In this document: one piece after another, positions 1 through 64,000 of the stretch | Position numbering within the stretch: position 1 is the stretch's first letter | Layout of the letters: the number at the start of each line of letters is the position of its first letter | Source of the DNA: a bacterium | GTDB lineage: Bacteria; Krumholzibacteriota; Krumholzibacteriia; G020349025 | Direction: 5' to 3' | NCBI GenBank assembly: GCA_031362565.1 | Contig: JANLSU010000048.1 | Coordinates: 8,696-72,695 of the forward strand | Length of the DNA stretch: 64,000 nt | The notes under the pieces: model-generated | Seen by the model: only the letters and a program-made list of their open reading frames with translations | The model's database searches: none | Told to the model about the DNA's origin: nothing | Position numbers and translations under genes: made by a program

Positions 1-174
1 CAAGTGCAGGAACAGGCTGCTGAAGACGAAGGTCGAGCGGCTGCGATCGGAACGCGGTGCACCGGAACGCACGACGGCGTCACGAAAGCGTTGCGGCGAG
101 TGCCGCAGATTGTCGGCGAAGCGGCGCAGAGCCGGCGTCGCCTCCGGGGTGGGCGGGGCAGGCGCGACACTCAT
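1..174 (-). CDS. Cytochrome b/b6 N-terminal part of a Rieske/cytochrome b complex (partial, runs off window start)
   Basis: Not in the ORF track. ATG at 174 overlaps the Rieske stop (ATGA). Manual translation [58 protein letters not shown] is open to the edge. The 'FLHL' N-terminus and position after a Rieske gene fit cytochrome b. Confidence 0.65.
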
Positions 175-665
175 ACGGCCACCTTCGTTCCCGGCGCAAC
201 GACTTTGCCCTCGTCGATCACGAACGTGTTGCCGCCGGTGTGGGTGACCGCGAGCCACGAGAGCGGCTTCGGCGCCGGGCCGCGGACGACCTGGCCGTCG
301 GGACCGAAGCGCGAACCGTGGCATGGACAATGGAAGCCGTCTTCGGCCTGTTTGACGATGCAGCCCAGGTGGGTGCAGATCGTCGAAATCGCGAAGATGC
401 CCGCCGCGTCGCGGAGAATCGCCACCGAGCGGCCCGGAGGCACGAACGCCACGCCGGGGGCGAGGGCGTCCGGCAACGTGACCCGGAATTTCTTCGACGG
501 TGACGGCAAAACCGCCGCGCGCGGTAGGCGCGCGATGCCGAGTGTCGCGAACAGCAGAGTCGCGGTCGCCGACCAGATGGCGGCGATCCCCAGGAAATCA
601 CGCCGCGGCATCGCTTCAGGGTCGAGCCTCGAGCGTTTCGAACTCGCGGGCGCATTCGCGGTCAT
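171..665 (-). CDS. Rieske [2Fe-2S] protein (QcrA/PetC-like)
   Basis: Tat-like PRRDFL plus TM helix, and CTHLGC and CPCHGS boxes. Start placed at ATG 665, which overlaps the upstream stop. Confidence 0.93.
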
Positions 666-2644
666 GCCGGTACCCTCCAAGTCACGTTGAACTGCACGCG
701 CTCCATGCTGATGGCATCCACCGGACAGCGCATGGCACAGAGCGCGCAACGAATGCAGCGTTCTTCGTCCTTCAAGATGGCGGCGTTTGCGGCGAGATCG
801 GCATCGGCGCCGAGCGCGTGACCGATTGCGGCCTGTAGATCGTTTGTCGGCTCGAGGTCGGTGAGCGGCACGATCTTGAGGCAGAGCGTCGGACAAACGT
901 CGACGCAACCGCCGCAGAGCACACAGCGCGTGCCGTCGAAGACCGGCGTCACTCCGCAGTCGAGACAGCGTGACGCCTCACGCTGCGCCGCGGGCGCGTC
1001 GAAGCAAATCTCGACGCTGGCGCCTGGCGTGGCGAGGCGCTCGGCGGGTTCCAGGGTCGGAATGACGGCGCGGCGAATGTTCTCGTAGCCGGTCTCGCGC
1101 CGGTAGCGTGCCAGCGGCAAGTGTGCTTCGAGGACCTCCGCGGCCAGCGCGCGGCCCATCACCTGCGCGTAGATCGAGCGCGCCGCCTTCTTCCCCGACG
1201 CCACCGCGTCAATGAGAAGCCGCGTGCCGTGTGCCAAGTCACCGGCCACGAACACGCCGGGTGCAGAAGTCGCAAGCGTCTCGGGATCGACGCGCGGCCA
1301 CCCCGGCCGCATCTCGTCGATATCCTCACCGCCCGGCCGCAAGAACGTCAGATCGGGTGCCTGCCCTGTCGCGAGCAATACGGTGTCGCAGGGCACGGTG
1401 CGCTGCTCGTCGTCGTCGAACAACGGCGCGAAGCGGCGATTCTCGTCGTACACCCGTACGCAACGCCGGAACACGACGGCCCGCACTGCGGCGCCGTCGC
1501 CACGCTGAATCTCGACCGGTCCCCAACCATTCAGGCGGTCGATGCCTTCCTCATCGCCTTCCCGGATCTCGACGGTGTCGGCGGGCATCTCCTCCAACGT
1601 CTCGAGCGATGCCAGCGTGACCCGGTGCATTCCGGGCAGGCGCGCAGCAGTGCGGGCCGTGTCATAGGCCACCTGCCGGACAACCGTGCGCGCGACGTCG
1701 TACGCAACGTTGCCACCGCCGATCACGACAACGTCGTGGCCGAGTTTCAGCGCCTCGCCGAGTGCCACCGCACGCAGAAAATCGACACCGCCGAACACGA
1801 AGGGCCCGGCCTCGCCCGGAAGGTTCAAGCCGCGCGCCTTCTTGGCGCCAACGGCAATCAGGACTGCCGCGTAGTCGCGCCGCAGTGCCGCGAAGCTCAC
1901 ATCACGTCCGACCGCGACGCCACAGCGGATTTCGACCCCGAGAGCCTCGATGACCGCGATCTCGTGCCGAATGAGTTCGCGCGGCAGGCGATATTCCGGC
2001 ACCCCGACGTACAACATGCCGGCAGGCACGGGTTCGATTTCGAACACGACCGGCCGGAATCCGAGGAGCGCCAAGTCGTGGGCCGCGGACAATCCCGCCG
2101 GTCCGGCACCAATGATCGCCACGCGCTGGCCGTTGGCGGGCGCGAAGCGGCCTTCAACGGCGCGATGCAGAAGCGCTGCCATCTCTTCCGCATCGGCGGC
2201 GACTTCGGGGACATAGCCACGCACCGCCGCGAGGACCGCAGCGCTTGGCTGGACACTGGCACCAAACATCTCGCAGGCGAAACGTTTGAGAGCCCGAATC
2301 GCGATCGGCTGGTCGGCGCCCAAATAGACGCCATCGGCGTCGACGCGTGGAATGGTGCCGCGCCGGCAGGCCGCTTCACACGGCGCGCCGCAGACGCGAC
2401 CGCAGATCGAAGCGAACGGATTCGGGCCGCGGGCGATGAGGTACGCTTCTTCGAAGCGCCCGGCGGCGATGGCGCGGACGTAGCCGCGCGCGTCGGTGTG
2501 GACGGGGCAAGCACGCTGGCAGGAAATGAGGTCGCGGTGGTACCCGTCGCCGGGGACCGCCACCTGCAGCCGCGAACGCCCGAAGGGGGGTTCGGGCGTG
2601 GCGGCTTTGGCTGGCGCAGCTGAGATCCCCGGCTCTGGGCTCAT
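662..2644 (-). CDS. FAD/NAD(P)-dependent oxidoreductase (GltD/NfnB-like) with N-terminal Fe-S domain and C-terminal 2x[4Fe-4S] ferredoxin
   Basis: CQRACP...[25 protein letters not shown] and FVAGD motifs; [12 protein letters not shown] and [20 protein letters not shown] upstream. Confidence 0.92.
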
Positions 2645-2701
2645 GCCTCCGTCCCTTGAGTTTCGTAGGCCACCTGGATTTTCGGATTTACGGACCCGCT
2701 A

Positions 2702-2760
2702 GTCAAGTATTCCGCCTGATATTTTTAAAATACTGTCTAATAAGAAGTTACGATTTTTGT
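2702..2760. promoter_or_regulatory. AT-rich divergent promoter/operator region with candidate Rrf2-type site
   Basis: Minus-strand ATACTTGAC (includes -35 TTGAC) at 2702-2710 and inverted repeat TATTTT-T-AAAATA at 2720-2732, in an otherwise GC-rich sequence. Confidence 0.5.
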
Positions 2761-2862
2761 CGCTGATTCCTGGAAGCCGTTGCGTGGACTGGCTTTTGGC
2801 CCTAGGATTGAGTACCTGACTTTCGAGTCCGGTATTCACCGCGGTTTCGAAGGGACCCGCCC

Positions 2863-3309
2863 GTGTTCTCCCCGACCTGCCAGTACGCAATCCGCGCCCT
2901 GATGTACTTGGCACTGCATGAGGGAAAGGGAGCCGCTTTGGCGCGCGACATCGCCGCCGCCGAAGAAATCCCGCGCCAATTCCTGTCGAAGATCCTGCAT
3001 CAACTTGCACAGAAAGGGCTGGTGCGTTCGCAGAAGGGGCCGGGCGGCGGCTTCTTCCTTGCACGGGCTGCCAACGAACTCACCGTCGCCGAGATCACGA
3101 TCGCCGTGGATGGCATCCAGCAGCCGGCGCGACGCTGTCTGCTCGGGCTCGAGGAATGCAGCGAAGTCGCGAGCTGTGCGCTCCATGAGGCGTGGAAGAA
3201 AGTCCGACTCGACTACGAACGCACCATCGGCGTTCTGACGCTCGCCGATTTGGTCGCGACCCGCGGGCTTCTGAACCCTCTGCCGCATCCGAACCCCACG
3301 GATCGGTAG
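2863..3309 (+). CDS. Rrf2-family transcriptional regulator (Fe-S binding)
   Basis: YAIRAL...LVRSQKGPGGGFFLAR winged-helix signature; C-terminal CLLGLEECSEVASCALH. Confidence 0.93.
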   Translation: MFSPTCQYAIRALMYLALHEGKGAALARDIAAAEEIPRQFLSKILHQLAQKGLVRSQKGPGGGFFLARAANELTVAEITIAVDGIQQPARRCLLGLEECSEVASCALHEAWKKVRLDYERTIGVLTLADLVATRGLLNPLPHPNPTDR

Positions 3310-3360
3310 CTGCAACCTGTCGACTGTCCACCGGCCGAATGCAATCGAGCGGTGTGCTTC

Positions 3361-3436
3361 CCCAAACGAACCCGGCCACCAAGCTCTTACGAGCGAGGAG
3401 GCCGGGCTTCAGGGGCTCGCGAGGAGCCCAACTCTT
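3361..3436 (-). ncRNA. Putative structured RNA element, copy 1
   Basis: Minus strand: GGGCTC/GAGCCC hairpin, CTGAAG linker, CCCGGCC/GGCCGGG stem capped by GCTC-GTAA-GAGC. Near-identical copy at 5123-5199. Confidence 0.5.
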
Positions 3437-3522
3437 TCGTGCGTCGCGACGTCGGAACGAAGCGAGCGCGACCGCGTTCTCTGCCGCGGAACGCACCGTT
3501 CGAATTGTCGTGTGCTGACGCC

Positions 3523-3552
3523 AGTATCGCGACAGGCACGGGGTGGAGTCAA
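3523..3552 (-). promoter_or_regulatory. Sigma70-like promoter, copy 1
   Basis: TTGACT-N18-GATACT; conserved in the duplicate at 5379-5408. Confidence 0.55.
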
Positions 3553-3584
3553 CTTGAAGTTGCGGAGAACGCTGCAACGAAACT

Positions 3585-3636
3585 TTGTGAAATTTTTCAC
3601 AACTAGTTCCGGACCGAGTTGTGAAAACTTTCACAA
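3585..3636. promoter_or_regulatory. Two tandem Rex-type operator boxes
   Basis: TTGTGAA-ATTT-TTCACAA (3585-3602) and TTGTGAA-AACT-TTCACAA (3619-3636). Both match the Rex consensus TTGTGAA-N4-TTCACAA. Confidence 0.75.
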
Positions 3637-3690
3637 ACTCGTGGGCGTGCGGGGAACTCGGAGCGCTGCGCACGGCGGCGGCACCTCGAG

Positions 3691-4357
3691 CTACTGGGCG
3701 GCGCGACGGCGCTCAGCCAGCTTGGCTTGGCGCACCCGGGACGGCAGGGGCTGGCGGAGTGCCGCTTCGGCGATCGACGAGGCATCGACCAAGCGGTCGA
3801 GGTCGACGCCGGTTTCGATGCCCATGCCGTGCGGCATGTACACGAGGTCCTCGGTGGCGAGGTTGCCGGTGGCGCCCGGCGCGTAGGGACAGCCACCCAA
3901 GCCGCCGGTCGAGGCATCGAACACGTGCACGCCGAGACCCAGCGCCGCCAGTGCGTTCGCGAGCGCCGTGCCGCGCGTGTCGTGGGAATGCAGTGCGAGC
4001 CTCTCGACATCGAAGGCCTCCAACAACAAGCCCACGACATCGTCGACTTGTGAGGGAACGCCGACCCCGATCGTATCGCCGATCGAAATTTCCTGCACCC
4101 CGAGCGCCAACAAATCGCCGGTGACGCGCGCGACGACGTGCGGATCGACGCGCCCCTCGTACGGGCAGCTGAAGCACGTCGAAACGTAGCCCTGCACTCG
4201 CACACCGGCACTGCGCGCCCAGACGACGACCGGCCGAAAGCGTTCGATCGACCCGGCGATCGACGCATTGATGTTGCGCTGGTTGAAGGTTTCACTGACG
4301 GCCGTGAAGACGGCTATTTCTTGCACGCCGGCGGCGAGGGCCGCATCGAGCCCCTTC
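3691..4357 (-). pseudogene. 5'-truncated duplicate of HMG-CoA lyase
   Basis: Highly similar to 5462-6128 from KGLDAALAAG to the stop. Lacks the N-terminal EVGPRDGLQN motif and carries LHFHD->LHSHD and YMLHG->YMPHG changes. Confidence 0.85.
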
Positions 4358-4414
4358 TCATAACGACCAAAGGTGGTTGCTCTGCTTGAACGCCGCGGCC
4401 CGCATGCCGCGACG

Positions 4415-5050
4415 TCAGTGACACATGCCTCCCAATCGCGATGCCAAGAGGGCCAGGTCTGAACTGTCGATGTAGCCGTCTTTGGTGTAGTCGGAACATA
4501 TCGAATAGTTCGGTTGTCCGACCTGGCTGGGGAACTTGTGGGCGAACCTTCCAAACTCCTCGGAATCCACATCGCAATTGGCCGGGAAAGTGTCACAGCC
4601 GTTCGTGCGGATCGGGAGATTGGCGATGAGGACGCCCTCGGCAAGCACACTCAAGCCGTTGGCGCACCCGCCTGCGCGTAGGGCGCCCGTAAACTGGGTC
4701 CGGCCGTTGAGGTCCGTTGGCGCGTCGGCAATATTGCCACCCGGGCACATGCAAAGAAAGCTGTTGAAGAGCACGATTTCCTGCGCCGGCACGCCAGCCA
4801 ACGGTGCCCCGTTACAATTCTTGAGGTAGACCTGAATGCCAATTCCGGCTGCCGCGAATGTTTCCCCGCCGCTCGGGTCTATGGTAACGACATCATACGG
4901 CTGCCCAGTACGATACGCGCCGGTGAAGACGCGCGAGAACAACACCGTGGCATACGAGGAATCCGCACAGACGATGCCCATTGCCGGTACAGCCCACCCG
5001 ATGAGGGCCACGGCAAGCGGAAAACTCGAAAATACATTCTTGAACTGCAT
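4415..5050 (-). CDS. Secreted Cys-rich hypothetical protein with C-terminal dockerin/EF-hand-like motif
   Basis: Signal peptide; Ig-like core (APTDLNGRTQF); DYTKDGYIDSSDLALLA; GGAGGG RBS. Confidence 0.7.
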   Translation of the reverse strand: MQFKNVFSSFPLAVALIGWAVPAMGIVCADSSYATVLFSRVFTGAYRTGQPYDVVTIDPSGGETFAAAGIGIQVYLKNCNGAPLAGVPAQEIVLFNSFLCMCPGGNIADAPTDLNGRTQFTGALRAGGCANGLSVLAEGVLIANLPIRTNGCDTFPANCDVDSEEFGRFAHKFPSQVGQPNYSICSDYTKDGYIDSSDLALLASRLGGMCH

Positions 5051-5122
5051 GTCTTGACCCTCCGAGGCGGAGAGAAGTTGGACCGTCGCGCGACGGAAAG
5101 AATATCACATCCGCGACTGGCG

Positions 5123-5199
5123 CCCCAAAGCGAACCCGGCCACAAGCTCTTGCAAGCGAGGCGGCCGGGCTTCAGGGGCTCACGAGGAGCCCAACTCTT
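5123..5199 (-). ncRNA. Putative structured RNA element, copy 2, in the 5' leader of 4415-5050
   Basis: Same two-hairpin fold as 3361-3436, with a GCTT-GCAA-GAGC cap; about 70 nt upstream of ATG 5050. Confidence 0.5.
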
Positions 5200-5378
5200 G
5201 CGCGAAGCAAACTCAACGTCGCCTCTTCGGGACGGGCGCCGGGCCTGCGCACCGTCCATCGGATCCGCCGCGCCGAAACACGCCGACCGAGGAATCATCA
5301 AGTCCTTCGCGACGGCGAATGCGGTCGAGTTCCACCGCGCTCCGGAACGTACCGCGTAATTTGTCGTGCACTAGCGTC

Positions 5379-5408
5379 AGTATCGCGATCGAGACGGGGT
5401 GAGGTCAA
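5379..5408 (-). promoter_or_regulatory. Sigma70-like promoter, copy 2
   Basis: TTGACC-N18-GATACT. Confidence 0.55.
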
Positions 5409-5461
5409 CTTGCAGTTGATCGTCATGCAAAAGGAACGGGCGGCGCGGCGGGCGGCGGCAG

Positions 5462-6388
5462 CTACCGGGCGGCGCGGCGGCGTTCGGAGAGCTTGGCTTG
5501 GCGCACCCGGGACGGCAGGGGCTGGCCGAGGGCCGCTTCGGCGATCGACGAGGCATCGACTAACCGGTCGAGGTCGACGCCGGTCTCGATGCCCATGCCG
5601 TGCAGCATGTACACCAGGTCCTCGGTGGCGAGGTTGCCGGTGGCGCCCGGCGCATAGGGACAGCCACCCAAGCCACCCGCCGAGGCATCGAAGACGTGCA
5701 CCCCGAGGCCAAGTGCCGCCAACACGTTTGCGAGCGCCGTGCCGCGCGTGTCGTGGAAATGCAGCGCCAGGGTTCCGACATCGAAGGTCTCCAGCAGCAA
5801 GCCCACGACATCGACGACTTGCGAGGGAACACCGACCCCGATCGTGTCGCCGATCGAAACTTCCTGGACGCCTAGTGCGAACAACTCGCCGGTCACCTGC
5901 TGCACGGCGCGCGGATCGACGCGCCCCTCGTACGGGCAGCCGAAGCACGTCGAGACGTAGCCCCGCACTCGCACCCCGGCAGCGCGCGCCCGGACGACGA
6001 CGGGACGAAAGCGTTCGATCGATTCGGCGATCGACGCATTGATGTTGCGCTGGTTGAAGGTTTCACTGGCGGCCGTGAAGACGGCAATTTCTTGCACGCC
6101 GGCGGCGAGGGCCGCATCGAGCCCCTTCGCGTTGGGAACGAGGGCTGGATAGCGCGTTCCCGCCTGGCGGCGAAGGCGGGCGTACACCGTGTCCGAGGCC
6201 GCCATCTGTGGAATGGCCTGCGGGCTCACGAACGCGCCGGCCTCGACCGCCGGTAAACCCGCCGCCGCGAGGGCCTCGATGAAACGCACTTTGACGTCGA
6301 CGTCGAGCGCCGCGGCGACGTTCTGCAGACCATCGCGCGGTCCGACCTCGTAAACCGTCACGTGCGCTGGCAGGATGCGGGAACTCAT
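5462..6388 (-). CDS. liuE: Hydroxymethylglutaryl-CoA lyase
   Basis: EVGPRDGLQN, LHFHDT and GLGGCPYAPGATGN motifs; ATG 6388 overlaps the upstream stop. Confidence 0.95.
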   Translation of the reverse strand: MSSRILPAHVTVYEVGPRDGLQNVAAALDVDVKVRFIEALAAAGLPAVEAGAFVSPQAIPQMAASDTVYARLRRQAGTRYPALVPNAKGLDAALAAGVQEIAVFTAASETFNQRNINASIAESIERFRPVVVRARAAGVRVRGYVSTCFGCPYEGRVDPRAVQQVTGELFALGVQEVSIGDTIGVGVPSQVVDVVGLLLETFDVGTLALHFHDTRGTALANVLAALGLGVHVFDASAGGLGGCPYAPGATGNLATEDLVYMLHGMGIETGVDLDRLVDASSIAEAALGQPLPSRVRQAKLSERRRAAR

Positions 6389-6876
6389 ACCGGTTCCGCC
6401 GCCAAACGCACCAACGTGACGCCGCTTGCGACTTGCGTGCCGGCGACGGCGTGCACGTGTTCGACGATCCCGGCGCGCGGCGCGACGATTTCGTACTGCA
6501 TCTTCATGGCTTCGAGAACGACCAACGTCTGATCCTTGAGAACCGTATCGCCGGCCGCCACCAAGACCTTCAACACCGCACCCGGCATGGGAGCGGTGAG
6601 TTCGCCGGGCGGCGGACCACCGCGCTTGCGGCTCGGGGTTTCGAGACGCAGATGGTGCACGTGGCCGTCGATCCAAATCCAGCGCTCGTCGCCCGACTTG
6701 GCGACGATGCAGCGCCGCTGCCGTCCCGCTTCGCGCAACACGTAGTCGCCCGGGCCCAGTTGATCCCAGGTGAAGATGCGCTCCCCGGCCGCGGTGGCGA
6801 GATGCAAGCGGTCGCCGTCGCGGCGTGCGGCGATTTCAACAAGCGTGTCGCCATTGCGAAAGCGGCGCGTGATCAT
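6385..6876 (-). CDS. Biotin carboxyl carrier subunit (separate C-terminal part of the MCC alpha subunit)
   Basis: APMPG and EAMKM biotinylation motifs; ATGA coupling on both sides. Confidence 0.9.
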   Translation of the reverse strand: MITRRFRNGDTLVEIAARRDGDRLHLATAAGERIFTWDQLGPGDYVLREAGRQRRCIVAKSGDERWIWIDGHVHHLRLETPSRKRGGPPPGELTAPMPGAVLKVLVAAGDTVLKDQTLVVLEAMKMQYEIVAPRAGIVEHVHAVAGTQVASGVTLVRLAAEPV

Positions 6877-8408
6877 GATCGGCCCCCGCCGTTCGCGTGC
6901 CGCCAGGCGCCGAGCGCCGTCCATGGAGTCGCTGCCACGCTCGTGTCGCTGGTTTGCGCACCGGTCGCGCCGGCGCCGACGCGCGGTCCGGCCGCATCGT
7001 GCAATGCCACCGCCGCCAGCGCCTCGTCCGGCAGCGGCACGGACTCGGGCGTCCAGTCCGCCAAATGCTCGGCCAGGAAATGCGTCGTGAGATCGCCGCG
7101 CTGAAATGCGTCGACCTCGAGAATGGCCTGCAAGTAATCGAGATTGGTGGGCACGCCCAAGATCACGAACTCGGCGAGCGCGCGCCGCATGCGGGCCGTG
7201 GACTCGGCGCGGTCACGGCCGATCGTGATCACCTTGGCCAGCATCGGGTCGTACTGGATCGGCACGTCGAGCCCGTCGCGCAGCGCGCCGTCGACCCGCA
7301 CGCCTGGCCCGCCGGGATGGCGAATGAGCAGGATCCTGCCGCCGGCCGGCAGAAAACCGCGTGCCGGCTCCTCGGCGTAAACCCGGCATTCCAGAGCGTG
7401 GCCGCGTTGCACCGGGTGGAGCGCTGCGGCCGGCATCGGGAGGCCGGCGGCGACTTCGAATTGCATCCGCACGAGATCGAGTCCGGTCACCATCTCGGTG
7501 ATCGGATGCTCGACCTGCAAACGGGTGTTCATTTCCAGGAAGTAGAAAGCGCCATGCGCGTCGAGCATGAACTCGACAGTACCGGCGCCGCGATAGTCGA
7601 CGGCGCGCGCCGCCGCGACCGCCGCTTCACCCATGCGGGCCCGCAACGCCGCATCGACGACCGGCGAAGGGGTCTCTTCGACGATCTTCTGGTGCCGGCG
7701 CTGGATCGAACACTCGCGTTCGAAGAGATGCACCGTGTTGCCATGCGCATCCGCGAACACCTGAAACTCGATATGGCGCGGCCGCTCGAGGTATCTCTCG
7801 AGGTAGATGGTGCCGTCACCGAACGCCTTCTCGGCTTCGCCGCGCGCCAAGCCGGCGGCGCGTTCGAACTCGGCGGCCTCGTGAACGACGCGCATGCCCT
7901 TGCCGCCGCCCCCGGCGCTCGCTTTGACGAGGACCGGAAAGCCCATCTTGGCCGCGGCCTTGGCGAGCACCCCGACGTCCTGAGTCTTGCCATCGGTGCC
8001 CGGCACGACCGGCACGCCGGCCTTTTGCATGAGCGCCCGGGCGCCGATCTTGCTGCCCATGGCCTCGATCGCATCCGGCGGCGGTCCAATGAACGTCAGC
8101 CCGGCGGCGGCGCAACGCCGCGCGAAAGTCGCGTTCTCGGACAAGAATCCGTAGCCCGGGTGCACGGCATCGCAACCGGCCGCGGCGGCGATTTCCAGCA
8201 ACCGGTCTTGGTTCAAATACGACTTCGCGGCCTCGGCGGGCCCCAAGAGGTAGGCCTCATCGGCGCGCGTCACGTGCGACGCGTGCGCGTCGGCGTCCGA
8301 GTACACCGCCACCGCTTGAATGCCAAGTTCGCGCAACGTCCGCTGAATGCGGATGGCGATCTCGCCGCGGTTGGCGATCAGCACTTTGCGAAACAGTGGT
8401 TGCTTCAT
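6873..8408 (-). CDS. Biotin carboxylase subunit of methylcrotonyl-CoA carboxylase
   Basis: IANRGEIA, HPGYGFLSEN, RECSIQRRHQK and EMNTRLQVEHP motifs; start trimmed to MKQPLFRK. Confidence 0.93.
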   Translation of the reverse strand: MKQPLFRKVLIANRGEIAIRIQRTLRELGIQAVAVYSDADAHASHVTRADEAYLLGPAEAAKSYLNQDRLLEIAAAAGCDAVHPGYGFLSENATFARRCAAAGLTFIGPPPDAIEAMGSKIGARALMQKAGVPVVPGTDGKTQDVGVLAKAAAKMGFPVLVKASAGGGGKGMRVVHEAAEFERAAGLARGEAEKAFGDGTIYLERYLERPRHIEFQVFADAHGNTVHLFERECSIQRRHQKIVEETPSPVVDAALRARMGEAAVAAARAVDYRGAGTVEFMLDAHGAFYFLEMNTRLQVEHPITEMVTGLDLVRMQFEVAAGLPMPAAALHPVQRGHALECRVYAEEPARGFLPAGGRILLIRHPGGPGVRVDGALRDGLDVPIQYDPMLAKVITIGRDRAESTARMRRALAEFVILGVPTNLDYLQAILEVDAFQRGDLTTHFLAEHLADWTPESVPLPDEALAAVALHDAAGPRVGAGATGAQTSDTSVAATPWTALGAWRHANGGGRS

Positions 8409-8532
8409 CGTCCGCAGGCTAACACCTGGCCGACATGCGTCGCAACTGCAGCGCGGGGGCGCGGCCGGAATCGCATTCACGGATGGACGTAGTTGCGCAG
8501 CTGGAGCACCCGGAGGCCACCGGAAGAGCCCC

Positions 8533-9003
8533 TCAACGATAGAAATCGACCCATTCGAAGTGGCAGGCGCGGGGGCCGGCTTGCGCGAAGTCGGCGGAGG
8601 AATCGATTTCGAAGCCGTCACTCGTGGGCCGCAACGGCATGAAGAGCGGATCTTCGGGCCCGAGTGCCTGGCTCGCGGCAGTGCCACGCCGGCCGGTTTC
8701 CGAAACGCTGCCGTCGTGGTGCACCGCGATCTCGACGCGGCGATCGGCGTATTCGAAATGAAAACCTTCGAGCGCCCGGACGTGCAGCCGGATCTGCAGC
8801 GCCTGACCGCGGCCCGCAAGCGCCAGATCGGCCCGGCCGATGCCGGAGCCGGCGACCGTCACGATGGTGCAGGACGCCGTTTGCGAGGTTTCAATGCGCG
8901 TTGATTCGGATGCCGAGGTGACGCGGACTCGCGGTGGCAGAGATCCGGCGCACGCCGCGCCCAAAACGAGGCCCATCGCCGCCAGAGCCGATGAACGCCG
9001 CAT
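8533..9003 (-). CDS. Hypothetical lipoprotein
   Basis: Signal peptide with LGAAC lipobox; GAGGTG RBS; lies inside the liu cluster. Confidence 0.6.
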   Translation of the reverse strand: MRRSSALAAMGLVLGAACAGSLPPRVRVTSASESTRIETSQTASCTIVTVAGSGIGRADLALAGRGQALQIRLHVRALEGFHFEYADRRVEIAVHHDGSVSETGRRGTAASQALGPEDPLFMPLRPTSDGFEIDSSADFAQAGPRACHFEWVDFYR

Positions 9004-9020
9004 CGCGGTGGCACCTCACA

Positions 9021-10631
<1,611 letters not shown>

Positions 10632-10700
10632 GGGGCGCGATCTTACACTACGCCTCCCGAACGGTCACGCGCGCAGCGCGGCGCTGGTTTTCGCCGCCGC

Positions 10701-10730
10701 TTGACGCTCGGACGCGGCGCTGTCTAGGCT
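10701..10730 (+). promoter_or_regulatory. Sigma70-like promoter
   Basis: TTGACG-N18-TAGGCT with an extended -10 TG, upstream of 10789. Confidence 0.55.
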
Positions 10731-10788
10731 CGCGGCGTTCGGTCGCCCCGCCGGCTTGGCCCCCCTCGTACGATTCGTGGAGGCTGTC

Positions 10789-11943
10789 GTGAAACGCATC
10801 CAGGTCGCGCTCTTGCTCCTCGGGCTCGGCGCCAGCGTCCAGACTGCCGACGCGATCCCGCGCTACACCGCGCGCTACGGCCAGGCTTGCACTCTCTGCC
10901 ATGTGAACCCAAGCGGCGGCGGCATGCGCAGCCTTTATGCCAGCCAGTACATCGTGCCCAAAGAACTGGCGATGAAGCGGCTTACCGACGAAGAGATCGC
11001 CAAGATCCAGCCGAAGGTGAGCGAGAGCATCACGCTCGGCGCCGACCTGCGAAGCGCGCACTTCCACTCCACCGCGGACCAGGTGGCGCGCAATTTCTTT
11101 TTGATGCAGGGCGATCTGTACGCGCAATTCTCGATCGACGAGCGCTACTCGGCCAATATCGATGTCGACCAGGAGGGCAGCGTCGAGATCTACGCTCTGG
11201 CCTGGGTCCTGCCGTGGAGCGGCTACGTGAAGGCCGGGCGCTTCACGCCGGTGTTCGGGTGGAAGTTTCCCGATCACAATCTGTTCAGCCGCGAGGAACT
11301 GAGTTTCGATCAGCCGTTCAACACCGATGCGGGAATCGAAATTGGCTTCTACCCGAAACACGTGTCGCTGTGGGCCTCGGTGCTGAACGGTGAACCGCCG
11401 GTCAACACCCGCTTCGATACCAACGACGACCTGGCCTATGTCGTGGGTGCGCTGTCGCAATTCAAAGTGCGGCAGTTCGGGATCGGATTGGGCGGCTCGT
11501 TCCTCTACAACCAGAAGGATCCGGGGCGGACGAGCGCCAGTGAAGGCGGCGGCCCGCCGGGCCGGCGCACCCAAGGCGGTCCTTTTGGTTCATTCACCTG
11601 GGGCCCCTGGAGCTGGCTTTGGGAAGTCGACGCGACGCGGCTTCTCATCCCCAACGTGCGGGTCAAGACCAAGCTCCTCACGACGCACGAACTGGCGTAC
11701 GAAGTGCGCCAGGGGGTCGACATCGTCGGCAACTACAACTGGGTCGATCGCAACGTCGACCTGGGGACCGGGACCAAGCAGCGCTTCGGGCTGGGTGTCG
11801 ACGTGACTCCGGTGCCGTTCGTGGAGTTGCAGGCGCAGTTGAACCGCTATGTTGCCACCGGGCACGACGCGGCCCAGGCCCTGCCCGACCTCTTCGAGCC
11901 CAGCTACTGGCGCTCGGAAGTTCAGATCCACCTCTTTTATTGA
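10789..11943 (+). CDS. Outer-membrane beta-barrel (porin-like) protein with N-terminal c-type heme motif
   Basis: GGAGG RBS and GTG start; signal peptide; AIPRYTARYGQACTLCH; amphipathic strands; C-terminal QIHLFY barrel signal. Confidence 0.75.
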   Translation: MKRIQVALLLLGLGASVQTADAIPRYTARYGQACTLCHVNPSGGGMRSLYASQYIVPKELAMKRLTDEEIAKIQPKVSESITLGADLRSAHFHSTADQVARNFFLMQGDLYAQFSIDERYSANIDVDQEGSVEIYALAWVLPWSGYVKAGRFTPVFGWKFPDHNLFSREELSFDQPFNTDAGIEIGFYPKHVSLWASVLNGEPPVNTRFDTNDDLAYVVGALSQFKVRQFGIGLGGSFLYNQKDPGRTSASEGGGPPGRRTQGGPFGSFTWGPWSWLWEVDATRLLIPNVRVKTKLLTTHELAYEVRQGVDIVGNYNWVDRNVDLGTGTKQRFGLGVDVTPVPFVELQAQLNRYVATGHDAAQALPDLFEPSYWRSEVQIHLFY

Positions 11944-12079
11944 CCGGGTCGGCAGCGCACCGGGGTGTCGTCTATACTGGTTTGGAACCCATGGCCCATG
12001 CCGATCCCCACGGGGCGGGCCCGCCGTTTGTTGCACCCCTATAGCGGCCCCGGCCCGGGCTGCGGTCCTCGAGGTCGTC

Positions 12080-12655
12080 ATGCTGTGTCGCGTTGCTTTG
12101 GCGTTCGCCGGCGTCGCGCTCGCCGCCTCGGCGTCCGCCACACCGTTCGTTCTCGTCCCCACCGCCAGCAAGGTGCAATTCGAATCCAAGGCGCCGATGG
12201 AGTCGTTCACGGGCAAGACGCAGAAGGTTTCTGGCGCCGTGGATCTGGATCCGGCGGCATTGGCCGACAGCATCCTGGTTTCGGTCGCCGTCGACATGGC
12301 GAGTTTGGAGACCGGCATGGCGCTGCGTGACCGGCACATGCGCGAGAATCACCTGCAGGTCGACAAGTTTCCCACCGGGACATTCGCCGGCGGCAATCTT
12401 GCGGACCTTTCTGCCACGTCGCTCACTTCGGGCGCGCCCGTCACCGGCACGATCACCGGGCAACTTACGCTGCACGGTGTGGAGCACCAGATTACGGCGC
12501 CGGTGGAACTGAGTTTGAAGGACGGCAGCCTGCATGTCGTGGCGCACTTCGCCGTCAAACTCGCCGACTATGCGATCCCGCGCCCGCAAATGCTGATGAT
12601 GAAGCTCGGAGAAACGCAAACTGTGACCGTCGACGTCACAGGGCGCACGCAGTAA
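12080..12655 (+). CDS. YceI-family periplasmic lipid/quinone-binding protein
   Basis: Signal peptide; SLETGMALRDRHMR and GQLTLHGV motifs. Confidence 0.9.
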   Translation: MLCRVALAFAGVALAASASATPFVLVPTASKVQFESKAPMESFTGKTQKVSGAVDLDPAALADSILVSVAVDMASLETGMALRDRHMRENHLQVDKFPTGTFAGGNLADLSATSLTSGAPVTGTITGQLTLHGVEHQITAPVELSLKDGSLHVVAHFAVKLADYAIPRPQMLMMKLGETQTVTVDVTGRTQ

Positions 12656-12675
12656 CGCCATTGGGGTTGAACTTC

Positions 12676-14151
12676 ATGATGCACGCCGCGTCGCCGCACC
12701 GGCTCCGCACCAGCCGCCTGACGGCTCGACTGGCGTTCGTGGGTGCCGGCGCCTTGCTCCTCAGTTGCGCCGATTTCGGCGACCCCTTCGTGCCGTCGGT
12801 CGCGACCGTGGCGGTGCGCACGACCAACCAAGTAGAGGCCGTGATTGGCGACGACGTCGTGCTTGCGGCCGACGTTCGCGACGCGGCCGGCCGGCCCATT
12901 GACGGTGCACAAGTGACGTGGCTGGCATCCGATCTCGGTGTGGTGCAAGTGCAACCGCAAGGTGCCACCGGGGCGCTCGTCAGCGCCCGCGCCGCGGGAA
13001 CGGCCACTGTCGTCGCGACCTGTCGCGGGGTGGAGAGCACGCCAATCGAAATCACCGTGCGCGTAGCCCTGATCCAGTCGATCACCATCACGTCGCCACC
13101 CAACGCGGTGACGATTCCCATCACTCGATCGGTGCAGTTTACAGCGCGTGTCGTCGATGAACGCGGCAACGTCGTGACGGGCGCCAGGGTTGTTTGGAGT
13201 GCGTCGGCTCCGGCCGTAGCCATCGACTCGACGGGATTTGCGACCGGCAGCGTCGAGGGCGCGGCCGACGTTACTGCGACACTCGGCACCGTGCACAGTG
13301 CGCCGGTGCATGTAGTGGTCCGCTTGCTCGCGACGTCGTCGGTGACGATCACGTCACCGGCCAGTCCGGCGACGATTCCGGTAACGCAGTCGGTGCAATT
13401 CGCGGCCACCGTTGTCGACGAGTTTGGCAACTTCGTCGACAACGCCACGATCGTGTGGAACTCGTCGAACGCCGCCGTGGCCATCGACACCCATGGACTC
13501 GCGACCGGCAGCGCCGAGGGCACCGCCGATGTCACCGCGACGAGTGGGAACGTGCAAAGCGTCCCGGTTCAGGTGGTGGTCCGGCCACTCGCGACCGGGT
13601 CGGTCGAAATCACGAGCCCAGCGAGCCCCGTCAGCCTTTTGACCAACCAGACCGTGCAGTTCGCCGCCACGGTCCGTAATGAACTCGGCGCCGTCATGGT
13701 CAACGCGCCGGTGGCGTGGAATGCTTCGAGTGCCGCGGTGTCGATCGGCCCGAACGGCCTGTTGCGCGCCATTGCCGGTGGCCCCGCAACCGTGACCGCG
13801 ACGAACGGCGGCGTGCAGTCGGCGCCGGTGACGGTGAACGTCACGGCCATCAGCTTCGCGACCGCGGTGCAGCCGATCTTCGACTCGTTCTGCGTGCGCT
13901 GCCACGGCTTCAACGGTAACCTGACCCTCTCGGACAACGCGTACGATCGCATCGTAAATGAGATCTCCGGGCAAAACCCGTCGCTCTTCCTCGTCAAACC
14001 CGGCGACCCGGACAACAGCTACATCTACTTGAAAATGTCCGGCTGCAGCGCCCGCGGCTGTGCCGGCGACCGCATGCCGCCCGGCAGCACAGTTGGACCG
14101 GCGGCGCTGCAAACCATGCGCGACTGGATTCTGGGCGGCGCGGCGCGCTGA
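12676..14151 (+). CDS. Lipoprotein with four Big_2-like Ig repeats and a C-terminal c-type cytochrome domain
   Basis: LLSC lipobox; repeated SVxITSP..TQSVQFxAxVxDExG..W; CVRCH...VKPGDPDNSY...RMPP. Start is uncertain (12661-12679). Confidence 0.8.
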   Translation: MMHAASPHRLRTSRLTARLAFVGAGALLLSCADFGDPFVPSVATVAVRTTNQVEAVIGDDVVLAADVRDAAGRPIDGAQVTWLASDLGVVQVQPQGATGALVSARAAGTATVVATCRGVESTPIEITVRVALIQSITITSPPNAVTIPITRSVQFTARVVDERGNVVTGARVVWSASAPAVAIDSTGFATGSVEGAADVTATLGTVHSAPVHVVVRLLATSSVTITSPASPATIPVTQSVQFAATVVDEFGNFVDNATIVWNSSNAAVAIDTHGLATGSAEGTADVTATSGNVQSVPVQVVVRPLATGSVEITSPASPVSLLTNQTVQFAATVRNELGAVMVNAPVAWNASSAAVSIGPNGLLRAIAGGPATVTATNGGVQSAPVTVNVTAISFATAVQPIFDSFCVRCHGFNGNLTLSDNAYDRIVNEISGQNPSLFLVKPGDPDNSYIYLKMSGCSARGCAGDRMPPGSTVGPAALQTMRDWILGGAAR

Positions 14152-14299
14152 ACCGCGCCGCCGCGCCGGCTCCTCGCGCCTTACATCCGGCGCGACAAGG
14201 CCGCCGGCCACGGCTATACTGGGTCGCTTCTTGAATCCGCGCCGAGGGCCAAGGCCCCCCAGGACCGCCCTCCTCTCACCTGCACGCCCGGAGGCTCCC

Positions 14300-17044
14300 A
14301 TGTCGTTCGCGTCACGCTGCGTTACACCAGTGGGACTCGCTCTCGCGCTCGCACTGCACGCCGTACCAGGGCATGCCGGCTACGTCAACTTCGAGAGCCA
14401 GCAGGTGCATCCGATCGCCTTGACGCCCGACGGCACGAAGTTGCTCGCGGTCAACACGCCGGACGGCAAACTCGCGGTTTTCAGCGTCAACGGCGGGAAT
14501 CCGAGCCTGCTCTTCGAAACCGCCGTCGGCATCGAGCCCGTGAGCGTCGCCGCCGAGAGCAATACCCGCGCCTGGGTCGTGAACCACGTTTCGGACACGG
14601 TCAGCTTGGTCGACTTGCTGAGCGGCAATGTCGTCGAGACGCTGGCCGTCGGCGACGAACCGGCCGATGTCGTCTTCGCCAACGGCAAAGCCTTCGTGTC
14701 GGTGTCGCAAGAGGACGCGGTCAAGATCTACTCGGTCGCGAATCCGGCCGCGCCGCCGGTCGTCGTGCCGATCTTCGGCAGCGATCCGCAAGCGCTCGCC
14801 CGCAATGCCGCCGGCACGCGCGTCTATGTCGCGGTCTTCGAAAGCGGCAATCAGACGACGATCGCCTCGGGAACCGATGTCGTCAGTCATGGTGGACTGC
14901 CGGCCCCGAACCCCAGCGGCCGGCCGAACGTCGGACTCGTCTTGAAATACGTCAACGGCCACTGGGTGGACGAAATCAACCGGAACTTCGACAACAGCCA
15001 TCCGTACACCCTTCCCGACCATGACGTCGCGATCCTGGATGCGACGGCCGGGGTGCCGGCTCCACAGTACGTGGACGGCTTGGGCACGCTGCTCTTCAAT
15101 CTCGCGGTGCATCCGGTCTCGGGCAAGCTCTACGTCACCAATACGGAAGCGCTGAATCAAATCCGCTTCGAGCCTGCTCTGCGCGGCCAGTTCCTGCGCA
15201 CCCGCGTTTCGATCGTCGACCCGAACGTGCCGGCGGTGCGTTCGCTCGTCGATCTCAATCCGCACATCAATTACGGAGTCACTCCGGGACCGCCCTCGGA
15301 GACCAGCCAGAGCCTGTCGCAACCGGGCGGGATCGCCTTCCAAGCGGCGGGTGGCGTCGGGTATGTCACGGCGCTCGGTTCCGCCAAGGTCGCGGTCCTC
15401 GACGATGCCGGCAACGTGACGTCGCGCATCGGCGTCGGCCAGGGCCCGAGCGGACTCGCGCTCGACGAGACCAATCACCGGCTCTACGTTCTCAACCGCT
15501 TCGAAGAAACGATCAGCATCGTCAACACCAATACCCGCGCTGTCGACCACGCGGTGTCCTTGGGATACGACCCGAGTCCGCTGACGGTCAAGAACGGCCG
15601 CCGCTTCTTGTACGACGGCCAATTGTCATCGGGGCACGGCGATCTGGCGTGCGCGTCGTGTCACGCGGGCGGCAATCTCGATGCGATCGCCTGGGACCTC
15701 GGAGATCCGAACGGCGCGTTCCAGCCGGCGCCGCCGAACCAATTGGATCCGCTGTTGCAAGGCTTCCATGCGATGAAGGGCCCGATGACGACGCAATCGC
15801 TGCGCGGCCTCGCCGGCACCCAACCCTTCCATTGGCGTGGCGATCGCGCCGACTTCGAGAATTTCAACGGTGCGTTCGTGTCACTCATGGGACGTGGGAC
15901 ACAGATTTCGGGCGCCGACATGCAAGCGTTCAAGGATTTCGTCTTTACGATCAAGTACCCGGCGAACCCCGGCCAGAACTTGGATCGCACCTTTCCGAAT
16001 CCCGCCAGCGGCCCGAGCCCCGAACGCGGCCGGCAGGCCTTCCTGAACAACATTCTCGATGGCCCGTTTCGCTGCGTGCAATGCCACGCGCTGCCAACAG
16101 GTACGAGCGGTCAATTGACCGACCGCCTGGCGTTGCAGGCGCCGCAGGACATGAAGATTCCGCAGTTGCGCAATCTCTACGAAAAAACCGGTTTGACGTT
16201 CACGGCGGGCGAAAAGAAGCGCGGCTTCGGCTTCATCCACGATGGTTCGGAGCCGACGCTGCTCGAATTCTTGCGGCTGCCGGTGTTCACTTTCCCGAGC
16301 GACGCCATGCGCCAAGACATCGAGGCTTTCCTGCTGACGTTCGACACCGGGACCGCGCCGGCAGTCGGCGTGCAGCGCACCGTGTATGCGAGCAATCGCA
16401 ACGATTTGGCCACCGTACAGTGGATCGAAACACTCATCGCGCAGGACCAAGCCGGCAACTGCGACTTGATCGTCAAGGGGCGCTTGAACGGCCAGGCACG
16501 CGGTTTCGTCTATGACGGCGCCGGAATGTTCCGCTCGGATCGCGCCTCCGAGCCGTTGATGGCCAAAGATTTCCTGCGCGCCTTCGCCGGCACCGGATCC
16601 GAACTCACGTACACCGGTGTGCCGCCGGGCTCGGGTACGCGCTCCGGCATCGACCGCGACGAAGACGGGTACCCGGACCGCACCGAGATCGATGCGGGTT
16701 CGGATCCGGCCGATCCGGCATCGACACCCACGCCCGTCGCCAACGGCCCGAACGGCAGCAGCAACGGCGATGCGACGCTGTTCGCCAGCTATCCCAATCC
16801 GGCCCGCGACACCGCGCGGCTGTCCTTCGAATTGGTGGCGCATACCAACGTGCGCTTGCGCATCTATGCCGCCGATGGCCGGCTCGTACGCGCCCTGTGG
16901 GATGGCGCCGCCGGTCCGGGCTTGGTGCGACTGACTTGGGACGGTACGAACGACGGCGGGCATCGCGCCGCTTCGGGGCGCTATTTCTACCGCCTCGACA
17001 CGCCGACGCATTCTTTCGCGCGGCCGTTGCTCCTCGTGCGTTGA
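14300..17044 (+). CDS. Secreted YVTN beta-propeller / di-heme cytochrome c (peroxidase-superfamily-like) protein with FlgD/T9SS-like C-terminal domain
   Basis: Signal peptide; YVTN repeats; CASCH and CVQCH; TQSLRG..PFHWRGDR; DRDEDGYPD; YPNP...WDGTNDGG..ASGRYFY tail. Confidence 0.85.
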   Translation: MSFASRCVTPVGLALALALHAVPGHAGYVNFESQQVHPIALTPDGTKLLAVNTPDGKLAVFSVNGGNPSLLFETAVGIEPVSVAAESNTRAWVVNHVSDTVSLVDLLSGNVVETLAVGDEPADVVFANGKAFVSVSQEDAVKIYSVANPAAPPVVVPIFGSDPQALARNAAGTRVYVAVFESGNQTTIASGTDVVSHGGLPAPNPSGRPNVGLVLKYVNGHWVDEINRNFDNSHPYTLPDHDVAILDATAGVPAPQYVDGLGTLLFNLAVHPVSGKLYVTNTEALNQIRFEPALRGQFLRTRVSIVDPNVPAVRSLVDLNPHINYGVTPGPPSETSQSLSQPGGIAFQAAGGVGYVTALGSAKVAVLDDAGNVTSRIGVGQGPSGLALDETNHRLYVLNRFEETISIVNTNTRAVDHAVSLGYDPSPLTVKNGRRFLYDGQLSSGHGDLACASCHAGGNLDAIAWDLGDPNGAFQPAPPNQLDPLLQGFHAMKGPMTTQSLRGLAGTQPFHWRGDRADFENFNGAFVSLMGRGTQISGADMQAFKDFVFTIKYPANPGQNLDRTFPNPASGPSPERGRQAFLNNILDGPFRCVQCHALPTGTSGQLTDRLALQAPQDMKIPQLRNLYEKTGLTFTAGEKKRGFGFIHDGSEPTLLEFLRLPVFTFPSDAMRQDIEAFLLTFDTGTAPAVGVQRTVYASNRNDLATVQWIETLIAQDQAGNCDLIVKGRLNGQARGFVYDGAGMFRSDRASEPLMAKDFLRAFAGTGSELTYTGVPPGSGTRSGIDRDEDGYPDRTEIDAGSDPADPASTPTPVANGPNGSSNGDATLFASYPNPARDTARLSFELVAHTNVRLRIYAADGRLVRALWDGAAGPGLVRLTWDGTNDGGHRAASGRYFYRLDTPTHSFARPLLLVR

Positions 17045-17256
17045 AGTGTCGAAACGCTCCAACGGCCGGTGCAGCTCACCGGCCGTTGGGACGCTTCCGA
17101 GCGCCGCATTGCGCCAAAGACCCCAGAGTCGCAGCCCCGTGCCCCCACTTCAGGCGCGAACTGTAAAGATTTCATGCTTCGAAACGCGAAATTCTCCGGC
17201 ACAACGTGGTACAATGAAGCCGTTGACGCCCCACGGCTCTAACCCCGGAAGATTTC

Positions 17257-17820
17257 ATGCGTGCCTTTCTCGGGCTCGCCGCCGCCATCGTGGCATGTGC
17301 TACGGTCGCGAGCGCCGAGTCGTCCATCTGCGGCGATTGCTACCTGGGCGTCTATGACGATCTCGCGATGACACGCGTGTCCGGCGTGGCGTCGTCCTTT
17401 CAGGTGAAGAGTCTCTACCTTGGGTTGCGTTTAGGGCCGGGCGTGAACATTACGGATATCGATTTCTTCGCGTCGTATCCGGCGGGATTCGAAGTGATCG
17501 ACGTCGAGTCCTATGTCCCGGGCGCGACCTACGAGACCGTGGGGCATGTGGCGCACGTCCACTGGCCGAGTTGCGTCGGTGGAAGCCTGGCGCTGTTCCG
17601 CGTCCGAGTGATCACCACCACCATGCCTCACAACGCGGTAGTGCAATTGCAAAGTGTGCTTGCAAAGCCCTGCGGCGGTGCGCCGGTTGAAGCATGGAGG
17701 ATCCCAGCGGGTTGCTACGTACTCAACCCCGGCAGCAGCCGGCCGCCGTGCGCCACTGCGGTCGAGGCGTCGACATGGTCCCTTGTGAAAGGCCTTTTCA
17801 GAACGCTTGATTCGCGCTAG
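17257..17820 (+). CDS. Secreted Cys-containing hypothetical protein with 'TWSLVKGLFR' tail
   Basis: Signal peptide; C-terminus TAVEASTWSLVKGLFR. Confidence 0.7.
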   Translation: MRAFLGLAAAIVACATVASAESSICGDCYLGVYDDLAMTRVSGVASSFQVKSLYLGLRLGPGVNITDIDFFASYPAGFEVIDVESYVPGATYETVGHVAHVHWPSCVGGSLALFRVRVITTTMPHNAVVQLQSVLAKPCGGAPVEAWRIPAGCYVLNPGSSRPPCATAVEASTWSLVKGLFRTLDSR

Positions 17821-17887
17821 AGTGTCGGACGTACGCACCCTGGAGTCCTTCCTCCATGGCGCTGGTGTTTTTTCCGGGTCGTCTTCG

Positions 17888-17903
17888 TGGCACGGGATTT
17901 GTT
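17888..17903 (+). promoter_or_regulatory. Possible sigma54 promoter
   Basis: TGGCACGGGATTTGTT has a perfect -24 element, but the -12 element is GT rather than GC. Confidence 0.35.
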
Positions 17904-17975
17904 CGTACGAATTTCGCACGCCACTCTTCGGCTCCGGCCACTTTTCAACGGCTGAATACGAGGCCAAGACCACTT

Positions 17976-19115
17976 ATGGCACTGGATACGATAGCCATCC
18001 AACGATTGTCCGCCGCGATCGCCGAAGCGATCGAGCAAGCAATAGCGCCGCTCACCGACGAGATCGAACAACTGCGCGCCGCGGTCCTCGACTTGCAGGA
18101 AGCCGCGGGACAACCCGCGTCACCGGCGGCGCCGCCACGGACCACGCCAACGCTAGAGATACGCGTTCCGGCGCCGCGCGCCGCGGCCACGATGCGGACT
18201 CGCGGCATCACCCATACACAGACCTGTCGCGTGCCGAGGTGTCCGGCACCGGTGCTCGCCAAGGAATTGTGCGAGACCCATTATCGCGCCATGCGGCGCG
18301 CCTCGTCGGCTGGCGAAAAATTCGACCCGCGTACGCAGCGCCCCGCCGGCGCGCGGCCGGTGTCGCGCGCGTGTGAGGAGCCCGGCTGCGACGACGCCCA
18401 CTACGCCCGCGGCCTGTGCCGGCGGCACTACATGACACTGCGCGCCCGGGAACGCGCTGCCGAGCGCGGCGGGCCCGCGCCGGTCACGGTCAGCCGGACG
18501 CGTGACACGGATGACGACCACGAATCGACGCGCCACGAGTTAGCGCCTTCGACACCGGCGCGCACCCCGGAATCGGTGCGGGCATTCGCCGCCGCGGAAT
18601 TCGCCCCGACCTTCGACCTCGCGGTGGGCGGCGTGCCCGATCACAGCATCGTCGCAATGCCAACGGCGGAAGTCGTGGCGCGCGTCGTATCGCAGTATCG
18701 CGGCGGTCTCGCCAAAGTTGCGGAAGTCCTCGGGCGTAATCGCCGCACGCTCATGGAAATGCTCGAGAAACTCAATCTCATGGAGCACGTGGTCACCGTG
18801 CGCGCGACGGAACGCAAGCGGATCCTCGCAGCACCGCTCCGCGAACGCTTGGCGGACCTCCTGTTCCGGGAGAAACTGCTCGACGATCTCGGCTGCCTCA
18901 AGGAAGTCGACGAGTCGGCACGCGGCGAAATCCAACTGCGCTGTGCCAAGCTCGCCAAGACGTGCTCGACGCAGGAAGAATTGTTTTCCAAGCTCGCGAT
19001 CGAGTGCGGACTCGAGGACGCCGGGATCAAACGGCTCGTCTGGCGCTATGACCTCCGCCGCCAGCTCCGCGGCCTGAAGTCGGCACGCCCGGCGCCGACC
19101 CGCGTGCACCCTTGA
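17976..19115 (+). CDS. Hypothetical DNA-binding protein: coiled coil, two Cys3His modules and a Fis-like HTH
   Basis: CRVPRC..LCETHY and CEEPGC..LCRRHY; GGLAKVAEVLGRNRRTLMEMLEKLNL. Confidence 0.65.
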   Translation: MALDTIAIQRLSAAIAEAIEQAIAPLTDEIEQLRAAVLDLQEAAGQPASPAAPPRTTPTLEIRVPAPRAAATMRTRGITHTQTCRVPRCPAPVLAKELCETHYRAMRRASSAGEKFDPRTQRPAGARPVSRACEEPGCDDAHYARGLCRRHYMTLRARERAAERGGPAPVTVSRTRDTDDDHESTRHELAPSTPARTPESVRAFAAAEFAPTFDLAVGGVPDHSIVAMPTAEVVARVVSQYRGGLAKVAEVLGRNRRTLMEMLEKLNLMEHVVTVRATERKRILAAPLRERLADLLFREKLLDDLGCLKEVDESARGEIQLRCAKLAKTCSTQEELFSKLAIECGLEDAGIKRLVWRYDLRRQLRGLKSARPAPTRVHP

Positions 19116-19156
19116 ACCGGCACGCCGTTTGTCGCGGCGTCGCCGCCGCCTGACCG

Positions 19157-20332
19157 GTGAACCGCCGAGACGGCAGCCACCGGCGGCGATTTGAAGTCGC
19201 GTGCGTGGCGGCCGCCTGCCTCGCATTCGGTGGCTGTGGCCGGTCGGGAAACTGGATCGCGCCACAGTGGGCCGCGGAACCGCGCGCCGCGGAACCCGCG
19301 CCGGACGAAATCGACACCCGCCTGTTGCTCATCGGCGATGCGGGCTTACCCGAAATCGACGCGGTTGAACCCGTCCTGCAGGCGTTGAGCGCCGAAGCCG
19401 CGACGCTCGCGGACCGCACTTGTATTGTCTTCCTCGGCGACAATGTGTATCCGCATGGCCTGCCGCCGGAAGCCGCCGGCGATCGAGCGCTGGCGGAGCG
19501 GCGCTTGAATGTGTCGCTGCAGGCAGCCGCCCGGTCCGGCGCGCGCGCCGTATTCGTGCCTGGCAATCACGACTACGCCCTCGACGGCTGGGTTGGGTGG
19601 GAGCGCGAACGCGCCTGGATCGAGTCGCGAAATCACCCCGGTGTGCAAGCGCGACCGCTCCACGGCGGCCCCGGGCCGGACGTTCTCGACCTCGGCGCTC
19701 AGGCGCGCCTGGTCTTCCTGGACTCGGAACGGTGGCTCCAAGGCGGCGTGGCTGGGGCCGACCCGCGCCAGACCGACCGCCGCATGACCGCCCAACTGGA
19801 CTCGGTGCTGGCGGCGGCGGGATCACGGCATGTCATCGTCATGGCCCACCATCCACGCGCCTCGCACGGCCCCCACGGCGGATTCTTCACGTGGCGCGAC
19901 CACCTCTTTCCGCTGACGGCAGCGGCCTCGTGGGCGTGGATTCCGCTGCCGGTCGTCGGTTCGCTGTACCCGCTCGCGCGCCGCCTCGGCATCACCCATC
20001 AGGATCTGTCGAGCGGCCGGTATCGCGCCCTGCGACGCGGCCTCGAGCAGGCATTCCTCCGCCACCCGCCGCTCGCTGCCGTGGGCGGCCACGAGCACAC
20101 GCTTCAAGTGCTTGAATCGCCCGGTGGAGGCTGGAATCTGGTGAGCGGCGCCGGGACGATTTCGCGCTCCGAAGCCGTCGGCCAGGGCGCCGATTCGCGC
20201 TTCACTTGCGGTTGTCCGGGATTCATGAAGCTCGATCTTCTGCGCGACGGACGCGTCCGGCTCGAAGTCATCGAGGTCGACGCTGTGGGGCGCGTCTCCC
20301 GGCCGCTCGCGCGCTGGCTCGCGGCGCCATGA
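19157..20332 (+). CDS. Calcineurin-like metallophosphoesterase (probable lipoprotein)
   Basis: IGDAG, LGDNVY, PGNHD, AHHP and GHEH motifs. Start is uncertain. Confidence 0.88.
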   Translation: MNRRDGSHRRRFEVACVAAACLAFGGCGRSGNWIAPQWAAEPRAAEPAPDEIDTRLLLIGDAGLPEIDAVEPVLQALSAEAATLADRTCIVFLGDNVYPHGLPPEAAGDRALAERRLNVSLQAAARSGARAVFVPGNHDYALDGWVGWERERAWIESRNHPGVQARPLHGGPGPDVLDLGAQARLVFLDSERWLQGGVAGADPRQTDRRMTAQLDSVLAAAGSRHVIVMAHHPRASHGPHGGFFTWRDHLFPLTAAASWAWIPLPVVGSLYPLARRLGITHQDLSSGRYRALRRGLEQAFLRHPPLAAVGGHEHTLQVLESPGGGWNLVSGAGTISRSEAVGQGADSRFTCGCPGFMKLDLLRDGRVRLEVIEVDAVGRVSRPLARWLAAP

Positions 20333-20424
20333 CGGTGCGCTGGTCGCGCGCCTCCCTGCTGGCGCCTGCCGCAGCAGCCCCGTAGACTGTCGGACAAGCG
20401 GCTCACTTCATCGGAGGCAGTGAC

Positions 20425-21822
20425 ATGGCGGACTTGCGCGTGCATTTCGCCGGCATCGAGTCCCCCAATCCGTTCTGGCTCGCCTCGGGGCCGCCCACCA
20501 ATTCGGGCGATCAAGTGCGCCGGGCCTTCGATCTGGGATGGGGCGGCGCGGTGTGGAAAACGGTCGGCGAGCCCATCGTCAACGTTTGCTCCCGTTACTC
20601 GTCGGTCGACTTCGGCGGCCAGCGCATGATGGGCCTCAACAACATCGAACTCATCAGCGACCGGCCGATCGTCGAGAACCTGCGCGAGATCGCCGCCGTC
20701 AAGAAACAGTATCCGCGCCACACCGTCATCGTCTCGCTGATGGTGGAATCGACCCGCGAAGCGTGGCACGACATCGTCAAGCGCGCCGAAGACACCGGTG
20801 CCGACGGGCTCGAGCTCAACTTCGGATGTCCGCATGGCATGAGCGAGCGCGGGATGGGCGCCGCAGTCGGCCAAGTGCCGGACTACACCTGCCAAATCGT
20901 CGAGTGGGTCAAGGAAGTGGCGCGCACGCCGGTCATCGTCAAGCTGACGCCGAACGTGACCGATGTGCGGTATATCGGCCGCGCCGCCGTCAAAGCCGGC
21001 GCCGATGCCGTGTCGCTCATCAACACCATCAACAGCATCACCGGCATCGATCTCGAGGACTTCGTGCCGCGGCCGCGGGTCGGCACATTGTCGTCGCACG
21101 GCGGCTACTGCGGCCCGGCGGTCAAACCCATCGCTTTGAACCTGGTGTCGCAGATCGGCACCGACGCCGATTGCCGGCGCATCCCGATGTCGGGGATCGG
21201 TGGCGTGACGTCATGGACCGATGCGGCCGAGTTCATCGCCCTCGGTTGTTCTACGGTGCAGGTTTGCACCGCCGCCATGCACTACGGATTCCGCATCGTC
21301 GAGGACCTGGTGGACGGCCTCTCGGGGTGGATGGATGAACGCGGCTACGAGACGATCGAAGACTTCCGGGGCCGGGCGCTGCCGCACGTCAGCGATTGGG
21401 GCCATCTCGATCTCAACTATAAGATCGTGGCGCATATCGACACCGCCAAATGCATCGGCTGCCAACTGTGCTACGTCGCCTGTCAAGACACTGCACATCA
21501 GTGCATCTACGTGGGCGATGCGCTGGAAACGAACGGCACGCCGCGGGCGCCCAAGGGCGCCTCGGCAAGCGCCGGCCATGCACCGGCTTTCGTGCCCGAG
21601 GCGTTCCGGGTGCGCGGTGAACCGATGCGCGCGCCGGTCACCGGGCACGGCGTTTTGGGGCCGGAGAACCTCGCGGCGCGCATCCCATGGGTCAAGGAAG
21701 ACGACTGCGTCGGTTGCAACCTGTGCATGTTGGTGTGTCCGGTACCCGAGTGCATCACCATGGTCGAGCTCGACACCGGCCGTAAACCCGAGAGCTGGAA
21801 CGAACGCCAGCGCCGCAAGTAA
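20425..21822 (+). CDS. preA: NAD-dependent dihydropyrimidine dehydrogenase subunit PreA
   Basis: NPFWLASGPPT, LNNIELISDR and ELNFGCPHGMSERGMG motifs; two C-terminal 4Fe-4S motifs. Confidence 0.93.
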   Translation: MADLRVHFAGIESPNPFWLASGPPTNSGDQVRRAFDLGWGGAVWKTVGEPIVNVCSRYSSVDFGGQRMMGLNNIELISDRPIVENLREIAAVKKQYPRHTVIVSLMVESTREAWHDIVKRAEDTGADGLELNFGCPHGMSERGMGAAVGQVPDYTCQIVEWVKEVARTPVIVKLTPNVTDVRYIGRAAVKAGADAVSLINTINSITGIDLEDFVPRPRVGTLSSHGGYCGPAVKPIALNLVSQIGTDADCRRIPMSGIGGVTSWTDAAEFIALGCSTVQVCTAAMHYGFRIVEDLVDGLSGWMDERGYETIEDFRGRALPHVSDWGHLDLNYKIVAHIDTAKCIGCQLCYVACQDTAHQCIYVGDALETNGTPRAPKGASASAGHAPAFVPEAFRVRGEPMRAPVTGHGVLGPENLAARIPWVKEDDCVGCNLCMLVCPVPECITMVELDTGRKPESWNERQRRK

Positions 21823-22154
21823 TGCAACCGGACGTCCTCGACACGACGGCGATCGAATGGCGCAACTTCGCGGACGCTCCCGGCGTGCGCTACAAAGTGC
21901 TGCGGCATCACGCCGGCCGCACCGGCATCACGTTGCTGTTGGAATTCGCGCCCGGTGCGTCCTATCCGGTACACCGGCATCCCGGCGGCGAGGAATACTA
22001 CGTGCTGCAGGGCGTGCTCCAGGATGGGCGGCGCGAATACGGCGCCCACACTTTCGTTTGGCATCCCCCCGGTTCGGTGCACCGGCCGGCGAGCCGCTCC
22101 GGATGTACGCTCCTCATCACCTTGCCGGCGCACATCGAGCGGCTCGATGACTGA
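21822..22154 (+). CDS. ChrR-like cupin domain protein
   Basis: HRHPGGEEYYVLQG and PPGSVH motifs; TAATG coupling to preA. Confidence 0.85.
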   Translation: MQPDVLDTTAIEWRNFADAPGVRYKVLRHHAGRTGITLLLEFAPGASYPVHRHPGGEEYYVLQGVLQDGRREYGAHTFVWHPPGSVHRPASRSGCTLLITLPAHIERLDD

Positions 22155-23214
22155 CGCTCCCGCGGCGCGCTACGACATCGGCGCATTGTTGCCGGGCGTC
22201 GGGGTATTCGGCGGCGTGCGCCGTTTCCTCGCCTTGGGGAACGAACTCGTGTCGCGCGGCCATCGCTTCACGCTCTACCACCCGGCCGGTGAGCCGCCCA
22301 CCTGGATGCCGTTTACGGGCCTGACCCGCCCACTCGCCGGGCTCGATGCCGGGCGCCACGACGTCCTCCTCTGCGGCGAGCCGACACTTCTGCCGTTGTT
22401 CGAGGCGGCGAGCGCCCGTCTCAAGCTCTTCTATTGTGTGCTCGAGAAACTGCCCGGCGAGCGGCACATCGTGCGGCATCCCGGCTGGGTCGTGGTCGCG
22501 AATTCGACGGGCATCCGCGACCGGCTCTGGCGGCGCTACCGGGTACGGGCCGAGCCCGCCATCGGCGGCGTCGATCTGGCGCTGTTCCACCCCATGGGCC
22601 CCTGGCCACCCGCCCGCCGCGAGCCGTTTCGCGTTCTGGCGTACGGGCGCTTCTCCCGGGCCCGCAAGGGCTCGGCCCTCGTCCTGCGCGCCGCCGAGGC
22701 ACTCGCGGCCGGGCTTGCGGCGGCGCGACCGCGGCGGGAACCCGCGAACGTCCAACCCGTGCAACTCGTCCTCTTCGACCACGTGGGCCCGGGCAACGAA
22801 CAAGACCCGCGCTCCAACCTGGCGGCGCGGCTGCCGGTCGAATTCCACCTCAACCTGGCCCAGCCGGACTTGGCGGCGCTGTACTCGAGCTGCGACGTCT
22901 TCGTCAGCGCCGAGCGGCGGGCCGGTTGGAACAACACGGTCGCCGAAGCCATGGCCTGCGGCCTGCCGGTCGTCTGCACCGCGAGCGGCACGCGCGACTT
23001 GGCGCGGCACCACTCGACCGCTTGGCTGGTGCGCTGGCGGCACCCTTTCTTTCTCAGCCGCGGCCTGGCGGCGCTCGAGCGCGACCCGGCGCTTCGCGAC
23101 CGCCTGCGAGCCGGGGCGCTGGAGCGGGTTCGGGGCTACGGCTGGCCGGCGGTGGCGGATCAGATCGAGGCGGTGATCGCCCGTCGCCTCGACCGGCAGT
23201 CGCCGCGGTCTTGA
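22147..23214 (+). CDS. Glycosyltransferase family 4
   Basis: FGGVR N-terminal motif; YSSCDVFV and AEAMACGLPVV. Confidence 0.88.
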   Translation: MTDAPAARYDIGALLPGVGVFGGVRRFLALGNELVSRGHRFTLYHPAGEPPTWMPFTGLTRPLAGLDAGRHDVLLCGEPTLLPLFEAASARLKLFYCVLEKLPGERHIVRHPGWVVVANSTGIRDRLWRRYRVRAEPAIGGVDLALFHPMGPWPPARREPFRVLAYGRFSRARKGSALVLRAAEALAAGLAAARPRREPANVQPVQLVLFDHVGPGNEQDPRSNLAARLPVEFHLNLAQPDLAALYSSCDVFVSAERRAGWNNTVAEAMACGLPVVCTASGTRDLARHHSTAWLVRWRHPFFLSRGLAALERDPALRDRLRAGALERVRGYGWPAVADQIEAVIARRLDRQSPRS

Positions 23215-23274
23215 ATCCGGGGCCGGCGGGCCGCCGCCACGACGACGCGGACGTGCGCAACTGCTTTGCACCCT

Positions 23275-23304
23275 TTGACTTTCAGTCGCGACTCGCGATA
23301 CCAT
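23275..23304 (+). promoter_or_regulatory. Sigma70-like promoter of unit A1-B1
   Basis: TTGACT-N18-TACCAT. Confidence 0.6.
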
Positions 23305-23570
23305 GGGGGCACTGCTGGTCGCCCTGCGGGTCCATTCTGCCGTGGATCGGATTCGCGCCCCTCTCGCTCCAGTGTTGCACGCGGAGCAGCGAGGTTCGAA
23401 GGCAGCGGAGGAAGAGCAGCCGACGCGGTTTGGAAACGAACGCGCGTCGAATGAGATCACAGCTGTGGTGCTGATCGTTTGCACCCGACGTTGCGTTGTA
23501 TCCACGCTGTGCCCGTCGTATCTGCGCCCACCTACGCGCGGATTCGGCTCGCAAGGGGGAAACCGATCCG

Positions 23571-24239
23571 ATGAAGAGAGTGTCGTTGCTCACCACGGCC
23601 GCCATGCTCCTGCTCGCGGGAAGCGCTGCGGCCCAGAACGCTCTGATCGACTATCAGGGCTACTCCTACGAGACCGGTGGATTTCCGGTCAGCAATCCCG
23701 GCGACGTTTTGTCGATCGTCGGGGTCGTCGACAATCTCGATGCACGCTTCGGCGTGAATCTGGCCGTTGACGAAGTAACTCTGTACGTCACGAATCTCGT
23801 TTCGACGGGCCAGGTCGACCAGGGCGGCGGAGTCCTCTCCATCGCCTACGGCGGCGGCTCCATCGATCTGTACCGCGACCCGAGCCGTGATCACGATTAC
23901 GGCATCTCGCCGCCCAACGCGACCGCACCGTCGACGTTCACGAACGGCGCATTGTTCCTGGGCGGAACGCTCAACAGTTTCTTCATGTTCTACGATTCCG
24001 CGACCGGCAGCGGGGCGTACGAAGGCAATGCGTCCTTCACGGCAGGAAGCGGTTTGGTGACGCTGAACCAGTTGAATGCGGCAGGATACACATTTGGTGG
24101 AACCCTCGGTTCCGCAGCATCCGGTGGCAACGTTCCGGCGGGTTACGACCTGCAGGTCGACGGCGTCATCGAAGTCGAAGTCATCGTCGGCGTCGAGCAG
24201 AAGAGCTGGGGCGCCGTGAAGGACCTGTACCGCCGCTGA
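23571..24239 (+). CDS. Secreted protein A1 with 'SWGAVKDLYRR' tail
   Basis: AAGGGGG RBS; signal peptide; paralog of 25371-26039. Confidence 0.85.
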   Translation: MKRVSLLTTAAMLLLAGSAAAQNALIDYQGYSYETGGFPVSNPGDVLSIVGVVDNLDARFGVNLAVDEVTLYVTNLVSTGQVDQGGGVLSIAYGGGSIDLYRDPSRDHDYGISPPNATAPSTFTNGALFLGGTLNSFFMFYDSATGSGAYEGNASFTAGSGLVTLNQLNAAGYTFGGTLGSAASGGNVPAGYDLQVDGVIEVEVIVGVEQKSWGAVKDLYRR

Positions 24240-24303
24240 TCGCGGTCGAACCCAATTTGTCGAACACACACATCGTAGGATGAGGTTCGTTCCGGAGGTT
24301 TTC

Positions 24304-24927
24304 ATGCACATCAAAGCGACTGCAGCTTCGCTGGCCGTGGTGGCGTTGCTGGCCAGCGCCGGTGCCGCGGTGGCGGATCCGCCCAACTTCGATTTCTTCG
24401 GCTACGCGCAGGTCCCGGCAGCGCCCGGGGGCGGACTCATCGTCCGCAGCGTGTTGACGAACAACGGGGTCGTCCCGACGCCCATCGTTCTCGACTTCAC
24501 CACCAAGCAGTACACACTGGTGATCACCGGCACGTTCGCAAGCGCCGCCGGCATCGCGCAGCAGTACAGCGGCGGTACGTTGTCGATCTACGAGGACGCG
24601 ATCGGCGGCGGAACGGCGGCAAACTATGCGAGCCCGGCGACCTTCACCGACGGCACGTTGATTCTGACCGGCGTCGTGGACGGCAACCTGACCCGCAACA
24701 CGTTCACGCCGACGCTCGGCAACTTCATTGCCAAGATCGACTTCACCGGCGGCACCCGCTTGGGGAGCCTGAGCACGCCCCAGGACTGGCCGTGCGGCGG
24801 CGGCTGGAGCCGGAGCGTTTCCGGGATCCCGGCCGGCTACCAAGAGAACTGGGACGGCAAGATCGACCTCGCGGTCGTTGGCGTCGAGAGCAAGAGCTGG
24901 GAAGGCGTCAAGGCCCTCTACCGCTGA
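24304..24927 (+). CDS. Secreted protein B1 with 'SWEGVKALYR' tail
   Basis: GGAGG RBS; signal peptide; paralog of 26088-26711. Confidence 0.85.
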   Translation: MHIKATAASLAVVALLASAGAAVADPPNFDFFGYAQVPAAPGGGLIVRSVLTNNGVVPTPIVLDFTTKQYTLVITGTFASAAGIAQQYSGGTLSIYEDAIGGGTAANYASPATFTDGTLILTGVVDGNLTRNTFTPTLGNFIAKIDFTGGTRLGSLSTPQDWPCGGGWSRSVSGIPAGYQENWDGKIDLAVVGVESKSWEGVKALYR

Positions 24928-24952
24928 TCTCGAGCCCCGATCCGCTGCACAC

Positions 24953-24992
24953 TCGGCCCGGCTTCCTCCTGGAGGCCGGGCCGAATGCTTTT
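24953..24992 (+). terminator. Intrinsic terminator after A1-B1
   Basis: TCGGCCCGGCTTCC/GGAGGCCGGGCCGA stem followed by ATGCTTTT. Confidence 0.65.
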
Positions 24993-25081
24993 GGGGCCGG
25001 TTTGCCCCCTCACCCAGGGACCGGCGGCGCCTGGAACCGAATAAGATTCGGAACGAGCGCGACTTGTCGCCAAGCAGCGGT

Positions 25082-25111
25082 TTGACTTTCCAGGCTCCGG
25101 CCTGATAGGAT
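25082..25111 (+). promoter_or_regulatory. Sigma70-like promoter of unit A2-B2
   Basis: TTGACT-N18-TAGGAT, at the position equivalent to the A1 promoter. Confidence 0.6.
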
Positions 25112-25370
25112 GGCCGCGATCCGTACAGCAGCCCTCGGAGCGATTCACGTTCTCTGCACGTTGATCGTTTTGGGAAAAGCCGCCGGAGTCATCTTTCGAA
25201 CTGCTGGCATCACGATTCATGCATGCACCAGCTCGCGGTTCGGTTGCCGTCCGAGTGTTCAGCGACACGCGATGGAGTCCGTCTCCTCTGCACTTGTGGT
25301 TCGACATCTGCGCCGTCACCGTTGACGCGAATCGCGCGACAGCGTGACCTCGTAGGGAGGGAAGCCTCGG

Positions 25371-26039
25371 ATGAAAAAAACCAACTTCATGATCGCCGCG
25401 ATGGCGCTTTTGGTGAGCAGCGCCGCTCACGCGAACGTTGCCATCATCGACTACCAAGGCTACGCGTGGGAAACGGGCGGCTTGCCGCTCAGTAATCCCG
25501 GCGATGTGCTCTCGGTTGTGGGCGTCGTCGACGCGCTCGACGCCAGCTTCGGCGTCAACCTGTTGATCGACGAAGTCACGGTCTACGCCTCGGGTCTCGT
25601 GTCGACCGGCCAAATCGACCTGGGCGGTGGGGTGCTTTCCGTGTCGTACACCGGCGGCACGCTCGAGCTCTGGCGCGATCCAAGCCGCGACCACGACTAC
25701 GGTGTGTCGCCGCCGAACACCACCGCACCGCCGACGTTCGTAAACGGCGGGCTCTTCTTGGGCGGCACGTTCCAGAATTTCTTCCTGTTCCTCGACACGT
25801 CCACCGGGACCGGCGCTTTCCAGGGCGACGTCGCCTTCACGGCCGGCAGTGGAATCGCGGCGCTGAGCGCCCTGCAGCCCAACGGGTTCACGTTCGGAGG
25901 AACCTTGAATTCGGCGGCGTCCGGCGGCAACGTGCCGGCGGGATACGACATGCAAGTCGACGGAACGCTGCAAGTAGAAATCGTCACGGGCGTCGAGGAC
26001 AAGAGCTGGGGCGCCGTGAAGGAAATGTACAGACGGTAA
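25371..26039 (+). CDS. Secreted protein A2 with 'SWGAVKEMYRR' tail
   Basis: Signal peptide; IDYQGY.ETGG, SRDHDYG and SGGNVPAGYD blocks shared with A1. Confidence 0.85.
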   Translation: MKKTNFMIAAMALLVSSAAHANVAIIDYQGYAWETGGLPLSNPGDVLSVVGVVDALDASFGVNLLIDEVTVYASGLVSTGQIDLGGGVLSVSYTGGTLELWRDPSRDHDYGVSPPNTTAPPTFVNGGLFLGGTFQNFFLFLDTSTGTGAFQGDVAFTAGSGIAALSALQPNGFTFGGTLNSAASGGNVPAGYDMQVDGTLQVEIVTGVEDKSWGAVKEMYRR

Positions 26040-26087
26040 TCGGGCGACATCGCTTCAACCCTTGGCAACGCGGTCCCGGAGGTTCAA

Positions 26088-26711
26088 ATGAGAGTGAAAG
26101 TTCTCGCTGCTGCGCTGGCTCTGGGGGCGCTGGTGACCAGCCCAGTCGCCCGGGCGGCCGATCCGCCAAACTTCGACTTCAACGGCTACGCCCAGGTGTC
26201 GGACGTGCTCGCCAGCAGCCTGACCATGCGTAGCGTGCTCACGAACAACGGCGTCGTGCCGACGCCGATCGTGCTCGATTTCACGACCAAGCAGTACACG
26301 CTCGTCCTCACGGGGACGCTGAGCAGCATCGTGGGCATCGCGCGCAACTACTCGGCAGCGACGTGCGCGGTCTACGAAGATGCAATCGGCGGCGGCACCG
26401 CGGCGGACTACGCGAATCCCGCCACCTTCACCGACGGCACCGTGATTCTGTCGGGGAACTTCGATGGTTTCCTGGTGCGCAACCGGTTCACGGCGACGCT
26501 CGGCAATTTCATCGGCAAAGTTGATTTCAACGCCGGAACGCGCCTCGGGGACATGGTGACGGCACAGGACTGGCCGTGCGGCGGCGGTTGGAGCCGGACG
26601 GTGTCCGGGATCCCGGCCGGCTACCAGGAGAACTGGGACGGCAAGATCGACCTCGCACCGGTCGGAGTCAACAACCTGGGCTGGGACGGCGTGAAGCAGC
26701 TCTTCCGCTGA
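26088..26711 (+). CDS. Secreted protein B2 with 'GWDGVKQLFR' tail
   Basis: Signal peptide; ADPPNFDF and QDWPCGGGWSR..GIPAGYQENWDGKIDL blocks shared with B1. Confidence 0.85.
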   Translation: MRVKVLAAALALGALVTSPVARAADPPNFDFNGYAQVSDVLASSLTMRSVLTNNGVVPTPIVLDFTTKQYTLVLTGTLSSIVGIARNYSAATCAVYEDAIGGGTAADYANPATFTDGTVILSGNFDGFLVRNRFTATLGNFIGKVDFNAGTRLGDMVTAQDWPCGGGWSRTVSGIPAGYQENWDGKIDLAPVGVNNLGWDGVKQLFR

Positions 26712-26735
26712 GCCTTTGCAAAGAATCACCGCGGG

Positions 26736-26770
26736 AACGGCCTGGTCTTCGGACCGGGCCGTTTTCTTTC
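26736..26770 (+). terminator. Intrinsic terminator after A2-B2
   Basis: AACGGCCTGGTC-TTCG-GACCGGGCCGTT hairpin followed by TTCTTTC. Confidence 0.8.
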
Positions 26771-26774
26771 GGTG

Positions 26775-27686
26775 TCACACGAGGGCGAGGGCGGCAGCGA
26801 CCGCCACGTCGATGCGCGTCTGCTGCTCGGCAGGCACTTCTCCCAACGGCCGGCGCGCATGCCCGACCGGCAGGCCGCGCTTCCGAAGCGCGTACTTCAC
26901 GCCGGGCACCGCGTAGCCCTTCCAACTCGTGGCAACGTCCCGCAGTGCCGCCTGCAGGCCCGCGGCGCGAGCGCTATCTCCAGCCTTCCACGCCGCTTCG
27001 AGGCCGACGGCGACTTCGGGCACAACGTGCGCGACGGCCAGAATGGCGCCGCCGGCGCCCGCTTCGAAGGCTTCGACGACGCGTGCCCCGCTGCCGACGA
27101 AGCCGCACGTCCGGGTCTGAGCGAGTGTCGCCGCCAGCGGTCCACCGTCCCCGGAACTATCCTTGAAGCCCCAAATATTCGGATGCCGCAGGATTTCGAT
27201 CAACGTCGAAGCTGCCAGGTCGACACCGCTCATTTCGGGCATGTGATAGACGAAGACCGGCACCGGACTCGCGTCGGCAATCGCCATGTAGTGGCTGCGG
27301 AACGCCGCGTCGTCCATCCGCGCCCGGTAGGCGTGGGGCGTCAGAACCAGGACCGCATCGGCGCCGGCCGCCGCCAAGCGCCGTGTCAACGCGATGGTGC
27401 CGTGCGTCGAGGCGCGTCCGCTGCCCGCGAAAACCGGCACTCGCCCCTCGGCCGCCCGGTGTGCGGCCCGCACCAGCACCTCGGCTTCGTCGTCGCTGCA
27501 GTGCGCCGCTTCGCCGGTCGTGCCCAAGGCCAAGAATCCACTGACGCCGCGCTCGAGCAGCCACTCGACGTTGCCACCCAGCCATTCGGCTGCAAGTTGC
27601 TCGCCGTCGAACGGCGTCACGAGCGGCACCCAAATGCCGCGACATTGCTCCGGCTGCAACACGGCCTTCGCCTCCTTCAGGGGCAT
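26775..27686 (-). CDS. Dihydrodipicolinate synthase (DapA)-family aldolase
   Basis: LVTPF, LGTTGE, VYHMP and GFKDSSG motifs. Start is uncertain. Confidence 0.88.
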   Translation of the reverse strand: MPLKEAKAVLQPEQCRGIWVPLVTPFDGEQLAAEWLGGNVEWLLERGVSGFLALGTTGEAAHCSDDEAEVLVRAAHRAAEGRVPVFAGSGRASTHGTIALTRRLAAAGADAVLVLTPHAYRARMDDAAFRSHYMAIADASPVPVFVYHMPEMSGVDLAASTLIEILRHPNIWGFKDSSGDGGPLAATLAQTRTCGFVGSGARVVEAFEAGAGGAILAVAHVVPEVAVGLEAAWKAGDSARAAGLQAALRDVATSWKGYAVPGVKYALRKRGLPVGHARRPLGEVPAEQQTRIDVAVAAALALV

Positions 27687-27777
27687 GGCCCGGATACCGG
27701 GCCGAACCCGCACTTCATCCTGTAGACTCCGGACGCGAATTGCAACGCGCGGTTGAATCTTTCCAAGGGACGCTGCG

Positions 27778-28515
27778 ATGCACGGGGACCCAACCGACTC
27801 TCCCGCCGATGGACCGCGGCGTTTGGCGCGCGCCGAGGGCGTGCTGCTGGCGCGCACGCGCGGCTTCTGCGTGGTGCTCGAAGACGCGCATGATCCGCAC
27901 AACGTGAGCGCGGTGTTGCGGACGTGCGACGCGCTCGGCATCCAAGATATCCATCTGGTGGCGGAGAACGAATCCGAATCGATCCTGAATCCCAAGGTCA
28001 GCACCGGCGCGCATCGCTGGCTGACGGTGCACCGGCATCGCGGTGCCGCCGAAGCCATCACCGCGCTGCGCAAGGCCGGCTACGATATTTGCGTCAGCCA
28101 TCTGGGAGAGCAGGCCGTGCCGCTCGAGGCGCTGCCGGCGACACGCCGCGCCGCATATGTTTTCGGCAACGAAAAATCCGGTGTCACTAGGCGCTGGCTC
28201 GATGCCGCCGACGCAGTGTTTGTGATTCCCACCTCGGGTTTCAGCGGCAGCCTCAATCTCTCGGTCGCGGTCGCGCTCACGGTGTACGACCGGCGGTGCC
28301 AACGGGCGGCTGCCGGACTGCCGGTGGGCGATCTCGATGCGGCGGAACGCGCCGCGCTGCGCCACGCGTGGTATGCCGAACTGGCGCACGGCAGTGAAGA
28401 CCGGCGGCGCGAATACGCCGCCTATCTCGGCGCCGGTGTGAAGCCCAAGGTCATGCCGGCGGCCAATCGCTCGACTGCCGGGCCGGCGCCGGCGCCATCC
28501 GCGGACCGGCCGTGA
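27778..28515 (+). CDS. trmH: TrmH/SpoU-family tRNA/rRNA 2'-O-methyltransferase
   Basis: DPHNVSAVLRTCDALG, VFGNEKSG and SLNLSVA motifs. Confidence 0.85.
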   Translation: MHGDPTDSPADGPRRLARAEGVLLARTRGFCVVLEDAHDPHNVSAVLRTCDALGIQDIHLVAENESESILNPKVSTGAHRWLTVHRHRGAAEAITALRKAGYDICVSHLGEQAVPLEALPATRRAAYVFGNEKSGVTRRWLDAADAVFVIPTSGFSGSLNLSVAVALTVYDRRCQRAAAGLPVGDLDAAERAALRHAWYAELAHGSEDRRREYAAYLGAGVKPKVMPAANRSTAGPAPAPSADRP

Positions 28516-29861
28516 TCCGACGCGACGACGTACGCGAATCGTTGCGCCTCGCGCTGCCCGTGGTGCTGACGCAACTCGGTTCCATGGCCATGGGCACCGT
28601 CGATACGCTCATGGCGGGACGCCTGGGACCCGAGGCGATTTCCGCCGTCGGGCTCGGGAGCAGCATCGGCATCGCGCCGCTCATCGTCGGAATGGGCACC
28701 CTTATGGGGCTCGATCCGATCGTGTCGCAAGCCTTCGGCGCCGGTGATTTCCCGCGCTGCGGACGCGCGATGCGGCACGGCCTGTTGCTGGCATGCATCC
28801 TGAGCGTGCCGATCATGGCGGTGTTGTGGCAAGCGCGGTTCATCCTCACGCACTTGGGCGAACCACGTGAACTCGTCGACGCAACGGCGCCATTCCTCCG
28901 CGTTTGGAGTTTGGGCACCTTGCCGTTTTTGATGTTCGCCACGCTGCGCCAGTTTCTGCAGGGCGTCGGCGTCGTGAAGCCGGCGATGTGGATCGTGTTC
29001 GGCGCCAACGTCCTCAACTTTGCCGCCAACTGGGTGCTGATCTTCGGACATTGCGGCATGCCGGCGCTCGGCATCGTCGGGTCGGCGTGGGCGACCACCA
29101 TCAGCCGCATTGCGATGTGCGTGGCGCTCGCACTGTATGTCTTCCGAAGGCCGGTGCTGCACCAGTACGCGGTCTGGGCGGCGCGCGGCCGCATCGATCG
29201 GGCGCTCTTCAGCCGCCTGGTGCACTTGGGTGCCCCGGTGGGCCTGCAGTTCGGGATGGAAGTCGGCGTCTTTTCGGCCGCATCGGTCATGATGGGATGG
29301 CTGGGAACGGTGGCGCTCGCCGGCCATCAAATCGCCCTCAACCTGTGCAGCATCACGTTCATGGTGCCGCTCGGGTTGTCGACCACCGCGGCAGTCCGCG
29401 TCGGCCAGGCACTCGGGCGCGACGATGTGCATGCCGCGCGCCGCGCCGCCGTCGTGGCCTACGGGATGGGAATCGGCTTCATGTCGCTCTCGGCACTGAC
29501 GTTCGCATCCATCCCGCACCAGCTCGTCAGTTTGTATACCGGTGATCTGGCGGTGGCGGACATCGCGGCGCGCCTGCTGCTCGTGGGCGCCGTGTTCCAG
29601 GTCTTCGATGGCGGCCAGACGATCGGCATCGGAGCGCTGCGCGGTGCCGCCGATACACGCCTCCCGATGTTCGTGACGATCGTCGCGTACTGGGTGGTGG
29701 GCTTGCCACTCGGCTGGTGGCTCGCGTTTCGCGGCGGGCAAGGCCCGGCGGGGCTGTGGTGGGGTCTCACGGCCGGCCTGACGTGCGTGGCGTTAGTGCT
29801 CGGATGGCGCTTCTACGTGCGGGTGCGGCCCGAGCGTTTGGCCGAACTCAAGGCCCACTGA
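28512..29861 (+). CDS. MATE-family efflux transporter (NorM-like)
   Basis: About 12 TM segments; GTVDTLMAG, LAGHQIALN and GALRGAADT motifs. Confidence 0.93.
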   Translation: MIRRDDVRESLRLALPVVLTQLGSMAMGTVDTLMAGRLGPEAISAVGLGSSIGIAPLIVGMGTLMGLDPIVSQAFGAGDFPRCGRAMRHGLLLACILSVPIMAVLWQARFILTHLGEPRELVDATAPFLRVWSLGTLPFLMFATLRQFLQGVGVVKPAMWIVFGANVLNFAANWVLIFGHCGMPALGIVGSAWATTISRIAMCVALALYVFRRPVLHQYAVWAARGRIDRALFSRLVHLGAPVGLQFGMEVGVFSAASVMMGWLGTVALAGHQIALNLCSITFMVPLGLSTTAAVRVGQALGRDDVHAARRAAVVAYGMGIGFMSLSALTFASIPHQLVSLYTGDLAVADIAARLLLVGAVFQVFDGGQTIGIGALRGAADTRLPMFVTIVAYWVVGLPLGWWLAFRGGQGPAGLWWGLTAGLTCVALVLGWRFYVRVRPERLAELKAH

Positions 29862-31992
29862 CGCCCGGCGCACTGCGAACGATCCGCAGGATCCGGTCGG
29901 CGGGAACGCGCACATCGATGAGGTTCTCGACGGCGCCATCGGGCCACGTCACCCGCACGACGTCGAGGCGCGTCGCCATGCCGATGCCGGCGCGCACCGG
30001 TTGCGTCGTGATGCGGCTCGATTGCACCAGCGTCCCGGTATGCACCTCGAGCCATGCACCGACGCCGTCCTGGATGCCACGCGGCCCCGCGAGGGAGATT
30101 TCGAGGTACCCGTTGGCGCTGCCGCCCTCGTTCCATTGCACTTCGACGACGCTGTCGGCGCGCACACACGCCAGATCGAGGTCACCATCGAGATCGAAGT
30201 CCGCTGCGGCGACCGAGCCGGTGAGGACAGGCGCCGACGCCGATTCGAGCCGGTCTTCGGCTGCGAATAGCACGCCGCGTCCCGAATTCCGCCACAACGC
30301 CAGATCCGAGGCCCGCGGCGCGTTGGGGAGCGGCGGCTCGGGGGCCGTGTCTTCGGCCACTCCGGCTGAAGAACCGCGCGCATCGGCCGGCATGACTTTG
30401 CCCCCGACGGCAAAGTTCGTCGCCGGTGCAATGACGGGGCCGCGCGAGTGCAACGTCACGATGTCTTCGAACCCGTCGTTGTCGAAATCGAATCGTACCA
30501 AGCCCGCGACCGGCACCTCGACCGGACGATCGTGAGCATACGTTGTTTGCGGAACGCGATAGGCGGCGGCACGCACGAACCGCGCACTGCCGCGGTTGGC
30601 CAACAGCCAAAGGCCGTTTTCGTTGCCGACCAAGAGATCGAGGGTGCCGTCGGCATCCATATCCGCCGCATCGACGACGCGGGCGCGTTCCAAATTGAGG
30701 CCGGCGACCCGGCTCGTGTTGACGAAGGCGCCGGCGGCGGTTTGAACGAGGACCCGCAGCCGGCCGGCAACATCCGCGGCGACCAGATCGGGGCGTTGAT
30801 CGCCGGAGAAATCGCCGCACACAACATCACGGAGCGGCGGCATGGACTCGAGCCCGCGCGCCGCAAATTCCGTATCGAAGCGTCCGTTGCCATCGTTGCG
30901 CCACACATGCAATCCCGGCGCCGACGTCGTTGCGATAACCAGATCCAGATGGCCGTCGCGATCGAAATCACAACTTTGCCAGGCACGAATTTCGTACGGC
31001 ACATCGGCAACGAGATCGGGCGCCGATGACCCGCCGTGCAGCAGCCACACGCGAGTGTGCAACGACGGCGGCGCCGCCGGCTTGGCCGTTGCCGCACCGG
31101 CGCTTGCATCCGGAATGGGCAGCGTCGCGGCGAGAATGACATCGGGCCGGTCGTCGCGATCGGCGAGCAGGGTGATTGCGGCCCGCACGGTACCCGCCGG
31201 CAAGACCGGCTGCGGCGTCCAGCGCACGCCAGTGCCTGCCGAGTCGGCACGCAGTGCGACGTCGCTGCCGGCGAGCACCAGATCCGGGCGGCCATCGCCA
31301 TTCACGTCGGCAACTGCGAGCCCGGTGGCGCGCGCGTCGAGCGAATCACGGCGGAAACGCACCGTAATAGCGCCGGCCGTCGAGACCGGCGGCCGCGGCG
31401 GCACCTGCACATCGATGAGCCGCGCTGCTTCGGCGGTGGCGCTCGTTCCCGAAGGATCGAGGCGGGCCGCTTCGGCGCGCGACTTGTCCGCTAGGTCATG
31501 GCGCCCGGCGTCGGCATAGGCCGCGGCGAGGGCGGCGCGAATCGCCGGCGCGGTTGGGTCGGCACCGGCCGCGGCTTCGAAGTCTTGCAGTGCGAGCGCC
31601 AGCAGCCGGGCGGATTCCGCCTGTTTCTTTTCCGAACCATTGGATTGGGCTTCGTCACGCAATTCGTGGCCGCGCGTTTGACGCAGAACTCCGAGGTCGT
31701 AATGGGCGCGCGCGTCCTGCGGATCGACTTGCAGCGCGGTAGTCCAGGACTGTTCCGCGGCGCGCTCCTGGCCCCGCCGCCATTGCACGAGACCAAGATT
31801 CGTCCACGCCACCGGATCGCGCGATTCGTCTGCGAGTTCGGAAAGGATGGCTTGAGCGCGTTTCAAATCGCCGTTCTCGAACCAAGCGCGCGCCTTCACC
31901 GTGGCTTCGTAGCGCGCTTCCGGACTCTCGGGGGCTGGGCTGCAGCCCAGTGCCAGCAAGAGGAGGACGAACGGACCCATCCGACGCAACAT
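29848..31992 (-). CDS. TPR + FG-GAP repeat + ASPIC/UnbV (CRTAC1-like) lipoprotein
   Basis: LALGC lipobox; TPR helices; DVNGDGRPDL-type repeats; VRVTWPDG. Start is uncertain. Confidence 0.85.
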   Translation of the reverse strand: MLRRMGPFVLLLLALGCSPAPESPEARYEATVKARAWFENGDLKRAQAILSELADESRDPVAWTNLGLVQWRRGQERAAEQSWTTALQVDPQDARAHYDLGVLRQTRGHELRDEAQSNGSEKKQAESARLLALALQDFEAAAGADPTAPAIRAALAAAYADAGRHDLADKSRAEAARLDPSGTSATAEAARLIDVQVPPRPPVSTAGAITVRFRRDSLDARATGLAVADVNGDGRPDLVLAGSDVALRADSAGTGVRWTPQPVLPAGTVRAAITLLADRDDRPDVILAATLPIPDASAGAATAKPAAPPSLHTRVWLLHGGSSAPDLVADVPYEIRAWQSCDFDRDGHLDLVIATTSAPGLHVWRNDGNGRFDTEFAARGLESMPPLRDVVCGDFSGDQRPDLVAADVAGRLRVLVQTAAGAFVNTSRVAGLNLERARVVDAADMDADGTLDLLVGNENGLWLLANRGSARFVRAAAYRVPQTTYAHDRPVEVPVAGLVRFDFDNDGFEDIVTLHSRGPVIAPATNFAVGGKVMPADARGSSAGVAEDTAPEPPLPNAPRASDLALWRNSGRGVLFAAEDRLESASAPVLTGSVAAADFDLDGDLDLACVRADSVVEVQWNEGGSANGYLEISLAGPRGIQDGVGAWLEVHTGTLVQSSRITTQPVRAGIGMATRLDVVRVTWPDGAVENLIDVRVPADRILRIVRSAPGVSGP

Positions 31993-32273
31993 CGCTCCGC
32001 ACCTTCCCATCCGCCTCGACCCCATGCACCGCACCGCGCGGCGCCGCGCGCGCCTCCAGACGACACCTGACGACGTGGTGGCTCAGGCCTGGAATCCGCG
32101 CGCCACCGGCACCCGACAGTGCGCAAGATGCACGCCGGGACGGCTTGCCCCCCGCGCCGCACGTGCAGCGGCATTGTACGGCGGCGTGCAGCCGGTCTCA
32201 ATGCATCCGATCAGCAGTGTCCACTGCGTGGCGCATTGCTTCTCGATGCACCCGCCTGCGGTTGCTGGCTGCG

Positions 32274-32289
32274 TGGCACTCCGAATGCT
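32274..32289 (+). promoter_or_regulatory. Putative sigma54 (-24/-12) promoter
   Basis: TGGCACTCCGAATGCT has GG-N10-GC spacing and lies about 75 nt upstream of 32363. Confidence 0.55.
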
Positions 32290-32362
32290 ATAGTTTCGAT
32301 GGATTTCGGCCGCGCGGTGCGTAGTCGCGCTTGCCTGCCCTCTGAACTGCGAGGTTTTCATC

Positions 32363-32917
32363 TTGAAACAACGGCGGCTGGTTTCGATCGCGACGCTGGC
32401 GGTGACGCTGGCGGCCGCGGTGGGCGGTCTGGCGGTAGTGGGGGCCGGTTCCGAACGCACCGCCCCGGTCGCCGCCGAGGTGCGCCCGGCACCGCAATCC
32501 TGCAAACCCGTGGCGCCGGTGCATGTGACGCTCGAGCCAGGCGCCGCGCCCGGCGTGTGGCATGTGCACCTGAATGCGGTCGCGAGTGCGAACGACGTCA
32601 CCGTCGTCGTGGGGTCGAACCGTGGCGACGTCGCGGCCGGCAGCCTCGTGGTCTGGCACGGCAGCCTCGAGCCCGGTGCCGGTCAGGCGATCGAAGCCCG
32701 GTTCCCGGTTGCCGACGATGTGACCAGCGTTTGGGCCGAAGCTCGGATCGCATCCGCGCCCGGCGTGACGCAGCGCGACCTGGCGGTACTCGAGGTGCTG
32801 AACGGCAAGGCAGCGGCCCGAACTGCGAGTTCCGCCGCCACCGGGCGGGTCGTCACCGACCCGCAGACCGGCGAGTCCGTGGTCGAGTTTCAGGGTGAAA
32901 CGGCGGGCAAGCGATGA
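32363..32917 (+). CDS. Hypothetical exported protein coupled to the downstream protease
   Basis: GAGG RBS and TTG start; N-terminal hydrophobic segment; ATGA overlap with the next gene. Confidence 0.7.
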   Translation: MKQRRLVSIATLAVTLAAAVGGLAVVGAGSERTAPVAAEVRPAPQSCKPVAPVHVTLEPGAAPGVWHVHLNAVASANDVTVVVGSNRGDVAAGSLVVWHGSLEPGAGQAIEARFPVADDVTSVWAEARIASAPGVTQRDLAVLEVLNGKAAARTASSAATGRVVTDPQTGESVVEFQGETAGKR

Positions 32918-35070
32918 GCCGCCGCGCCCGCCTCGGCGCCGCCTTTGCCGCGGTTCTCGCTATCGCCGCGACGGCACAGGCCAACTACACGGTGAGCGGC
33001 AAGTTTCAGTACCGTGACCGCCCGTTCGGCGCATCCGGTTTCACCGGTACGACGGTCGATCTCCCGATCCGGTTCGCCGACGTCGAAGTCTATGACACCA
33101 GCACCAGCGCGGTTCTGGGGTCGGGGGCCACGGATGCAACCGGCAGTTTCTCTTTTGCGGTGACCGACGCCGCGACTCGCAACATCGCCGTGCGGGCCAA
33201 GACGACGTCGGTGAAGACGCCCACTCTCAAGATCCGGGTGATCACTCCGTCGCCGGGTAACCTCGTATTTGCGGTCGCGACGACGGCGTTCAACAACCAC
33301 ACCTCGACCACGAACATCGACTTCACCGCGACACCGGTGGTGGCGGTCCCCTCGGTCTTCACCGCCCCCGCTGTAGCAGGTGCCGGGGACGCATTCAATA
33401 TTTTCGACAACGCGCTCGACGCGATGGACTTCATCGCCACGCTGAACGGCTCACGCCCGACACAGCTCTTGACGCTGCACTGGGATCTGAATTCGGGCGA
33501 TGGAACGTACTACTCGGATGCCGACCGGACCATTCACTTGCTGGGCCTCAGCAGCGATTCTGACGGTTACGACGATACGGTGATTCTGCACGAAATCGGC
33601 CACTACACCGAGTTCACGCTGGCGGCGAGCGACAACCCCGGCGGCGGTCACAGTCTGAACGGGGTGTACGCGCTGACCCTGACCTGGTCCGAGGGCTGGG
33701 CGACGTTCTTCGCGAACATGGTGCGCAAGTGGCGGGGTTTCTCGCGGCCCGAGATCTACGTCGACATGTTCCCAGCGGCCGGATCCGGCCATCTGTTGAT
33801 TTCCTACGAATTGGAAACCCCGAATGCCGGCGTGCTTGGCGCCGACAACGAGGTTTCGGTGAATGCAGCGCTGTGGGATCTGGTCGATGACACGACGACA
33901 CTGGACGCGACACCCGGCGTCGATGACGACCCGCTGCGGCTGCCGAACGGTCCCCTGGAGTTCTGGCAAACGTTCACGACCTATTTCCCAACTGCGACGA
34001 CGATCAGCATGGAAGATTTTTGGGACGGCTGGTTCGCGGGCGGACATGACCACCTGGCGGACATGCGCACCACCTTCGGAGCGCACGGGATCGAGTATTT
34101 TGACGACAGCTTCGAACCGGATGACGGCGTCGCGCAAGCGCGGACCGTGGTGGCCGGCTCGGCTGCCGCGCATCACACGATCTACTCGGCCGGCGATGCG
34201 GATTGGTGCATCATCGGCGTGCAGGGCGGCGCGCAGTATGAGTTCATGACCCAGTCCCCGGCCCGAACCTTTCCGCCCCCAGCAACCCCGCCGCTGCTGA
34301 GCGGTGGGGTGACCCACCTCGAGCTCTATGTCAACAATGGCGCGACCCTGGTCGCGACCAGCGCCGACGACAATCCGGTCTCGACGCTCAGCTACACGCC
34401 GGCACAGACGAGCATCGTCTGGCTGCGTTGCCGGCGCCCGGACAATGTCAATACGTACGGATCGTACGACCTCGTGGTGACCGGACCGCCGGTTGCCGTC
34501 CGGGTGAGCGATGTCAACGTCAATGCCTTCGGCCGGGCCCTGCGCCTCACTTGGCAGGCAGCGCGCGATGGCGCGTTCTCGCACTTCGAGATCGAGCGCG
34601 CCGGGTCCGACACCGGGCCCTGGGACGTCCTCGGAACCGTTGCCGAACCGGGCAACGCCAATACGCCCTACGAATTTGTCGATGCGACGGTGGAGGCCGG
34701 AAGGACGTATCAATTCCGTATCATAGGCGTCGAAGCCGACGGCACGCGCGAAGCATTCGGACCGTTCGCGGCCACGGCGCCGGCACCGGCACGAGTCGCG
34801 CTCGCGGCGCCGCAGCCGAATCCGTTCAATCCAACGACCGTATTGCGCTTCGAATTGCCACGCGCGGGGCGGGTCTGGCTGCGGATTTTCGCGGCTTCCG
34901 GAGCGCACATCCGCAGCCTCGTCGCCGGCGAATCCCTGGGCGCGGGTTCCTACGCGCGCACCTGGGACGGGCGCGACGACAGCGGCCATGCAGCGGCTTC
35001 CGGGGTGTACTGGGCGCGCGTCGATGCCGGCGCGGAACACGCCACCCAGCGCGCGGTGCTGGTGCGCTGA
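32914..35070 (+). CDS. Secreted zinc metalloprotease (gluzincin-like) with PPC-like and FlgD/T9SS-like C-terminal domains
   Basis: Signal peptide; ILHEIGHY...WSEGWA; DSFEPDD; PNPFNPTT...WDGRDDSG..ASGVYW. Confidence 0.82.
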   Translation: MSRRARLGAAFAAVLAIAATAQANYTVSGKFQYRDRPFGASGFTGTTVDLPIRFADVEVYDTSTSAVLGSGATDATGSFSFAVTDAATRNIAVRAKTTSVKTPTLKIRVITPSPGNLVFAVATTAFNNHTSTTNIDFTATPVVAVPSVFTAPAVAGAGDAFNIFDNALDAMDFIATLNGSRPTQLLTLHWDLNSGDGTYYSDADRTIHLLGLSSDSDGYDDTVILHEIGHYTEFTLAASDNPGGGHSLNGVYALTLTWSEGWATFFANMVRKWRGFSRPEIYVDMFPAAGSGHLLISYELETPNAGVLGADNEVSVNAALWDLVDDTTTLDATPGVDDDPLRLPNGPLEFWQTFTTYFPTATTISMEDFWDGWFAGGHDHLADMRTTFGAHGIEYFDDSFEPDDGVAQARTVVAGSAAAHHTIYSAGDADWCIIGVQGGAQYEFMTQSPARTFPPPATPPLLSGGVTHLELYVNNGATLVATSADDNPVSTLSYTPAQTSIVWLRCRRPDNVNTYGSYDLVVTGPPVAVRVSDVNVNAFGRALRLTWQAARDGAFSHFEIERAGSDTGPWDVLGTVAEPGNANTPYEFVDATVEAGRTYQFRIIGVEADGTREAFGPFAATAPAPARVALAAPQPNPFNPTTVLRFELPRAGRVWLRIFAASGAHIRSLVAGESLGAGSYARTWDGRDDSGHAAASGVYWARVDAGAEHATQRAVLVR

Positions 35071-35074
35071 GCCT

Positions 35075-35662
35075 TCACATGATGTTCAGGAGCAAGCGCG
35101 CATCCTCGGACATCATGGCGGGCGTCCAGGCCGGCTCCCATACCAGATCGATGTTGCAGTCGGCGACGCCGTCCACGGCGGCGACCTTGGCCTGTACTTC
35201 GGGCGGCAACGATTCGGCGACGGGGCACATCGGCGACGTGAGCGTCATGCGAATGTCGATCCGGCCTTCGGGCTGCAGGTCGATCTCATAGATGAGCCCA
35301 ATGTCATAGATATTCACCGGAATCTCCGGATCGTAGATGCTGCGCAGCGCATCGACGATCGCCTGGCGCAGCGGCGCCATACTGCCATCGTGCGAATCGC
35401 GCGCGTGCGACGGCACCAGGGCCATCGCGTCGAGGGACGCATGGGGCGTCGCCGTTTCGGGCCCGGAGCTCGGAACCGCCGGCGTTGCGGCTGCCGGTGC
35501 GGGCTCAGCCGACGCCCCATGTGACGACGCAGCGTGCGACGACGCGACATACGCGGCCGCTCCAAACGGCGTTCCACTCACGGCGATATCATCGATCGGT
35601 GCCCCGGTGGCGGCGGTGTTCACTGCGTCCGGCGACGCGCCTGCCGGCTCGTTGCTGATCAT
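35075..35662 (-). CDS. sufT: SUF system DUF59/SufT Fe-S assembly protein with Ala/Pro-rich N-terminal extension
   Basis: IYDPEIPVNIYDIGLIY, MTLTSPMCP and WEPAW motifs. GGAGG RBS precedes ATG 35662 (alternative start 35716). Confidence 0.85.
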   Translation of the reverse strand: MISNEPAGASPDAVNTAATGAPIDDIAVSGTPFGAAAYVASSHAASSHGASAEPAPAAATPAVPSSGPETATPHASLDAMALVPSHARDSHDGSMAPLRQAIVDALRSIYDPEIPVNIYDIGLIYEIDLQPEGRIDIRMTLTSPMCPVAESLPPEVQAKVAAVDGVADCNIDLVWEPAWTPAMMSEDARLLLNIM

Positions 35663-35684
35663 CGGTCCCTCCTGCGCTTTCTGT

Positions 35685-36152
35685 TCAGTCTTCCGTCGAA
35701 ACCACCGCATCGCCATCCGCCTTCAGTGCGGCGTGCAACGTGTGCCACGCCAGACTCGCGCACTTGACGCGGGCCGGAAACTCCCGGACCCCCGCGAAGA
35801 CCTCGAGCTTGCCCAACTCCACATCGGCGTCGGCCGGTGCGGGCGCGGTGTCGGTCACCAGAGTGTGAAAGCGCCGGAACAGCGCTTCGACGTCGCCGAC
35901 GCTGCGGCCCTTCACGGTCTGCGTCATCATCGAGGCCGAGGCGGTCGAGATCGCGCAACCGGCCCCCTCGAAGCTCGCGTCTTGGATCACGCCATCCTGC
36001 ACGTCGAGGTAGACGTGCAAGCGATCGCCGCACAAACGGTTGAAGCCCTCGGCCTTGCGCACTCCCGCCACCGCCAGGGCGTGATGGTTGCGCGGCTTGC
36101 GCGCATGTTCCAGGATCACTTCCTGGTAGAGATCACGCAGGTCATCGGACAC
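35685..36152 (-). CDS. sufU: SUF system NifU-family protein
   Basis: LYQEVILEH, LCGD, GCAISTAS and RVKCA motifs. Confidence 0.93.
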   Translation of the reverse strand: MSDDLRDLYQEVILEHARKPRNHHALAVAGVRKAEGFNRLCGDRLHVYLDVQDGVIQDASFEGAGCAISTASASMMTQTVKGRSVGDVEALFRRFHTLVTDTAPAPADADVELGKLEVFAGVREFPARVKCASLAWHTLHAALKADGDAVVSTED

Positions 36153-36194
36153 GGCGTTGCGGCCTCGTTTCCATTTGCAGTGGGCCTTGGTGAA

Positions 36195-37454
36195 TCAGCC
36201 CAGCCAGTCGATTGCCTTTTGGACCGCTTTGGCGAGCGCTTCGACCTCGCCGGCAGTGTTGTACAGCCCGAACGACGCCCGCGCCGTGGCCGGGATTCCG
36301 AACCGGTCCATGACCGGCTGGGCGCAATGATGGCCGGTGCGGATCGCAATGCCTTCGCGGTCGAGAATCGTGCCCACGTCGTGCGGATGCACACCGTCGA
36401 TGACGAACGACAGGACGCTCGCCTTGTGCTCTGCTGTGCCGACCAGCCGCACGCGCGGCATCCGGCCGAGCGCTTCGGTCGCAAGCTGCAGAAGCCGGGC
36501 CTCGTGGGCGGCGATCGCGTCGAGCCCGAGCGATTCGACATAGTCCAGCGCTGCCCCAAGTCCGATGCCGGCAGCGATGTCGGGCGTCCCCGCCTCGAAC
36601 TTCCACGGCAAGCGATTCCACTCCGAGCGCTCGAACGTCACGGAGCGAATCATGTCACCGCCGCCTTGCCACGGTGGCATCGCTTCCAAGAGCGCTTGCT
36701 TGCCATGCAAGACGCCACTGCCCGTCGGCCCATAGACCTTGTGGCCGGAAAACGCCAGGAAGTCGGCGTCCAGCGCCTGCACGTCGACAGCCATGTGCGG
36801 CGCGGCCTGGGCTGCATCGACGAGCACCGGAACGCCGCGGGCGTGCGCCGCGCGCACCATTTCGACGATCGGATTGACGGTGCCAAGCGCATTCGACACC
36901 CAAGCGAGGGCCGCAAAGCGGGTCCGGGGGCCGATCAGCGCTTCGTACGCCGCCAACGGCACCGCGCCTGCATCATCGATCGGCACGTGGACGAGCGTCG
37001 CACCCGTACGCGCGCACAGCAATTGCCAGGGCACGATATTCGAGTGGTGCTCGAGGCCGGTGATGAGGATTTCGTCGCCCGGCTGCAGGCGCGCGGCGAC
37101 GAAACTATTGGCCACCAGGTTGATGGCTTCGGTGGTGCCACGGACGAAAATGATTTCGCGCTCGCTTGCCGCGTTCACGAAGCGGCGAACGCGCTCGCGC
37201 GCCGCTTCGTAGGCGTCGGTAGCCCGGACCGAAAGCAAGTGCACGCCGCGGTGGATGTTCGAGTTGTCCACCGCGTAGAAGCGGCTGATCGCGTCGATCA
37301 CCTGGCGCGGCTTGTGGGTGGTCGCCGCGTTGTCGAGATAGACCAGCGGCCGGCCATGGACGTCCTGATCGAGCGCCGGGAAATCGCGCCGCACGGCTTC
37401 GACATCGTAGGCGCGCTTGGTACCGGCGGCGGTGACCGGAGTGGCGGGCGTCAT
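36195..37454 (-). CDS. sufS: Cysteine desulfurase
   Basis: YLDNAAT, FSGHK and RTGHHCA motifs; ATGA coupling. Confidence 0.95.
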   Translation of the reverse strand: MTPATPVTAAGTKRAYDVEAVRRDFPALDQDVHGRPLVYLDNAATTHKPRQVIDAISRFYAVDNSNIHRGVHLLSVRATDAYEAARERVRRFVNAASEREIIFVRGTTEAINLVANSFVAARLQPGDEILITGLEHHSNIVPWQLLCARTGATLVHVPIDDAGAVPLAAYEALIGPRTRFAALAWVSNALGTVNPIVEMVRAAHARGVPVLVDAAQAAPHMAVDVQALDADFLAFSGHKVYGPTGSGVLHGKQALLEAMPPWQGGGDMIRSVTFERSEWNRLPWKFEAGTPDIAAGIGLGAALDYVESLGLDAIAAHEARLLQLATEALGRMPRVRLVGTAEHKASVLSFVIDGVHPHDVGTILDREGIAIRTGHHCAQPVMDRFGIPATARASFGLYNTAGEVEALAKAVQKAIDWLG

Positions 37455-38793
37455 GCGGCTCCCTCCCCGGCGGCGATGCCGGCGGCGAGCGCCAGCAGGC
37501 GTTCGGCCGCCATGCCGTCGTAGGCGGCGCGCAACGCTGCGTCGCGGGTGCGTTCGAGCACCTCGCGCGCGAAGGCCTGCACCAGCATCTCGTACGCCGC
37601 AGGCGCATCGAGCCCGCGTGACCGCAGGTAGAACAGCGCCTGGCTGTCCAACCGGCCGATCGTCGCACCGTGGGTGCAGCGCACGTCGTCGGCGTGAATT
37701 TCGAGTTCCGGCTTGGTGTCGACGAGTGCGGCCTTGGACAACAACAGGTTGTTGTTGCGCTGCTGAGCGTTGGTTTGCTGGGCATTCGGACGCACGAGCA
37801 CCCGGCCGTTGAATACGCCATGCGCCGTGCCGCCAAGCACGCCCTTGTAGAGCTGCCGGCTCGTGCAGTGCGGCTCGCGGTGGTCGACGAACGTCTGGTG
37901 GTCGGCGTGCTGCGTGCCGGCATGGATCCACAGGCCGTCGAGAGTGCACTCGCCGCCCGTGGCGTCGAAGCGCACGTCGACGTCGTTGCGCCCGAGGGCG
38001 GCGCCCAATCCCAGGACGAACGACTCGAAGTGCGCATCGCGTCCGAGCCGGGCCTGGGTGCGGGCAATGTGGAAGGCGGCTTCGGAGGCGCGCTGAATCC
38101 GGTGGTGCGTGACGGTCGCAGCGTCGCCGACGATGATCTCGGTCGAGGCGTTGGTGAACGACGCACCTTGCCCGGCGTGGATTTCGACGACCGTCGCCTG
38201 AGAGTCGGGTCCGGCGACCACGAGGACGCGCGGGTGCGACTCGACTGGGCCGTCGGACTCGGGCCCCGCCACGAACACGAGTTGAATCGGGGCTTCGAGG
38301 CGGACGCCGCGTGGGATGACGATGAGTGCTCCGTCGACTGCCAATGCAGTGTTGAGGGCCGTGAACGCGTGCGCGGCGGTCTCGGGCTCAGGGTCGACGT
38401 ACGATTCGAGCCGTGCCGTATCACGCCCCGCCCAGGCGGCGGCGAGCGATTCGATGCGGACGCCCGGCGCAAGCGCACCGGACTTCGAGAGCGCCGGCGC
38501 GTAGTGGCCGTTCACGAAAACGAGCACCGGTCCGGCGATTCCGGCGAGCGTCGCGGCGGCGGCGAGCGGCGCCATGCGGCTCGATTCGCCTGCCTCGGGT
38601 GCCGCAAACGTCGCGCGGGCGATCGGCGTCACATCGGTATGCCGCCAGGCCTCCAGGCGCGTGGTTGGAAAGCCAAGCGCCATAGAGCGTTCGAACGCCG
38701 TGCGTCGCGCCGCCTGCAACCAGGCGGGCGCCGCGCCGCGATCGATCTCCGCCCAGCGAGCGGTACGCGCGTCTTTCATGGTGGCGTGACTCG

Positions 38794-38797
<4 letters not shown>
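37451..38797 (-). CDS. sufD: Fe-S cluster assembly protein SufD
   Basis: EAWRHT, FNGRV and KPELEIHADDVRCTHGAT motifs. Confidence 0.93.
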
Positions 38798-39556
<759 letters not shown>

Positions 39557-39564
<8 letters not shown>

Positions 39565-40999
39565 CGCTTCCCTCCAGGCTCACGCCGAGCAGCTTCTGCG
39601 CTTCGACGGCGAACTCCATGGGCAACTCGCGGAACACGTCCTTGCAGAAGCCGTTGACGATCATCGACACGGCGTCCTCGGCCGAAATGCCGCGCTGTTT
39701 GCAATAGAAAATCTGATCGTCGCCGATCTTCGCCACGGTCGCCTCGTGCTCCATTTGCGCGTCGCTGTTCTTGACTTCGATGTACGGGAACGTGTGAGCG
39801 CCGCATTTGTCGCCCAGGAGCATGGAGTCGCACTGCGAATAGTTGCGGGCGCCGGTGGCGTTCTTGGCGATGCGCACCAAGCCACGGTAGGTATTCTGGC
39901 CGTGGCCGGCCGAGATGCCCTTGCTGATGATGGTGCTGCGCGTGTTCTTGCCCAAGTGGATCATCTTGGTGCCGGTATCGGCTTGCTGGTAGTTGTTGGC
40001 CAGCGCCACCGAGTAGAACTCGCCCACCGAGCTTTCGCCCTGCAGGATGCAGCTTGGATACTTCCAGGTGATGGCCGAACCGGTTTCGACTTGGGTCCAC
40101 GAAATCTTCGACCGCGCGCCGGCGCACTTGCCGCGCTTGGTGACGAAATTGTAGATGCCGCCCTTGCCGTTCTTGTCGCCGGGATACCAATTCTGCACCG
40201 TCGAGTATTTGATGGATGCATCCTCGAGTGCGACGAGTTCGACCACTGCCGCGTGCAGTTGATTCTCGTCGCGCATTGGCGCAGTGCATCCCTCAAGATA
40301 GCTCACGTGTGCGCGTTCGTCGGCGATGATCAGCGTGCGCTCGAACTGCCCGGTCTTGGCGGCATTGATGCGGAAGTACGTCGACAGCTCCATCGGGCAG
40401 CGGACGCCCTTTGGTACGTAGACGAAGGAGCCGTCGGAAAAGACCGCCGAGTTGAGAGCCGCAAAATAGTTGTCGGTGTGCGGCACGACCGAGCCCAGGT
40501 ACTTACGCACGAGTTCCGGGTGCTCTTGCACGGCTTCCGAGAACGAGCAAAAGAGGACGCCCTTTTCGGCCAGCTTGCTCTTGAAAGTGGTCGCGACCGA
40601 GACGCTGTCGAAGACCGCATCCACCGCGACGCCCGCCAAAAGCTCGCGCTCGTGGAGCGGAATGCCGAGTTTCTCGTAGGTCTTCAGCAGTTCCGGGTCG
40701 ACGTCTTCGAGCGACTTCGGGCCATCGCTCTGGTTCTTGGGCGCCGAGTAGTAGACGATCGATTGGTAGTCGATCTTCGGATAGCGGACCATGGCCCAGG
40801 TGGGTTCCACCATCGTCAGCCAATGGCGATAGGCCTTGAGCCGCCACTCGAGCATCCACTCGGGCTCGTTCTTCTTGCCCGAGATGAGCCGGACGACGTC
40901 CTCGCTCAAGCCGGGCGGAACGTGATCGGACTCGATGTCGGTCACGAACCCGTACTTGTAGTCGCGGTTCGCGATATCCTGGATTTCGTCACGTGACAT
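39557..40999 (-). CDS. sufB: Fe-S cluster assembly protein SufB
   Basis: YKYGF, EGCTAP and YNFVTKRG motifs; C-terminal LEGSVG. Confidence 0.97.
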
Positions 41000-41019
41000 G
41001 GTGGTTCACCCTCAGGCGT

Positions 41020-41511
41020 TCAGCGCGGTTCGATGTGCAGCATCGAGCTCAGGCGCGAGCGCTCATCGAGCGAGCGCGAGAGCGCGGATTCCTCTTGCCG
41101 CAACAGATCGGTCAGCGTCGTTTGGCGCAGGACGTCGCTCACCAGGCTCTCCAACCGGTTCCAGACCGAGCGGATGCTGCAGCCGCCCATGTGCACGCAC
41201 GCCTGGTCGTCGGCGGAGTGAAAGCGTTCGCAGAACTCGCCGTCGAAGATGCGTTCACCCAATCCGTTCAAAGCGTCCAAGATCGATATCTTGTCGGCGG
41301 GGCGGGTCAGCACATAGCCGCCGCTCCGGCCGCGTACGCTCTCGACCAGGCCGCCGTGGCGCAGGAGCCCCATGAGCTTGGCCACGTGCGGCACCGTCAT
41401 GCCCTCACGCCGCGCGATCTCGGTCAGGGTCATAGGCTCGGCAACCGACGACTGGGACGCCACCTGCAGAAGGCAACGGAGTCCGTATTCTTCCTGGGCG
41501 CTGACTTTCAT
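41020..41511 (-). CDS. Rrf2-family (IscR-like) regulator heading the suf operon
   Basis: EEYGLRCL and SVRGRSGGY motifs; three C-terminal Cys; first gene of the suf operon. Confidence 0.9.
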   Translation of the reverse strand: MKVSAQEEYGLRCLLQVASQSSVAEPMTLTEIARREGMTVPHVAKLMGLLRHGGLVESVRGRSGGYVLTRPADKISILDALNGLGERIFDGEFCERFHSADDQACVHMGGCSIRSVWNRLESLVSDVLRQTTLTDLLRQEESALSRSLDERSRLSSMLHIEPR

Positions 41512-41715
41512 GGATCGCCGCTTCCCGTTGGGGCCCCTCTGGACCGAGGTGCATCCTCTCAAATTTATACGTTATGGTCAAGTATTCGGCCAGGGGCTGT
41601 CAGCATAGGCGTTAGCGGCGTCGGGGTGGTCCTTGGCGACCCTCCCCCGGCCCTCCTCCCCGGCCCTCCCCCCGTGCTGTAGTCGCGACTGTCGGACGGT
41701 CGTGTTCGCGGTGCT

Positions 41716-42070
41716 CGTGTCGACGCCGTGGACACATCCCAGATACGCCGGTTGACGAACGGCGCGCCACGTTTCCGAAACACCACGGCCGCGGCGCCAC
41801 ATTCCGCCAGCCGCGGTCACGGCCTGCCGATTGCCAGGACCGGTTGCAGCGCCAGTCCACCCGCGCCGGCGAGCGCGGGTGTGGCCGAACCGGCCAGAAC
41901 GCCGTCTCGGGCCGGAGGGGTTTGCAGGGTGTGACACGTTGTGCGGCAGCCATCGACTCGGCTCGGGAGCGCAGACGTTTTCCATCCGCGGTCGACCGCG
42001 CTGCATTCGCATCGTCTCCGTACAGCCCGTCCGCTCGGGCGACGAAGAGGCTGTCCACGGCGTTGACACG
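41716..42070. repeat. 19-bp imperfect inverted repeats bounding a 355-bp non-coding segment
   Basis: CGTGTCGACGCCGTGGACA (41716-41734) versus TGTCCACGGCGTTGACACG (42052-42070): 18 of 19 positions complementary. Confidence 0.6.
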
Positions 42071-42099
42071 GGACGAACTCGATCTCGGCGTCGCGATGC

Positions 42100-42141
42100 A
42101 AAAGCAGCGAGAAAAGGCTCGTTCTAGAACGAGTTCTCGCT
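42100..42141 (-). terminator. Probable terminator hairpin after 42167-43351
   Basis: Perfect palindrome CTCGTTCTAGAACGAG inside AGCGAGAA/TTCTCGCT arms, followed on the minus strand by GCTTTTG. Confidence 0.5.
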
Positions 42142-42166
42142 CGATCACACGGCGATGGGTCCGCCT

Positions 42167-43351
42167 CTACCGCAAGGCAGCCAGGACCCGTGAGCGGTGG
42201 TAGTCGGAATCGATCCTGTGGGCGGCTTCGAGGCAGGCTTCGCGGGTCGCGGCGTCGAGACTGCGGCCGTTGGCGAGGGCTTCGAGGACCTGGCCTTTGT
42301 GGTAGTCCGAATCGATGCGGCCCGCGGAGCGCGCGATGCCCTGGAGAAGCTCCGGGGTGAGATCTTGGCCGTCGAGGAGGTCTTGGAGAACCCGGGCGTG
42401 TTCGTAGTCGGAGTCGATGCCGTCGACGGCGGCGAAGTACGGTGTCACGAGACTCGCTCCGAGCATGTGCTTGTCGTTCACATCGCGCAACAGCTCGGCG
42501 CGCTCGTGATCGGAGTCCAGGTCGAGGGCGCCGCGCAGCACGGCTTCGAGAACGCTGGCGTCGCAGGCGCTGTTCTCGAGAATCGCATGCAGGGCCTTGC
42601 GGTGCTCGTAGTCGGAATCGATCTGGTGCGATGCGTCGGCGCAGGCGACGAGCGCCGCGGGCGTGACTGCCGGCACCCGGGTTGCGGCCACCACGAATTC
42701 GGCGAGTTCGTAGTCCGAGTCGATGCCGCGTCCGGCGGCCGGTGCGAGCCGCTCGACCAGCGCTCCATCGGCTTCCGGCAATTTCATCAAGTGTGAATAG
42801 GCGACGCGCTTGTCGTAGCTGCCGTCGTAGAGGGCGATTTCCTTGATGGCACCCTCGATTCCGTCGCGCTGCAGAACGCGCTGCAGGTGGCGCTCGGCGT
42901 GGGCCTTGTTGTAGCGCGACACCGTGCGCAGCACTTCGGCGAACCATTCTTGCGCCGCGGTGTCGATCGACGCCGTGTCACCATCGCGTTTGTACACGCG
43001 GTCCAGACTGCCCGCGTCATTCGAGCGAATCTCGATCGACTGCCGGACGCGCCCCAAACGCCGTTCTTCGGCGCGGAAGTAGCCGCGCTTGTCGATCGAC
43101 GAGATGTCGCGCTCGTCGTCGGCGACGTCGTAGCAACCCTTGCTGTCCACCTTGAGGGTGCGGCCGCCATCCTGGACGCGCAGATGCAAATCGCAGCCGT
43201 CATCGCTCACCCGGATCGAAGCCGGGAAACCGAACTGCACATGACCGGCGCGCGCCGCGGTCGGACCGCAAAACGCCACCACGACGAAACACACCACGGC
43301 CGGCGTCCAGCGCTCGAACCCACTGTTGCGATGCCGAATCGAACCCCGCAT
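42167..43351 (-). CDS. Exported protein with 'IDSDY' helical repeats
   Basis: AAGGAGG RBS; signal peptide; about seven ~35-aa repeats with an IDSDY(E/H) core. Confidence 0.8.
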   Translation of the reverse strand: MRGSIRHRNSGFERWTPAVVCFVVVAFCGPTAARAGHVQFGFPASIRVSDDGCDLHLRVQDGGRTLKVDSKGCYDVADDERDISSIDKRGYFRAEERRLGRVRQSIEIRSNDAGSLDRVYKRDGDTASIDTAAQEWFAEVLRTVSRYNKAHAERHLQRVLQRDGIEGAIKEIALYDGSYDKRVAYSHLMKLPEADGALVERLAPAAGRGIDSDYELAEFVVAATRVPAVTPAALVACADASHQIDSDYEHRKALHAILENSACDASVLEAVLRGALDLDSDHERAELLRDVNDKHMLGASLVTPYFAAVDGIDSDYEHARVLQDLLDGQDLTPELLQGIARSAGRIDSDYHKGQVLEALANGRSLDAATREACLEAAHRIDSDYHRSRVLAALR

Positions 43352-43595
43352 GACGCCGACCTCCTTGGCAGACCTGTCTCGCCGCACCGATCGCGCCCCG
43401 CCCGATCGCCATCGATTCAAGGGGCGGCAGTGCCGGCGAGGCGGGGGCCCCGGGGTCGAGGCCGCATCGGCCCGCCCCGCAACTGATACTCGGATTTGGA
43501 TACGCAGGCCCACGGGCCCGGGTTCGGTGGGGAGCGCCAGGCCGCTGGGGCACCAGGGTGGGTTGGGGGCAACGGGGCCTTCGGCGCCCGGCCGG

Positions 43596-46334
43596 TCAGC
43601 CCGGGATGATCGCCCGCCGGACGTGGAGCAAGCGGCCGGTCGACGCGGCGAAGGCGTACACCAGCAATGCCACCAGATACACCAGGCCGACGGTCGCTGC
43701 CGGGGCATACCAGGCCGAAAAATCGGTGGTGAGCGGGAAGTACGCGACGAGCGTCGCGAGGACGAGATTCGTGCCGATGGCGGCGAACAGGCCGAGGCGC
43801 AAGAGCACCGTAACCAGAATGCCCATCCCGATGGCGCTCGCGACATACGTCACAACCCCGGCGCTCTCACCACCACTTCCCGCCAAGAAACTGAAAATGA
43901 GCCAAATGAGGACCGGCGCCACCGCCGGACGCCGTACCAGCATGCGCAGCGACACCACCATGAACAGCATCACCATCGGCTCGAAGATGACGCCGGTCTG
44001 CAAGTCGCAGAGCATTGCCAGGATGCCGGAGGTGCTCTGCAACGGCGCGATGAGCGTCGTCTCCGGAAGCGACGGCTCACCCATCCGCGCCGCAATCAGG
44101 TCCTTCAGCAAGAAGACCACCAGCATCAGAACGCCCGCCGCCATGCCAAGCAAGAGGTCGCGCCCGACGCGCGGGTCGCGCAGACGCCCCGCCAGAACTC
44201 GATTCCAGCCGATCAAACTGTCCGGCCAATGGCGCCGCACGTAAGGCTCGAGCCCGACATACAGCAGCCAGACGAGCGTCGAGATGAAGAGAATGACTCC
44301 CAAGCAAGGCACGAACAGCGACCACTCGTCGTTCGGGGATGAGGTGTGGTGTGCCGACAGCACCCAGGAGATCAGATTCAGCACCAAGAGGATGAGCGCG
44401 ATGCGCGTCGCGCCGCGGTAGTCGCCATGGCCGCGTTTGACGCTGCGGCGCGCCAGTGCTGCGGCACCCAGAATCAACAAGAACAGGAGAACACCTACAA
44501 AGGTCTGCGCACCGCGCTGTTGCGCCGTCAGTGGCCGTTTCGTCATGCGCTCGGCACGGGTCCACGGCGCGACAATCTGAAATGAACTGATGCGGCCCCG
44601 GTAGGCGCCCGCTTCGACACGCAGCGGCACGCCGGGCAATTCCGGATCCTCGCCGACCCAGGCGGCGCGCCGGTCGGCGAAGGCCTGCGGCACCCACTGT
44701 GGCTCGGCGGTCGAGAACAGCTTCGCGTCGAGACCCGCGGCCGTGAACGCCCGCGTCCAGTCGGGTTCCGATGCCGCCGTTGCCGATGAATCGATCTGCG
44801 CCGGCACGGCTTCGAGGCGGCGCAGGCGCCCGGCCGGATCCAGGACAACGCTCAGCATGCCGGAGTGCAACAGCGGCGGATCGGAGAGCGACACGGCACC
44901 GCCGGTCTCCGTCGTCAACGGCGCCATGCGCTCGGGGCTGCGGCGATACCAGAACGAGATCGCGGCCGTGCGCGGCACCGCGAGTCCATCCCACCGCTGT
45001 GCACCGTGCTGGTGATGACGCACCCAATCGATGTAGTCGACATCCGTGGTGAAACCGCGCGCGTGATCTCCCGGTGCATCCACGTAACCCAGGTCGGCTA
45101 CGATCTGAACGGCACGGTCTTCGAGAACCGCCGGCGGCTTGTGCAAAGGCACACGGTTGACGAGATACCTTTGGCCCGAGACGGCGAGCAGGAGGCCCAT
45201 TCCGGCCAATGCACCGGCGAGCACGCCCCAGGCGACACCGCGGCGCAATCCCCCGGCACCACCTGCCGCCGCAACGATTTCCGGTGACGGCATTTCGCCG
45301 GCCGCGAGCGCTGCCGCCAGCGGATCACCGCCCGGCAAGGATGCGGCGACCGCGAGTGCCGACTCCGGCCGCACCGCCGGGTCTTTGTCGAGACAACGCA
45401 GAATGGCGCGCTCGATGACCGGATCGAGGTCTTCGAGAATCGACGACGGATCCGCCGGCATCTTCTCGCGCTGCAACCGCTCGACTTCCAGAACCGAATC
45501 GGCGCGAAACGCCCGCCGGCCGGTGAAGATCTCGTACAACACGAGCCCGAGTGAATACACATCGCTGCGAATCGAGACGGTGTTGCTCGTCAGTTGCTCG
45601 GGGGCCATGTAGGCCGGCGTGCCGGCGCGCTTCTCTTGCGGGCCGGTGTGCTCGACGAGCACCGCCAAACCGAAGTCGGTGATGCGTACCTTGCCCTGCG
45701 CATCGATCATGATGTTGGCCGGCTTGAGATCGCGGTGCAGCACGCCGCGCTCGTGGGCGGCAGCCAGACCAGCGCAGAGTTGCCGCGCCACGTCGAGCGC
45801 CTTGTCCTCCGGCAGCCGTCCGATGCGGCGCAAGAGCGACCCCAGGTCGTCGCCCTCCACCAGTTCCATCGACAAATACGGCACGCCGTCGATGACACCG
45901 ACGTCGTAGACCCGGCAGACACTCGGATGCGAGACCTGGCGCGCGATACGCACTTCGCCGTAGAAACGCGCCTGGCGATCGGGGTTTTCCGCCAAATTGC
46001 GCGGCAGGAACTTGAGCGCCACCGCTTGCTCGAGCAAGAGGTCGTCGGCCCGGTACACTTCGCCCATGCCGCCCCGCCCCAGCAAGCCGATGATCCGGAA
46101 CCGGCCGCCGACGACGGAACCGGAGGCGAAACCACTGTCCTCGGAACTCTGCGATTGGACCCACGCCGCACTGGAGGCGATCGACGCATAGCGCGGCGAA
46201 CCGGGCGACATGGCGTTCGGGGCGTTGGTCAGAATCGTGCGTTCATTGTCGTCGCTCTGCAACGAGCTGCCGCACGCCGGGCAGAACGGGGTGAGACGGT
46301 CGAGTTCCTGCGAACACGTCGGACACTGCCGCAC
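43596..46334 (-). CDS. Hanks-type Ser/Thr protein kinase with N-terminal Zn ribbon, extracytoplasmic domain and multi-TM C-terminus
   Basis: CPTC..CPAC; LGRGGMGEVY, HRDLKPAN, DFGLA and GTPAYMAPE motifs; several TM helices. Start is uncertain. Confidence 0.92.
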   Translation of the reverse strand: MRQCPTCSQELDRLTPFCPACGSSLQSDDNERTILTNAPNAMSPGSPRYASIASSAAWVQSQSSEDSGFASGSVVGGRFRIIGLLGRGGMGEVYRADDLLLEQAVALKFLPRNLAENPDRQARFYGEVRIARQVSHPSVCRVYDVGVIDGVPYLSMELVEGDDLGSLLRRIGRLPEDKALDVARQLCAGLAAAHERGVLHRDLKPANIMIDAQGKVRITDFGLAVLVEHTGPQEKRAGTPAYMAPEQLTSNTVSIRSDVYSLGLVLYEIFTGRRAFRADSVLEVERLQREKMPADPSSILEDLDPVIERAILRCLDKDPAVRPESALAVAASLPGGDPLAAALAAGEMPSPEIVAAAGGAGGLRRGVAWGVLAGALAGMGLLLAVSGQRYLVNRVPLHKPPAVLEDRAVQIVADLGYVDAPGDHARGFTTDVDYIDWVRHHQHGAQRWDGLAVPRTAAISFWYRRSPERMAPLTTETGGAVSLSDPPLLHSGMLSVVLDPAGRLRRLEAVPAQIDSSATAASEPDWTRAFTAAGLDAKLFSTAEPQWVPQAFADRRAAWVGEDPELPGVPLRVEAGAYRGRISSFQIVAPWTRAERMTKRPLTAQQRGAQTFVGVLLFLLILGAAALARRSVKRGHGDYRGATRIALILLVLNLISWVLSAHHTSSPNDEWSLFVPCLGVILFISTLVWLLYVGLEPYVRRHWPDSLIGWNRVLAGRLRDPRVGRDLLLGMAAGVLMLVVFLLKDLIAARMGEPSLPETTLIAPLQSTSGILAMLCDLQTGVIFEPMVMLFMVVSLRMLVRRPAVAPVLIWLIFSFLAGSGGESAGVVTYVASAIGMGILVTVLLRLGLFAAIGTNLVLATLVAYFPLTTDFSAWYAPAATVGLVYLVALLVYAFAASTGRLLHVRRAIIPG

Positions 46335-46403
46335 GGCTTTCGACTCCAAGGCGAGGGAACGCCGTCCGGGGCTTTGGCGGCCCCGGACGGCTTTGCCCAA
46401 GGG

Positions 46404-47899
46404 TCACTTCTCGAACATCGACTCCACCGGCACGACGCGGACGTCGCGAATCGCCAGCGGGAAGACGGCGATCAGCTTGTCTTGCTCGACCACCGGGGCC
46501 GGCTTCTCCGAGTCGTAGGTGATCGGACTCGGCGCATCGGACAGGAGTGCCGCTTTCAGCTTCTCCGACTCCCCGGTCACCATGGCGATCTTCAAGTTGT
46601 CGTACTGCAGGTGCTTGTGAATCGCCGCGTTGACATCGGCGAGCGTCAGCGCCTGCATCATCTTGCGAAACTCTTCCAGGTGGCTCTTCTCGAGCCCGTA
46701 GAACTGGTCGTCGACGGCATAGCCGAGCCGCGTCGTCGTCGTCTCGGCAAAGTGCAGCACGTACTTGTAGAGGAAGGAGCGCGTCAGTTCGAACTCCTCC
46801 TGGGTCATGCCGTTGTCGACCAAGTCCTTGAGCTCGCCCATCCCAGCGCGCAGCGCGAACTGCGCCTTGTCGTTCTTGAGTGTCCGGATCCAGACTTGGA
46901 AGAGCTGTTGGCGGCGGCCGACATTCGCCGGCGGCATGCGCCGTTGCCCGCCCTCCGGGAACGCCTCGATATACGAGTAGTCCCCGTAGTTCAAGCCGCG
47001 CGCCTCCCGGATCACCTGGTAGAGATGGCTCGAGGAGTTGCGGTGTTCACCGAGCCACGAGTTGGCGATCCACAAGGCGTAGAAATCCTTCTCGCCGCGA
47101 TGCACGTCGAGCGGGAAACCGAACGCGATCGTGCAATCGGCATTCGGTTTGGCGACCATGACCACCTGGTGGCCCTGGATGCTCTTGGGCTGCGGCGGCG
47201 GAACCGCCGCCACCTTCCCAGCCGGCAGCGATTGCACCGATTTCTCGAAGCGCGACTGCAATTCTTTCGAATAGCCGCCGCCCAGCGCCACGACCGCGTT
47301 GTCGCGCGTGAAGTATTTCGCGTAGAAGGCCTTCACATCGTCGAGCGTGATCGACTCCAGGCCCTGCACCGTGCCCGAGGCCGGGAATTGGTACGGAGTT
47401 CCTTCGAACACCGCCCAGTCGAGCGCCGCCTTCGCCAGCTCTTCGTCCGAAGCGTAGCGCAACGTGTTCTTCAGGTAGTTGATCTGATCGCTCTTGAGGC
47501 GATCGAAATCATCCGGCGCAAACGCCGGCCGCAAGTAGGCGTCGGCGAACAGCGCCGCGAATTTATCGGCGTTGTCCAAGTGCGTGCGCCCGCCGAACGT
47601 CGTCATTTCCTTGTCGACGCGGATCTCGTACGCCGACGCCAACGGATACAGCTTCTTCAGGATGTCTTCGTACTTGTTGTCCTTGGTGCTGGCCTGCGAC
47701 AGCATTTCGCCGGTGAGCGCCGCCAAACCTTCCTTGCCGGGCGGATCGTTCTGCGCGCCGACCTTGAACCAGATCCCCATCGTCAGGGTGGGGTCGTCCT
47801 TCACCGGCAGCAGCACCGCGGACGACTTGCCGCGCTCCTGCCCCGATGCGGCTGCAGCCACCAGCAGCACCATTCCGAACATCAGCATCTCCTTGCGCA

Positions 47900-47900
<1 letters not shown>
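46404..47900 (-). CDS. M16 peptidase, non-catalytic subunit
   Basis: Signal peptide; DPPGKEGLAAL and IREARGLNY motifs; no HxxEH. Confidence 0.88.
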
Positions 47901-49243
<1,343 letters not shown>

Positions 49244-49559
49244 TCGCGTTCTCCTTGCGGTTCGGAGGGGTCGCGGCCCCGGCGAGACTTTGGGCCTTGG
49301 CCGGCATCATAGCGCAAGTCGCGGCGCCGCGAAGCGGTGCAGCCTCCGGGCTGCCGCGCCGCGCTGCCGCCGCCGGGAGTGGGCGGGGGGCCGCCGGCTG
49401 GGAGACCGGGCTCCGGTTCGAAGGCGGGGTTACGGTCCGAAAGCGGGGCCACGGTGGTCCGAAAGCCGGGCTACGCCCCGGAACCGGCGCGGCGGCCGCG
49501 CCGCGACTTGCCGCGACTTGTCCACCACCCGTTCGGTCGCCTGCGCTAGAGTCGCCCCC

Positions 49560-49958
49560 ATGGTGCGTTGCGGGGTCGATCTAGTCGAGGTGGCGCGGGT
49601 GCGCGCCGCCATCGAAGCGCACGGCGAACGCCTGCTGGCGCGGGTCTTCACGGCCCGCGAGATCGCCTATTGCGCCGCCCGGCGCGACCCGTTCCCCCAC
49701 TATGCGGCGCGCTTCGCCCTCAAAGAAGCCTTCTACAAGTCGATCCCGTACGGCCACCTCGCGGCGCTCGTGTGGAAGGAAGCCGGACTCCAGCACGGAC
49801 CCGGCGGGGCGCCCGAACTCGAGCTGCACGGCGCGACGCGTGACCAGCTCCACGGCTGGCAGTTCTCGGTGAGTGTGTCGCACACGCGCCGCCTGGCGAT
49901 CGCCCAGGTGTTGGCGCAGCCGCCCGGCGTTTCGTTGTCATTGCACGATTTCGAATAG
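49560..49958 (+). CDS. acpS: Holo-[acyl-carrier-protein] synthase
   Basis: GVDLVE, RVFTAREI, ARFALKEAFYK and VSVSH motifs. Confidence 0.92.
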   Translation: MVRCGVDLVEVARVRAAIEAHGERLLARVFTAREIAYCAARRDPFPHYAARFALKEAFYKSIPYGHLAALVWKEAGLQHGPGGAPELELHGATRDQLHGWQFSVSVSHTRRLAIAQVLAQPPGVSLSLHDFE

Positions 49959-50176
49959 GAACGATGCGGCGGTTATGCGTGCGCGGGTGCGCGTCATCGG
50001 GCGCGCTGAAGCCGGCTTCGATCAGCAACTGAACAACTAGCGAGCCGCAAACACCAGGTGCGACCAGCCCCCCTTTGAGATTCCAGCCGCCCCTTGGAGG
50101 AAGATCTCGGAATAGACGGGCGGGCGCCGTGGTTCCGAACAGGGGTTGGTCGCATTTGCTCCGAGAGCCTTTGAAA

Positions 50177-50647
50177 ATGAGGTGTGCCTTGAAATCAGCT
50201 GCCGTCGTGGTTCTTTTCGCTGCTGCGCTGGGAGTGGCTGGGTGCAAGAGTGACCCGGTACAGCCCATCATCAACAACAACGGGCCGGTCGCACCGACAA
50301 CAGTCCTACGGACTGGAACGTTGACCGCGGAGAACGGCACCCCCACCGCAGGTTCAGTTTCGGTCATCCGCGACGCAAACAACGACCAATGGGTCACGTT
50401 CGGATCAAATTTCACCTCGTCCTTCGCGACCGGAACCGTGACGGTTTATCTGGCGAAGGCTGCGTCGCGCATTGGCGATCAGCGCGTGCTCCCACCGCCT
50501 CCCGTACCGAACATCCTTGCGGCCGGTTTCGTGTCGTCGAACGGCGCTCAGGCGCTGAAGCTGCCGGCGTCGTCGACGGGCTTCGGCTACGTCGTGCTGT
50601 ACTGCGAGACTGCGGAGATCAATTTTGGCAACGCGCCCCTCAACTAG
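50177..50647 (+). CDS. DM13-like lipoprotein
   Basis: VAGC lipobox; VYLA..NGAQ..YVVLYC..INFGNAPL resembles DM13. Confidence 0.65.
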   Translation: MRCALKSAAVVVLFAAALGVAGCKSDPVQPIINNNGPVAPTTVLRTGTLTAENGTPTAGSVSVIRDANNDQWVTFGSNFTSSFATGTVTVYLAKAASRIGDQRVLPPPPVPNILAAGFVSSNGAQALKLPASSTGFGYVVLYCETAEINFGNAPLN

Positions 50648-50663
50648 GGTGCTCGGACTGTCG

Positions 50664-51440
50664 ATGAAAAGAGTCCAACGATTGCTCCCGATGTTCATCG
50701 TGGCAAAAGCGGCGATGGCAGAAGGCGCGACGCTACCGGTTGATCACCGCATGTTCGATGAGCTCCTGCATCGATATGTCACGCCGGCAGGTGTCAGCTA
50801 CCAGGACTGGTCGCAGCACCCCGAGGACATTCAGAAACTGCGCCGGTACTTGAGCGGACTCCAATCCGCAACCCCGTCGCAGATGGGAGCCGAGCCGGCG
50901 CTTGCCTACTGGATCAACCTCTACAACGCTGCGACACTGAACTTGGTGCTGGAGAAGTATCCCATCAAGAGCATCAAGGACATCGGGGCGCCATCATCGT
51001 CGCCTTGGGAAAAGACCGTGGCCACGGTCGAGGGGCGGCCACTCTCGCTCAGTCAAATCGAAAACGACGTGATCCGGCCGAAATTTCACGCCGCTCGGAG
51101 CCATTTCGCGCTGAATTGCGCCGCCCGCGGTTGCCCACCGATTCGGCCGGAAGCCTACGTCGGTGAACGCCTCCGCAGCCAGTTGGAGGATCAAACCAAG
51201 CGCTTCCTGGGTGACAGGAAGACGAACTTTGTCGACGCCACGGGGACGATTTGGCTGTCGAAGATCTTCGAGTGGTATGCAGCCGACTTCGAGGCGGCGA
51301 GTGGATCCGTCTGGGCGTTCGTAGCGCCGTATCTCGAGGGGTCCCCGGCGGGCGCAAGGAGCGCCTCGAAGTCGCCGTTGCGGTACACAGAATACGACTG
51401 GACTCTCAACGAGGCCACGAACAAGCCGCCAAAAGACTAG
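50664..51440 (+). CDS. DUF547 domain protein
   Basis: AYWINLYNA, HFALNCAARGCP, LSKIFEWY and YDWTLN motifs. Confidence 0.9.
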   Translation: MKRVQRLLPMFIVAKAAMAEGATLPVDHRMFDELLHRYVTPAGVSYQDWSQHPEDIQKLRRYLSGLQSATPSQMGAEPALAYWINLYNAATLNLVLEKYPIKSIKDIGAPSSSPWEKTVATVEGRPLSLSQIENDVIRPKFHAARSHFALNCAARGCPPIRPEAYVGERLRSQLEDQTKRFLGDRKTNFVDATGTIWLSKIFEWYAADFEAASGSVWAFVAPYLEGSPAGARSASKSPLRYTEYDWTLNEATNKPPKD

Positions 51441-51499
51441 GCGTGCGGATGCATTCGCGCGCAAGCTGCCGGAACACTTTGCAAACAAAGGCTGCATGA

Positions 51500-52348
51500 A
51501 TGAAACCGCTTGTTGCCCTGACGCTGGCTTGCAGCTTTCTCCTGCTCGGCGGCGAGGCCCACGCGGGTGGCGGCTGGGCAAGGCGGCCGCACTCCCTTTA
51601 CGTGAAACTTGCGGCCACGACCTTGACTTCCGATGCCTTTCACATCAGCAACGGCACCGTCGTCCGAACGGCGGACTTCAACACTCAGACCCTGCAGCTG
51701 TACGTTGAATACGGAGTCCTCAACCGGCTCTCGGCCGTCCTGGACGCGCCGGTCTTCAAACGCGCCGCCTACGTCACAGCAAGCTCCGCGAGTGGGATCG
51801 GTGACCTGGGGCTAACGCTGAAATACGCCATCCTGACCGGGCGATTCCCGGCGTCGTTGGGGATCGGCGCCGAATTTCCGACCGGAAACCGGCAGGCCTT
51901 TGGGGTCAACAAGAACAATCCCGAAGTGCGGATCGTCTTGCCGACCGGAGACGGTGAATTCAACACCTGGCTCCGCACTTATGTTTCGCATTCGTTTCAC
52001 CTCTGGCCGGGGTTCGCGTCGATCGATGTCGGCTACAATCTTCGGACGATGGGCTTCACGAATCAATATCAAGCCAACCTGCAGTTGGGTTACAAGGCAT
52101 CGAACGCCGTCTGGGTGTTTGGCGACCTCCGTCGGTTTGCGACCGCGGGCACACCGCGAGGCGGTGCCGTATTCTCGTCCATCGGCATCGGCGAAGGCGT
52201 CGAATACACATCCTATGGCATGGGGCTCTCCGTCGAAGTGGCGCCACATACGGATCTGACGGGCAACGTCTCCGGTGGTCTGGGGAGGGCCAAGAACATC
52301 TATTCGGGGCTCAATCTCGGATTTGGCATCGCAGTCGATCTGCCATAA
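51500..52348 (+). CDS. Outer-membrane beta-barrel protein (transporter-like)
   Basis: Signal peptide; YVEYG, GIGDLGL and EFPTG motifs; amphipathic strands. Confidence 0.65.
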   Translation: MKPLVALTLACSFLLLGGEAHAGGGWARRPHSLYVKLAATTLTSDAFHISNGTVVRTADFNTQTLQLYVEYGVLNRLSAVLDAPVFKRAAYVTASSASGIGDLGLTLKYAILTGRFPASLGIGAEFPTGNRQAFGVNKNNPEVRIVLPTGDGEFNTWLRTYVSHSFHLWPGFASIDVGYNLRTMGFTNQYQANLQLGYKASNAVWVFGDLRRFATAGTPRGGAVFSSIGIGEGVEYTSYGMGLSVEVAPHTDLTGNVSGGLGRAKNIYSGLNLGFGIAVDLP

Positions 52349-52481
52349 TCGGCAGAGCGGCGGGAATTTCTGAGGACCGCCCGGGGTTCGGGAATGTGGT
52401 GACTGGTCGGCGTATTCACGGGCCACTCGGTTCACCGGTTTGCCGGCCCGGTAGGCCAACGCTCGAAGGGGAGTGATTCCG

Positions 52482-53357
52482 ATGCACGGTCGTGTTCTTC
52501 GGTATGGTCTCGGCATCGCGCTCGTGGGATTTCTGATCTCCGGCGCCGCGAATGCCGCCCTCCTCGAGGGGCAGACCGCCCCCAACTTCACCAAGGACCA
52601 GCTCGATGCCCCTGCCCCGGCGGCGCGCTCCCTGTCCAACTACGCCGGCAAGGTCGTGGTGCTCTTCCTCCAGGGTTACAACTGACCCTTCTGCCTCACC
52701 GACGGTCCGTCGGTGCAGCAGGACATCTGGACGGCCTACAACAACTCTCACCCGGGACAGGTCCAGGTGATTGGCGTCGATCTCTACAACGGTACCGCCG
52801 CCCAGGAGCGGTCGTTCGGCAATGCCACGGGCGCGACGTATCCTCTACTCCTGCGGGGCGCCGACGGCGCGGCGGGCGTTGGAAACTTGAACACGCTGTA
52901 TATGCCGACGTCGGGCGTCACTTACGACAACTACGTTGTGATCAACAAGCACGGCATCGTGCGATACCACGCTGCGAACCGCTACGCGCACGGCAACCGG
53001 TACCACTTGAACGAGATCCGGGGGACAGTCGACTCGCTCGTGACGAACCCGACGGACGTTGGCGACGGGCCCGGCCCGCTCGGATGGTCGCTTCGTGTCA
53101 CCCCGAGCCCGTTCCATGCCACGACCTCGATCGAGTTCGTGAACGATGGACCTGCAACAACGGCTCGCCTGCGCGTCTTCAACCTTGCGGGACGCGAGAT
53201 CGCGGCTCGGTCCGCGAGCGCGGTGCCGCGGGGACCCGGCCACCTGTCGTGGGATGGGCGGGATACCGCCGGGAATCGGGTCGCCTCGGGCGTGTATCTG
53301 GTGCGAGTCGAGGTCGGAAGGGTCCGACTCACCAGTCGCGTGGTGTATCTCGAATGA
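52482..53357 (+). CDS. Secreted selenocysteine-containing redoxin (AhpC/TSA-TlpA fold, UxxC) with FlgD/T9SS-like C-terminal domain
   Basis: ORFs 52473-52685 and 52713-53357 are in the same frame. TGA 52683-52685 reads GKVVVLFLQGYN-U-PFC, at the CxxC position, and a SECIS-like hairpin follows. Confidence 0.82.
52689..52723 (+). promoter_or_regulatory. Bacterial SECIS-like element
   Basis: Upper stem CACCGACG (52697-52704) / CGTCGGTG (52708-52715) with a G-containing loop; lower stem TTCTGC/GCAGGA; immediately 3' of the UGA. Confidence 0.72.
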
Positions 53358-53926
53358 GACTGGCTGTCGCACGGATTGCAGCGGTTGTCGCGGCGGCCGT
53401 CACGATCCTTCTTGGAGTCGCAACCGGCTCCGTCGCGGGGCCGCTCGAAAAAAGACCGGCGCCCCGTTTCGAGGTCCGGAGCTTGAGTGGTGAACACCTG
53501 CGCTTGGTGGATCTCCTGGCGCACGGTCCGGTGCTCCTCGACTTTTGGGCCACCTGGTGTAAACCGTGCTTGGCGTCGCTCCCGGAACTCGAAAAGCTGC
53601 ACCAGCGCTATCGCGCGCGCGGGCTCACCGTGCTCGGGATCTCCGTCGATGGACCTCGGAACTTCGTCAAGGTGAAACCCTTCGTCCAGAAACTTCACCT
53701 CACCTTCCCCGTCGCCCTCGACGAGGACGGCTCACTGCAAGCGAAGTACTCCGTTGGCGGCTACCCGACGAGCGTGCTCATCGGGGCTGACGGTGCGGTG
53801 GATTTCCTCTTGGAGGGCTACCAGCCCGGTAACCTCGACGCGCTGGAAAAGAGGCTCCGGTCCCTGCTCGATGGGGGCGCAAGGGATTCCGCCGCGCAAG
53901 AATCGCCGCCGGATTCAACGCGATGA
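53354..53926 (+). CDS. TlpA-family thiol:disulfide oxidoreductase
   Basis: DFWATWCKPC and YPTSVLI motifs; signal/TM anchor; ATGA coupling on both sides. Confidence 0.93.
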   Translation: MRLAVARIAAVVAAAVTILLGVATGSVAGPLEKRPAPRFEVRSLSGEHLRLVDLLAHGPVLLDFWATWCKPCLASLPELEKLHQRYRARGLTVLGISVDGPRNFVKVKPFVQKLHLTFPVALDEDGSLQAKYSVGGYPTSVLIGADGAVDFLLEGYQPGNLDALEKRLRSLLDGGARDSAAQESPPDSTR

Positions 53927-55479
53927 CCCGCTGCGTTCGATGCCGAGTCGGGCGAGCGTTGCTCGCTTCCATGCTTGGAATTTTCACTCTTCTCGCCCCC
54001 AAGCCCGCACTCGCTCAGCTTTCGCTCTACAACCTGCTCGTGGGCCAGGCCGGCAACGAACCCTTCGCCACTCCGTCCGACCGGCTGTCGCTCTACGACC
54101 GGTTGCACGTCGATCTCGATCTCCCCAACGTACGCGCGGGGCTCCGTTGGGAAACCAATCGGAATAGCCTCGAACTCGATCCGTACGGCGCCGTGACGTT
54201 TCGCTACGTCGAGTTCACGGACAAGAGGGGCACGCTCCGCCTCGGAAATTTCTACACCATCCTGGGGCGGGGTATCGTGCACCGCTCGTTCGATTTGCCA
54301 GCGGTGGTTCTGGACCAGCCAGGCACCCAAGCCCGTTACGCCCCGTCGCGAGATGTCGACGGGGCGCTGGGCGAAGGCCGGCTAGGGCCTGTTGGAGCGC
54401 GCGGATTCGTGGGGCGACCGAGCGGTGGCGATGTCTCGCCGGCTTCGGGGGATGCGCGCTATGGAAACCTCGAGGCCGGATCTGAGGTCGCTGCGGATCT
54501 GTGGCGGGGGACGCGGCTCGGCGCCACCTATCTCCGGGCTTCCGGGCCGGCCGGTTCGCGCTCGGAACGAGGCTCAGGGTTCGTACAGGCGGATCTACTG
54601 CAGCTCTTCGGCACGAGTGTCGTGTCTCTGCCGTTGTACTTCGAGTATGCGCAGGTCGACGGCTCGCTCGGTGATTGGTTCCGATTCGACACCGCCGACG
54701 ACGCGCCGCACGCGCTCTATGTTTCCAGCAGTTTGCTCGTAGACCCGATTAGTATCGCACTCGAATGGAAGGACTATCGGGGCTACCGTTTCGGCACCAA
54801 CGATCCTCCCTCGCTCGTCCGCGAGCACTCCGAGCCACTCCTCAATCGGAACACGCACGTTCTGAACGCGGAGAGCGAGACGGGATACCAAGTCGAGGCT
54901 GTCGTGAACGCAACGCGCCAGCTCTCCTTCACCGGCAACCTGAGTCGGGCGGACGGCGACTTCGCGCGTCGCAGCTCACGCTTCCAGGAACGTTACTTGG
55001 AGGCCCACTGGGGCGCACTGGAGCCCGGGGGCTTGGAAGCCGGCGCTTTCTGGAGCAGCGGCCGGGACCAGTTCGTGTTCATCCAGCGCCGCCGGATCAC
55101 CGGCGCGGGCGTCGTCGTGCCGTTGCCCGCCAAAGTACAACTGACGGCGGAACTGGAGCGCCAGGCGGCGACTCGGACCCCCGAGGTGTCCTTTGTCGAT
55201 CACTACGGTTCGCTCCAGTTGGCCCGCGGCAACGCAAGTTTGGCCGTGGTGTACGAGCGCTCCACCGATCCAGAGCAGGAGGCCCCGGACGACGCCGCAA
55301 GCGCCGAAGTGAACCCGCGCCATTTTGTCGCGATGGTGGGTGGCGTGCGTCTCTCCGACCACCACAACATGACGCTGTTCGTCGGCGAGCGCCGCGGGGG
55401 ACGCGCCTGCACGGCGGGCACTTGCTACGAGGTCCGTTCGTTCCGCGGCGCGGAACTCCGCCTCGTCTCCCGATTCTAG
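53923..55479 (+). CDS. DUF6029-like outer-membrane beta-barrel with C-terminal Cys pair
   Basis: Signal peptide; GNFYTILGRG and EWKDY motifs; C-terminus GERRGGRACTAGTCYEVRSFRG...SRF. Confidence 0.72.
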   Translation: MTRCVRCRVGRALLASMLGIFTLLAPKPALAQLSLYNLLVGQAGNEPFATPSDRLSLYDRLHVDLDLPNVRAGLRWETNRNSLELDPYGAVTFRYVEFTDKRGTLRLGNFYTILGRGIVHRSFDLPAVVLDQPGTQARYAPSRDVDGALGEGRLGPVGARGFVGRPSGGDVSPASGDARYGNLEAGSEVAADLWRGTRLGATYLRASGPAGSRSERGSGFVQADLLQLFGTSVVSLPLYFEYAQVDGSLGDWFRFDTADDAPHALYVSSSLLVDPISIALEWKDYRGYRFGTNDPPSLVREHSEPLLNRNTHVLNAESETGYQVEAVVNATRQLSFTGNLSRADGDFARRSSRFQERYLEAHWGALEPGGLEAGAFWSSGRDQFVFIQRRRITGAGVVVPLPAKVQLTAELERQAATRTPEVSFVDHYGSLQLARGNASLAVVYERSTDPEQEAPDDAASAEVNPRHFVAMVGGVRLSDHHNMTLFVGERRGGRACTAGTCYEVRSFRGAELRLVSRF

Positions 55480-55507
55480 GCGCCCACTTCGACGCGCCTC
55501 GCCGGTC

Positions 55508-56065
55508 TCAGCTGATACGGCGGTTGTGCAAGACGGCTTCTTGCAGGTACGCGCCGCCCATGTCGGCGCCCTCTTGACCTTGCGGCGCTTGGGTTTCGCA
55601 GTAGGTCTTGAGGTTCGCGACACACGCTTCCCACTGCTTGAGCGCAACATCGTGGTAGCGCTCCCAGCGCGGGCCCGATTGGAACGCGGTGGCGCGGACG
55701 CGAACGATGGTCGGCTTTTGGCGTGGATCGTTCTTGGAGAACACGTCCACCTCGAGGCGTGTCGGCCCGAAGATTTCGCCCTTCGGCGTCAGCCAGTGCA
55801 GCGCGCCGAAGTACACGAAGTGTCCGCCCATCGATTTGTCGAGCACCCCGGCGAGCGTGCCGCCGGTCGGACCCAAAAGGTCGTCCTGCCCGAACGCGCC
55901 GGGTTCCCACTCGACCACGAACAAGCCGCCCGGCCGCGGTTGGACAACGGCGTTCTTGGCCTTCGCCCAAGTCTTGATCGCTTGTGCATCGAGAAATGCG
56001 AACAGCACCTGCATCGCCGGCGCATCGATGGTCGCACTGAGTTCGAACGAATCCTTCGGGGTCAT
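55508..56065 (-). CDS. SRPBCC/AHSA1-like domain protein
   Basis: IDAP..VLFAF..IKTW and PRPGG motifs; C-terminal W...NLKTYCE helix. Confidence 0.72.
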   Translation of the reverse strand: MTPKDSFELSATIDAPAMQVLFAFLDAQAIKTWAKAKNAVVQPRPGGLFVVEWEPGAFGQDDLLGPTGGTLAGVLDKSMGGHFVYFGALHWLTPKGEIFGPTRLEVDVFSKNDPRQKPTIVRVRATAFQSGPRWERYHDVALKQWEACVANLKTYCETQAPQGQEGADMGGAYLQEAVLHNRRIS

Positions 56066-56127
56066 GCTCGAATCACCTCATGGTGGCGAAGCTTAGCCGA
56101 CGGCCGGTGGGACGGACAACCCGGTCC

Positions 56128-56901
56128 TCACATGCCCATGATGTTGTAGCCGCAATCCACGTGCAGCGTCTCGCCGGTGATGCCGGCACTGTGATCGGAG
56201 AGCAAGAACAGCCCCGTGTGCGCCACATCGTCCATGGTGATGTTGCGCTGCAACGGTGATTTCTCGCGCGCGTGGGTCAGCATCGAATTGAAATCGCCGA
56301 CGCCTTTGGCCGACAGCGTCTTGATCGGGCCCGCCGACAGCGCGTTGACGCGAATGTTCTGCGGCCCGAGATCGTTGGCCAGGTACCGCACGCTCGCCTC
56401 CAGGGCGGCCTTGGTGACGCCCATGATGTTGTAGTGCGGAATCACCTTTTCGGCGCCGAAATAGGTCAGAGTGATCATGGCGCCGCCGCCGCGCGCCGCC
56501 ATGAGTGGTGCTGCGCCGCGTGCCATCGCCGTGAACGAATAGGCCCCGATGTCGAGCGCTTTGTGAAAGCCGCTACGCGACACGGTGTAATACGGCCCCA
56601 CCAAGTCCTCTTTCTCGGCGTACGCCACGGCATGCACGAGCAAATCGATGCCGCCCATTTCCTTGCCGATCACCTCGAAAAGGCGGTCGATGGCCGCGTC
56701 ATCGGCGACGTCACAAGGCAGGACGAGCGGACTGTTCAGGGTCTCGGCCAGGCGCCGGACGCGCTCCTCGATTGCTCCGCCCTGATAGGTCACCGCCAGC
56801 GTCGCGCCCTCGGCGACGAGTTGCTGCGCAATCCCGTATGCCAGGCTGCGGTCGTTCGCGAGCCCCAAAACGAGCGCCTTTTTGCCCGCCACTGAACCCA
56901 T
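56128..56901 (-). CDS. fabI: Enoyl-ACP reductase
   Basis: GLANDRSLAYGIA, YNIMGVTKAALE and SAGPIKTL motifs. Confidence 0.95.
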   Translation of the reverse strand: MGSVAGKKALVLGLANDRSLAYGIAQQLVAEGATLAVTYQGGAIEERVRRLAETLNSPLVLPCDVADDAAIDRLFEVIGKEMGGIDLLVHAVAYAEKEDLVGPYYTVSRSGFHKALDIGAYSFTAMARGAAPLMAARGGGAMITLTYFGAEKVIPHYNIMGVTKAALEASVRYLANDLGPQNIRVNALSAGPIKTLSAKGVGDFNSMLTHAREKSPLQRNITMDDVAHTGLFLLSDHSAGITGETLHVDCGYNIMGM

Positions 56902-57243
56902 CTTGGCCCCCCTCTTCGGTGCACCGGCCGCCGGCGGCCGAGGGCGCAGCGTAGGACGTCAGCCGGAGACCACTCAATCGTTCTCTTTACGGGCCCGCAG
57001 ATCGCCGCCACCCGTCCAGGCGGCGCAGGCTGGGTGCGGCTGTGGCCCGCAGCGCCGGCCTGCCCGCCAGCGCGGGCGACCTGCACGTGCGAACCCGTTT
57101 CCAGACGGCGCTCTCATACCGGGCTGGCCTTCTCGGGGTACCGCGGGGGTTCTCGACAGGCGGAAGGGGCCGCGGGCGCCGCGATGCCGGACCACAGGCC
57201 ATGCGGCGCCGCGACCGGCCGCGACGGACCCCCGTGCTCCAGA

Positions 57244-57259
57244 TGGCATGTCCGGTGCA
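57244..57259 (+). promoter_or_regulatory. Putative sigma54 promoter
   Basis: TGGCATGTCCGGTGCA (GG-N10-GC); predicted +1 falls at about ATG 57270. Confidence 0.45.
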
Positions 57260-57269
57260 GACCTGGGGC

Positions 57270-58442
57270 ATGAACCGACGCATCCAGACTCACGTAACGG
57301 GACCGCCGTGGCACGACACGCCACCGACGCCCGATGCCCACCGCCGACGCCGGCCCGGCACCCGAGCCGTGCGCCGGAGCGCGCTCGTGTGCGGCGCTCT
57401 GATGGCGACGGTGGCGTTGGGGAGCCGTATTCCGCTGTGGCTCCGAAGCCACGTCGCGGCGGTTTCGAACCCGCCGGCGAATGTCGTTGCCGAGCCACTC
57501 GACGCCTTACTACGCGGCGTCGAAGCCGCGGCGGATTCGGGCGCCACCGGCGACGTCGCGGCGCGCTGTGAAGCCATCGTCAACGGTTATCCGGAGCATC
57601 CGGTCGTGGAGCCGGCGCTGTTGCGTTTGGTGCAAGCGCGGATTCGCATGGCCGACGAGCGCGGTGCGCGGGCGGCATTTCAGATGTTGCGCGCCCGCTT
57701 CCCGCACAGCCGCTTGTTGTCCGAGGCACTCGTCGATATGGCGAGCTGGCGCTACGAGCAGCGCGACTACCATGGCGCAGCGAATGCCTACACGGATCTC
57801 GTCGCACTCGTGACGAGCGCCGACGGTTCGGCGGCGGGCGAAGACACCGCACCGCCACCGGTCATCTGGCGCTCCAAGAGCCTGTGGAACGAGCACAAGC
57901 GCGCCGAGCGCAGCCGCACTGAACTCGAACGCCTGGCGCGTTTCAACCAGGCGCTGAGCTATGAGAACGCCGGCGACCGGGATTCGGCGCTGCGCGCCTT
58001 TGAGCGTTTCCTGTCGCGTTTCCCGCAGGATGCGTGCGTTCCCGAAGCGCGCTTTCGGATGGCGGGTCTGTTGCTCGAAGAGGAGCGCAGCGACGAAGCG
58101 CTCGCCGCCTACCGCGAAGTCTATGAAGATCCGCTCGCCGCGGTGGCGTTCCGTTGCGAGAGTCTCTACCGCGCCGGACGCCAGTACGAAGCGACGCGCC
58201 GCTTCGAAGAAGCGATCGCGACGTTGCGCCTCGTGCTGCCGCTGCAGCCGGCCGACAACGAGTTCCGGCTTGCATCGCTCGGTGAACTGGCGCCGCTCCT
58301 CGAGTCACGTGACCCCGCCCGGGCGCTGGCGATCTACCGTGAACTCGCGCTGTCGAACGCCGCGCCGAGCGTGCGGGCGGTGGCCGCGCAACGCCTTGCG
58401 ACGCTCGAAGGCACGGCGTCGGTGGCGGCCGCGCCGCACTGA
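57270..58442 (+). CDS. Membrane-anchored TPR protein (BamD/CpoB-like repeats)
   Basis: N-terminal TM segment; repeated F/YP.....EA.F helix pairs. Start is uncertain. Confidence 0.75.
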   Translation: MNRRIQTHVTGPPWHDTPPTPDAHRRRRPGTRAVRRSALVCGALMATVALGSRIPLWLRSHVAAVSNPPANVVAEPLDALLRGVEAAADSGATGDVAARCEAIVNGYPEHPVVEPALLRLVQARIRMADERGARAAFQMLRARFPHSRLLSEALVDMASWRYEQRDYHGAANAYTDLVALVTSADGSAAGEDTAPPPVIWRSKSLWNEHKRAERSRTELERLARFNQALSYENAGDRDSALRAFERFLSRFPQDACVPEARFRMAGLLLEEERSDEALAAYREVYEDPLAAVAFRCESLYRAGRQYEATRRFEEAIATLRLVLPLQPADNEFRLASLGELAPLLESRDPARALAIYRELALSNAAPSVRAVAAQRLATLEGTASVAAAPH

Positions 58443-58487
58443 ACGAGGCCGGTTGCGGCCCCCGGACCCTGGCGATAGAGTGTCGCC

Positions 58488-60278
58488 ATGGCCTCCAGTT
58501 CCAGTTTCAGTTTCGATGGCATGCACGTCGATTCGTCATTCCGTCCGGGTGCACGCGACGCGGCGATCGCGTTGGCGATCGCACTCGTGGCATCGCTGCT
58601 GCCGTTCCACCACCTGTTCCGCCTGCCGTTCGCGCTCGATGACTACACGTTTCTCCTGCAAGCGGCGGGGATCGACCCGGCGCCGTTCACGCTCCGGCGT
58701 TGGCTCTCGACGCACGCCTACTACGAAGCGATGCTGGGTGTTTTCGGGCCGCGGCCACTGCCGTGGCACGGCGTCGCATTTCTGTTGCACGCGTCGTTGG
58801 CGGCCGGCGTTTGGGCGATGGCACGGCGCTTGGGTGCATCACGCCCGGCGGCGTACACGGCGTGCGGCCTGTTCGCTGCGAGTCCCGTCAATGTCACCGT
58901 CGTGTACTGGATCGCCTGCATTCAAGAGATCGGCGCCGGACTCTTCTTGGTGGCAGCGGCCTGGGTGATCGGCAACCCGGGGCGATGGCGCTGGGCCGCG
59001 GTGCCGTTGTTCGTCTTGGCGATGTTGTGCAAGGAGTCGGTGCTCGTCGCGCCCGCCGCCCTCCTCTTCATCTATGGCCGCCGCGTTTGGCGCCCGGCCG
59101 CCGCGATGCTGCTGGCCGGTGCCGTGGTGTTCATCGCGTCGGGCCTGCAAACGCGGATGTTCGCGTCCGATCTCTCGCTGCCGTATGCCGCGGCGTACGA
59201 TTCGACGCTCGCAGTCAATCTCGCCACCCAGTTGGTGTGGCTGCTCGCCGGGTGGCGCGCCTATCCGGACCGCGTTGCGGCGCCGGATCCGCATCTCGTG
59301 CCGTTGGCGCTGGCGTTCCTGGCGGCGGCGCTGATCGCCGTGCGTCTCTGGGGGCGCACGGCGCGCCCGGCGGGCCTGGCCGCCGCCGTGTGGTACGTGG
59401 CGCTTCTCGCGCCCGTACTGCCGCTCCGGCAACATGCCTACGCGTATTACAGCTACCTGCCGCAGATGGGACTGTTGATCTTGATCGCCGTCGCGGTCGA
59501 CCGCCTGTGCGCGCGCTGGCGGCCGCGAATGCCGGCGTTGCGGCTCGCGGCCGGCGTGGCGCTGATTGCCCTGTCGATCGGCTGTGCGGCGCGGAGCGCA
59601 AAGACCCACGAGTCGTTGCTGCTTCCCAAGAGCTTGGTGATCCACGATTCGGTGCTGCGCGCCGGAGCCTGTGCCGGCGCGATCGTCCGCGCCGTGCACG
59701 ATGCGCGGCTGCCGCCGGCGGTACGCCGGGTGGCGTTCACGTCTTTCCCCGAGCAGCTCGGTAACTCCGCGCCGACGCCGGGCAGCGACGCCAACCGGCC
59801 TCATTCCGTCCGGGTGCGGCGGTTTCCGCTCCGCGATGCGCTGCGCGACGGCAAACTCATTGCGCTGCACTTCCCCGGGCGCACTTCGGTCTGGGCGGAT
59901 ACCTTGACGGCGCGCGACGAACAGGATGACACGGCGCTCTTCTTCACGTCGGGCTTCAACGACGTAACGTTGGTCAAGGACTTGCCGCGCGGCTATCTCT
60001 TGCAGGCACAAGGGCAGCTCTTGGCGGACGATCGTCCCGCCGCGACACGCTCGTTGTTGCGGGCGCTCACCATCGCGCCGGGGCACGCATCGGCGCGGGT
60101 CCTGCTCGCGGGGCTCGAGCTGGAAGCCGGGCACGTCGGCGCGGTGCGGACCCTGCTCGGCGGGGTGGATTCGACGGCGGTGACGCCGGAGATGCGGCCG
60201 ATCTTGAGGCAGGTGGCAAACTATTTGCGGACCGGGAAGCAGTTCCCGGATTCAGCCGCGGCGGTTCCGGCGCGCTGA
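58488..60278 (+). CDS. Polytopic membrane protein, GT-C-like glycosyltransferase with C-terminal TPR
   Basis: PFALDDY, LCKES and YYSYLP motifs; more than 10 TM segments. Confidence 0.65.
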   Translation: MASSSSFSFDGMHVDSSFRPGARDAAIALAIALVASLLPFHHLFRLPFALDDYTFLLQAAGIDPAPFTLRRWLSTHAYYEAMLGVFGPRPLPWHGVAFLLHASLAAGVWAMARRLGASRPAAYTACGLFAASPVNVTVVYWIACIQEIGAGLFLVAAAWVIGNPGRWRWAAVPLFVLAMLCKESVLVAPAALLFIYGRRVWRPAAAMLLAGAVVFIASGLQTRMFASDLSLPYAAAYDSTLAVNLATQLVWLLAGWRAYPDRVAAPDPHLVPLALAFLAAALIAVRLWGRTARPAGLAAAVWYVALLAPVLPLRQHAYAYYSYLPQMGLLILIAVAVDRLCARWRPRMPALRLAAGVALIALSIGCAARSAKTHESLLLPKSLVIHDSVLRAGACAGAIVRAVHDARLPPAVRRVAFTSFPEQLGNSAPTPGSDANRPHSVRVRRFPLRDALRDGKLIALHFPGRTSVWADTLTARDEQDDTALFFTSGFNDVTLVKDLPRGYLLQAQGQLLADDRPAATRSLLRALTIAPGHASARVLLAGLELEAGHVGAVRTLLGGVDSTAVTPEMRPILRQVANYLRTGKQFPDSAAAVPAR

Positions 60279-60285
60279 TGGCGTT

Positions 60286-60948
60286 TCAGGCCGGCGCCTG
60301 CGCGCGCACGAACTCCGCCACCTCATGGCCGAGAAAATGTTCCGCCCAGCGCACCCGGTCGCCGGCTGCCGACGCGCCTTGCACGGGCTGCAGGTCCTGC
60401 GTCTGCACCGACAGGAAGAGATGCTGCGGATCGCGGAAGAACGGTTCGATCCGCAACTCCACCGACTTGCCTTGCGCGTGGGCCGGAAACACCAGTTTGA
60501 CTCCGATGCCGGCACAGGGCGCACCAAGCGCACCGACATCGCTGCGCCCAAAGCGCAGCAGCCGCGATTCGAGGAAGTCCTGCGCCGCGATGCCGTCGAT
60601 CGGCCACAAGGCTTCGACGACGACTTCCTGCATGACGAAAATGCCCGGCGTAAAAGCGTCCCAAAAATCCTGCACCACATGCTCGAAGTCGCGCACCGTC
60701 TCGTAGGTCGATTGGTTGTTCGGAATGCGTTCTTTGTATGCGAGACGATCCGGTCCGAGGCGGGTCTGCGAGCCATCGTCGTTCATGAGCCTGGCGCCGT
60801 CGGGCAAGAACTGAAATTGCGCGTACGGCTTATAGGCGCACACAGTGCTATAGAGGCCCGTGAGCTTGCCGCGTTCCAGCCGTACGGTCGGCGGGTACAA
60901 GAGAACACTCTGCAGCGCGACGGGCTGGATCCGGTCCGGATTGAGCAC
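60286..60948 (-). CDS. Hypothetical cytoplasmic protein
   Basis: Globular-looking sequence (RIEPFFRDP); GTG 60948 preceded by GAAGGCGGAG. Start is uncertain. Confidence 0.65.
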   Translation of the reverse strand: MLNPDRIQPVALQSVLLYPPTVRLERGKLTGLYSTVCAYKPYAQFQFLPDGARLMNDDGSQTRLGPDRLAYKERIPNNQSTYETVRDFEHVVQDFWDAFTPGIFVMQEVVVEALWPIDGIAAQDFLESRLLRFGRSDVGALGAPCAGIGVKLVFPAHAQGKSVELRIEPFFRDPQHLFLSVQTQDLQPVQGASAAGDRVRWAEHFLGHEVAEFVRAQAPA

Positions 60949-61098
60949 GAGATCTCCGCCTTCGGCGAGCAACCACGACGGCGCCGCGCGTGGAACGCGC
61001 GCCAGGACCACCACATCCACCCCCGCCCGTGTGGCCATGGTAGGCCGCTGCATCCCAGCCCGGCAACCGGGGCCCGTCCAGGCGCCTGAATCAGACCC

Positions 61099-61114
61099 TG
61101 GCATGTGCGTTGCT
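61099..61114 (+). promoter_or_regulatory. Putative sigma54 promoter
   Basis: TGGCATGTGCGTTGCT is a near-perfect -24/-12 consensus; predicted +1 is about 61124-61126. Confidence 0.65.
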
Positions 61115-61123
61115 GGTTCTTCA

Positions 61124-63502
61124 ATGATGCGCAACAACCTCCTGACCTCGGCGACCAGATTCCACGACGACCAGTCTCTCATCTTGGTGGGACTGGGCGG
61201 CTTCGGCCGTTCCGTGCTGCATTTGCTGCGGCAGGAGTTCGACCGCCTCCGCGTTCCCGACGACCGGGTCTTCTATCTCGCCGTCGACGCCGAACATTCG
61301 CCGCCGGACACCGGCGACGCCGGCCCGGACTCCGACCTCTTGGTGCCACTCCGGCCGTTCCAGGCGGACGTCTACTTGGCAGCGCGCGAAAACGAGTCGC
61401 TGCGCGATGCTGTAACGCATTTGCCCGAAGCCGCGTGGTCCGACCGCCCAGCCGCAAGCCAGGGCCTGCCCGGGGCCGGATTCGTGGCGTTCCATCGCTA
61501 CGACGAAACCCTCGTCACCAACCGGATGCGCGCCCTGGTAGACGAAGCGCGCGCCAAGAACCAGAGCGGCAAGATCAAGTGCCTCGTCGTGTGCAGCATG
61601 GCGGGCGCCACGGGCAGCGGCATGGTGGTGCCGTTCTTGTTCCGGATCCGCGATCACTTGCGCGAGAAAAAAGCCCGCCTCGAAGTCTTCTTGGCGACGA
61701 GCGAGGGACATGCCGCCTCACCAGGCGTCGCCACCGAGGACGTCGAACGCAACTGCACCGCCAACGCGATGCTGTGGGACCAGGTTCTGCTCGGGACGCG
61801 CGAGTTCACCTATCCGGGTAAAGAAGGCGTCCGTGAAGACAAGGTCTTCCGCGGACCACTGCAGCACCGCACTTGGATTTTCTCCGGTGGGCTCGGCGCG
61901 ACGACGTATCAGCATCCGGTCGTCGCGTCCATCATCGCGAGTTGCATCTCGACGTTGGAATTGACCCGGCTGGGTGCGTACCTGGACGGCGACCGGGTGA
62001 ACTACTCGGAAGAGATTCTGGAGCGTACCTGGAAGGGTGAAAGTGGCGGCGCCCACCCGACGGCACTGCTGGCGATGAATGTCGCGGGGCTGCGCGCCGA
62101 CTGTTTTCCGCCGCTCTTCCATCTGCGCGCCACCCGGGCCTTCATCGATGAAGTTTCACGATCTTTGCCGGTGGCGACGGAATTGCAGCTGCGCACCGCG
62201 GTCGACGTCTGCTTGAGCGATGCGCGGCTCACCGACGACGCGATTGTCGAGGACTTGGGCGTCGGCGCCCGGCCGGTGACGCGCGACGAGGTGACGGCAG
62301 CGCGCTTGCCACAGGACAAATTGCATGCCTGGCTCTCGGAGCGCCTCGAAGAGGACGTTGGACGCTTGGTCGCGGTCGCCAACGGCCAGCACGAACCGCC
62401 GCGCACCGACGTGCTGCTCGATCGCGCCCGCCTGGCGATCAACGTTCGCGCCTCCGCCATCGCCAATGGGCCCGAGGGTTACTTGCCGGGGGCGATTCTC
62501 TTCTATCAATCGCTGCAGAAGCACCTCGACACGGCGCGGCAGTCGGTGCAGCACCGCGCCGAGTTGGCGCGCAACGAACTCGGTACGACGCCGAATCGCG
62601 ACCGTTTGAATGTGCTGCTCGACCGGCTGCGGCGCGATACGGTGCCCGACGAGGGCGGCCGGTTCGGGGTCGTGGAGCGTTTTGTCGCGACGCTGACCGT
62701 GTCGGTGCCGACCCAAGTCCGCAAGATTCTCGAGGTCGCAGCGGAGATTCGCGGCCATGCGCAGGTCCTGGCCGCGGGCACCGTGCTGGCCCACGTCTAC
62801 GAACGCCTCGCCCACCACTGCGAGAAGCAGCGCGAGGAACTCCAAGGCCGGCTCTATCAATTGAATACCGTGGCGTCGGTGTGTATGCGCGAGGAAGAAC
62901 TGATCCAGCGTTCGACCCGCGCCGCGTTCACGTATCAAAGGGCGCGCTTCGAGCCGCTCGTGGAACACTTGTGGACCGTGCTGCGTGAGCGCGTGGCGCT
63001 GCCGGGGCCGTCCGAAGTGATCGCGCGTATTGGCGGCGACCTGCCGTCATTCCTCGGCACCGAGCCGCAAATCCTCGAACGGCTCCTGGAGGCCGTAGAG
63101 GTCGATGGCAACGCGTTGGCGGCTGCCGCCGACGAAGTGCTGGCGCACGACCCCATGGTGCGTGACGTTCTGAAGGAATCGCTAGCGCAGTTCTTCCCCA
63201 CCATCCAGGTGGACCGCGACCGCTTCCCGACTCTGGATACGGTGCGGGCGCGATTCGTGTTGTGCACTCGAACCCAGTACGAAGCGCACCGCGACGACGT
63301 CTTCGAGGGTTACCACCACTTGGAAACCGACAACCCTTTCAACGTGCTCTTGACCGAACACGAGGAAGGGCTCCCCTTCGCTGCTCTGTCTTACGTGCAT
63401 CGCACCCATGAACGCTACAAGGTGCTCGTCGAACAGGGACGCGCCGCACTGGGACATGCCACGAGTGATCTTGCTTCGACGTTGCCGCCGCTCGACGCGT
63501 GA
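61124..63502 (+). CDS. Tubulin/FtsZ-superfamily (Tubulin_2-like) protein with long helical C-terminus
   Basis: LILVGLGGFG, YLAVD and CSMAGATGSG (variant of the GGGTGSG signature); coiled-coil-rich tail. Confidence 0.8.
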   Translation: MMRNNLLTSATRFHDDQSLILVGLGGFGRSVLHLLRQEFDRLRVPDDRVFYLAVDAEHSPPDTGDAGPDSDLLVPLRPFQADVYLAARENESLRDAVTHLPEAAWSDRPAASQGLPGAGFVAFHRYDETLVTNRMRALVDEARAKNQSGKIKCLVVCSMAGATGSGMVVPFLFRIRDHLREKKARLEVFLATSEGHAASPGVATEDVERNCTANAMLWDQVLLGTREFTYPGKEGVREDKVFRGPLQHRTWIFSGGLGATTYQHPVVASIIASCISTLELTRLGAYLDGDRVNYSEEILERTWKGESGGAHPTALLAMNVAGLRADCFPPLFHLRATRAFIDEVSRSLPVATELQLRTAVDVCLSDARLTDDAIVEDLGVGARPVTRDEVTAARLPQDKLHAWLSERLEEDVGRLVAVANGQHEPPRTDVLLDRARLAINVRASAIANGPEGYLPGAILFYQSLQKHLDTARQSVQHRAELARNELGTTPNRDRLNVLLDRLRRDTVPDEGGRFGVVERFVATLTVSVPTQVRKILEVAAEIRGHAQVLAAGTVLAHVYERLAHHCEKQREELQGRLYQLNTVASVCMREEELIQRSTRAAFTYQRARFEPLVEHLWTVLRERVALPGPSEVIARIGGDLPSFLGTEPQILERLLEAVEVDGNALAAAADEVLAHDPMVRDVLKESLAQFFPTIQVDRDRFPTLDTVRARFVLCTRTQYEAHRDDVFEGYHHLETDNPFNVLLTEHEEGLPFAALSYVHRTHERYKVLVEQGRAALGHATSDLASTLPPLDA

Positions 63503-63510
63503 CGGCGGCG

Positions 63511-63999
63511 CTACGTTACCGAGCCACCCGCCGGCGGGGGCGCGGCTGTTGCCGTCGCGCCGCTCCGGCCCAGGAGGTTGGCGATCCAAAACGTCGCGAT
63601 GAAGAACGGCAAGCCGATGAACAGCATGATACCGACTGGAAAGCGGCGCCACGCTTCGCGACTGCGTTCGGCGAGTGCGTCGACAAGCCGCACCGGCTCG
63701 TAAATCCCCGTGTACCCCTTACCGCTTTCGAGGTATGTGATCCGGTTCCGGCCCCCACCGGCATGACCCACCAGCGCCGCCACGCCCGCATGCATCACCA
63801 AACGCAATCCCGCCCGCTGTTTCGGCCGCAATCCCAACCCTTGTAAGAGCGCCATCTCGATCTGGCCGGGATTGCCGCCGAACGACCGGTCGAGCGCCAA
63901 GTGCTCGAGCGCCGCGATGACTTGGCCGGGAACCCGGAAACAGAAGTGGTGCCGCGCCCGGCCATCGCCGTCGGCGCGCAGCGCGATGGTGAAAGGGAG
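63511..63999 (-). CDS. Hypothetical membrane protein (C-terminal part; runs off window end)
   Basis: Frame is open to the window edge; C-terminal TM segment FPVGIMLFIGLPFFIATFWIANLL. Confidence 0.55.
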   Translation of the reverse strand, partial: LPFTIALRADGDGRARHHFCFRVPGQVIAALEHLALDRSFGGNPGQIEMALLQGLGLRPKQRAGLRLVMHAGVAALVGHAGGGRNRITYLESGKGYTGIYEPVRLVDALAERSREAWRRFPVGIMLFIGLPFFIATFWIANLLGRSGATATAAPPPAGGSVT

Positions 64000-64000
64000 G

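Follow-up and report, generated by a model that had tools for sequence, protein, structure and literature searches.

Does the TGA triplet at positions 52683-52685 end a gene, or does it encode selenocysteine (Sec) inside one? The question was raised by the ORF track of the window (the whole stretch of DNA that was analysed, 64,000 nucleotides), in which table 11 cuts one gene into two pieces, 52473-52685 and 52713-53357, both in the same frame. An earlier note on this DNA had claimed that the two halves are in frame, that this TGA is the only interrupting stop and that the joined protein has 291 amino acids. Translation and coordinates bore these claims out: when the TGA is read through, the plus-strand frame is unbroken from the ATG at 52482 to the TGA stop at 53355-53357. 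A search of the contigs of its own genome located the same gene at G000:C11:61177-62049, with '1 TGA'. The source organism is known from assemblies alone, and the source-type habitat is freshwater sediment. The gene and its features are as follows.

52466..52473, + strand: Shine-Dalgarno-like AAGGGGAG, 8 nt 5' of the ATG, read from the sequence; a putative ribosome-binding site
52482..53357, + strand: predicted selenoprotein gene, complete; 291 codons plus a TGA stop, the sole internal TGA being the predicted Sec codon
52482..52556, + strand: residues 1-25, a predicted signal peptide of Sec type, in which a basic n-region and a hydrophobic core are followed by A-N-A and the predicted cleavage site
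52569..52967, + strand: TlpA/ResA-like thioredoxin-fold domain (AhpC-TSA/Redoxin), residues 30-162, from Pfam, PDB profiles and Foldseek
52683..52694, + strand: predicted active-site UxxC (U68-P-F-C71), with the Sec codon TGA at 52683-52685
52689..52723, + strand: SECIS-like element; apical GUC loop on an 8-bp upper stem, joined through a 2x2 internal loop to a 6-bp lower stem
53097..53354, + strand: beta-sandwich domain at the C-terminus (residues 206-291), of the FlgD-Ig-like kind and the counterpart of a T9SS type-A sorting domain

The translation around the TGA reads ...LFLQGYN-U-PFC..., with the TGA as the first position of UxxC. The earlier note had placed this codon where the first Cys of a thioredoxin CxxC belongs, and had named Trp or another non-Cys residue in homologues as evidence against Sec. 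We compared 60 homologous copies from 51 loci, gathered with a 9-row alignment as the query; the aligned codon was TGA in 48 and Cys (TGC/TGT) in 12, with no Trp and no other residue, the copies being phylogenetically related and the counts not independent. The TGA was found at the same codon in homologues down to ~30% identity, and C71 was invariant among the 60 aligned copies. Full-length database homologues had Cys at both positions 68 and 71 in 63 of 63 cases. When a 201-genome sample of the phylum was searched, all 21 genomes matching at E<=1e-20 (own included) carried exactly one in-frame TGA, which was the GYxUxxC position in 24 of the 24 copies examined. The TGA is not a sequencing error, a possibility that the earlier note had raised: 20 further genomes of the phylum share it, and no covering contig from four sequencing runs differed at 52683-52685.

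To the 3' side of the TGA, a perfect 8-bp upper stem was found, in which CACCGACG (52697-52704) pairs with CGTCGGTG (52708-52715) around the loop GTC (52705-52707). The stem begins 11 nt 3' of the TGA, just where the earlier note had described a perfect 8-bp stem with a G-containing loop, and the UGA-to-loop distance is 19 nt. RNAfold added a 6-bp lower stem, so that the full element spans 52689-52723 at -21.3 kcal/mol. A shuffle test on the single sequence gave z = -1.69, with 13 of 200 shuffles folding equally well; it is the comparative data (conservation and covariation), and not the single-sequence energy, that exclude chance. Of the 25 close Sec forms, 22 had the stem in a fixed register, against 1 of the 12 Cys forms encoding the same DGPSV peptide. 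Among the fixed-register stems of the close Sec forms, the apical loop was GUC, once GUG. The register was broken in the other three close Sec forms, and one Cys form, L034, kept the hairpin perfectly. The covariation analysis found 97.8% of cells paired and compensatory changes in three of the eight pairs, including a synonymous-site swap (CUC..GUG to CUG..GUC); the covariation score was reached by 0 of 500 shuffles, and slid controls were 18-58% paired. The hairpin overlaps codons of the conserved peptide, and its conservation is partly at the protein level.

Distant Sec forms (n = 23) had other hairpins, with a UGA-to-loop distance of 16-37 nt in 22 of 23 and a G among the first two loop bases in 18 of 23; 16-37 nt is also the UGA-to-loop range used by bSECISearch. 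An Rfam scan of 52000-54000 at E<=10 returned no SECIS family and only three chance-level matches. The fdhF-type SECIS of Escherichia coli is a hairpin just 3' of the UGA, in the coding region, with G/U in its apical loop. The present element resembles it in lying immediately 3' of the UGA inside the coding region and in having G/U in the apical loop, whereas it differs in its 3-nt loop (GUC), its perfect 8-bp stem and the lack of a bulged U in the upper stem. The conserved structure, which tracks the TGA, supports 52689-52723 as a putative SECIS.

A codon of this kind needs a dedicated apparatus, and the earlier note had pointed to selA, selB, selD and tRNA-Sec as the genes to look for. A profile search of the own genome found all of them above the respective cut-offs: SelA (403 bits), a SelB wing domain inside a 686-aa frame, SelD (383 bits; selD itself has one in-frame TGA) and tRNA-Sec (78.8 bits), for which ARAGORN gave the anticodon TCA. 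These genes also bear on whether the TGA might be a sense codon throughout the genome, reassigned for example to Trp or Gly rather than read as Sec. The open frame itself is consistent with such a reassignment, and nothing more is; the tRNA-Sec (TCA) with selA, selB and selD contradicts it, as do homologues in which Cys, but in no case Trp or Gly, occupies this position. So does the use of TGA as a plain stop, which terminates the selenoprotein gene itself and several homologues, and also ends both downstream neighbours at conserved C-termini. We consider a genome-wide reassignment so improbable that it can hardly be entertained.

Nor do the comparative data agree with the view that the TGA is a nonsense mutation or an assembly error and that the locus is a pseudogene or two genes. 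On the joined protein, three Pfam families matched over their cut-offs, namely AhpC-TSA (residues 30-162), Redoxin and FlgD_ig (residues 214-277); the first crosses the TGA, and both halves are conserved as protein. The TGA holds the identical codon position in the 48 copies, down to the most distant of them, the hairpin covaries and segregates with it, the codon is the same in the contigs of the four runs, and the full Sec machinery is in the genome. The cutting of the frame by table 11 and the modest z-score of the hairpin in a single sequence fit a broken gene, as does database entry P0002, in which the 214-aa downstream piece is filed as a protein. Among the short database homologues, 56 of 57 start at query residues 72-82, right behind the TGA, in line with the claim of the earlier note that automated pipelines miss the gene. 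Pseudogene, assembly error and two separate genes are contradicted, and we rate them together as very improbable. Judged from the sequence, the selenoprotein reading holds, with TGA 52683-52685 as the Sec codon.

What might such a protein do? The domain around U68 matched AhpC-TSA (PF00578) at 35.9 bits, against a cut-off of 26, and Redoxin at 34.2 bits. The PDB profile matches were 2ls5, 3kcm and ResA, and the best Foldseek matches were 2ls5 and ResA, with TMt of 0.75-0.85 (ResA 0.82-0.85). An AF2 model had a mean pLDDT of 90.1 and placed U68 directly before helix 69-89; in HMM alignments, U68 was aligned with the first Cys of WCxxC in 2ls5 and 3kcm. ResA, TlpA and DsbE (CcmG), which are extracytoplasmic reductases, have the same fold and likewise carry the active site where the first long helix begins, and an extracytoplasmic location is predicted for the present protein. 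It differs from them in the motif (GYxUxxC against WCxxC, Sec replacing Cys), in the extra sorting domain and in an invariant D149, which in the alignment to 3kcm adjoins the site of the thioredoxin-type Pro (the Pro of VPE in 3kcm). Its scores are also far below the NCBIfam cut-offs of those families (ResA 19.9 against 170, DsbE 15 against 359), as is that for PrxU (13.4 against 270), and the TlpA model was matched by only 2 of 49 relatives. Because the scores for ResA and PrxU are so far below the cut-offs, homology does not fix the reaction. Most likely, the selenoprotein is a predicted selenol/thiol-disulfide oxidoreductase, acting as reductase or isomerase.

A selenocysteine peroxidase of the peroxiredoxin (Prx) kind, clearing peroxides at the cell surface instead of reducing disulfides, is in our judgement quite unlikely. 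The best Pfam family is AhpC-TSA, the Foldseek list also includes AhpE, Bcp and an alkyl hydroperoxide reductase at TMt 0.68-0.80, D149 stands beside the thioredoxin-type Pro position, and Sec-containing Prx are described in review text (PMC13188914). The motif GYNUPFC, however, is a UxxC at the thioredoxin CxxC position and not a Prx TxxU or PxxxTxxC; in the tables of two reviews, proteins with UxxC and those with the Prx motif are separate families (PMC13188914, PMC9312934). The PrxU score given above and the TlpA/ResA type of the top sequence and fold matches likewise argue for the oxidoreductase.

The selenoprotein gene comes first in a conserved cassette of three, ahead of genes for a TlpA-like thioredoxin and for a DUF6029 barrel:

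53354..53926, + strand: thioredoxin of the TlpA/ResA kind, motif WCKPC, preceded at the N-terminus by a hydrophobic anchor or signal; AhpC-TSA 84.6 bits (Pfam)
53923..55479, + strand: DUF6029 protein (PF19494 36.1 bits), in which a signal helix is followed by a large beta-barrel with ...SRF at its end

The ATG of the TlpA-like gene overlaps the TGA stop of the selenoprotein gene (ATGA), and the start of the DUF6029 gene overlaps the stop upstream of it in the same way (ATGA). Against NCBIfam ResA, the TlpA-like protein scored 100 bits, under the cut-off. At E<=1e-5, a TlpA-like homologue followed in 39 of the 50 related loci; two of these matches were weak, and some loci end at a contig edge. 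DUF6029 was present in 34 of the 50, with its C496 and C501 invariant; its AF2 model (pLDDT 80) was all-beta, and its best Foldseek matches were the FimD/PapC usher pores (TMq ~0.5). The genome contains one DsbD/CcdA-type membrane protein, which could be a source of periplasmic reductant. Upstream on the + strand, the window has genes for a DM13-like lipoprotein, a DUF547 protein and a 282-aa protein without a known family. DUF547 and the 282-aa protein had no match at E<=1e-5 in related loci, and an ad hoc look at the upstream ORFs of those loci saw no common neighbour; these genes are therefore not counted in the system.

Both ends of the selenoprotein bear on export. Residues 1-25 form a predicted Sec-type signal peptide, the cleavage of which we infer, and in the AF2 model an N-terminal helix (residues 2-18) stands apart from the fold. 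The C-terminal domain matched PF13860 at 39.1 bits. In hmmscan, TIGR04183 (cut-off 23) covered residues 206-288 of 291 at 22.1 bits; the genome scan put it at 23.0 bits and flagged it as over the cut-off. For the FlgD/T9SS-like tail described in the earlier note, FlgD_ig matches above its Pfam cut-off and TIGR04183 at threshold. The CTD regions of PorU and PorZ also matched this domain. TIGR04183 was matched by 41 of 49 family members at E<=0.001, and at least 149 such domains were found in the own genome. Among the transport components, three PorU sortases scored 483-539 bits (cut-off 420), and SprA reached 448.9 bits when pieces in frame were summed, with a best single piece of 165.5 (cut-off 200). 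The best PorV match, adjoining a PorU gene on C85, had 88.4 bits against a cut-off of 250. GldK gave weak matches only (best 64 bits, cut-off 350), and for GldL and GldM the genome search found no match, nor did the controls, which makes the sensitivity of that search uncertain. With no match to GldL or GldM, and with GldK and PorV under their cut-offs, a canonical T9SS motor is not demonstrated. Hook-capping FlgD was rejected as an identity for the protein: the Ig-like domain alone matches, and the FlgD equivalogs scored 15-22 bits against cut-offs of 230-333.

We judge surface export of the selenoprotein likely from the threshold TIGR04183 match and the presence of SprA and PorU in the genome. 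The earlier note had proposed export to the surface or the medium, which the sorting-domain match, SprA and the three PorU favour and the missing GldL and GldM do not. The note called that location unusual; to lie outside the cytoplasm is not in itself unusual for a selenoprotein, since MccSep, the signal peptide of which is cleaved off, has been shown by experiment to be one in the periplasm (10.1101/2025.11.18.688581).

The protein could also be a real selenoprotein whose C-terminal Ig-like domain is no secretion signal. The enzyme would then be periplasmic, or tethered to the DUF6029 barrel, and work with its TlpA-like partner as do other periplasmic TlpA/DsbE-type reductases. The signal or anchor of that conserved partner puts it in the periplasm, the DsbD/CcdA reductant gets to the periplasm only, and we know of no reductant beyond the outer membrane. 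The same reading is favoured by a CTD match no better than threshold, in a domain that scores better on Pfam FlgD_ig, a general Ig-like fold; by the gaps among the transport components (GldL and GldM not found, GldK sub-threshold, PorV below cut-off); and by locus L028, with two Sec copies that stop before any C-terminal domain. Against it, the domain lies at the extreme C-terminus, as is typical of sorting domains, recurs as the terminal domain of the 149 or more proteins in the genome and in most relatives (TIGR04183), and is matched by the CTDs of PorU and PorZ. The genome also has the three PorU above cut-off, and SprA above cut-off as a summed score only. On balance, we hold the periplasmic location to be somewhat unlikely and prefer export to the surface.

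In the mechanism that we propose, of which the export, the redox direction, the substrate and the partners are what we infer, the hairpin at 52689-52723 would recruit SelB carrying Sec-tRNA(Sec), and Sec would be placed at UGA 52683-52685 without termination. Since an ordinary TGA stop closes this very gene, the recoding would be local and SECIS-dependent, not a change of the genetic code. The product would have three parts: a Sec-type signal peptide, a TlpA/ResA-like domain in which Sec takes the place of the nucleophilic first Cys of CxxC (giving UxxC), and a C-terminal beta-sandwich of the T9SS type-A kind. The Sec translocon would carry it into the periplasm, where a SprA/PorU-type pathway would recognise the C-terminal domain and bring the protein out to the external side of the outer membrane, or into the medium. 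There it would act as the selenol/thiol-disulfide oxidoreductase, its redox cycle would run via a selenenylsulfide with C71, and the partners would be the products of the two translationally coupled genes, the periplasmic TlpA-like thioredoxin as likely reductant and the DUF6029 outer-membrane barrel. We consider this whole explanation, a selenoprotein with a signal peptide, exported as a UxxC oxidoreductase with a sorting domain and acting with the two coupled genes, to be probable.

A more far-reaching version would make the three genes an outer-membrane redox module, with the Sec enzyme working outside the periplasm. Electrons would pass from DsbD/CcdA to the TlpA-like protein, which would charge the UxxC redoxin; the redoxin would be placed by its C-terminal domain on or through the outer membrane, via SprA/PorU or the usher-like DUF6029 barrel, and the C496/C501 pair of DUF6029 could be a relay or a substrate. 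As a complete scheme, we find it unlikely.

Parts of this system have precedents. UxxC selenoproteins of the Prx-like and thioredoxin (Trx)-like kinds are a long-known class in the literature consulted (PMC2398784, PMC13188914), and the Prx-like class is set there by domain plus motif, i.e. PF00578 with UxxC or UxxU (PMC9312934, PMC13188914). By this convention (PMC9312934; tables of PMC13188914 and PMC2398784), the present gene would fall in the Prx-like UxxC class, with PF00578 at its 35.9 bits and U68-x-x-C71, a placement by domain and motif alone. It resembles the Prx-like UxxC/UxxU selenoproteins and the 'Prx-like 1-3' and 'Trx-like' marine metagenome groups in its PF00578/PF08534 thioredoxin fold, in Sec as the first residue of UxxC, in the Cys-form homologues and in the SECIS hairpin just downstream. 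Unlike them, it adds a signal peptide, a C-terminal T9SS-type sorting domain and a fixed TlpA-like/DUF6029 cassette. Fusions of Prx-like selenoproteins to other domains have been reported, none with a sorting domain among those described in the text of PMC2398784. No curated NCBIfam selenoprotein model reached its cut-off on the redoxin family (this protein and 49 relatives); weak matches were those of PrxU to this protein, and of PrxU and the TUGYCR redoxin model to one relative each.

HBP35 of Porphyromonas gingivalis is T9SS cargo with a thioredoxin-motif domain and, behind it, a conserved C-terminal domain through which it attaches to the surface; in recombinant form it has thioredoxin activity dependent on the two active-site Cys (PMC2907840). 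Likened by description, the two proteins share a thioredoxin-motif domain and a C-terminal surface domain, whereas HBP35 has Cys instead of Sec, binds hemin and comes from Bacteroidota. We know of no TlpA-like or DUF6029 partners of HBP35. MccSep of Geobacter sulfurreducens is a periplasmic multihaem cytochrome, shown by experiment to be a selenoprotein with a cleaved signal peptide; its gene was mis-annotated as two, and a SECIS-like hairpin lies downstream of the UGA (10.1101/2025.11.18.688581). A UGA-encoded Sec, the downstream hairpin, the N-terminal signal peptide and a gene split in annotation are common to both, but MccSep stays in the periplasm and is a multihaem cytochrome, while the protein described here is a redoxin of small size that bears a predicted domain for sorting to the outer membrane. 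Redoxin selenoproteins with UxxC and exported selenoproteins are therefore already known; the fusion to a sorting domain, the cassette and the lineage look new.

Export as predicted would bring selenocysteine chemistry to the bacterial cell surface, and would do so in a little-studied, uncultured lineage. Were the module reading true, no selenoenzyme would have been shown on the surface of a bacterium before this one, and sediment bacteria would gain a highly reactive reductant for disulfides, polysulfides or oxidants outside the cell. Through the conserved cassette, DUF6029, a barrel of the outer membrane without an assigned role, gains a first clue to its function. The family is also a clean natural experiment on Sec/Cys exchange, because the same peptide occurs in Sec and Cys copies, sometimes in tandem, with the hairpin retained alongside TGA and lost alongside Cys. 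Finally, public annotation systematically shortens this redoxin family; as 56 of the 57 short entries start right behind the TGA, the redox capacity and the selenium use of these sediment bacteria are under-counted.

The reading frame that starts at ATG 52482, downstream of AAGGGGAG, ended at a TGA stop at 53355-53357, and its sole internal TGA was at 52683-52685. Because of this internal TGA, translation table 11 split the frame into two same-frame ORFs (52473-52685 and 52713-53357). The read-through product had 291 residues, with ...LFLQGYN-U-PFC... at the interruption, where U is selenocysteine (Sec). In the joined protein, Pfam identified a single AhpC-TSA/Redoxin domain (residues 30-162) spanning the TGA and a FlgD_ig domain (residues 214-277). 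Both in-frame halves and the lone TGA at the first position of UxxC, as described in the earlier note, were thus confirmed from the sequence.

Features around the selenoprotein gene
50075-52348, plus strand: tightly packed upstream trio (a lipoprotein, a DUF547 protein and a 282-aa signal-bearing protein of no family)
52689-52723, plus strand: whole hairpin element (RNAfold, 6-bp lower stem added, -21.3 kcal/mol)
52697-52704 and 52708-52715, plus strand: upper stem, CACCGACG and CGTCGGTG, flanking a GTC loop, 11 bases after the TGA
53354-53926, plus strand: TlpA/ResA-like thioredoxin (WCKPC), start overlapping the selenoprotein stop
53923-55479, plus strand: DUF6029 protein, 518 aa, start overlapping the thioredoxin gene stop

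Of 5.8 billion proteins searched, 264 matched the query. Among the best 120 of these, all 63 full-length homologues had Cys at positions 68 and 71, and 56 of the 57 short ones began at query residues 72-82. In these short entries gene finders annotated just the half that follows the stop, and pipelines did miss the gene as had been predicted. In 201 genomes of the phylum, searched with read-through of stops, matches at E<=1e-20 were found in 21, including the window's own, each with exactly one in-frame TGA, and in 24 of 24 extracted copies the TGA was at the GYxUxxC position. Species-representative genomes contributed another 30 loci (38-100% identity to the first sequence of the query alignment), titled mostly Candidatus Eisenbacteria, with two Limnocylindria, one Planctomycetota and one Methylomirabilota. 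Over 51 loci and 60 copies, the site codon was TGA in 48 and TGC or TGT in 12; neither Trp nor any other residue occurred. Reassignment of TGA in the genetic code was ruled out, because TGA also ends the selenoprotein gene, both downstream neighbours and several homologues at a conserved C-terminus. As for a sequencing error, contigs of four runs showed no difference at 52683-52685; they include a second sample's near-identical strain as well as more distant relatives. All are contigs, not reads, and the assembly itself may derive from the best run. Contigs of divergent relatives from three other runs aligned to the gene only at 52641-52727, around the active site and hairpin, which is its most nucleotide-conserved stretch.

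The genome assembly (5.4 Mb, 133 contigs, 100% complete by marker genes) contained all four components of Sec machinery: SelA (403 bits), a SelB winged-helix domain in a 686-aa frame, tRNA-Sec (78.8 bits; anticodon TCA by ARAGORN) and SelD (383 bits; locus L011, G000:C6:945-1859). The SelD frame contained one internal TGA, which makes selenophosphate synthetase another selenoprotein of this genome. The tRNA-Sec model also matched at locus L003 (G000:C70:109509-109606), with 52.6 bits against a gathering score of 47; ARAGORN called no tRNA there.

The perfect stem with a G-containing loop reported 11 nt after the TGA was found at 52697-52715. Its single-sequence fold was unremarkable for such GC-rich DNA (z = -1.69; 13 of 200 shuffles as stable), and the SECIS case must therefore rest on comparison. 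For the close subfamily (the window's own gene plus loci L033-L062), we used a fixed register in which nt 15-22 pair with nt 26-33, the U of UGA being nt 1. All eight pairs were present in 22 of 25 Sec copies (loop GUC in 21, GUG in 1) and in one of 12 Cys copies, L034 (TGT); the Cys copies mostly code for the same L-x-D-G-P-S-V peptide through different codons. Across the 25 Sec sequences, 97.8% of cells were paired, and two-sided changes occurred in three of the eight pairs (C-G to G-C, C-G to A-U and C-G to G-C). The outermost pair, formed by the third positions of a Leu and a Val codon, changed from C-G to G-C five times. None of 500 shuffles reached the covariation score, a control that ignores relatedness; slid registers were only 18-58% paired, and this control and the Sec/Cys contrast are independent of relatedness. 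The distant subfamily (about 30-36% identical to the query protein) had different hairpins, such as CCG-GUA-CGG between GGCC arms or GGGCGG/CGGGU/CCGUCC. The UGA-to-loop spacing was 16-37 nt in 22 of 23 distant Sec forms, and G was among the first two loop bases in 18 of 23. Mean best-hairpin energies were -14.3 kcal/mol for close Sec, -11.9 for distant Sec and -10.3 for Cys forms. Rfam reported no SECIS family. By these comparisons the hairpin appears to behave as a SECIS. With the conserved TGA/Cys site and the Sec machinery, they uphold the claim of a selenoprotein, and the gene is almost certainly a genuine, conserved one.

The Cys copy L034 (L034:376-423), compared with a Sec copy (L035:3106-3153), retains the full 8-bp GUC hairpin, and its gene is ~60% identical to its Sec-form neighbours. 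It resembles a recent exchange of Sec for Cys (or the reverse) in which the hairpin has yet to decay.

In an AF2 model built from the 49-row alignment, with C in place of U (mean pLDDT 90.1), an N-terminal helix (2-18) is followed by a domain of thioredoxin fold, in which residue 68 directly precedes helix 69-89. A short linker of low confidence near residue 195 then leads to a beta-sandwich of seven strands (203-289). A profile search of PDB sequences matched the first domain to 2ls5 (2.6e-14), 3kcm and ResA, with U68 and C71 aligned to WCxxC. This alignment and the placement of residue 68 put Sec at the nucleophilic first site of a redox pair of thioredoxin type. The protein scored far under the NCBIfam cut-offs for ResA, DsbE and PrxU, and no curated NCBIfam selenoprotein model claimed it when it and its relatives were scored. 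The family also departs from ResA in D149, an invariant Asp beside the alignment position of the Pro in the VPE of 3kcm. The redoxin is thus classed as TlpA/ResA-like by mechanism, outside these three families. Foldseek ranked 2ls5, the DipZ C-terminal domain and ResA (TMt 0.82-0.85) first, then AhpE/Bcp. The enzyme is probably a thiol/selenol-disulfide oxidoreductase of TlpA-like fold, acting as a reductase or isomerase; a peroxidase is less likely.

Of 50 related loci, many of which end at contig edges, 39 had a TlpA-like homologue downstream (two matches weak) and 34 a DUF6029 homologue. Tandem redoxin paralogues were common (L043, L047, L058, L059, L060, L020, L023 and L028), with two or three copies per locus in several: L043 has three Sec copies, L059 one Cys and one Sec adjoining, and L058 and L060 two Cys each. 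Such copies were always upstream of a single TlpA-like/DUF6029 pair. The DUF6029 model (pLDDT 80) showed a signal helix and a large all-beta barrel, C-terminal ...SRF, and its best Foldseek matches were FimD/PapC usher pores (TMq about 0.5). Two Cys near its C-terminus (C496 and C501), in a conserved glycine-rich hairpin, were invariant in 19 sequences; such a pair in a gene always adjoining two redoxins is suggestive. One DsbD/CcdA-type membrane protein encoded elsewhere in the genome could be the reductant source for the periplasm. Upstream, the lipoprotein had a DM13 'electron transfer' match of 20.9 bits, under the cut-off of 25; the DUF547 and 282-aa proteins had no match in related loci, whose upstream ORFs shared no common neighbour. 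Unrelated to the selenoprotein, the window also held an 880-aa frame with a Tubulin_2 (bacterial tubulin-like) match (60860-63502, plus strand) and a 934-aa Ser/Thr kinase adjoining two M16 peptidase genes (43596-46400, minus strand).

The C-terminal domain matched PF13860, FlgD structures and the C-terminal domains of PorZ (5m11) and PorU (6za2). TIGR04183, the type IX secretion (T9SS) type-A sorting domain model, gave 22.1 bits, just under its cut-off of 23, and reached 23.0 bits when the genome was scanned; it matched 41 of 49 family members at E<=0.001. The protein is very likely extracytoplasmic. Residence in the periplasm is a serious rival to export beyond it: the best PorV-like frame, adjoining a PorU gene, reached 88 bits against a cut-off of 250, GldK gave weak partial matches only, and the GldM and GldL models had no match in the genome; neither had they any in the controls, so sensitivity is uncertain. 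Speaking against a periplasmic end point, the genome encodes SprA (448.9 bits summed over in-frame pieces; best single piece 165.5, cut-off 200), three PorU sortases over cut-off and a TIGR04183 domain in at least 149 frames (150 of 206 candidates scored). Although no canonical T9SS motor was among the genome matches, cargo status is the most likely reading, and we moderately favour the selenoprotein as a predicted cargo of a SprA/PorU-type pathway. Export to the surface or medium, as first proposed, therefore drew support from SprA, PorU and the sorting domain at threshold and lacked it from GldL/GldM and PorV. At L028:458-505 and L028:1204-1251, in genome G101, which belongs to the same family as the window's genome, two tandem Sec copies end at about 190 residues, at TGA, without the C-terminal sorting domain; therefore, some of these redoxins lack the architecture for sorting.

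UxxC Prx-like/Trx-like selenoproteins have a long record, beginning with the earliest surveys of prokaryotic selenoproteomes, and by the domain-plus-motif convention the gene falls under 'Prx-like thiol:disulfide oxidoreductase' (PMC13188914, PMC9312934, PMC2398784). The location is less unusual than the earlier note held, since exported selenoproteins are known: MccSep of Geobacter, periplasmic with a cleaved signal peptide (10.1101/2025.11.18.688581), and the SAO system, whose selenoproteins have signal peptides (10.1101/2022.07.06.499078). HBP35 of P. gingivalis is a T9SS cargo with a thioredoxin motif in the Cys form (PMC2907840), whereas the window's protein is a Sec form. In the full-text literature, outside subscription journals and supplements, selenoproteins and type IX secretion occurred together only in an unrelated paper, and nothing linked Eisenbacteria with selenocysteine. 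Family representatives formed 169 clusters at E<=1e-30, a count that takes in unrelated multi-Ig proteins; the family proper amounts to roughly a hundred clusters at 50% identity, many stored truncated. The redox chemistry and the recoding are textbook; within the reach of our searches, what is new is the surface-sorting domain fusion, the three-gene cassette and the lineage.

Follow-up and report, generated by a model that had tools for sequence, protein, structure and literature searches.

The locus analysed here bears on the route by which reducing power might be supplied for thiol chemistry outside the Gram-negative cell. On the forward strand of the window (the whole stretch of 64,000 nucleotides that was analysed), three consecutive genes can be read from the sequence: gene 1 (52482-53357; 291 aa, from an ATG at 52482 to a TGA at 53355-53357, with a GGGGAG 8-13 nucleotides 5' of the ATG), gene 2 (53354-53926; 190 aa, from an ATG at 53354 to a TGA at 53924-53926) and gene 3 (53923-55479; 518 aa, from an ATG at 53923 to a TAG at 55477-55479). 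The genes join through ATGA overlaps, at 53354-53357 and at 53923-53926, and each gene carries one redox motif, UPFC in gene 1, WCKPC in gene 2 and CTAGTC in gene 3, an arrangement which an earlier note on this DNA had described and which is confirmed. The public call for gene 3 (P0005, 502 aa) begins at M17 rather than at the overlap; the latter gives the better signal peptide and is taken as the candidate start. A scan for promoters and terminators returned no signal over the shuffle expectation. Three upstream genes, encoding a DM13-like protein (50075-50647), a DUF547 protein (50625-51440) and a putative barrel of 282 aa (51500-52348), were considered as part of the unit and excluded, because they are matched in only 0, 1 and 0 of 56 loci, respectively.

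Judged from these gene neighbourhoods, the trio itself is a conserved unit that recurs across several bacterial phyla. The survey of DUF6029 homologues which the earlier note had suggested as a check places a TlpA less than 900 nucleotides from the barrel in 55 of the 56 loci (47 on the same strand, 8 divergent), the single exception having just 3 nucleotides of upstream DNA, and a redoxin core within 2.5 kb of the barrel in 51. No redoxin lies nearby in five loci, among them L050 with 6 kb on each flank, and both L049 and L050 keep the TlpA-barrel pair without one. TlpA adjoins the barrel in 25/29 Bacteroidota loci, where the third gene encodes the same redoxin (in Sec or Cys form), a CTD protein, or a PEGA+Omp28/DUF1223 thioredoxin-like protein; the association of TlpA, DUF6029 and an Omp28-like thioredoxin-fold protein that the earlier note had named for this phylum is seen here. 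A second complete trio is present in the same genome, tandem redoxins (2-3 copies) occur in six loci, and one in-frame TlpA-barrel fusion was found (P0013, 666 aa); no longer fused barrels were found in the 908-2590 aa range, which counts as weak evidence. Part of the synteny in Eisenbacteria is simple shared descent, since fabI is also kept downstream of the trio in 17 loci. Across phyla, the genes for TlpA and the barrel are almost always paired, with a sorted thioredoxin-fold protein as their usual companion. The features of the locus go beyond chance, given that the UGA aligns with Cys or UGA codons in 59/59 homologue copies, that the cysteine pair of the barrel is present in 120/120 homologues and that the gene order recurs. 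A pair that varied, or genes that failed to co-occur, had been named beforehand as grounds against a relay; the pair is invariant and the trio recurs. Taken as a whole, the sequences and models point to a conserved envelope thiol/selenol redox module, by which thiol chemistry may be extended to the cell surface. A literature search found no study of a selenoredoxin-TlpA-barrel module and, on DUF6029, only a polysaccharide guess in the accessible text of one paper (PMC9603273).

Inspection of the first gene shows an in-frame UGA at 52683-52685, and translation with TGA as U gives GYN-U-PFC (U68, C71). The codon aligned to U68 is TGA in 42 and TGC or TGT in 17 of the 59 homologue copies, all of which keep the second Cys of the UxxC site; adding the Bacteroidota loci, the sequence from the window itself and the C75 paralogue to these homologues gives 47 distinct sequences with Sec versus 21 with Cys. 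A SECIS-like hairpin (52689-52723) starts 6 nucleotides 3' of the UGA, with an outer stem at 52689-52694/52718-52723, an inner stem CACCGACG/CGUCGGUG and an apical loop GUC (GGUCC core), and has an MFE of -21.3 kcal/mol (z -1.8). It is kept in most Sec homologues and absent from most Cys homologues (mean local MFE -12.9 in the 47 Sec forms versus -7.9 in the 21 Cys forms), and is held by synonymous codon choice: the DGPS codons are GAC GGT CCG TC[G/C] in 23/23 Sec forms encoding DGPS versus 1/4 Cys forms. A search of 52400-53000 against Rfam, in which we know of no general bacterial SECIS model, gave no match, and none of the NCBIfam selenoprotein models matched gene 1. The genome encodes selB (350 bits), selA (501 bits) and selD (384 bits), all above cut-off, along with a tRNA-SeC on C62. 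On account of the Sec/Cys codon alternation, the downstream hairpin and this complete machinery, gene 1 is, at the level of sequence, a genuine selenoprotein gene, as had been proposed from the sequence alone. Public gene calls stop at the UGA: among the matches listed, 55 of 120 gene 1 homologues are cut there and stand as 205-235 aa fragments. The gene 1-type redoxins would constitute an unannotated selenoprotein subfamily, which is defined here.

In domain architectural terms, gene 1 opens with a signal peptide (...AANA/AL), which is followed by a thioredoxin fold of the ResA/TlpA kind (residues ~30-187), a linker and an Ig-like, putatively type IX secretion (T9SS)-type sorting domain (~203-291). 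Its Pfam matches to AhpC-TSA (35.9 bits), Redoxin (34.2) and FlgD_ig (PF13860, 39.1) are all above their cut-offs, and the closest folds of its AF2 model (pLDDT 90.3) are 2ls5, the DipZ C-terminal domains and ResA, including predicted likeness to oxidoreductases of the ResA/DsbE type. CxxC is found in 65/65 full-length homologues. A catalytic peroxiredoxin of the AhpC/TSA type was considered and rejected, as the L-Q-G-Y-N-U-P-F-C segment lacks P-x-x-x-T/S-x-x-C and has no Thr/Ser at -3. The nearest described selenoproteins are the Prx-like thiol:disulfide oxidoreductases (PF00578, UxxC) tabulated in a 2026 review (PMC13188914), with which gene 1 shares, to the extent of the accessible text, the PF00578 match above cut-off, the UxxC site and the Sec/Cys alternation; that text never mentions 'secreted' or 'periplasm'. 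The gene 1 subfamily is set apart from them by its T9SS CTD or short C-terminal tag and by the TlpA-barrel module.

With respect to sorting, the C-terminal profile of gene 1 matches the CTDs of PorU 6za2 (9.4e-5) and 5m11 (1.7e-5), and the CTD models themselves score below their cut-offs (TIGR04183 22.1 against 23; PF18962 13.5 against 27). A search of the genome that covered SprA, PorU and the CTD recovered SprA (448.9 bits summed), three PorU above cut-off and 38 CTD-only matches, gene 1 among them. In most of the 70 homologue rows listed for gene 1, the C-terminus is formed by a T9SS-CTD-like strand. L055, L060, L062 and the C75 paralogue of the same genome, which lacks a T9SS CTD, carry a short W-x-x-(I/V)-K tag at this end; other endings are seen in L046, both L057 copies and L081, and 3/70 rows run off the locus. 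On the strength of the T9SS-type sorting domain, the surface location that the earlier note had assigned to gene 1 is plausible. A precedent by description is HBP35 of Porphyromonas gingivalis, which likewise joins a thioredoxin motif to a T9SS C-terminal domain, is glycosylated on the outer membrane and loses its insulin-reduction activity upon mutation of its CxxC (PMC2907840). However, HBP35 uses Cys and binds haem, whereas gene 1 uses Sec. Surface thioredoxins hence exist, and the accessible part of the HBP35 account neither states their reductant nor describes a TlpA-barrel link or surface electron source (PMC2907840).

Gene 2, with its WATWCKPC site, is a TlpA/ResA-like periplasmic thiol-disulfide oxidoreductase, with a hydrophobic N-terminus which, read by eye, forms a signal or anchor sequence. 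It matches AhpC-TSA (84.6 bits), Redoxin (68.7) and Thioredoxin_8 (53.7) in Pfam and, in the PDB, ResA 4nmu (1.1e-23) and TlpA 1jfu (6.8e-9). It misses the curated NCBIfam cut-offs of both the ResA subfamily (100 bits, <170) and the TlpA equivalog (45.6, <230); by these scores it is a family-level relative of TlpA/ResA, not an equivalog.

Gene 3, by profile and predicted structure, is an outer-membrane barrel and a distant DUF6029 member. PF19494 matches it at 36.1 bits (cut-off 27) over the N-terminal part only (profile positions 52-127), and precomputed annotation gives its homologues the same domain. It has a signal peptide (...PALA/QLS), 24 predicted strands, a C-terminal beta-signal (...LRLVSRF) and two long conserved loops (111-144 and 287-318), which may fill the barrel lumen. 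The closest folds to its AF2 model (pLDDT 89.6, pTM 0.81) are the 24-stranded FimD/PapC usher barrels (Foldseek TM ~0.5; VIA Z 18.7 and 16.7), at an identity of 10-14% that makes this a likeness of fold and size only. A role as a chaperone-usher usher was rejected: there is no Pfam usher match, the 518 residues are all taken by the barrel with no room for plug, N-terminal or C-terminal domains, and the neighbours are redox genes.

The cysteine pair of the barrel, C496-T-A-G-T-C501 (codons 55408-55425, within RACTAGTC), lies 17-22 residues ahead of the C-terminal ...LRLVSRF. In a cross-phylum alignment that includes Bacteroidota PF19494 members, C496, G499 and C501 are present in 50/50 sequences together with L307, N308 and R309, from which a DUF6029 motif, G-x-R-x-x-G-x-x-C-x-x-G-x-C plus an L-N-R loop, can be stated; this is a definition made here and not a curated one. 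The C-x4-C tail is found in 30/33 of the loci L070-L102, the remaining three being without a complete barrel ORF, and 92/120 mature barrels have no Cys beyond the pair, whose two members are the sole conserved cysteines of the barrel. Further residues conserved in 50/50 sequences are E241, E281, K283, Y285 and E319, which with N308 and R309 map to strands 11, 13 and 14 and to the loop 287-318. In the AF2 model, barrel strands 23 and 24 flank a short hairpin (strands 493-497 and 500-504) that carries the pair, and strand parity and loop lengths, the only guides used, would place this hairpin on the outer (extracellular) side. The pair may be viewed as a cross-strand C-x-x-G-x-C staple at the hairpin tip, which could be purely structural. 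Invariant paired cysteines are also known from SprF/PorG, outer-membrane barrels of T9SS bacteria in which they are functional. In the part of that account available, however, the motif is a CxC in a periplasmic C-terminal tail that forms an intermolecular bond to the lipoprotein track GldK/PorK (PMC12635249), as opposed to the C-x-x-G-x-C of gene 3, whose hairpin precedes the final strand and is modelled as facing outward.

These observations are best accommodated, with a probability of roughly 0.4, by a TlpA-fed module in which a surface redoxin is maintained in its reduced state by way of the barrel. Electrons would reach the periplasm via the single DsbD/CcdA-type protein of the genome, which has one DsbD_TM gene, and would then reduce the TlpA-like protein, which would act where the barrel opens to the periplasm. 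The barrel would serve as a conduit, and probably also as a docking site, for keeping the surface-displayed selenoredoxin reduced, with exchange occurring directly inside the wide lumen or via the hairpin cysteines. The reduced U/C site would then attack an extracellular or surface disulfide-type substrate, and Sec would make this outermost step fast and resistant to over-oxidation. The first steps resemble the DsbD/CcdA pathways to TlpA, ResA and CcmG/DsbE: gene 2 shares their fold and W-C-x-P-C site, gene 1 shares their fold, and the one DsbD_TM gene could feed both. The known reducing pathways terminate within the periplasm, on clients such as cytochrome c, Sco and CoxB, and we know of no DsbD/CcdA-type pathway paired with an outer-membrane barrel or serving a secreted client.

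The relay which the earlier note had drawn survives this reading in part. The module is real and conserved; however, direct reduction of the barrel pair by periplasmic TlpA is doubtful, since strand counting puts the pair on the outer side, on a hairpin modelled away from the periplasm, and TlpA would have access to it only through the lumen. The proposed analogy to DsbD can be upheld in functional terms only, the pair being modelled on a hairpin that extends past the outer end of strands 23 and 24 and not at a site within the membrane known to be accessible from either face. A complex prediction for the Cys-form barrel P0099 and the redoxin P0130 of locus L020, with an alignment for each, gave 0.34, 0.00 and 0.00, values which weigh neither way on binding.

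The main alternative, possible albeit on the unlikely side, is that the barrel is an anchor, a dedicated translocon or a plain channel with a structural Cys staple. TlpA would then serve only to reduce the redoxin, and perhaps the barrel cysteines, on the periplasmic side ahead of export or assembly; reducing power would not cross the outer membrane, and the redoxin would act once or be recycled by an external reductant. The modelled geometry of C496/C501, a cross-strand disulfide at a two-residue turn with an invariant G499, fits this. Further, the barrel compares in size with ushers, through which Ig-fold subunits pass, and the C-terminal domain of gene 1 is itself Ig-like; in T9SS, CTD proteins bind outer-membrane barrels such as PorV and PorQ. 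Additionally, the invariant cysteines of the SprF and PorG barrels serve attachment, not catalysis, in the available part of their account (PMC12635249). However, the near-obligate TlpA partner is left unexplained, because a lone pair of consecutive cysteines, as in most of the barrels, needs no reductase or isomerase to form. The survival of the TlpA-barrel pair in L049 and L050, away from any redoxin, also speaks against it, and a costly selenoenzyme is unlikely to be used only once.

An improbable alternative reverses the direction of traffic: cargo would be relayed inward, or taken up through a channel under redox control. The surface redoxin would bind a substrate bearing a disulfide, sulfane sulfur, selenium or a metal in the form of a mixed (selenyl)sulfide, the barrel pair would accept or gate this substrate, and TlpA would set it free in the periplasm. 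This alternative would draw on the same linkage of TlpA, barrel and redoxin; the pair, if on the outer side as modelled, would be within reach of the surface redoxin, the invariant charged residues of strands 11, 13 and 14 and the loop 287-318 suggest a specific lumenal site, and the tandem redoxins of six loci suggest varied clients or substrates. However, no conserved transporter, sulfur or selenium metabolism genes are found in the trio flanks examined, and the idea is purely inferential.

More improbable still is a system confined to the periplasm, in which the Ig-like domain would be no secretion signal, gene 1 would act in antioxidant defence or repair with TlpA as its recycling partner, and the barrel would be a co-inherited porin. 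The AhpC-TSA/Redoxin matches of gene 1, the sub-threshold TIGR04183 and PF18962 scores and the missing CTD of the C75 paralogue are consistent with it. Against this, the UxxC/CxxC site is of the ResA type without the peroxiredoxin Thr/Ser, most of the homologue C-termini listed have a sorting-type end, the genome contains SprA, three PorU and many proteins with this CTD, and both the barrel Cys pair and the pairing with TlpA become coincidences.

Finally, that DUF6029 is a Wzi-like polysaccharide-export porin with the redox genes as unrelated neighbours, a role suggested in passing in the accessible part of PMC9603273, can be set aside as highly improbable: some Wzi-barrel homologues show HHpred similarity to DUF6029 (PMC9603273), Wzi 2ynk matches gene 3 at VIA Z 13.8 over 284 residues and L049 and L050 have glycosyltransferase genes downstream, but Wzi ranks below the ushers and among generic barrel matches, the window has no OPX/Wza or polysaccharide genes next to the trio, and the near-obligate TlpA neighbour and invariant Cys pair would go unexplained.

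Returning to the TlpA-fed module, a fuller version of it, advanced only tentatively and rather unlikely in all its parts, would see the trio as an outer-membrane thiol/selenol conduit, a non-haem counterpart of MtrCAB and, in the outer membrane, an equivalent of DsbD. DsbD would feed a soluble TlpA that docks at the barrel, and a strained cross-strand Cys pair or direct exchange within the 24-strand lumen would reduce T9SS-displayed seleno- and thio-redoxins, giving FCB (Fibrobacterota-Chlorobiota-Bacteroidota) bacteria a renewable surface reductase. With MtrCAB it would share the idea that electrons are carried over the outer membrane by a redox protein encased in a large barrel, and MtrB 6r2q matches gene 3 at VIA Z 12.3 over 368 residues, a generic large-barrel likeness; unlike MtrCAB, the trio has no haems or cytochromes, and thiol-disulfide exchange needs contact, not tunnelling. 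DUF6029 gains a first context-based functional lead from these associations, and the near-obligate TlpA-barrel pairing with sorted thioredoxin-fold partners offers a concrete, testable candidate in several phyla, one of which includes a relative that can be cultured, locus L060 being labelled Gemmatimonas phototrophica.

Three consecutive genes on the forward strand of the window, at 52482-53357, 53354-53926 and 53923-55479, are joined by ATGA overlaps at both junctions. The first (gene 1), a selenoredoxin, has an in-frame TGA at 52683-52685 and translates as GYN-U-PFC across it; the second (gene 2) encodes a TlpA/ResA-like protein with WATWCKPC; and the third (gene 3) encodes an outer-membrane barrel with RACTAGTC, whose cysteines stand 17-22 residues before the C-terminal end. 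These coordinates and translations confirm the original observation of three overlapping genes, each with a redox pair. The window has a GC content of 66% and belongs to contig C11 of a 5.4 Mb genome, and homologue searches return, as the closest relatives of its proteins, sequences labeled Candidatus Eisenbacteria.

The three exported proteins, with one redox pair apiece, are inherited together, the TlpA-like protein and the barrel forming the invariant core. The survey covered 56 loci, from Eisenbacteria, Latescibacterota, Gemmatimonadota, Krumholzibacteriia and other groups. In 55 of them a TlpA homologue sits no more than 900 nt from the barrel (47 on the same strand and 8 divergent), the sole miss having only 3 nt of DNA upstream, and in 51 a gene 1 homologue is found within 2.5 kb of the barrel. 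At six loci (L018, L019, L023, L033, L035 and L042) two to three tandem redoxin copies precede a single TlpA and a single barrel, with Sec and Cys forms mixed at L023. The barrel occurs in 58 of 201 sampled genomes of the window's phylum, and its DUF6029 family (PF19494) in 39 of 167 sampled Bacteroidota genomes. TlpA is the neighbor of the barrel at 25 of 29 Bacteroidota loci, and upstream DNA is lacking at two of the four exceptions. With four loci out of three further genomes included (L070-L102), the C-x4-C tail is seen in 30 of 33, the other three being without a complete barrel ORF. The third gene in Bacteroidota encodes the same redoxin (Sec or Cys), a protein bearing a type IX secretion (T9SS) C-terminal domain (CTD), or a thioredoxin-like protein of the PEGA+Omp28/DUF1223 type. 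This agrees with the statement of the earlier note that TlpA, DUF6029-type barrels and Omp28-like proteins co-occur in Bacteroidota. Two loci, L049 and L050, have a TlpA-barrel pair and no redoxin within reach (6 kb on each side at L050); downstream of the barrel in both are a glycosyltransferase gene and a radical-SAM gene.

Not all of this proximity carries equal weight. An enoyl-ACP reductase gene (fabI-like; 56128-56901, reverse strand) downstream of the trio keeps its position in 17 related loci, and therefore part of the synteny within Eisenbacteria is plain shared descent; the cross-phylum loci of altered orientation weigh more as evidence of linkage. Just upstream and co-oriented (50075-52348, forward strand) are three genes: one resembling DM13 (a weak match of 20.9 bits), one of the DUF547 family, and one for a 282-aa signal-peptide protein without family, a putative small barrel. 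None of them was accepted as a member of the unit, since they are matched in 0, 1 and 0 of the 56 loci, respectively. Additionally, the same genome has a paralogous trio outside the window (contig C75, ~34370-31726, reverse strand), comprising a selenoredoxin with WNUGEC, a TlpA-like gene and a CTAGTC barrel. A public metagenome protein of 666 aa (P0013) is an in-frame TlpA-barrel fusion in which the mature barrel follows without a signal peptide of its own, albeit as a single sequence on one contig that might be an assembly or frameshift artefact.

Gene 1 matches the Pfam families AhpC-TSA and Redoxin over residues 30-163 and FlgD_ig over 214-277, and its AlphaFold2 model (pLDDT 90.3) shows a thioredoxin fold followed by a C-terminal beta-sandwich. 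The solved structures closest to this model are a putative disulfide isomerase from Bacteroides (2ls5), the DipZ C-terminal domains, ResA and DsbE. Since there is no Thr/Ser at position -3 of the active site, gene 1 encodes a CxxC-type oxidoreductase, and a peroxiredoxin identity was rejected on the same ground. Its C-terminal domain scores 22.1 against TIGR04183, just short of the cut-off of 23, and a profile built for the family finds the C-terminal domains of two solved structures, PorU (6za2) and 5m11, an entry titled 'Immunoreactive 84kD antigen PG93' that we take to be PorZ. T9SS proteins of the genome include SprA (448.9 bits) and three PorU sortases above cut-off, and there are 38 further CTD-only matches, gene 1 among them. 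A T9SS-type last strand ends most of 70 homologue sequences, including those from Bacteroidota; a short W-x-x-(I/V)-K tag ends those of L055, L060 and L062, other endings are seen in L046, both L057 copies and L081, and three sequences run off their loci. The selenoredoxin of the paralogous trio is without a T9SS domain and has the final residues ...TPTWSTVKGLYR; its C-terminus, reading ...TWSTVKGLYR, is similar to that of L055, with a variant in L060 and L062. Taken together, the sorting-type domain, the T9SS in the genome and the homologue C-termini make a destination beyond the periplasm likely for gene 1.

Gene 2, a TlpA/ResA-like thioredoxin-fold reductase, matches AhpC-TSA at 84.6 bits, and its closest solved structure is ResA (4nmu, 1.1e-23), with a further match to 2m72 (3.6e-13). 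It scores below the curated cut-offs for both ResA and TlpA. The N-termini of gene 2 and of two orthologues (from L020 and P0013) resemble, by eye, cleavable signal peptides, which suggests that it is soluble in the periplasm. A thioredoxin-domain protein of P. gingivalis, PG2175, is listed as periplasmic in PMC13744359.

Gene 3 matches PF19494 at 36.1 bits over its N-terminal part only, and its homologues bear the same domain, which makes it a distant member of DUF6029. Its AlphaFold2 model (pLDDT 89.6, pTM 0.81) has 24 long strands, and its top structural matches are the 24-strand usher barrels FimD and PapC (Foldseek TM ~0.5; VIA Z 18.7 and 16.7), with Wzi (Z 13.8) and MtrB (Z 12.3) among the generic barrel matches. 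All 120 homologues retain the cysteines C496 and C501, and 92 of them have no other cysteine in the mature protein. A cross-phylum alignment of 50 sequences, extending to Bacteroidota at ~23-30% identity, has both cysteines and G499 in all 50. Other universally conserved positions fall in loops 111-144 and 287-318 and at residues that face the lumen on strands 11, 13 and 14. In the model the two cysteines oppose each other on a short hairpin (493-497/500-504, with the turn at A498-G499) between strands 23 and 24. Both termini of outer-membrane barrels are periplasmic; with 24 strands, this would put the hairpin on the extracellular side, in agreement with where the long loops and short turns fall, strand counting and loop lengths defining its side and not a bend into the lumen.

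The trio is a genuine, widely distributed and hitherto unstudied module. The genome encodes a single DsbD-type protein, which would feed the TlpA-like protein; this in turn would serve either the barrel itself or, by way of the barrel, a client, and the sorted redoxin would be that client. Our best reading is a TlpA-fed module in which a surface redoxin is kept reduced via the barrel, with a probability of about 0.4. The earlier note had gone further, passing electrons from TlpA through the barrel cysteines to a surface selenoprotein. This interpretation is supported in part: the trio itself is real and conserved, but the TlpA-to-barrel step is doubtful because the model puts the pair outside; TlpA access would then be possible only through the lumen of the usher-sized barrel, and a full relay across the outer membrane, still hypothetical, is less likely than our broader reading. 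The main rival makes the barrel an anchor or channel and its cysteine pair a structural staple. However, a lone consecutive pair would require no dedicated reductase, and the TlpA partner is near-obligate even without a redoxin nearby (L049, L050). Three further readings are less likely: a relay that carries cargo inward, a system confined to the periplasm, and the polysaccharide porin suggested in PMC9603273.

The reductase side of this module resembles the periplasmic DsbD-TlpA/ResA pathways, which are already known. Its other parts likewise have precedents: UxxC 'Prx-like thiol:disulfide oxidoreductases' are a known selenoprotein class (PMC13188914), HBP35 is a T9SS surface thioredoxin (PMC2907840), and cysteines are functional in the T9SS-linked barrels SprF and PorG (PMC12635249). 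Literature searches found no published account of the combination itself, in which the reductase is linked both to an outer-membrane barrel carrying an invariant cysteine pair and to a sorted thioredoxin-fold partner.

The 56 loci, all from other genomes, contain 59 homologue copies of gene 1. Opposite U68, 42 of these copies have TGA and 17 have TGC/TGT, and the second active-site cysteine is present in all 59; with Bacteroidota loci, the window and the in-genome paralogue included, there are 47 distinct Sec and 21 Cys sequences. A SECIS-like hairpin begins 6 nt past the gene 1 UGA (MFE -21.3 kcal/mol, z -1.8), and its core, GAC GGU CCG UCG, with GGUCC at the apex, is found again in Sec forms and is absent from most Cys forms. 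Mean local folding energy is -12.9 kcal/mol in Sec versus -7.9 in Cys forms (Mann-Whitney p 1.9e-6, overstated as the sequences are related). Among homologues encoding D-G-P-S there, GAC GGT CCG TC[G/C] is used in 23/23 Sec versus 1/4 Cys forms. A more distant clade has another stem, UCGCGG/CCGCGA, at equal distance from the UGA. One Cys-form redoxin (TGT; L014:376-438) retains the full hairpin and looks like a recent Sec-to-Cys change. The genome encodes selB, selA, selD and tRNA-SeC; this machinery, the hairpin and the Sec/Cys alternation argue strongly that gene 1 is a real selenoprotein. The selD gene (contig C6, 945-1859; locus L066) contains one in-frame TGA, so the selenophosphate synthetase that it encodes is probably a selenoprotein too.

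In public protein sets the gene 1 family appears as full-length Cys forms, named redoxin or peroxiredoxin, or as fragments. Among 120 homologues listed, the 65 that reach 265 aa or more all have CxxC, and the other 55 are fragments of 205-235 aa beginning 3' of the UGA, with hypothetical or FlgD as the name of the few that have one. Mis-calling of the selenoprotein forms is systematic.
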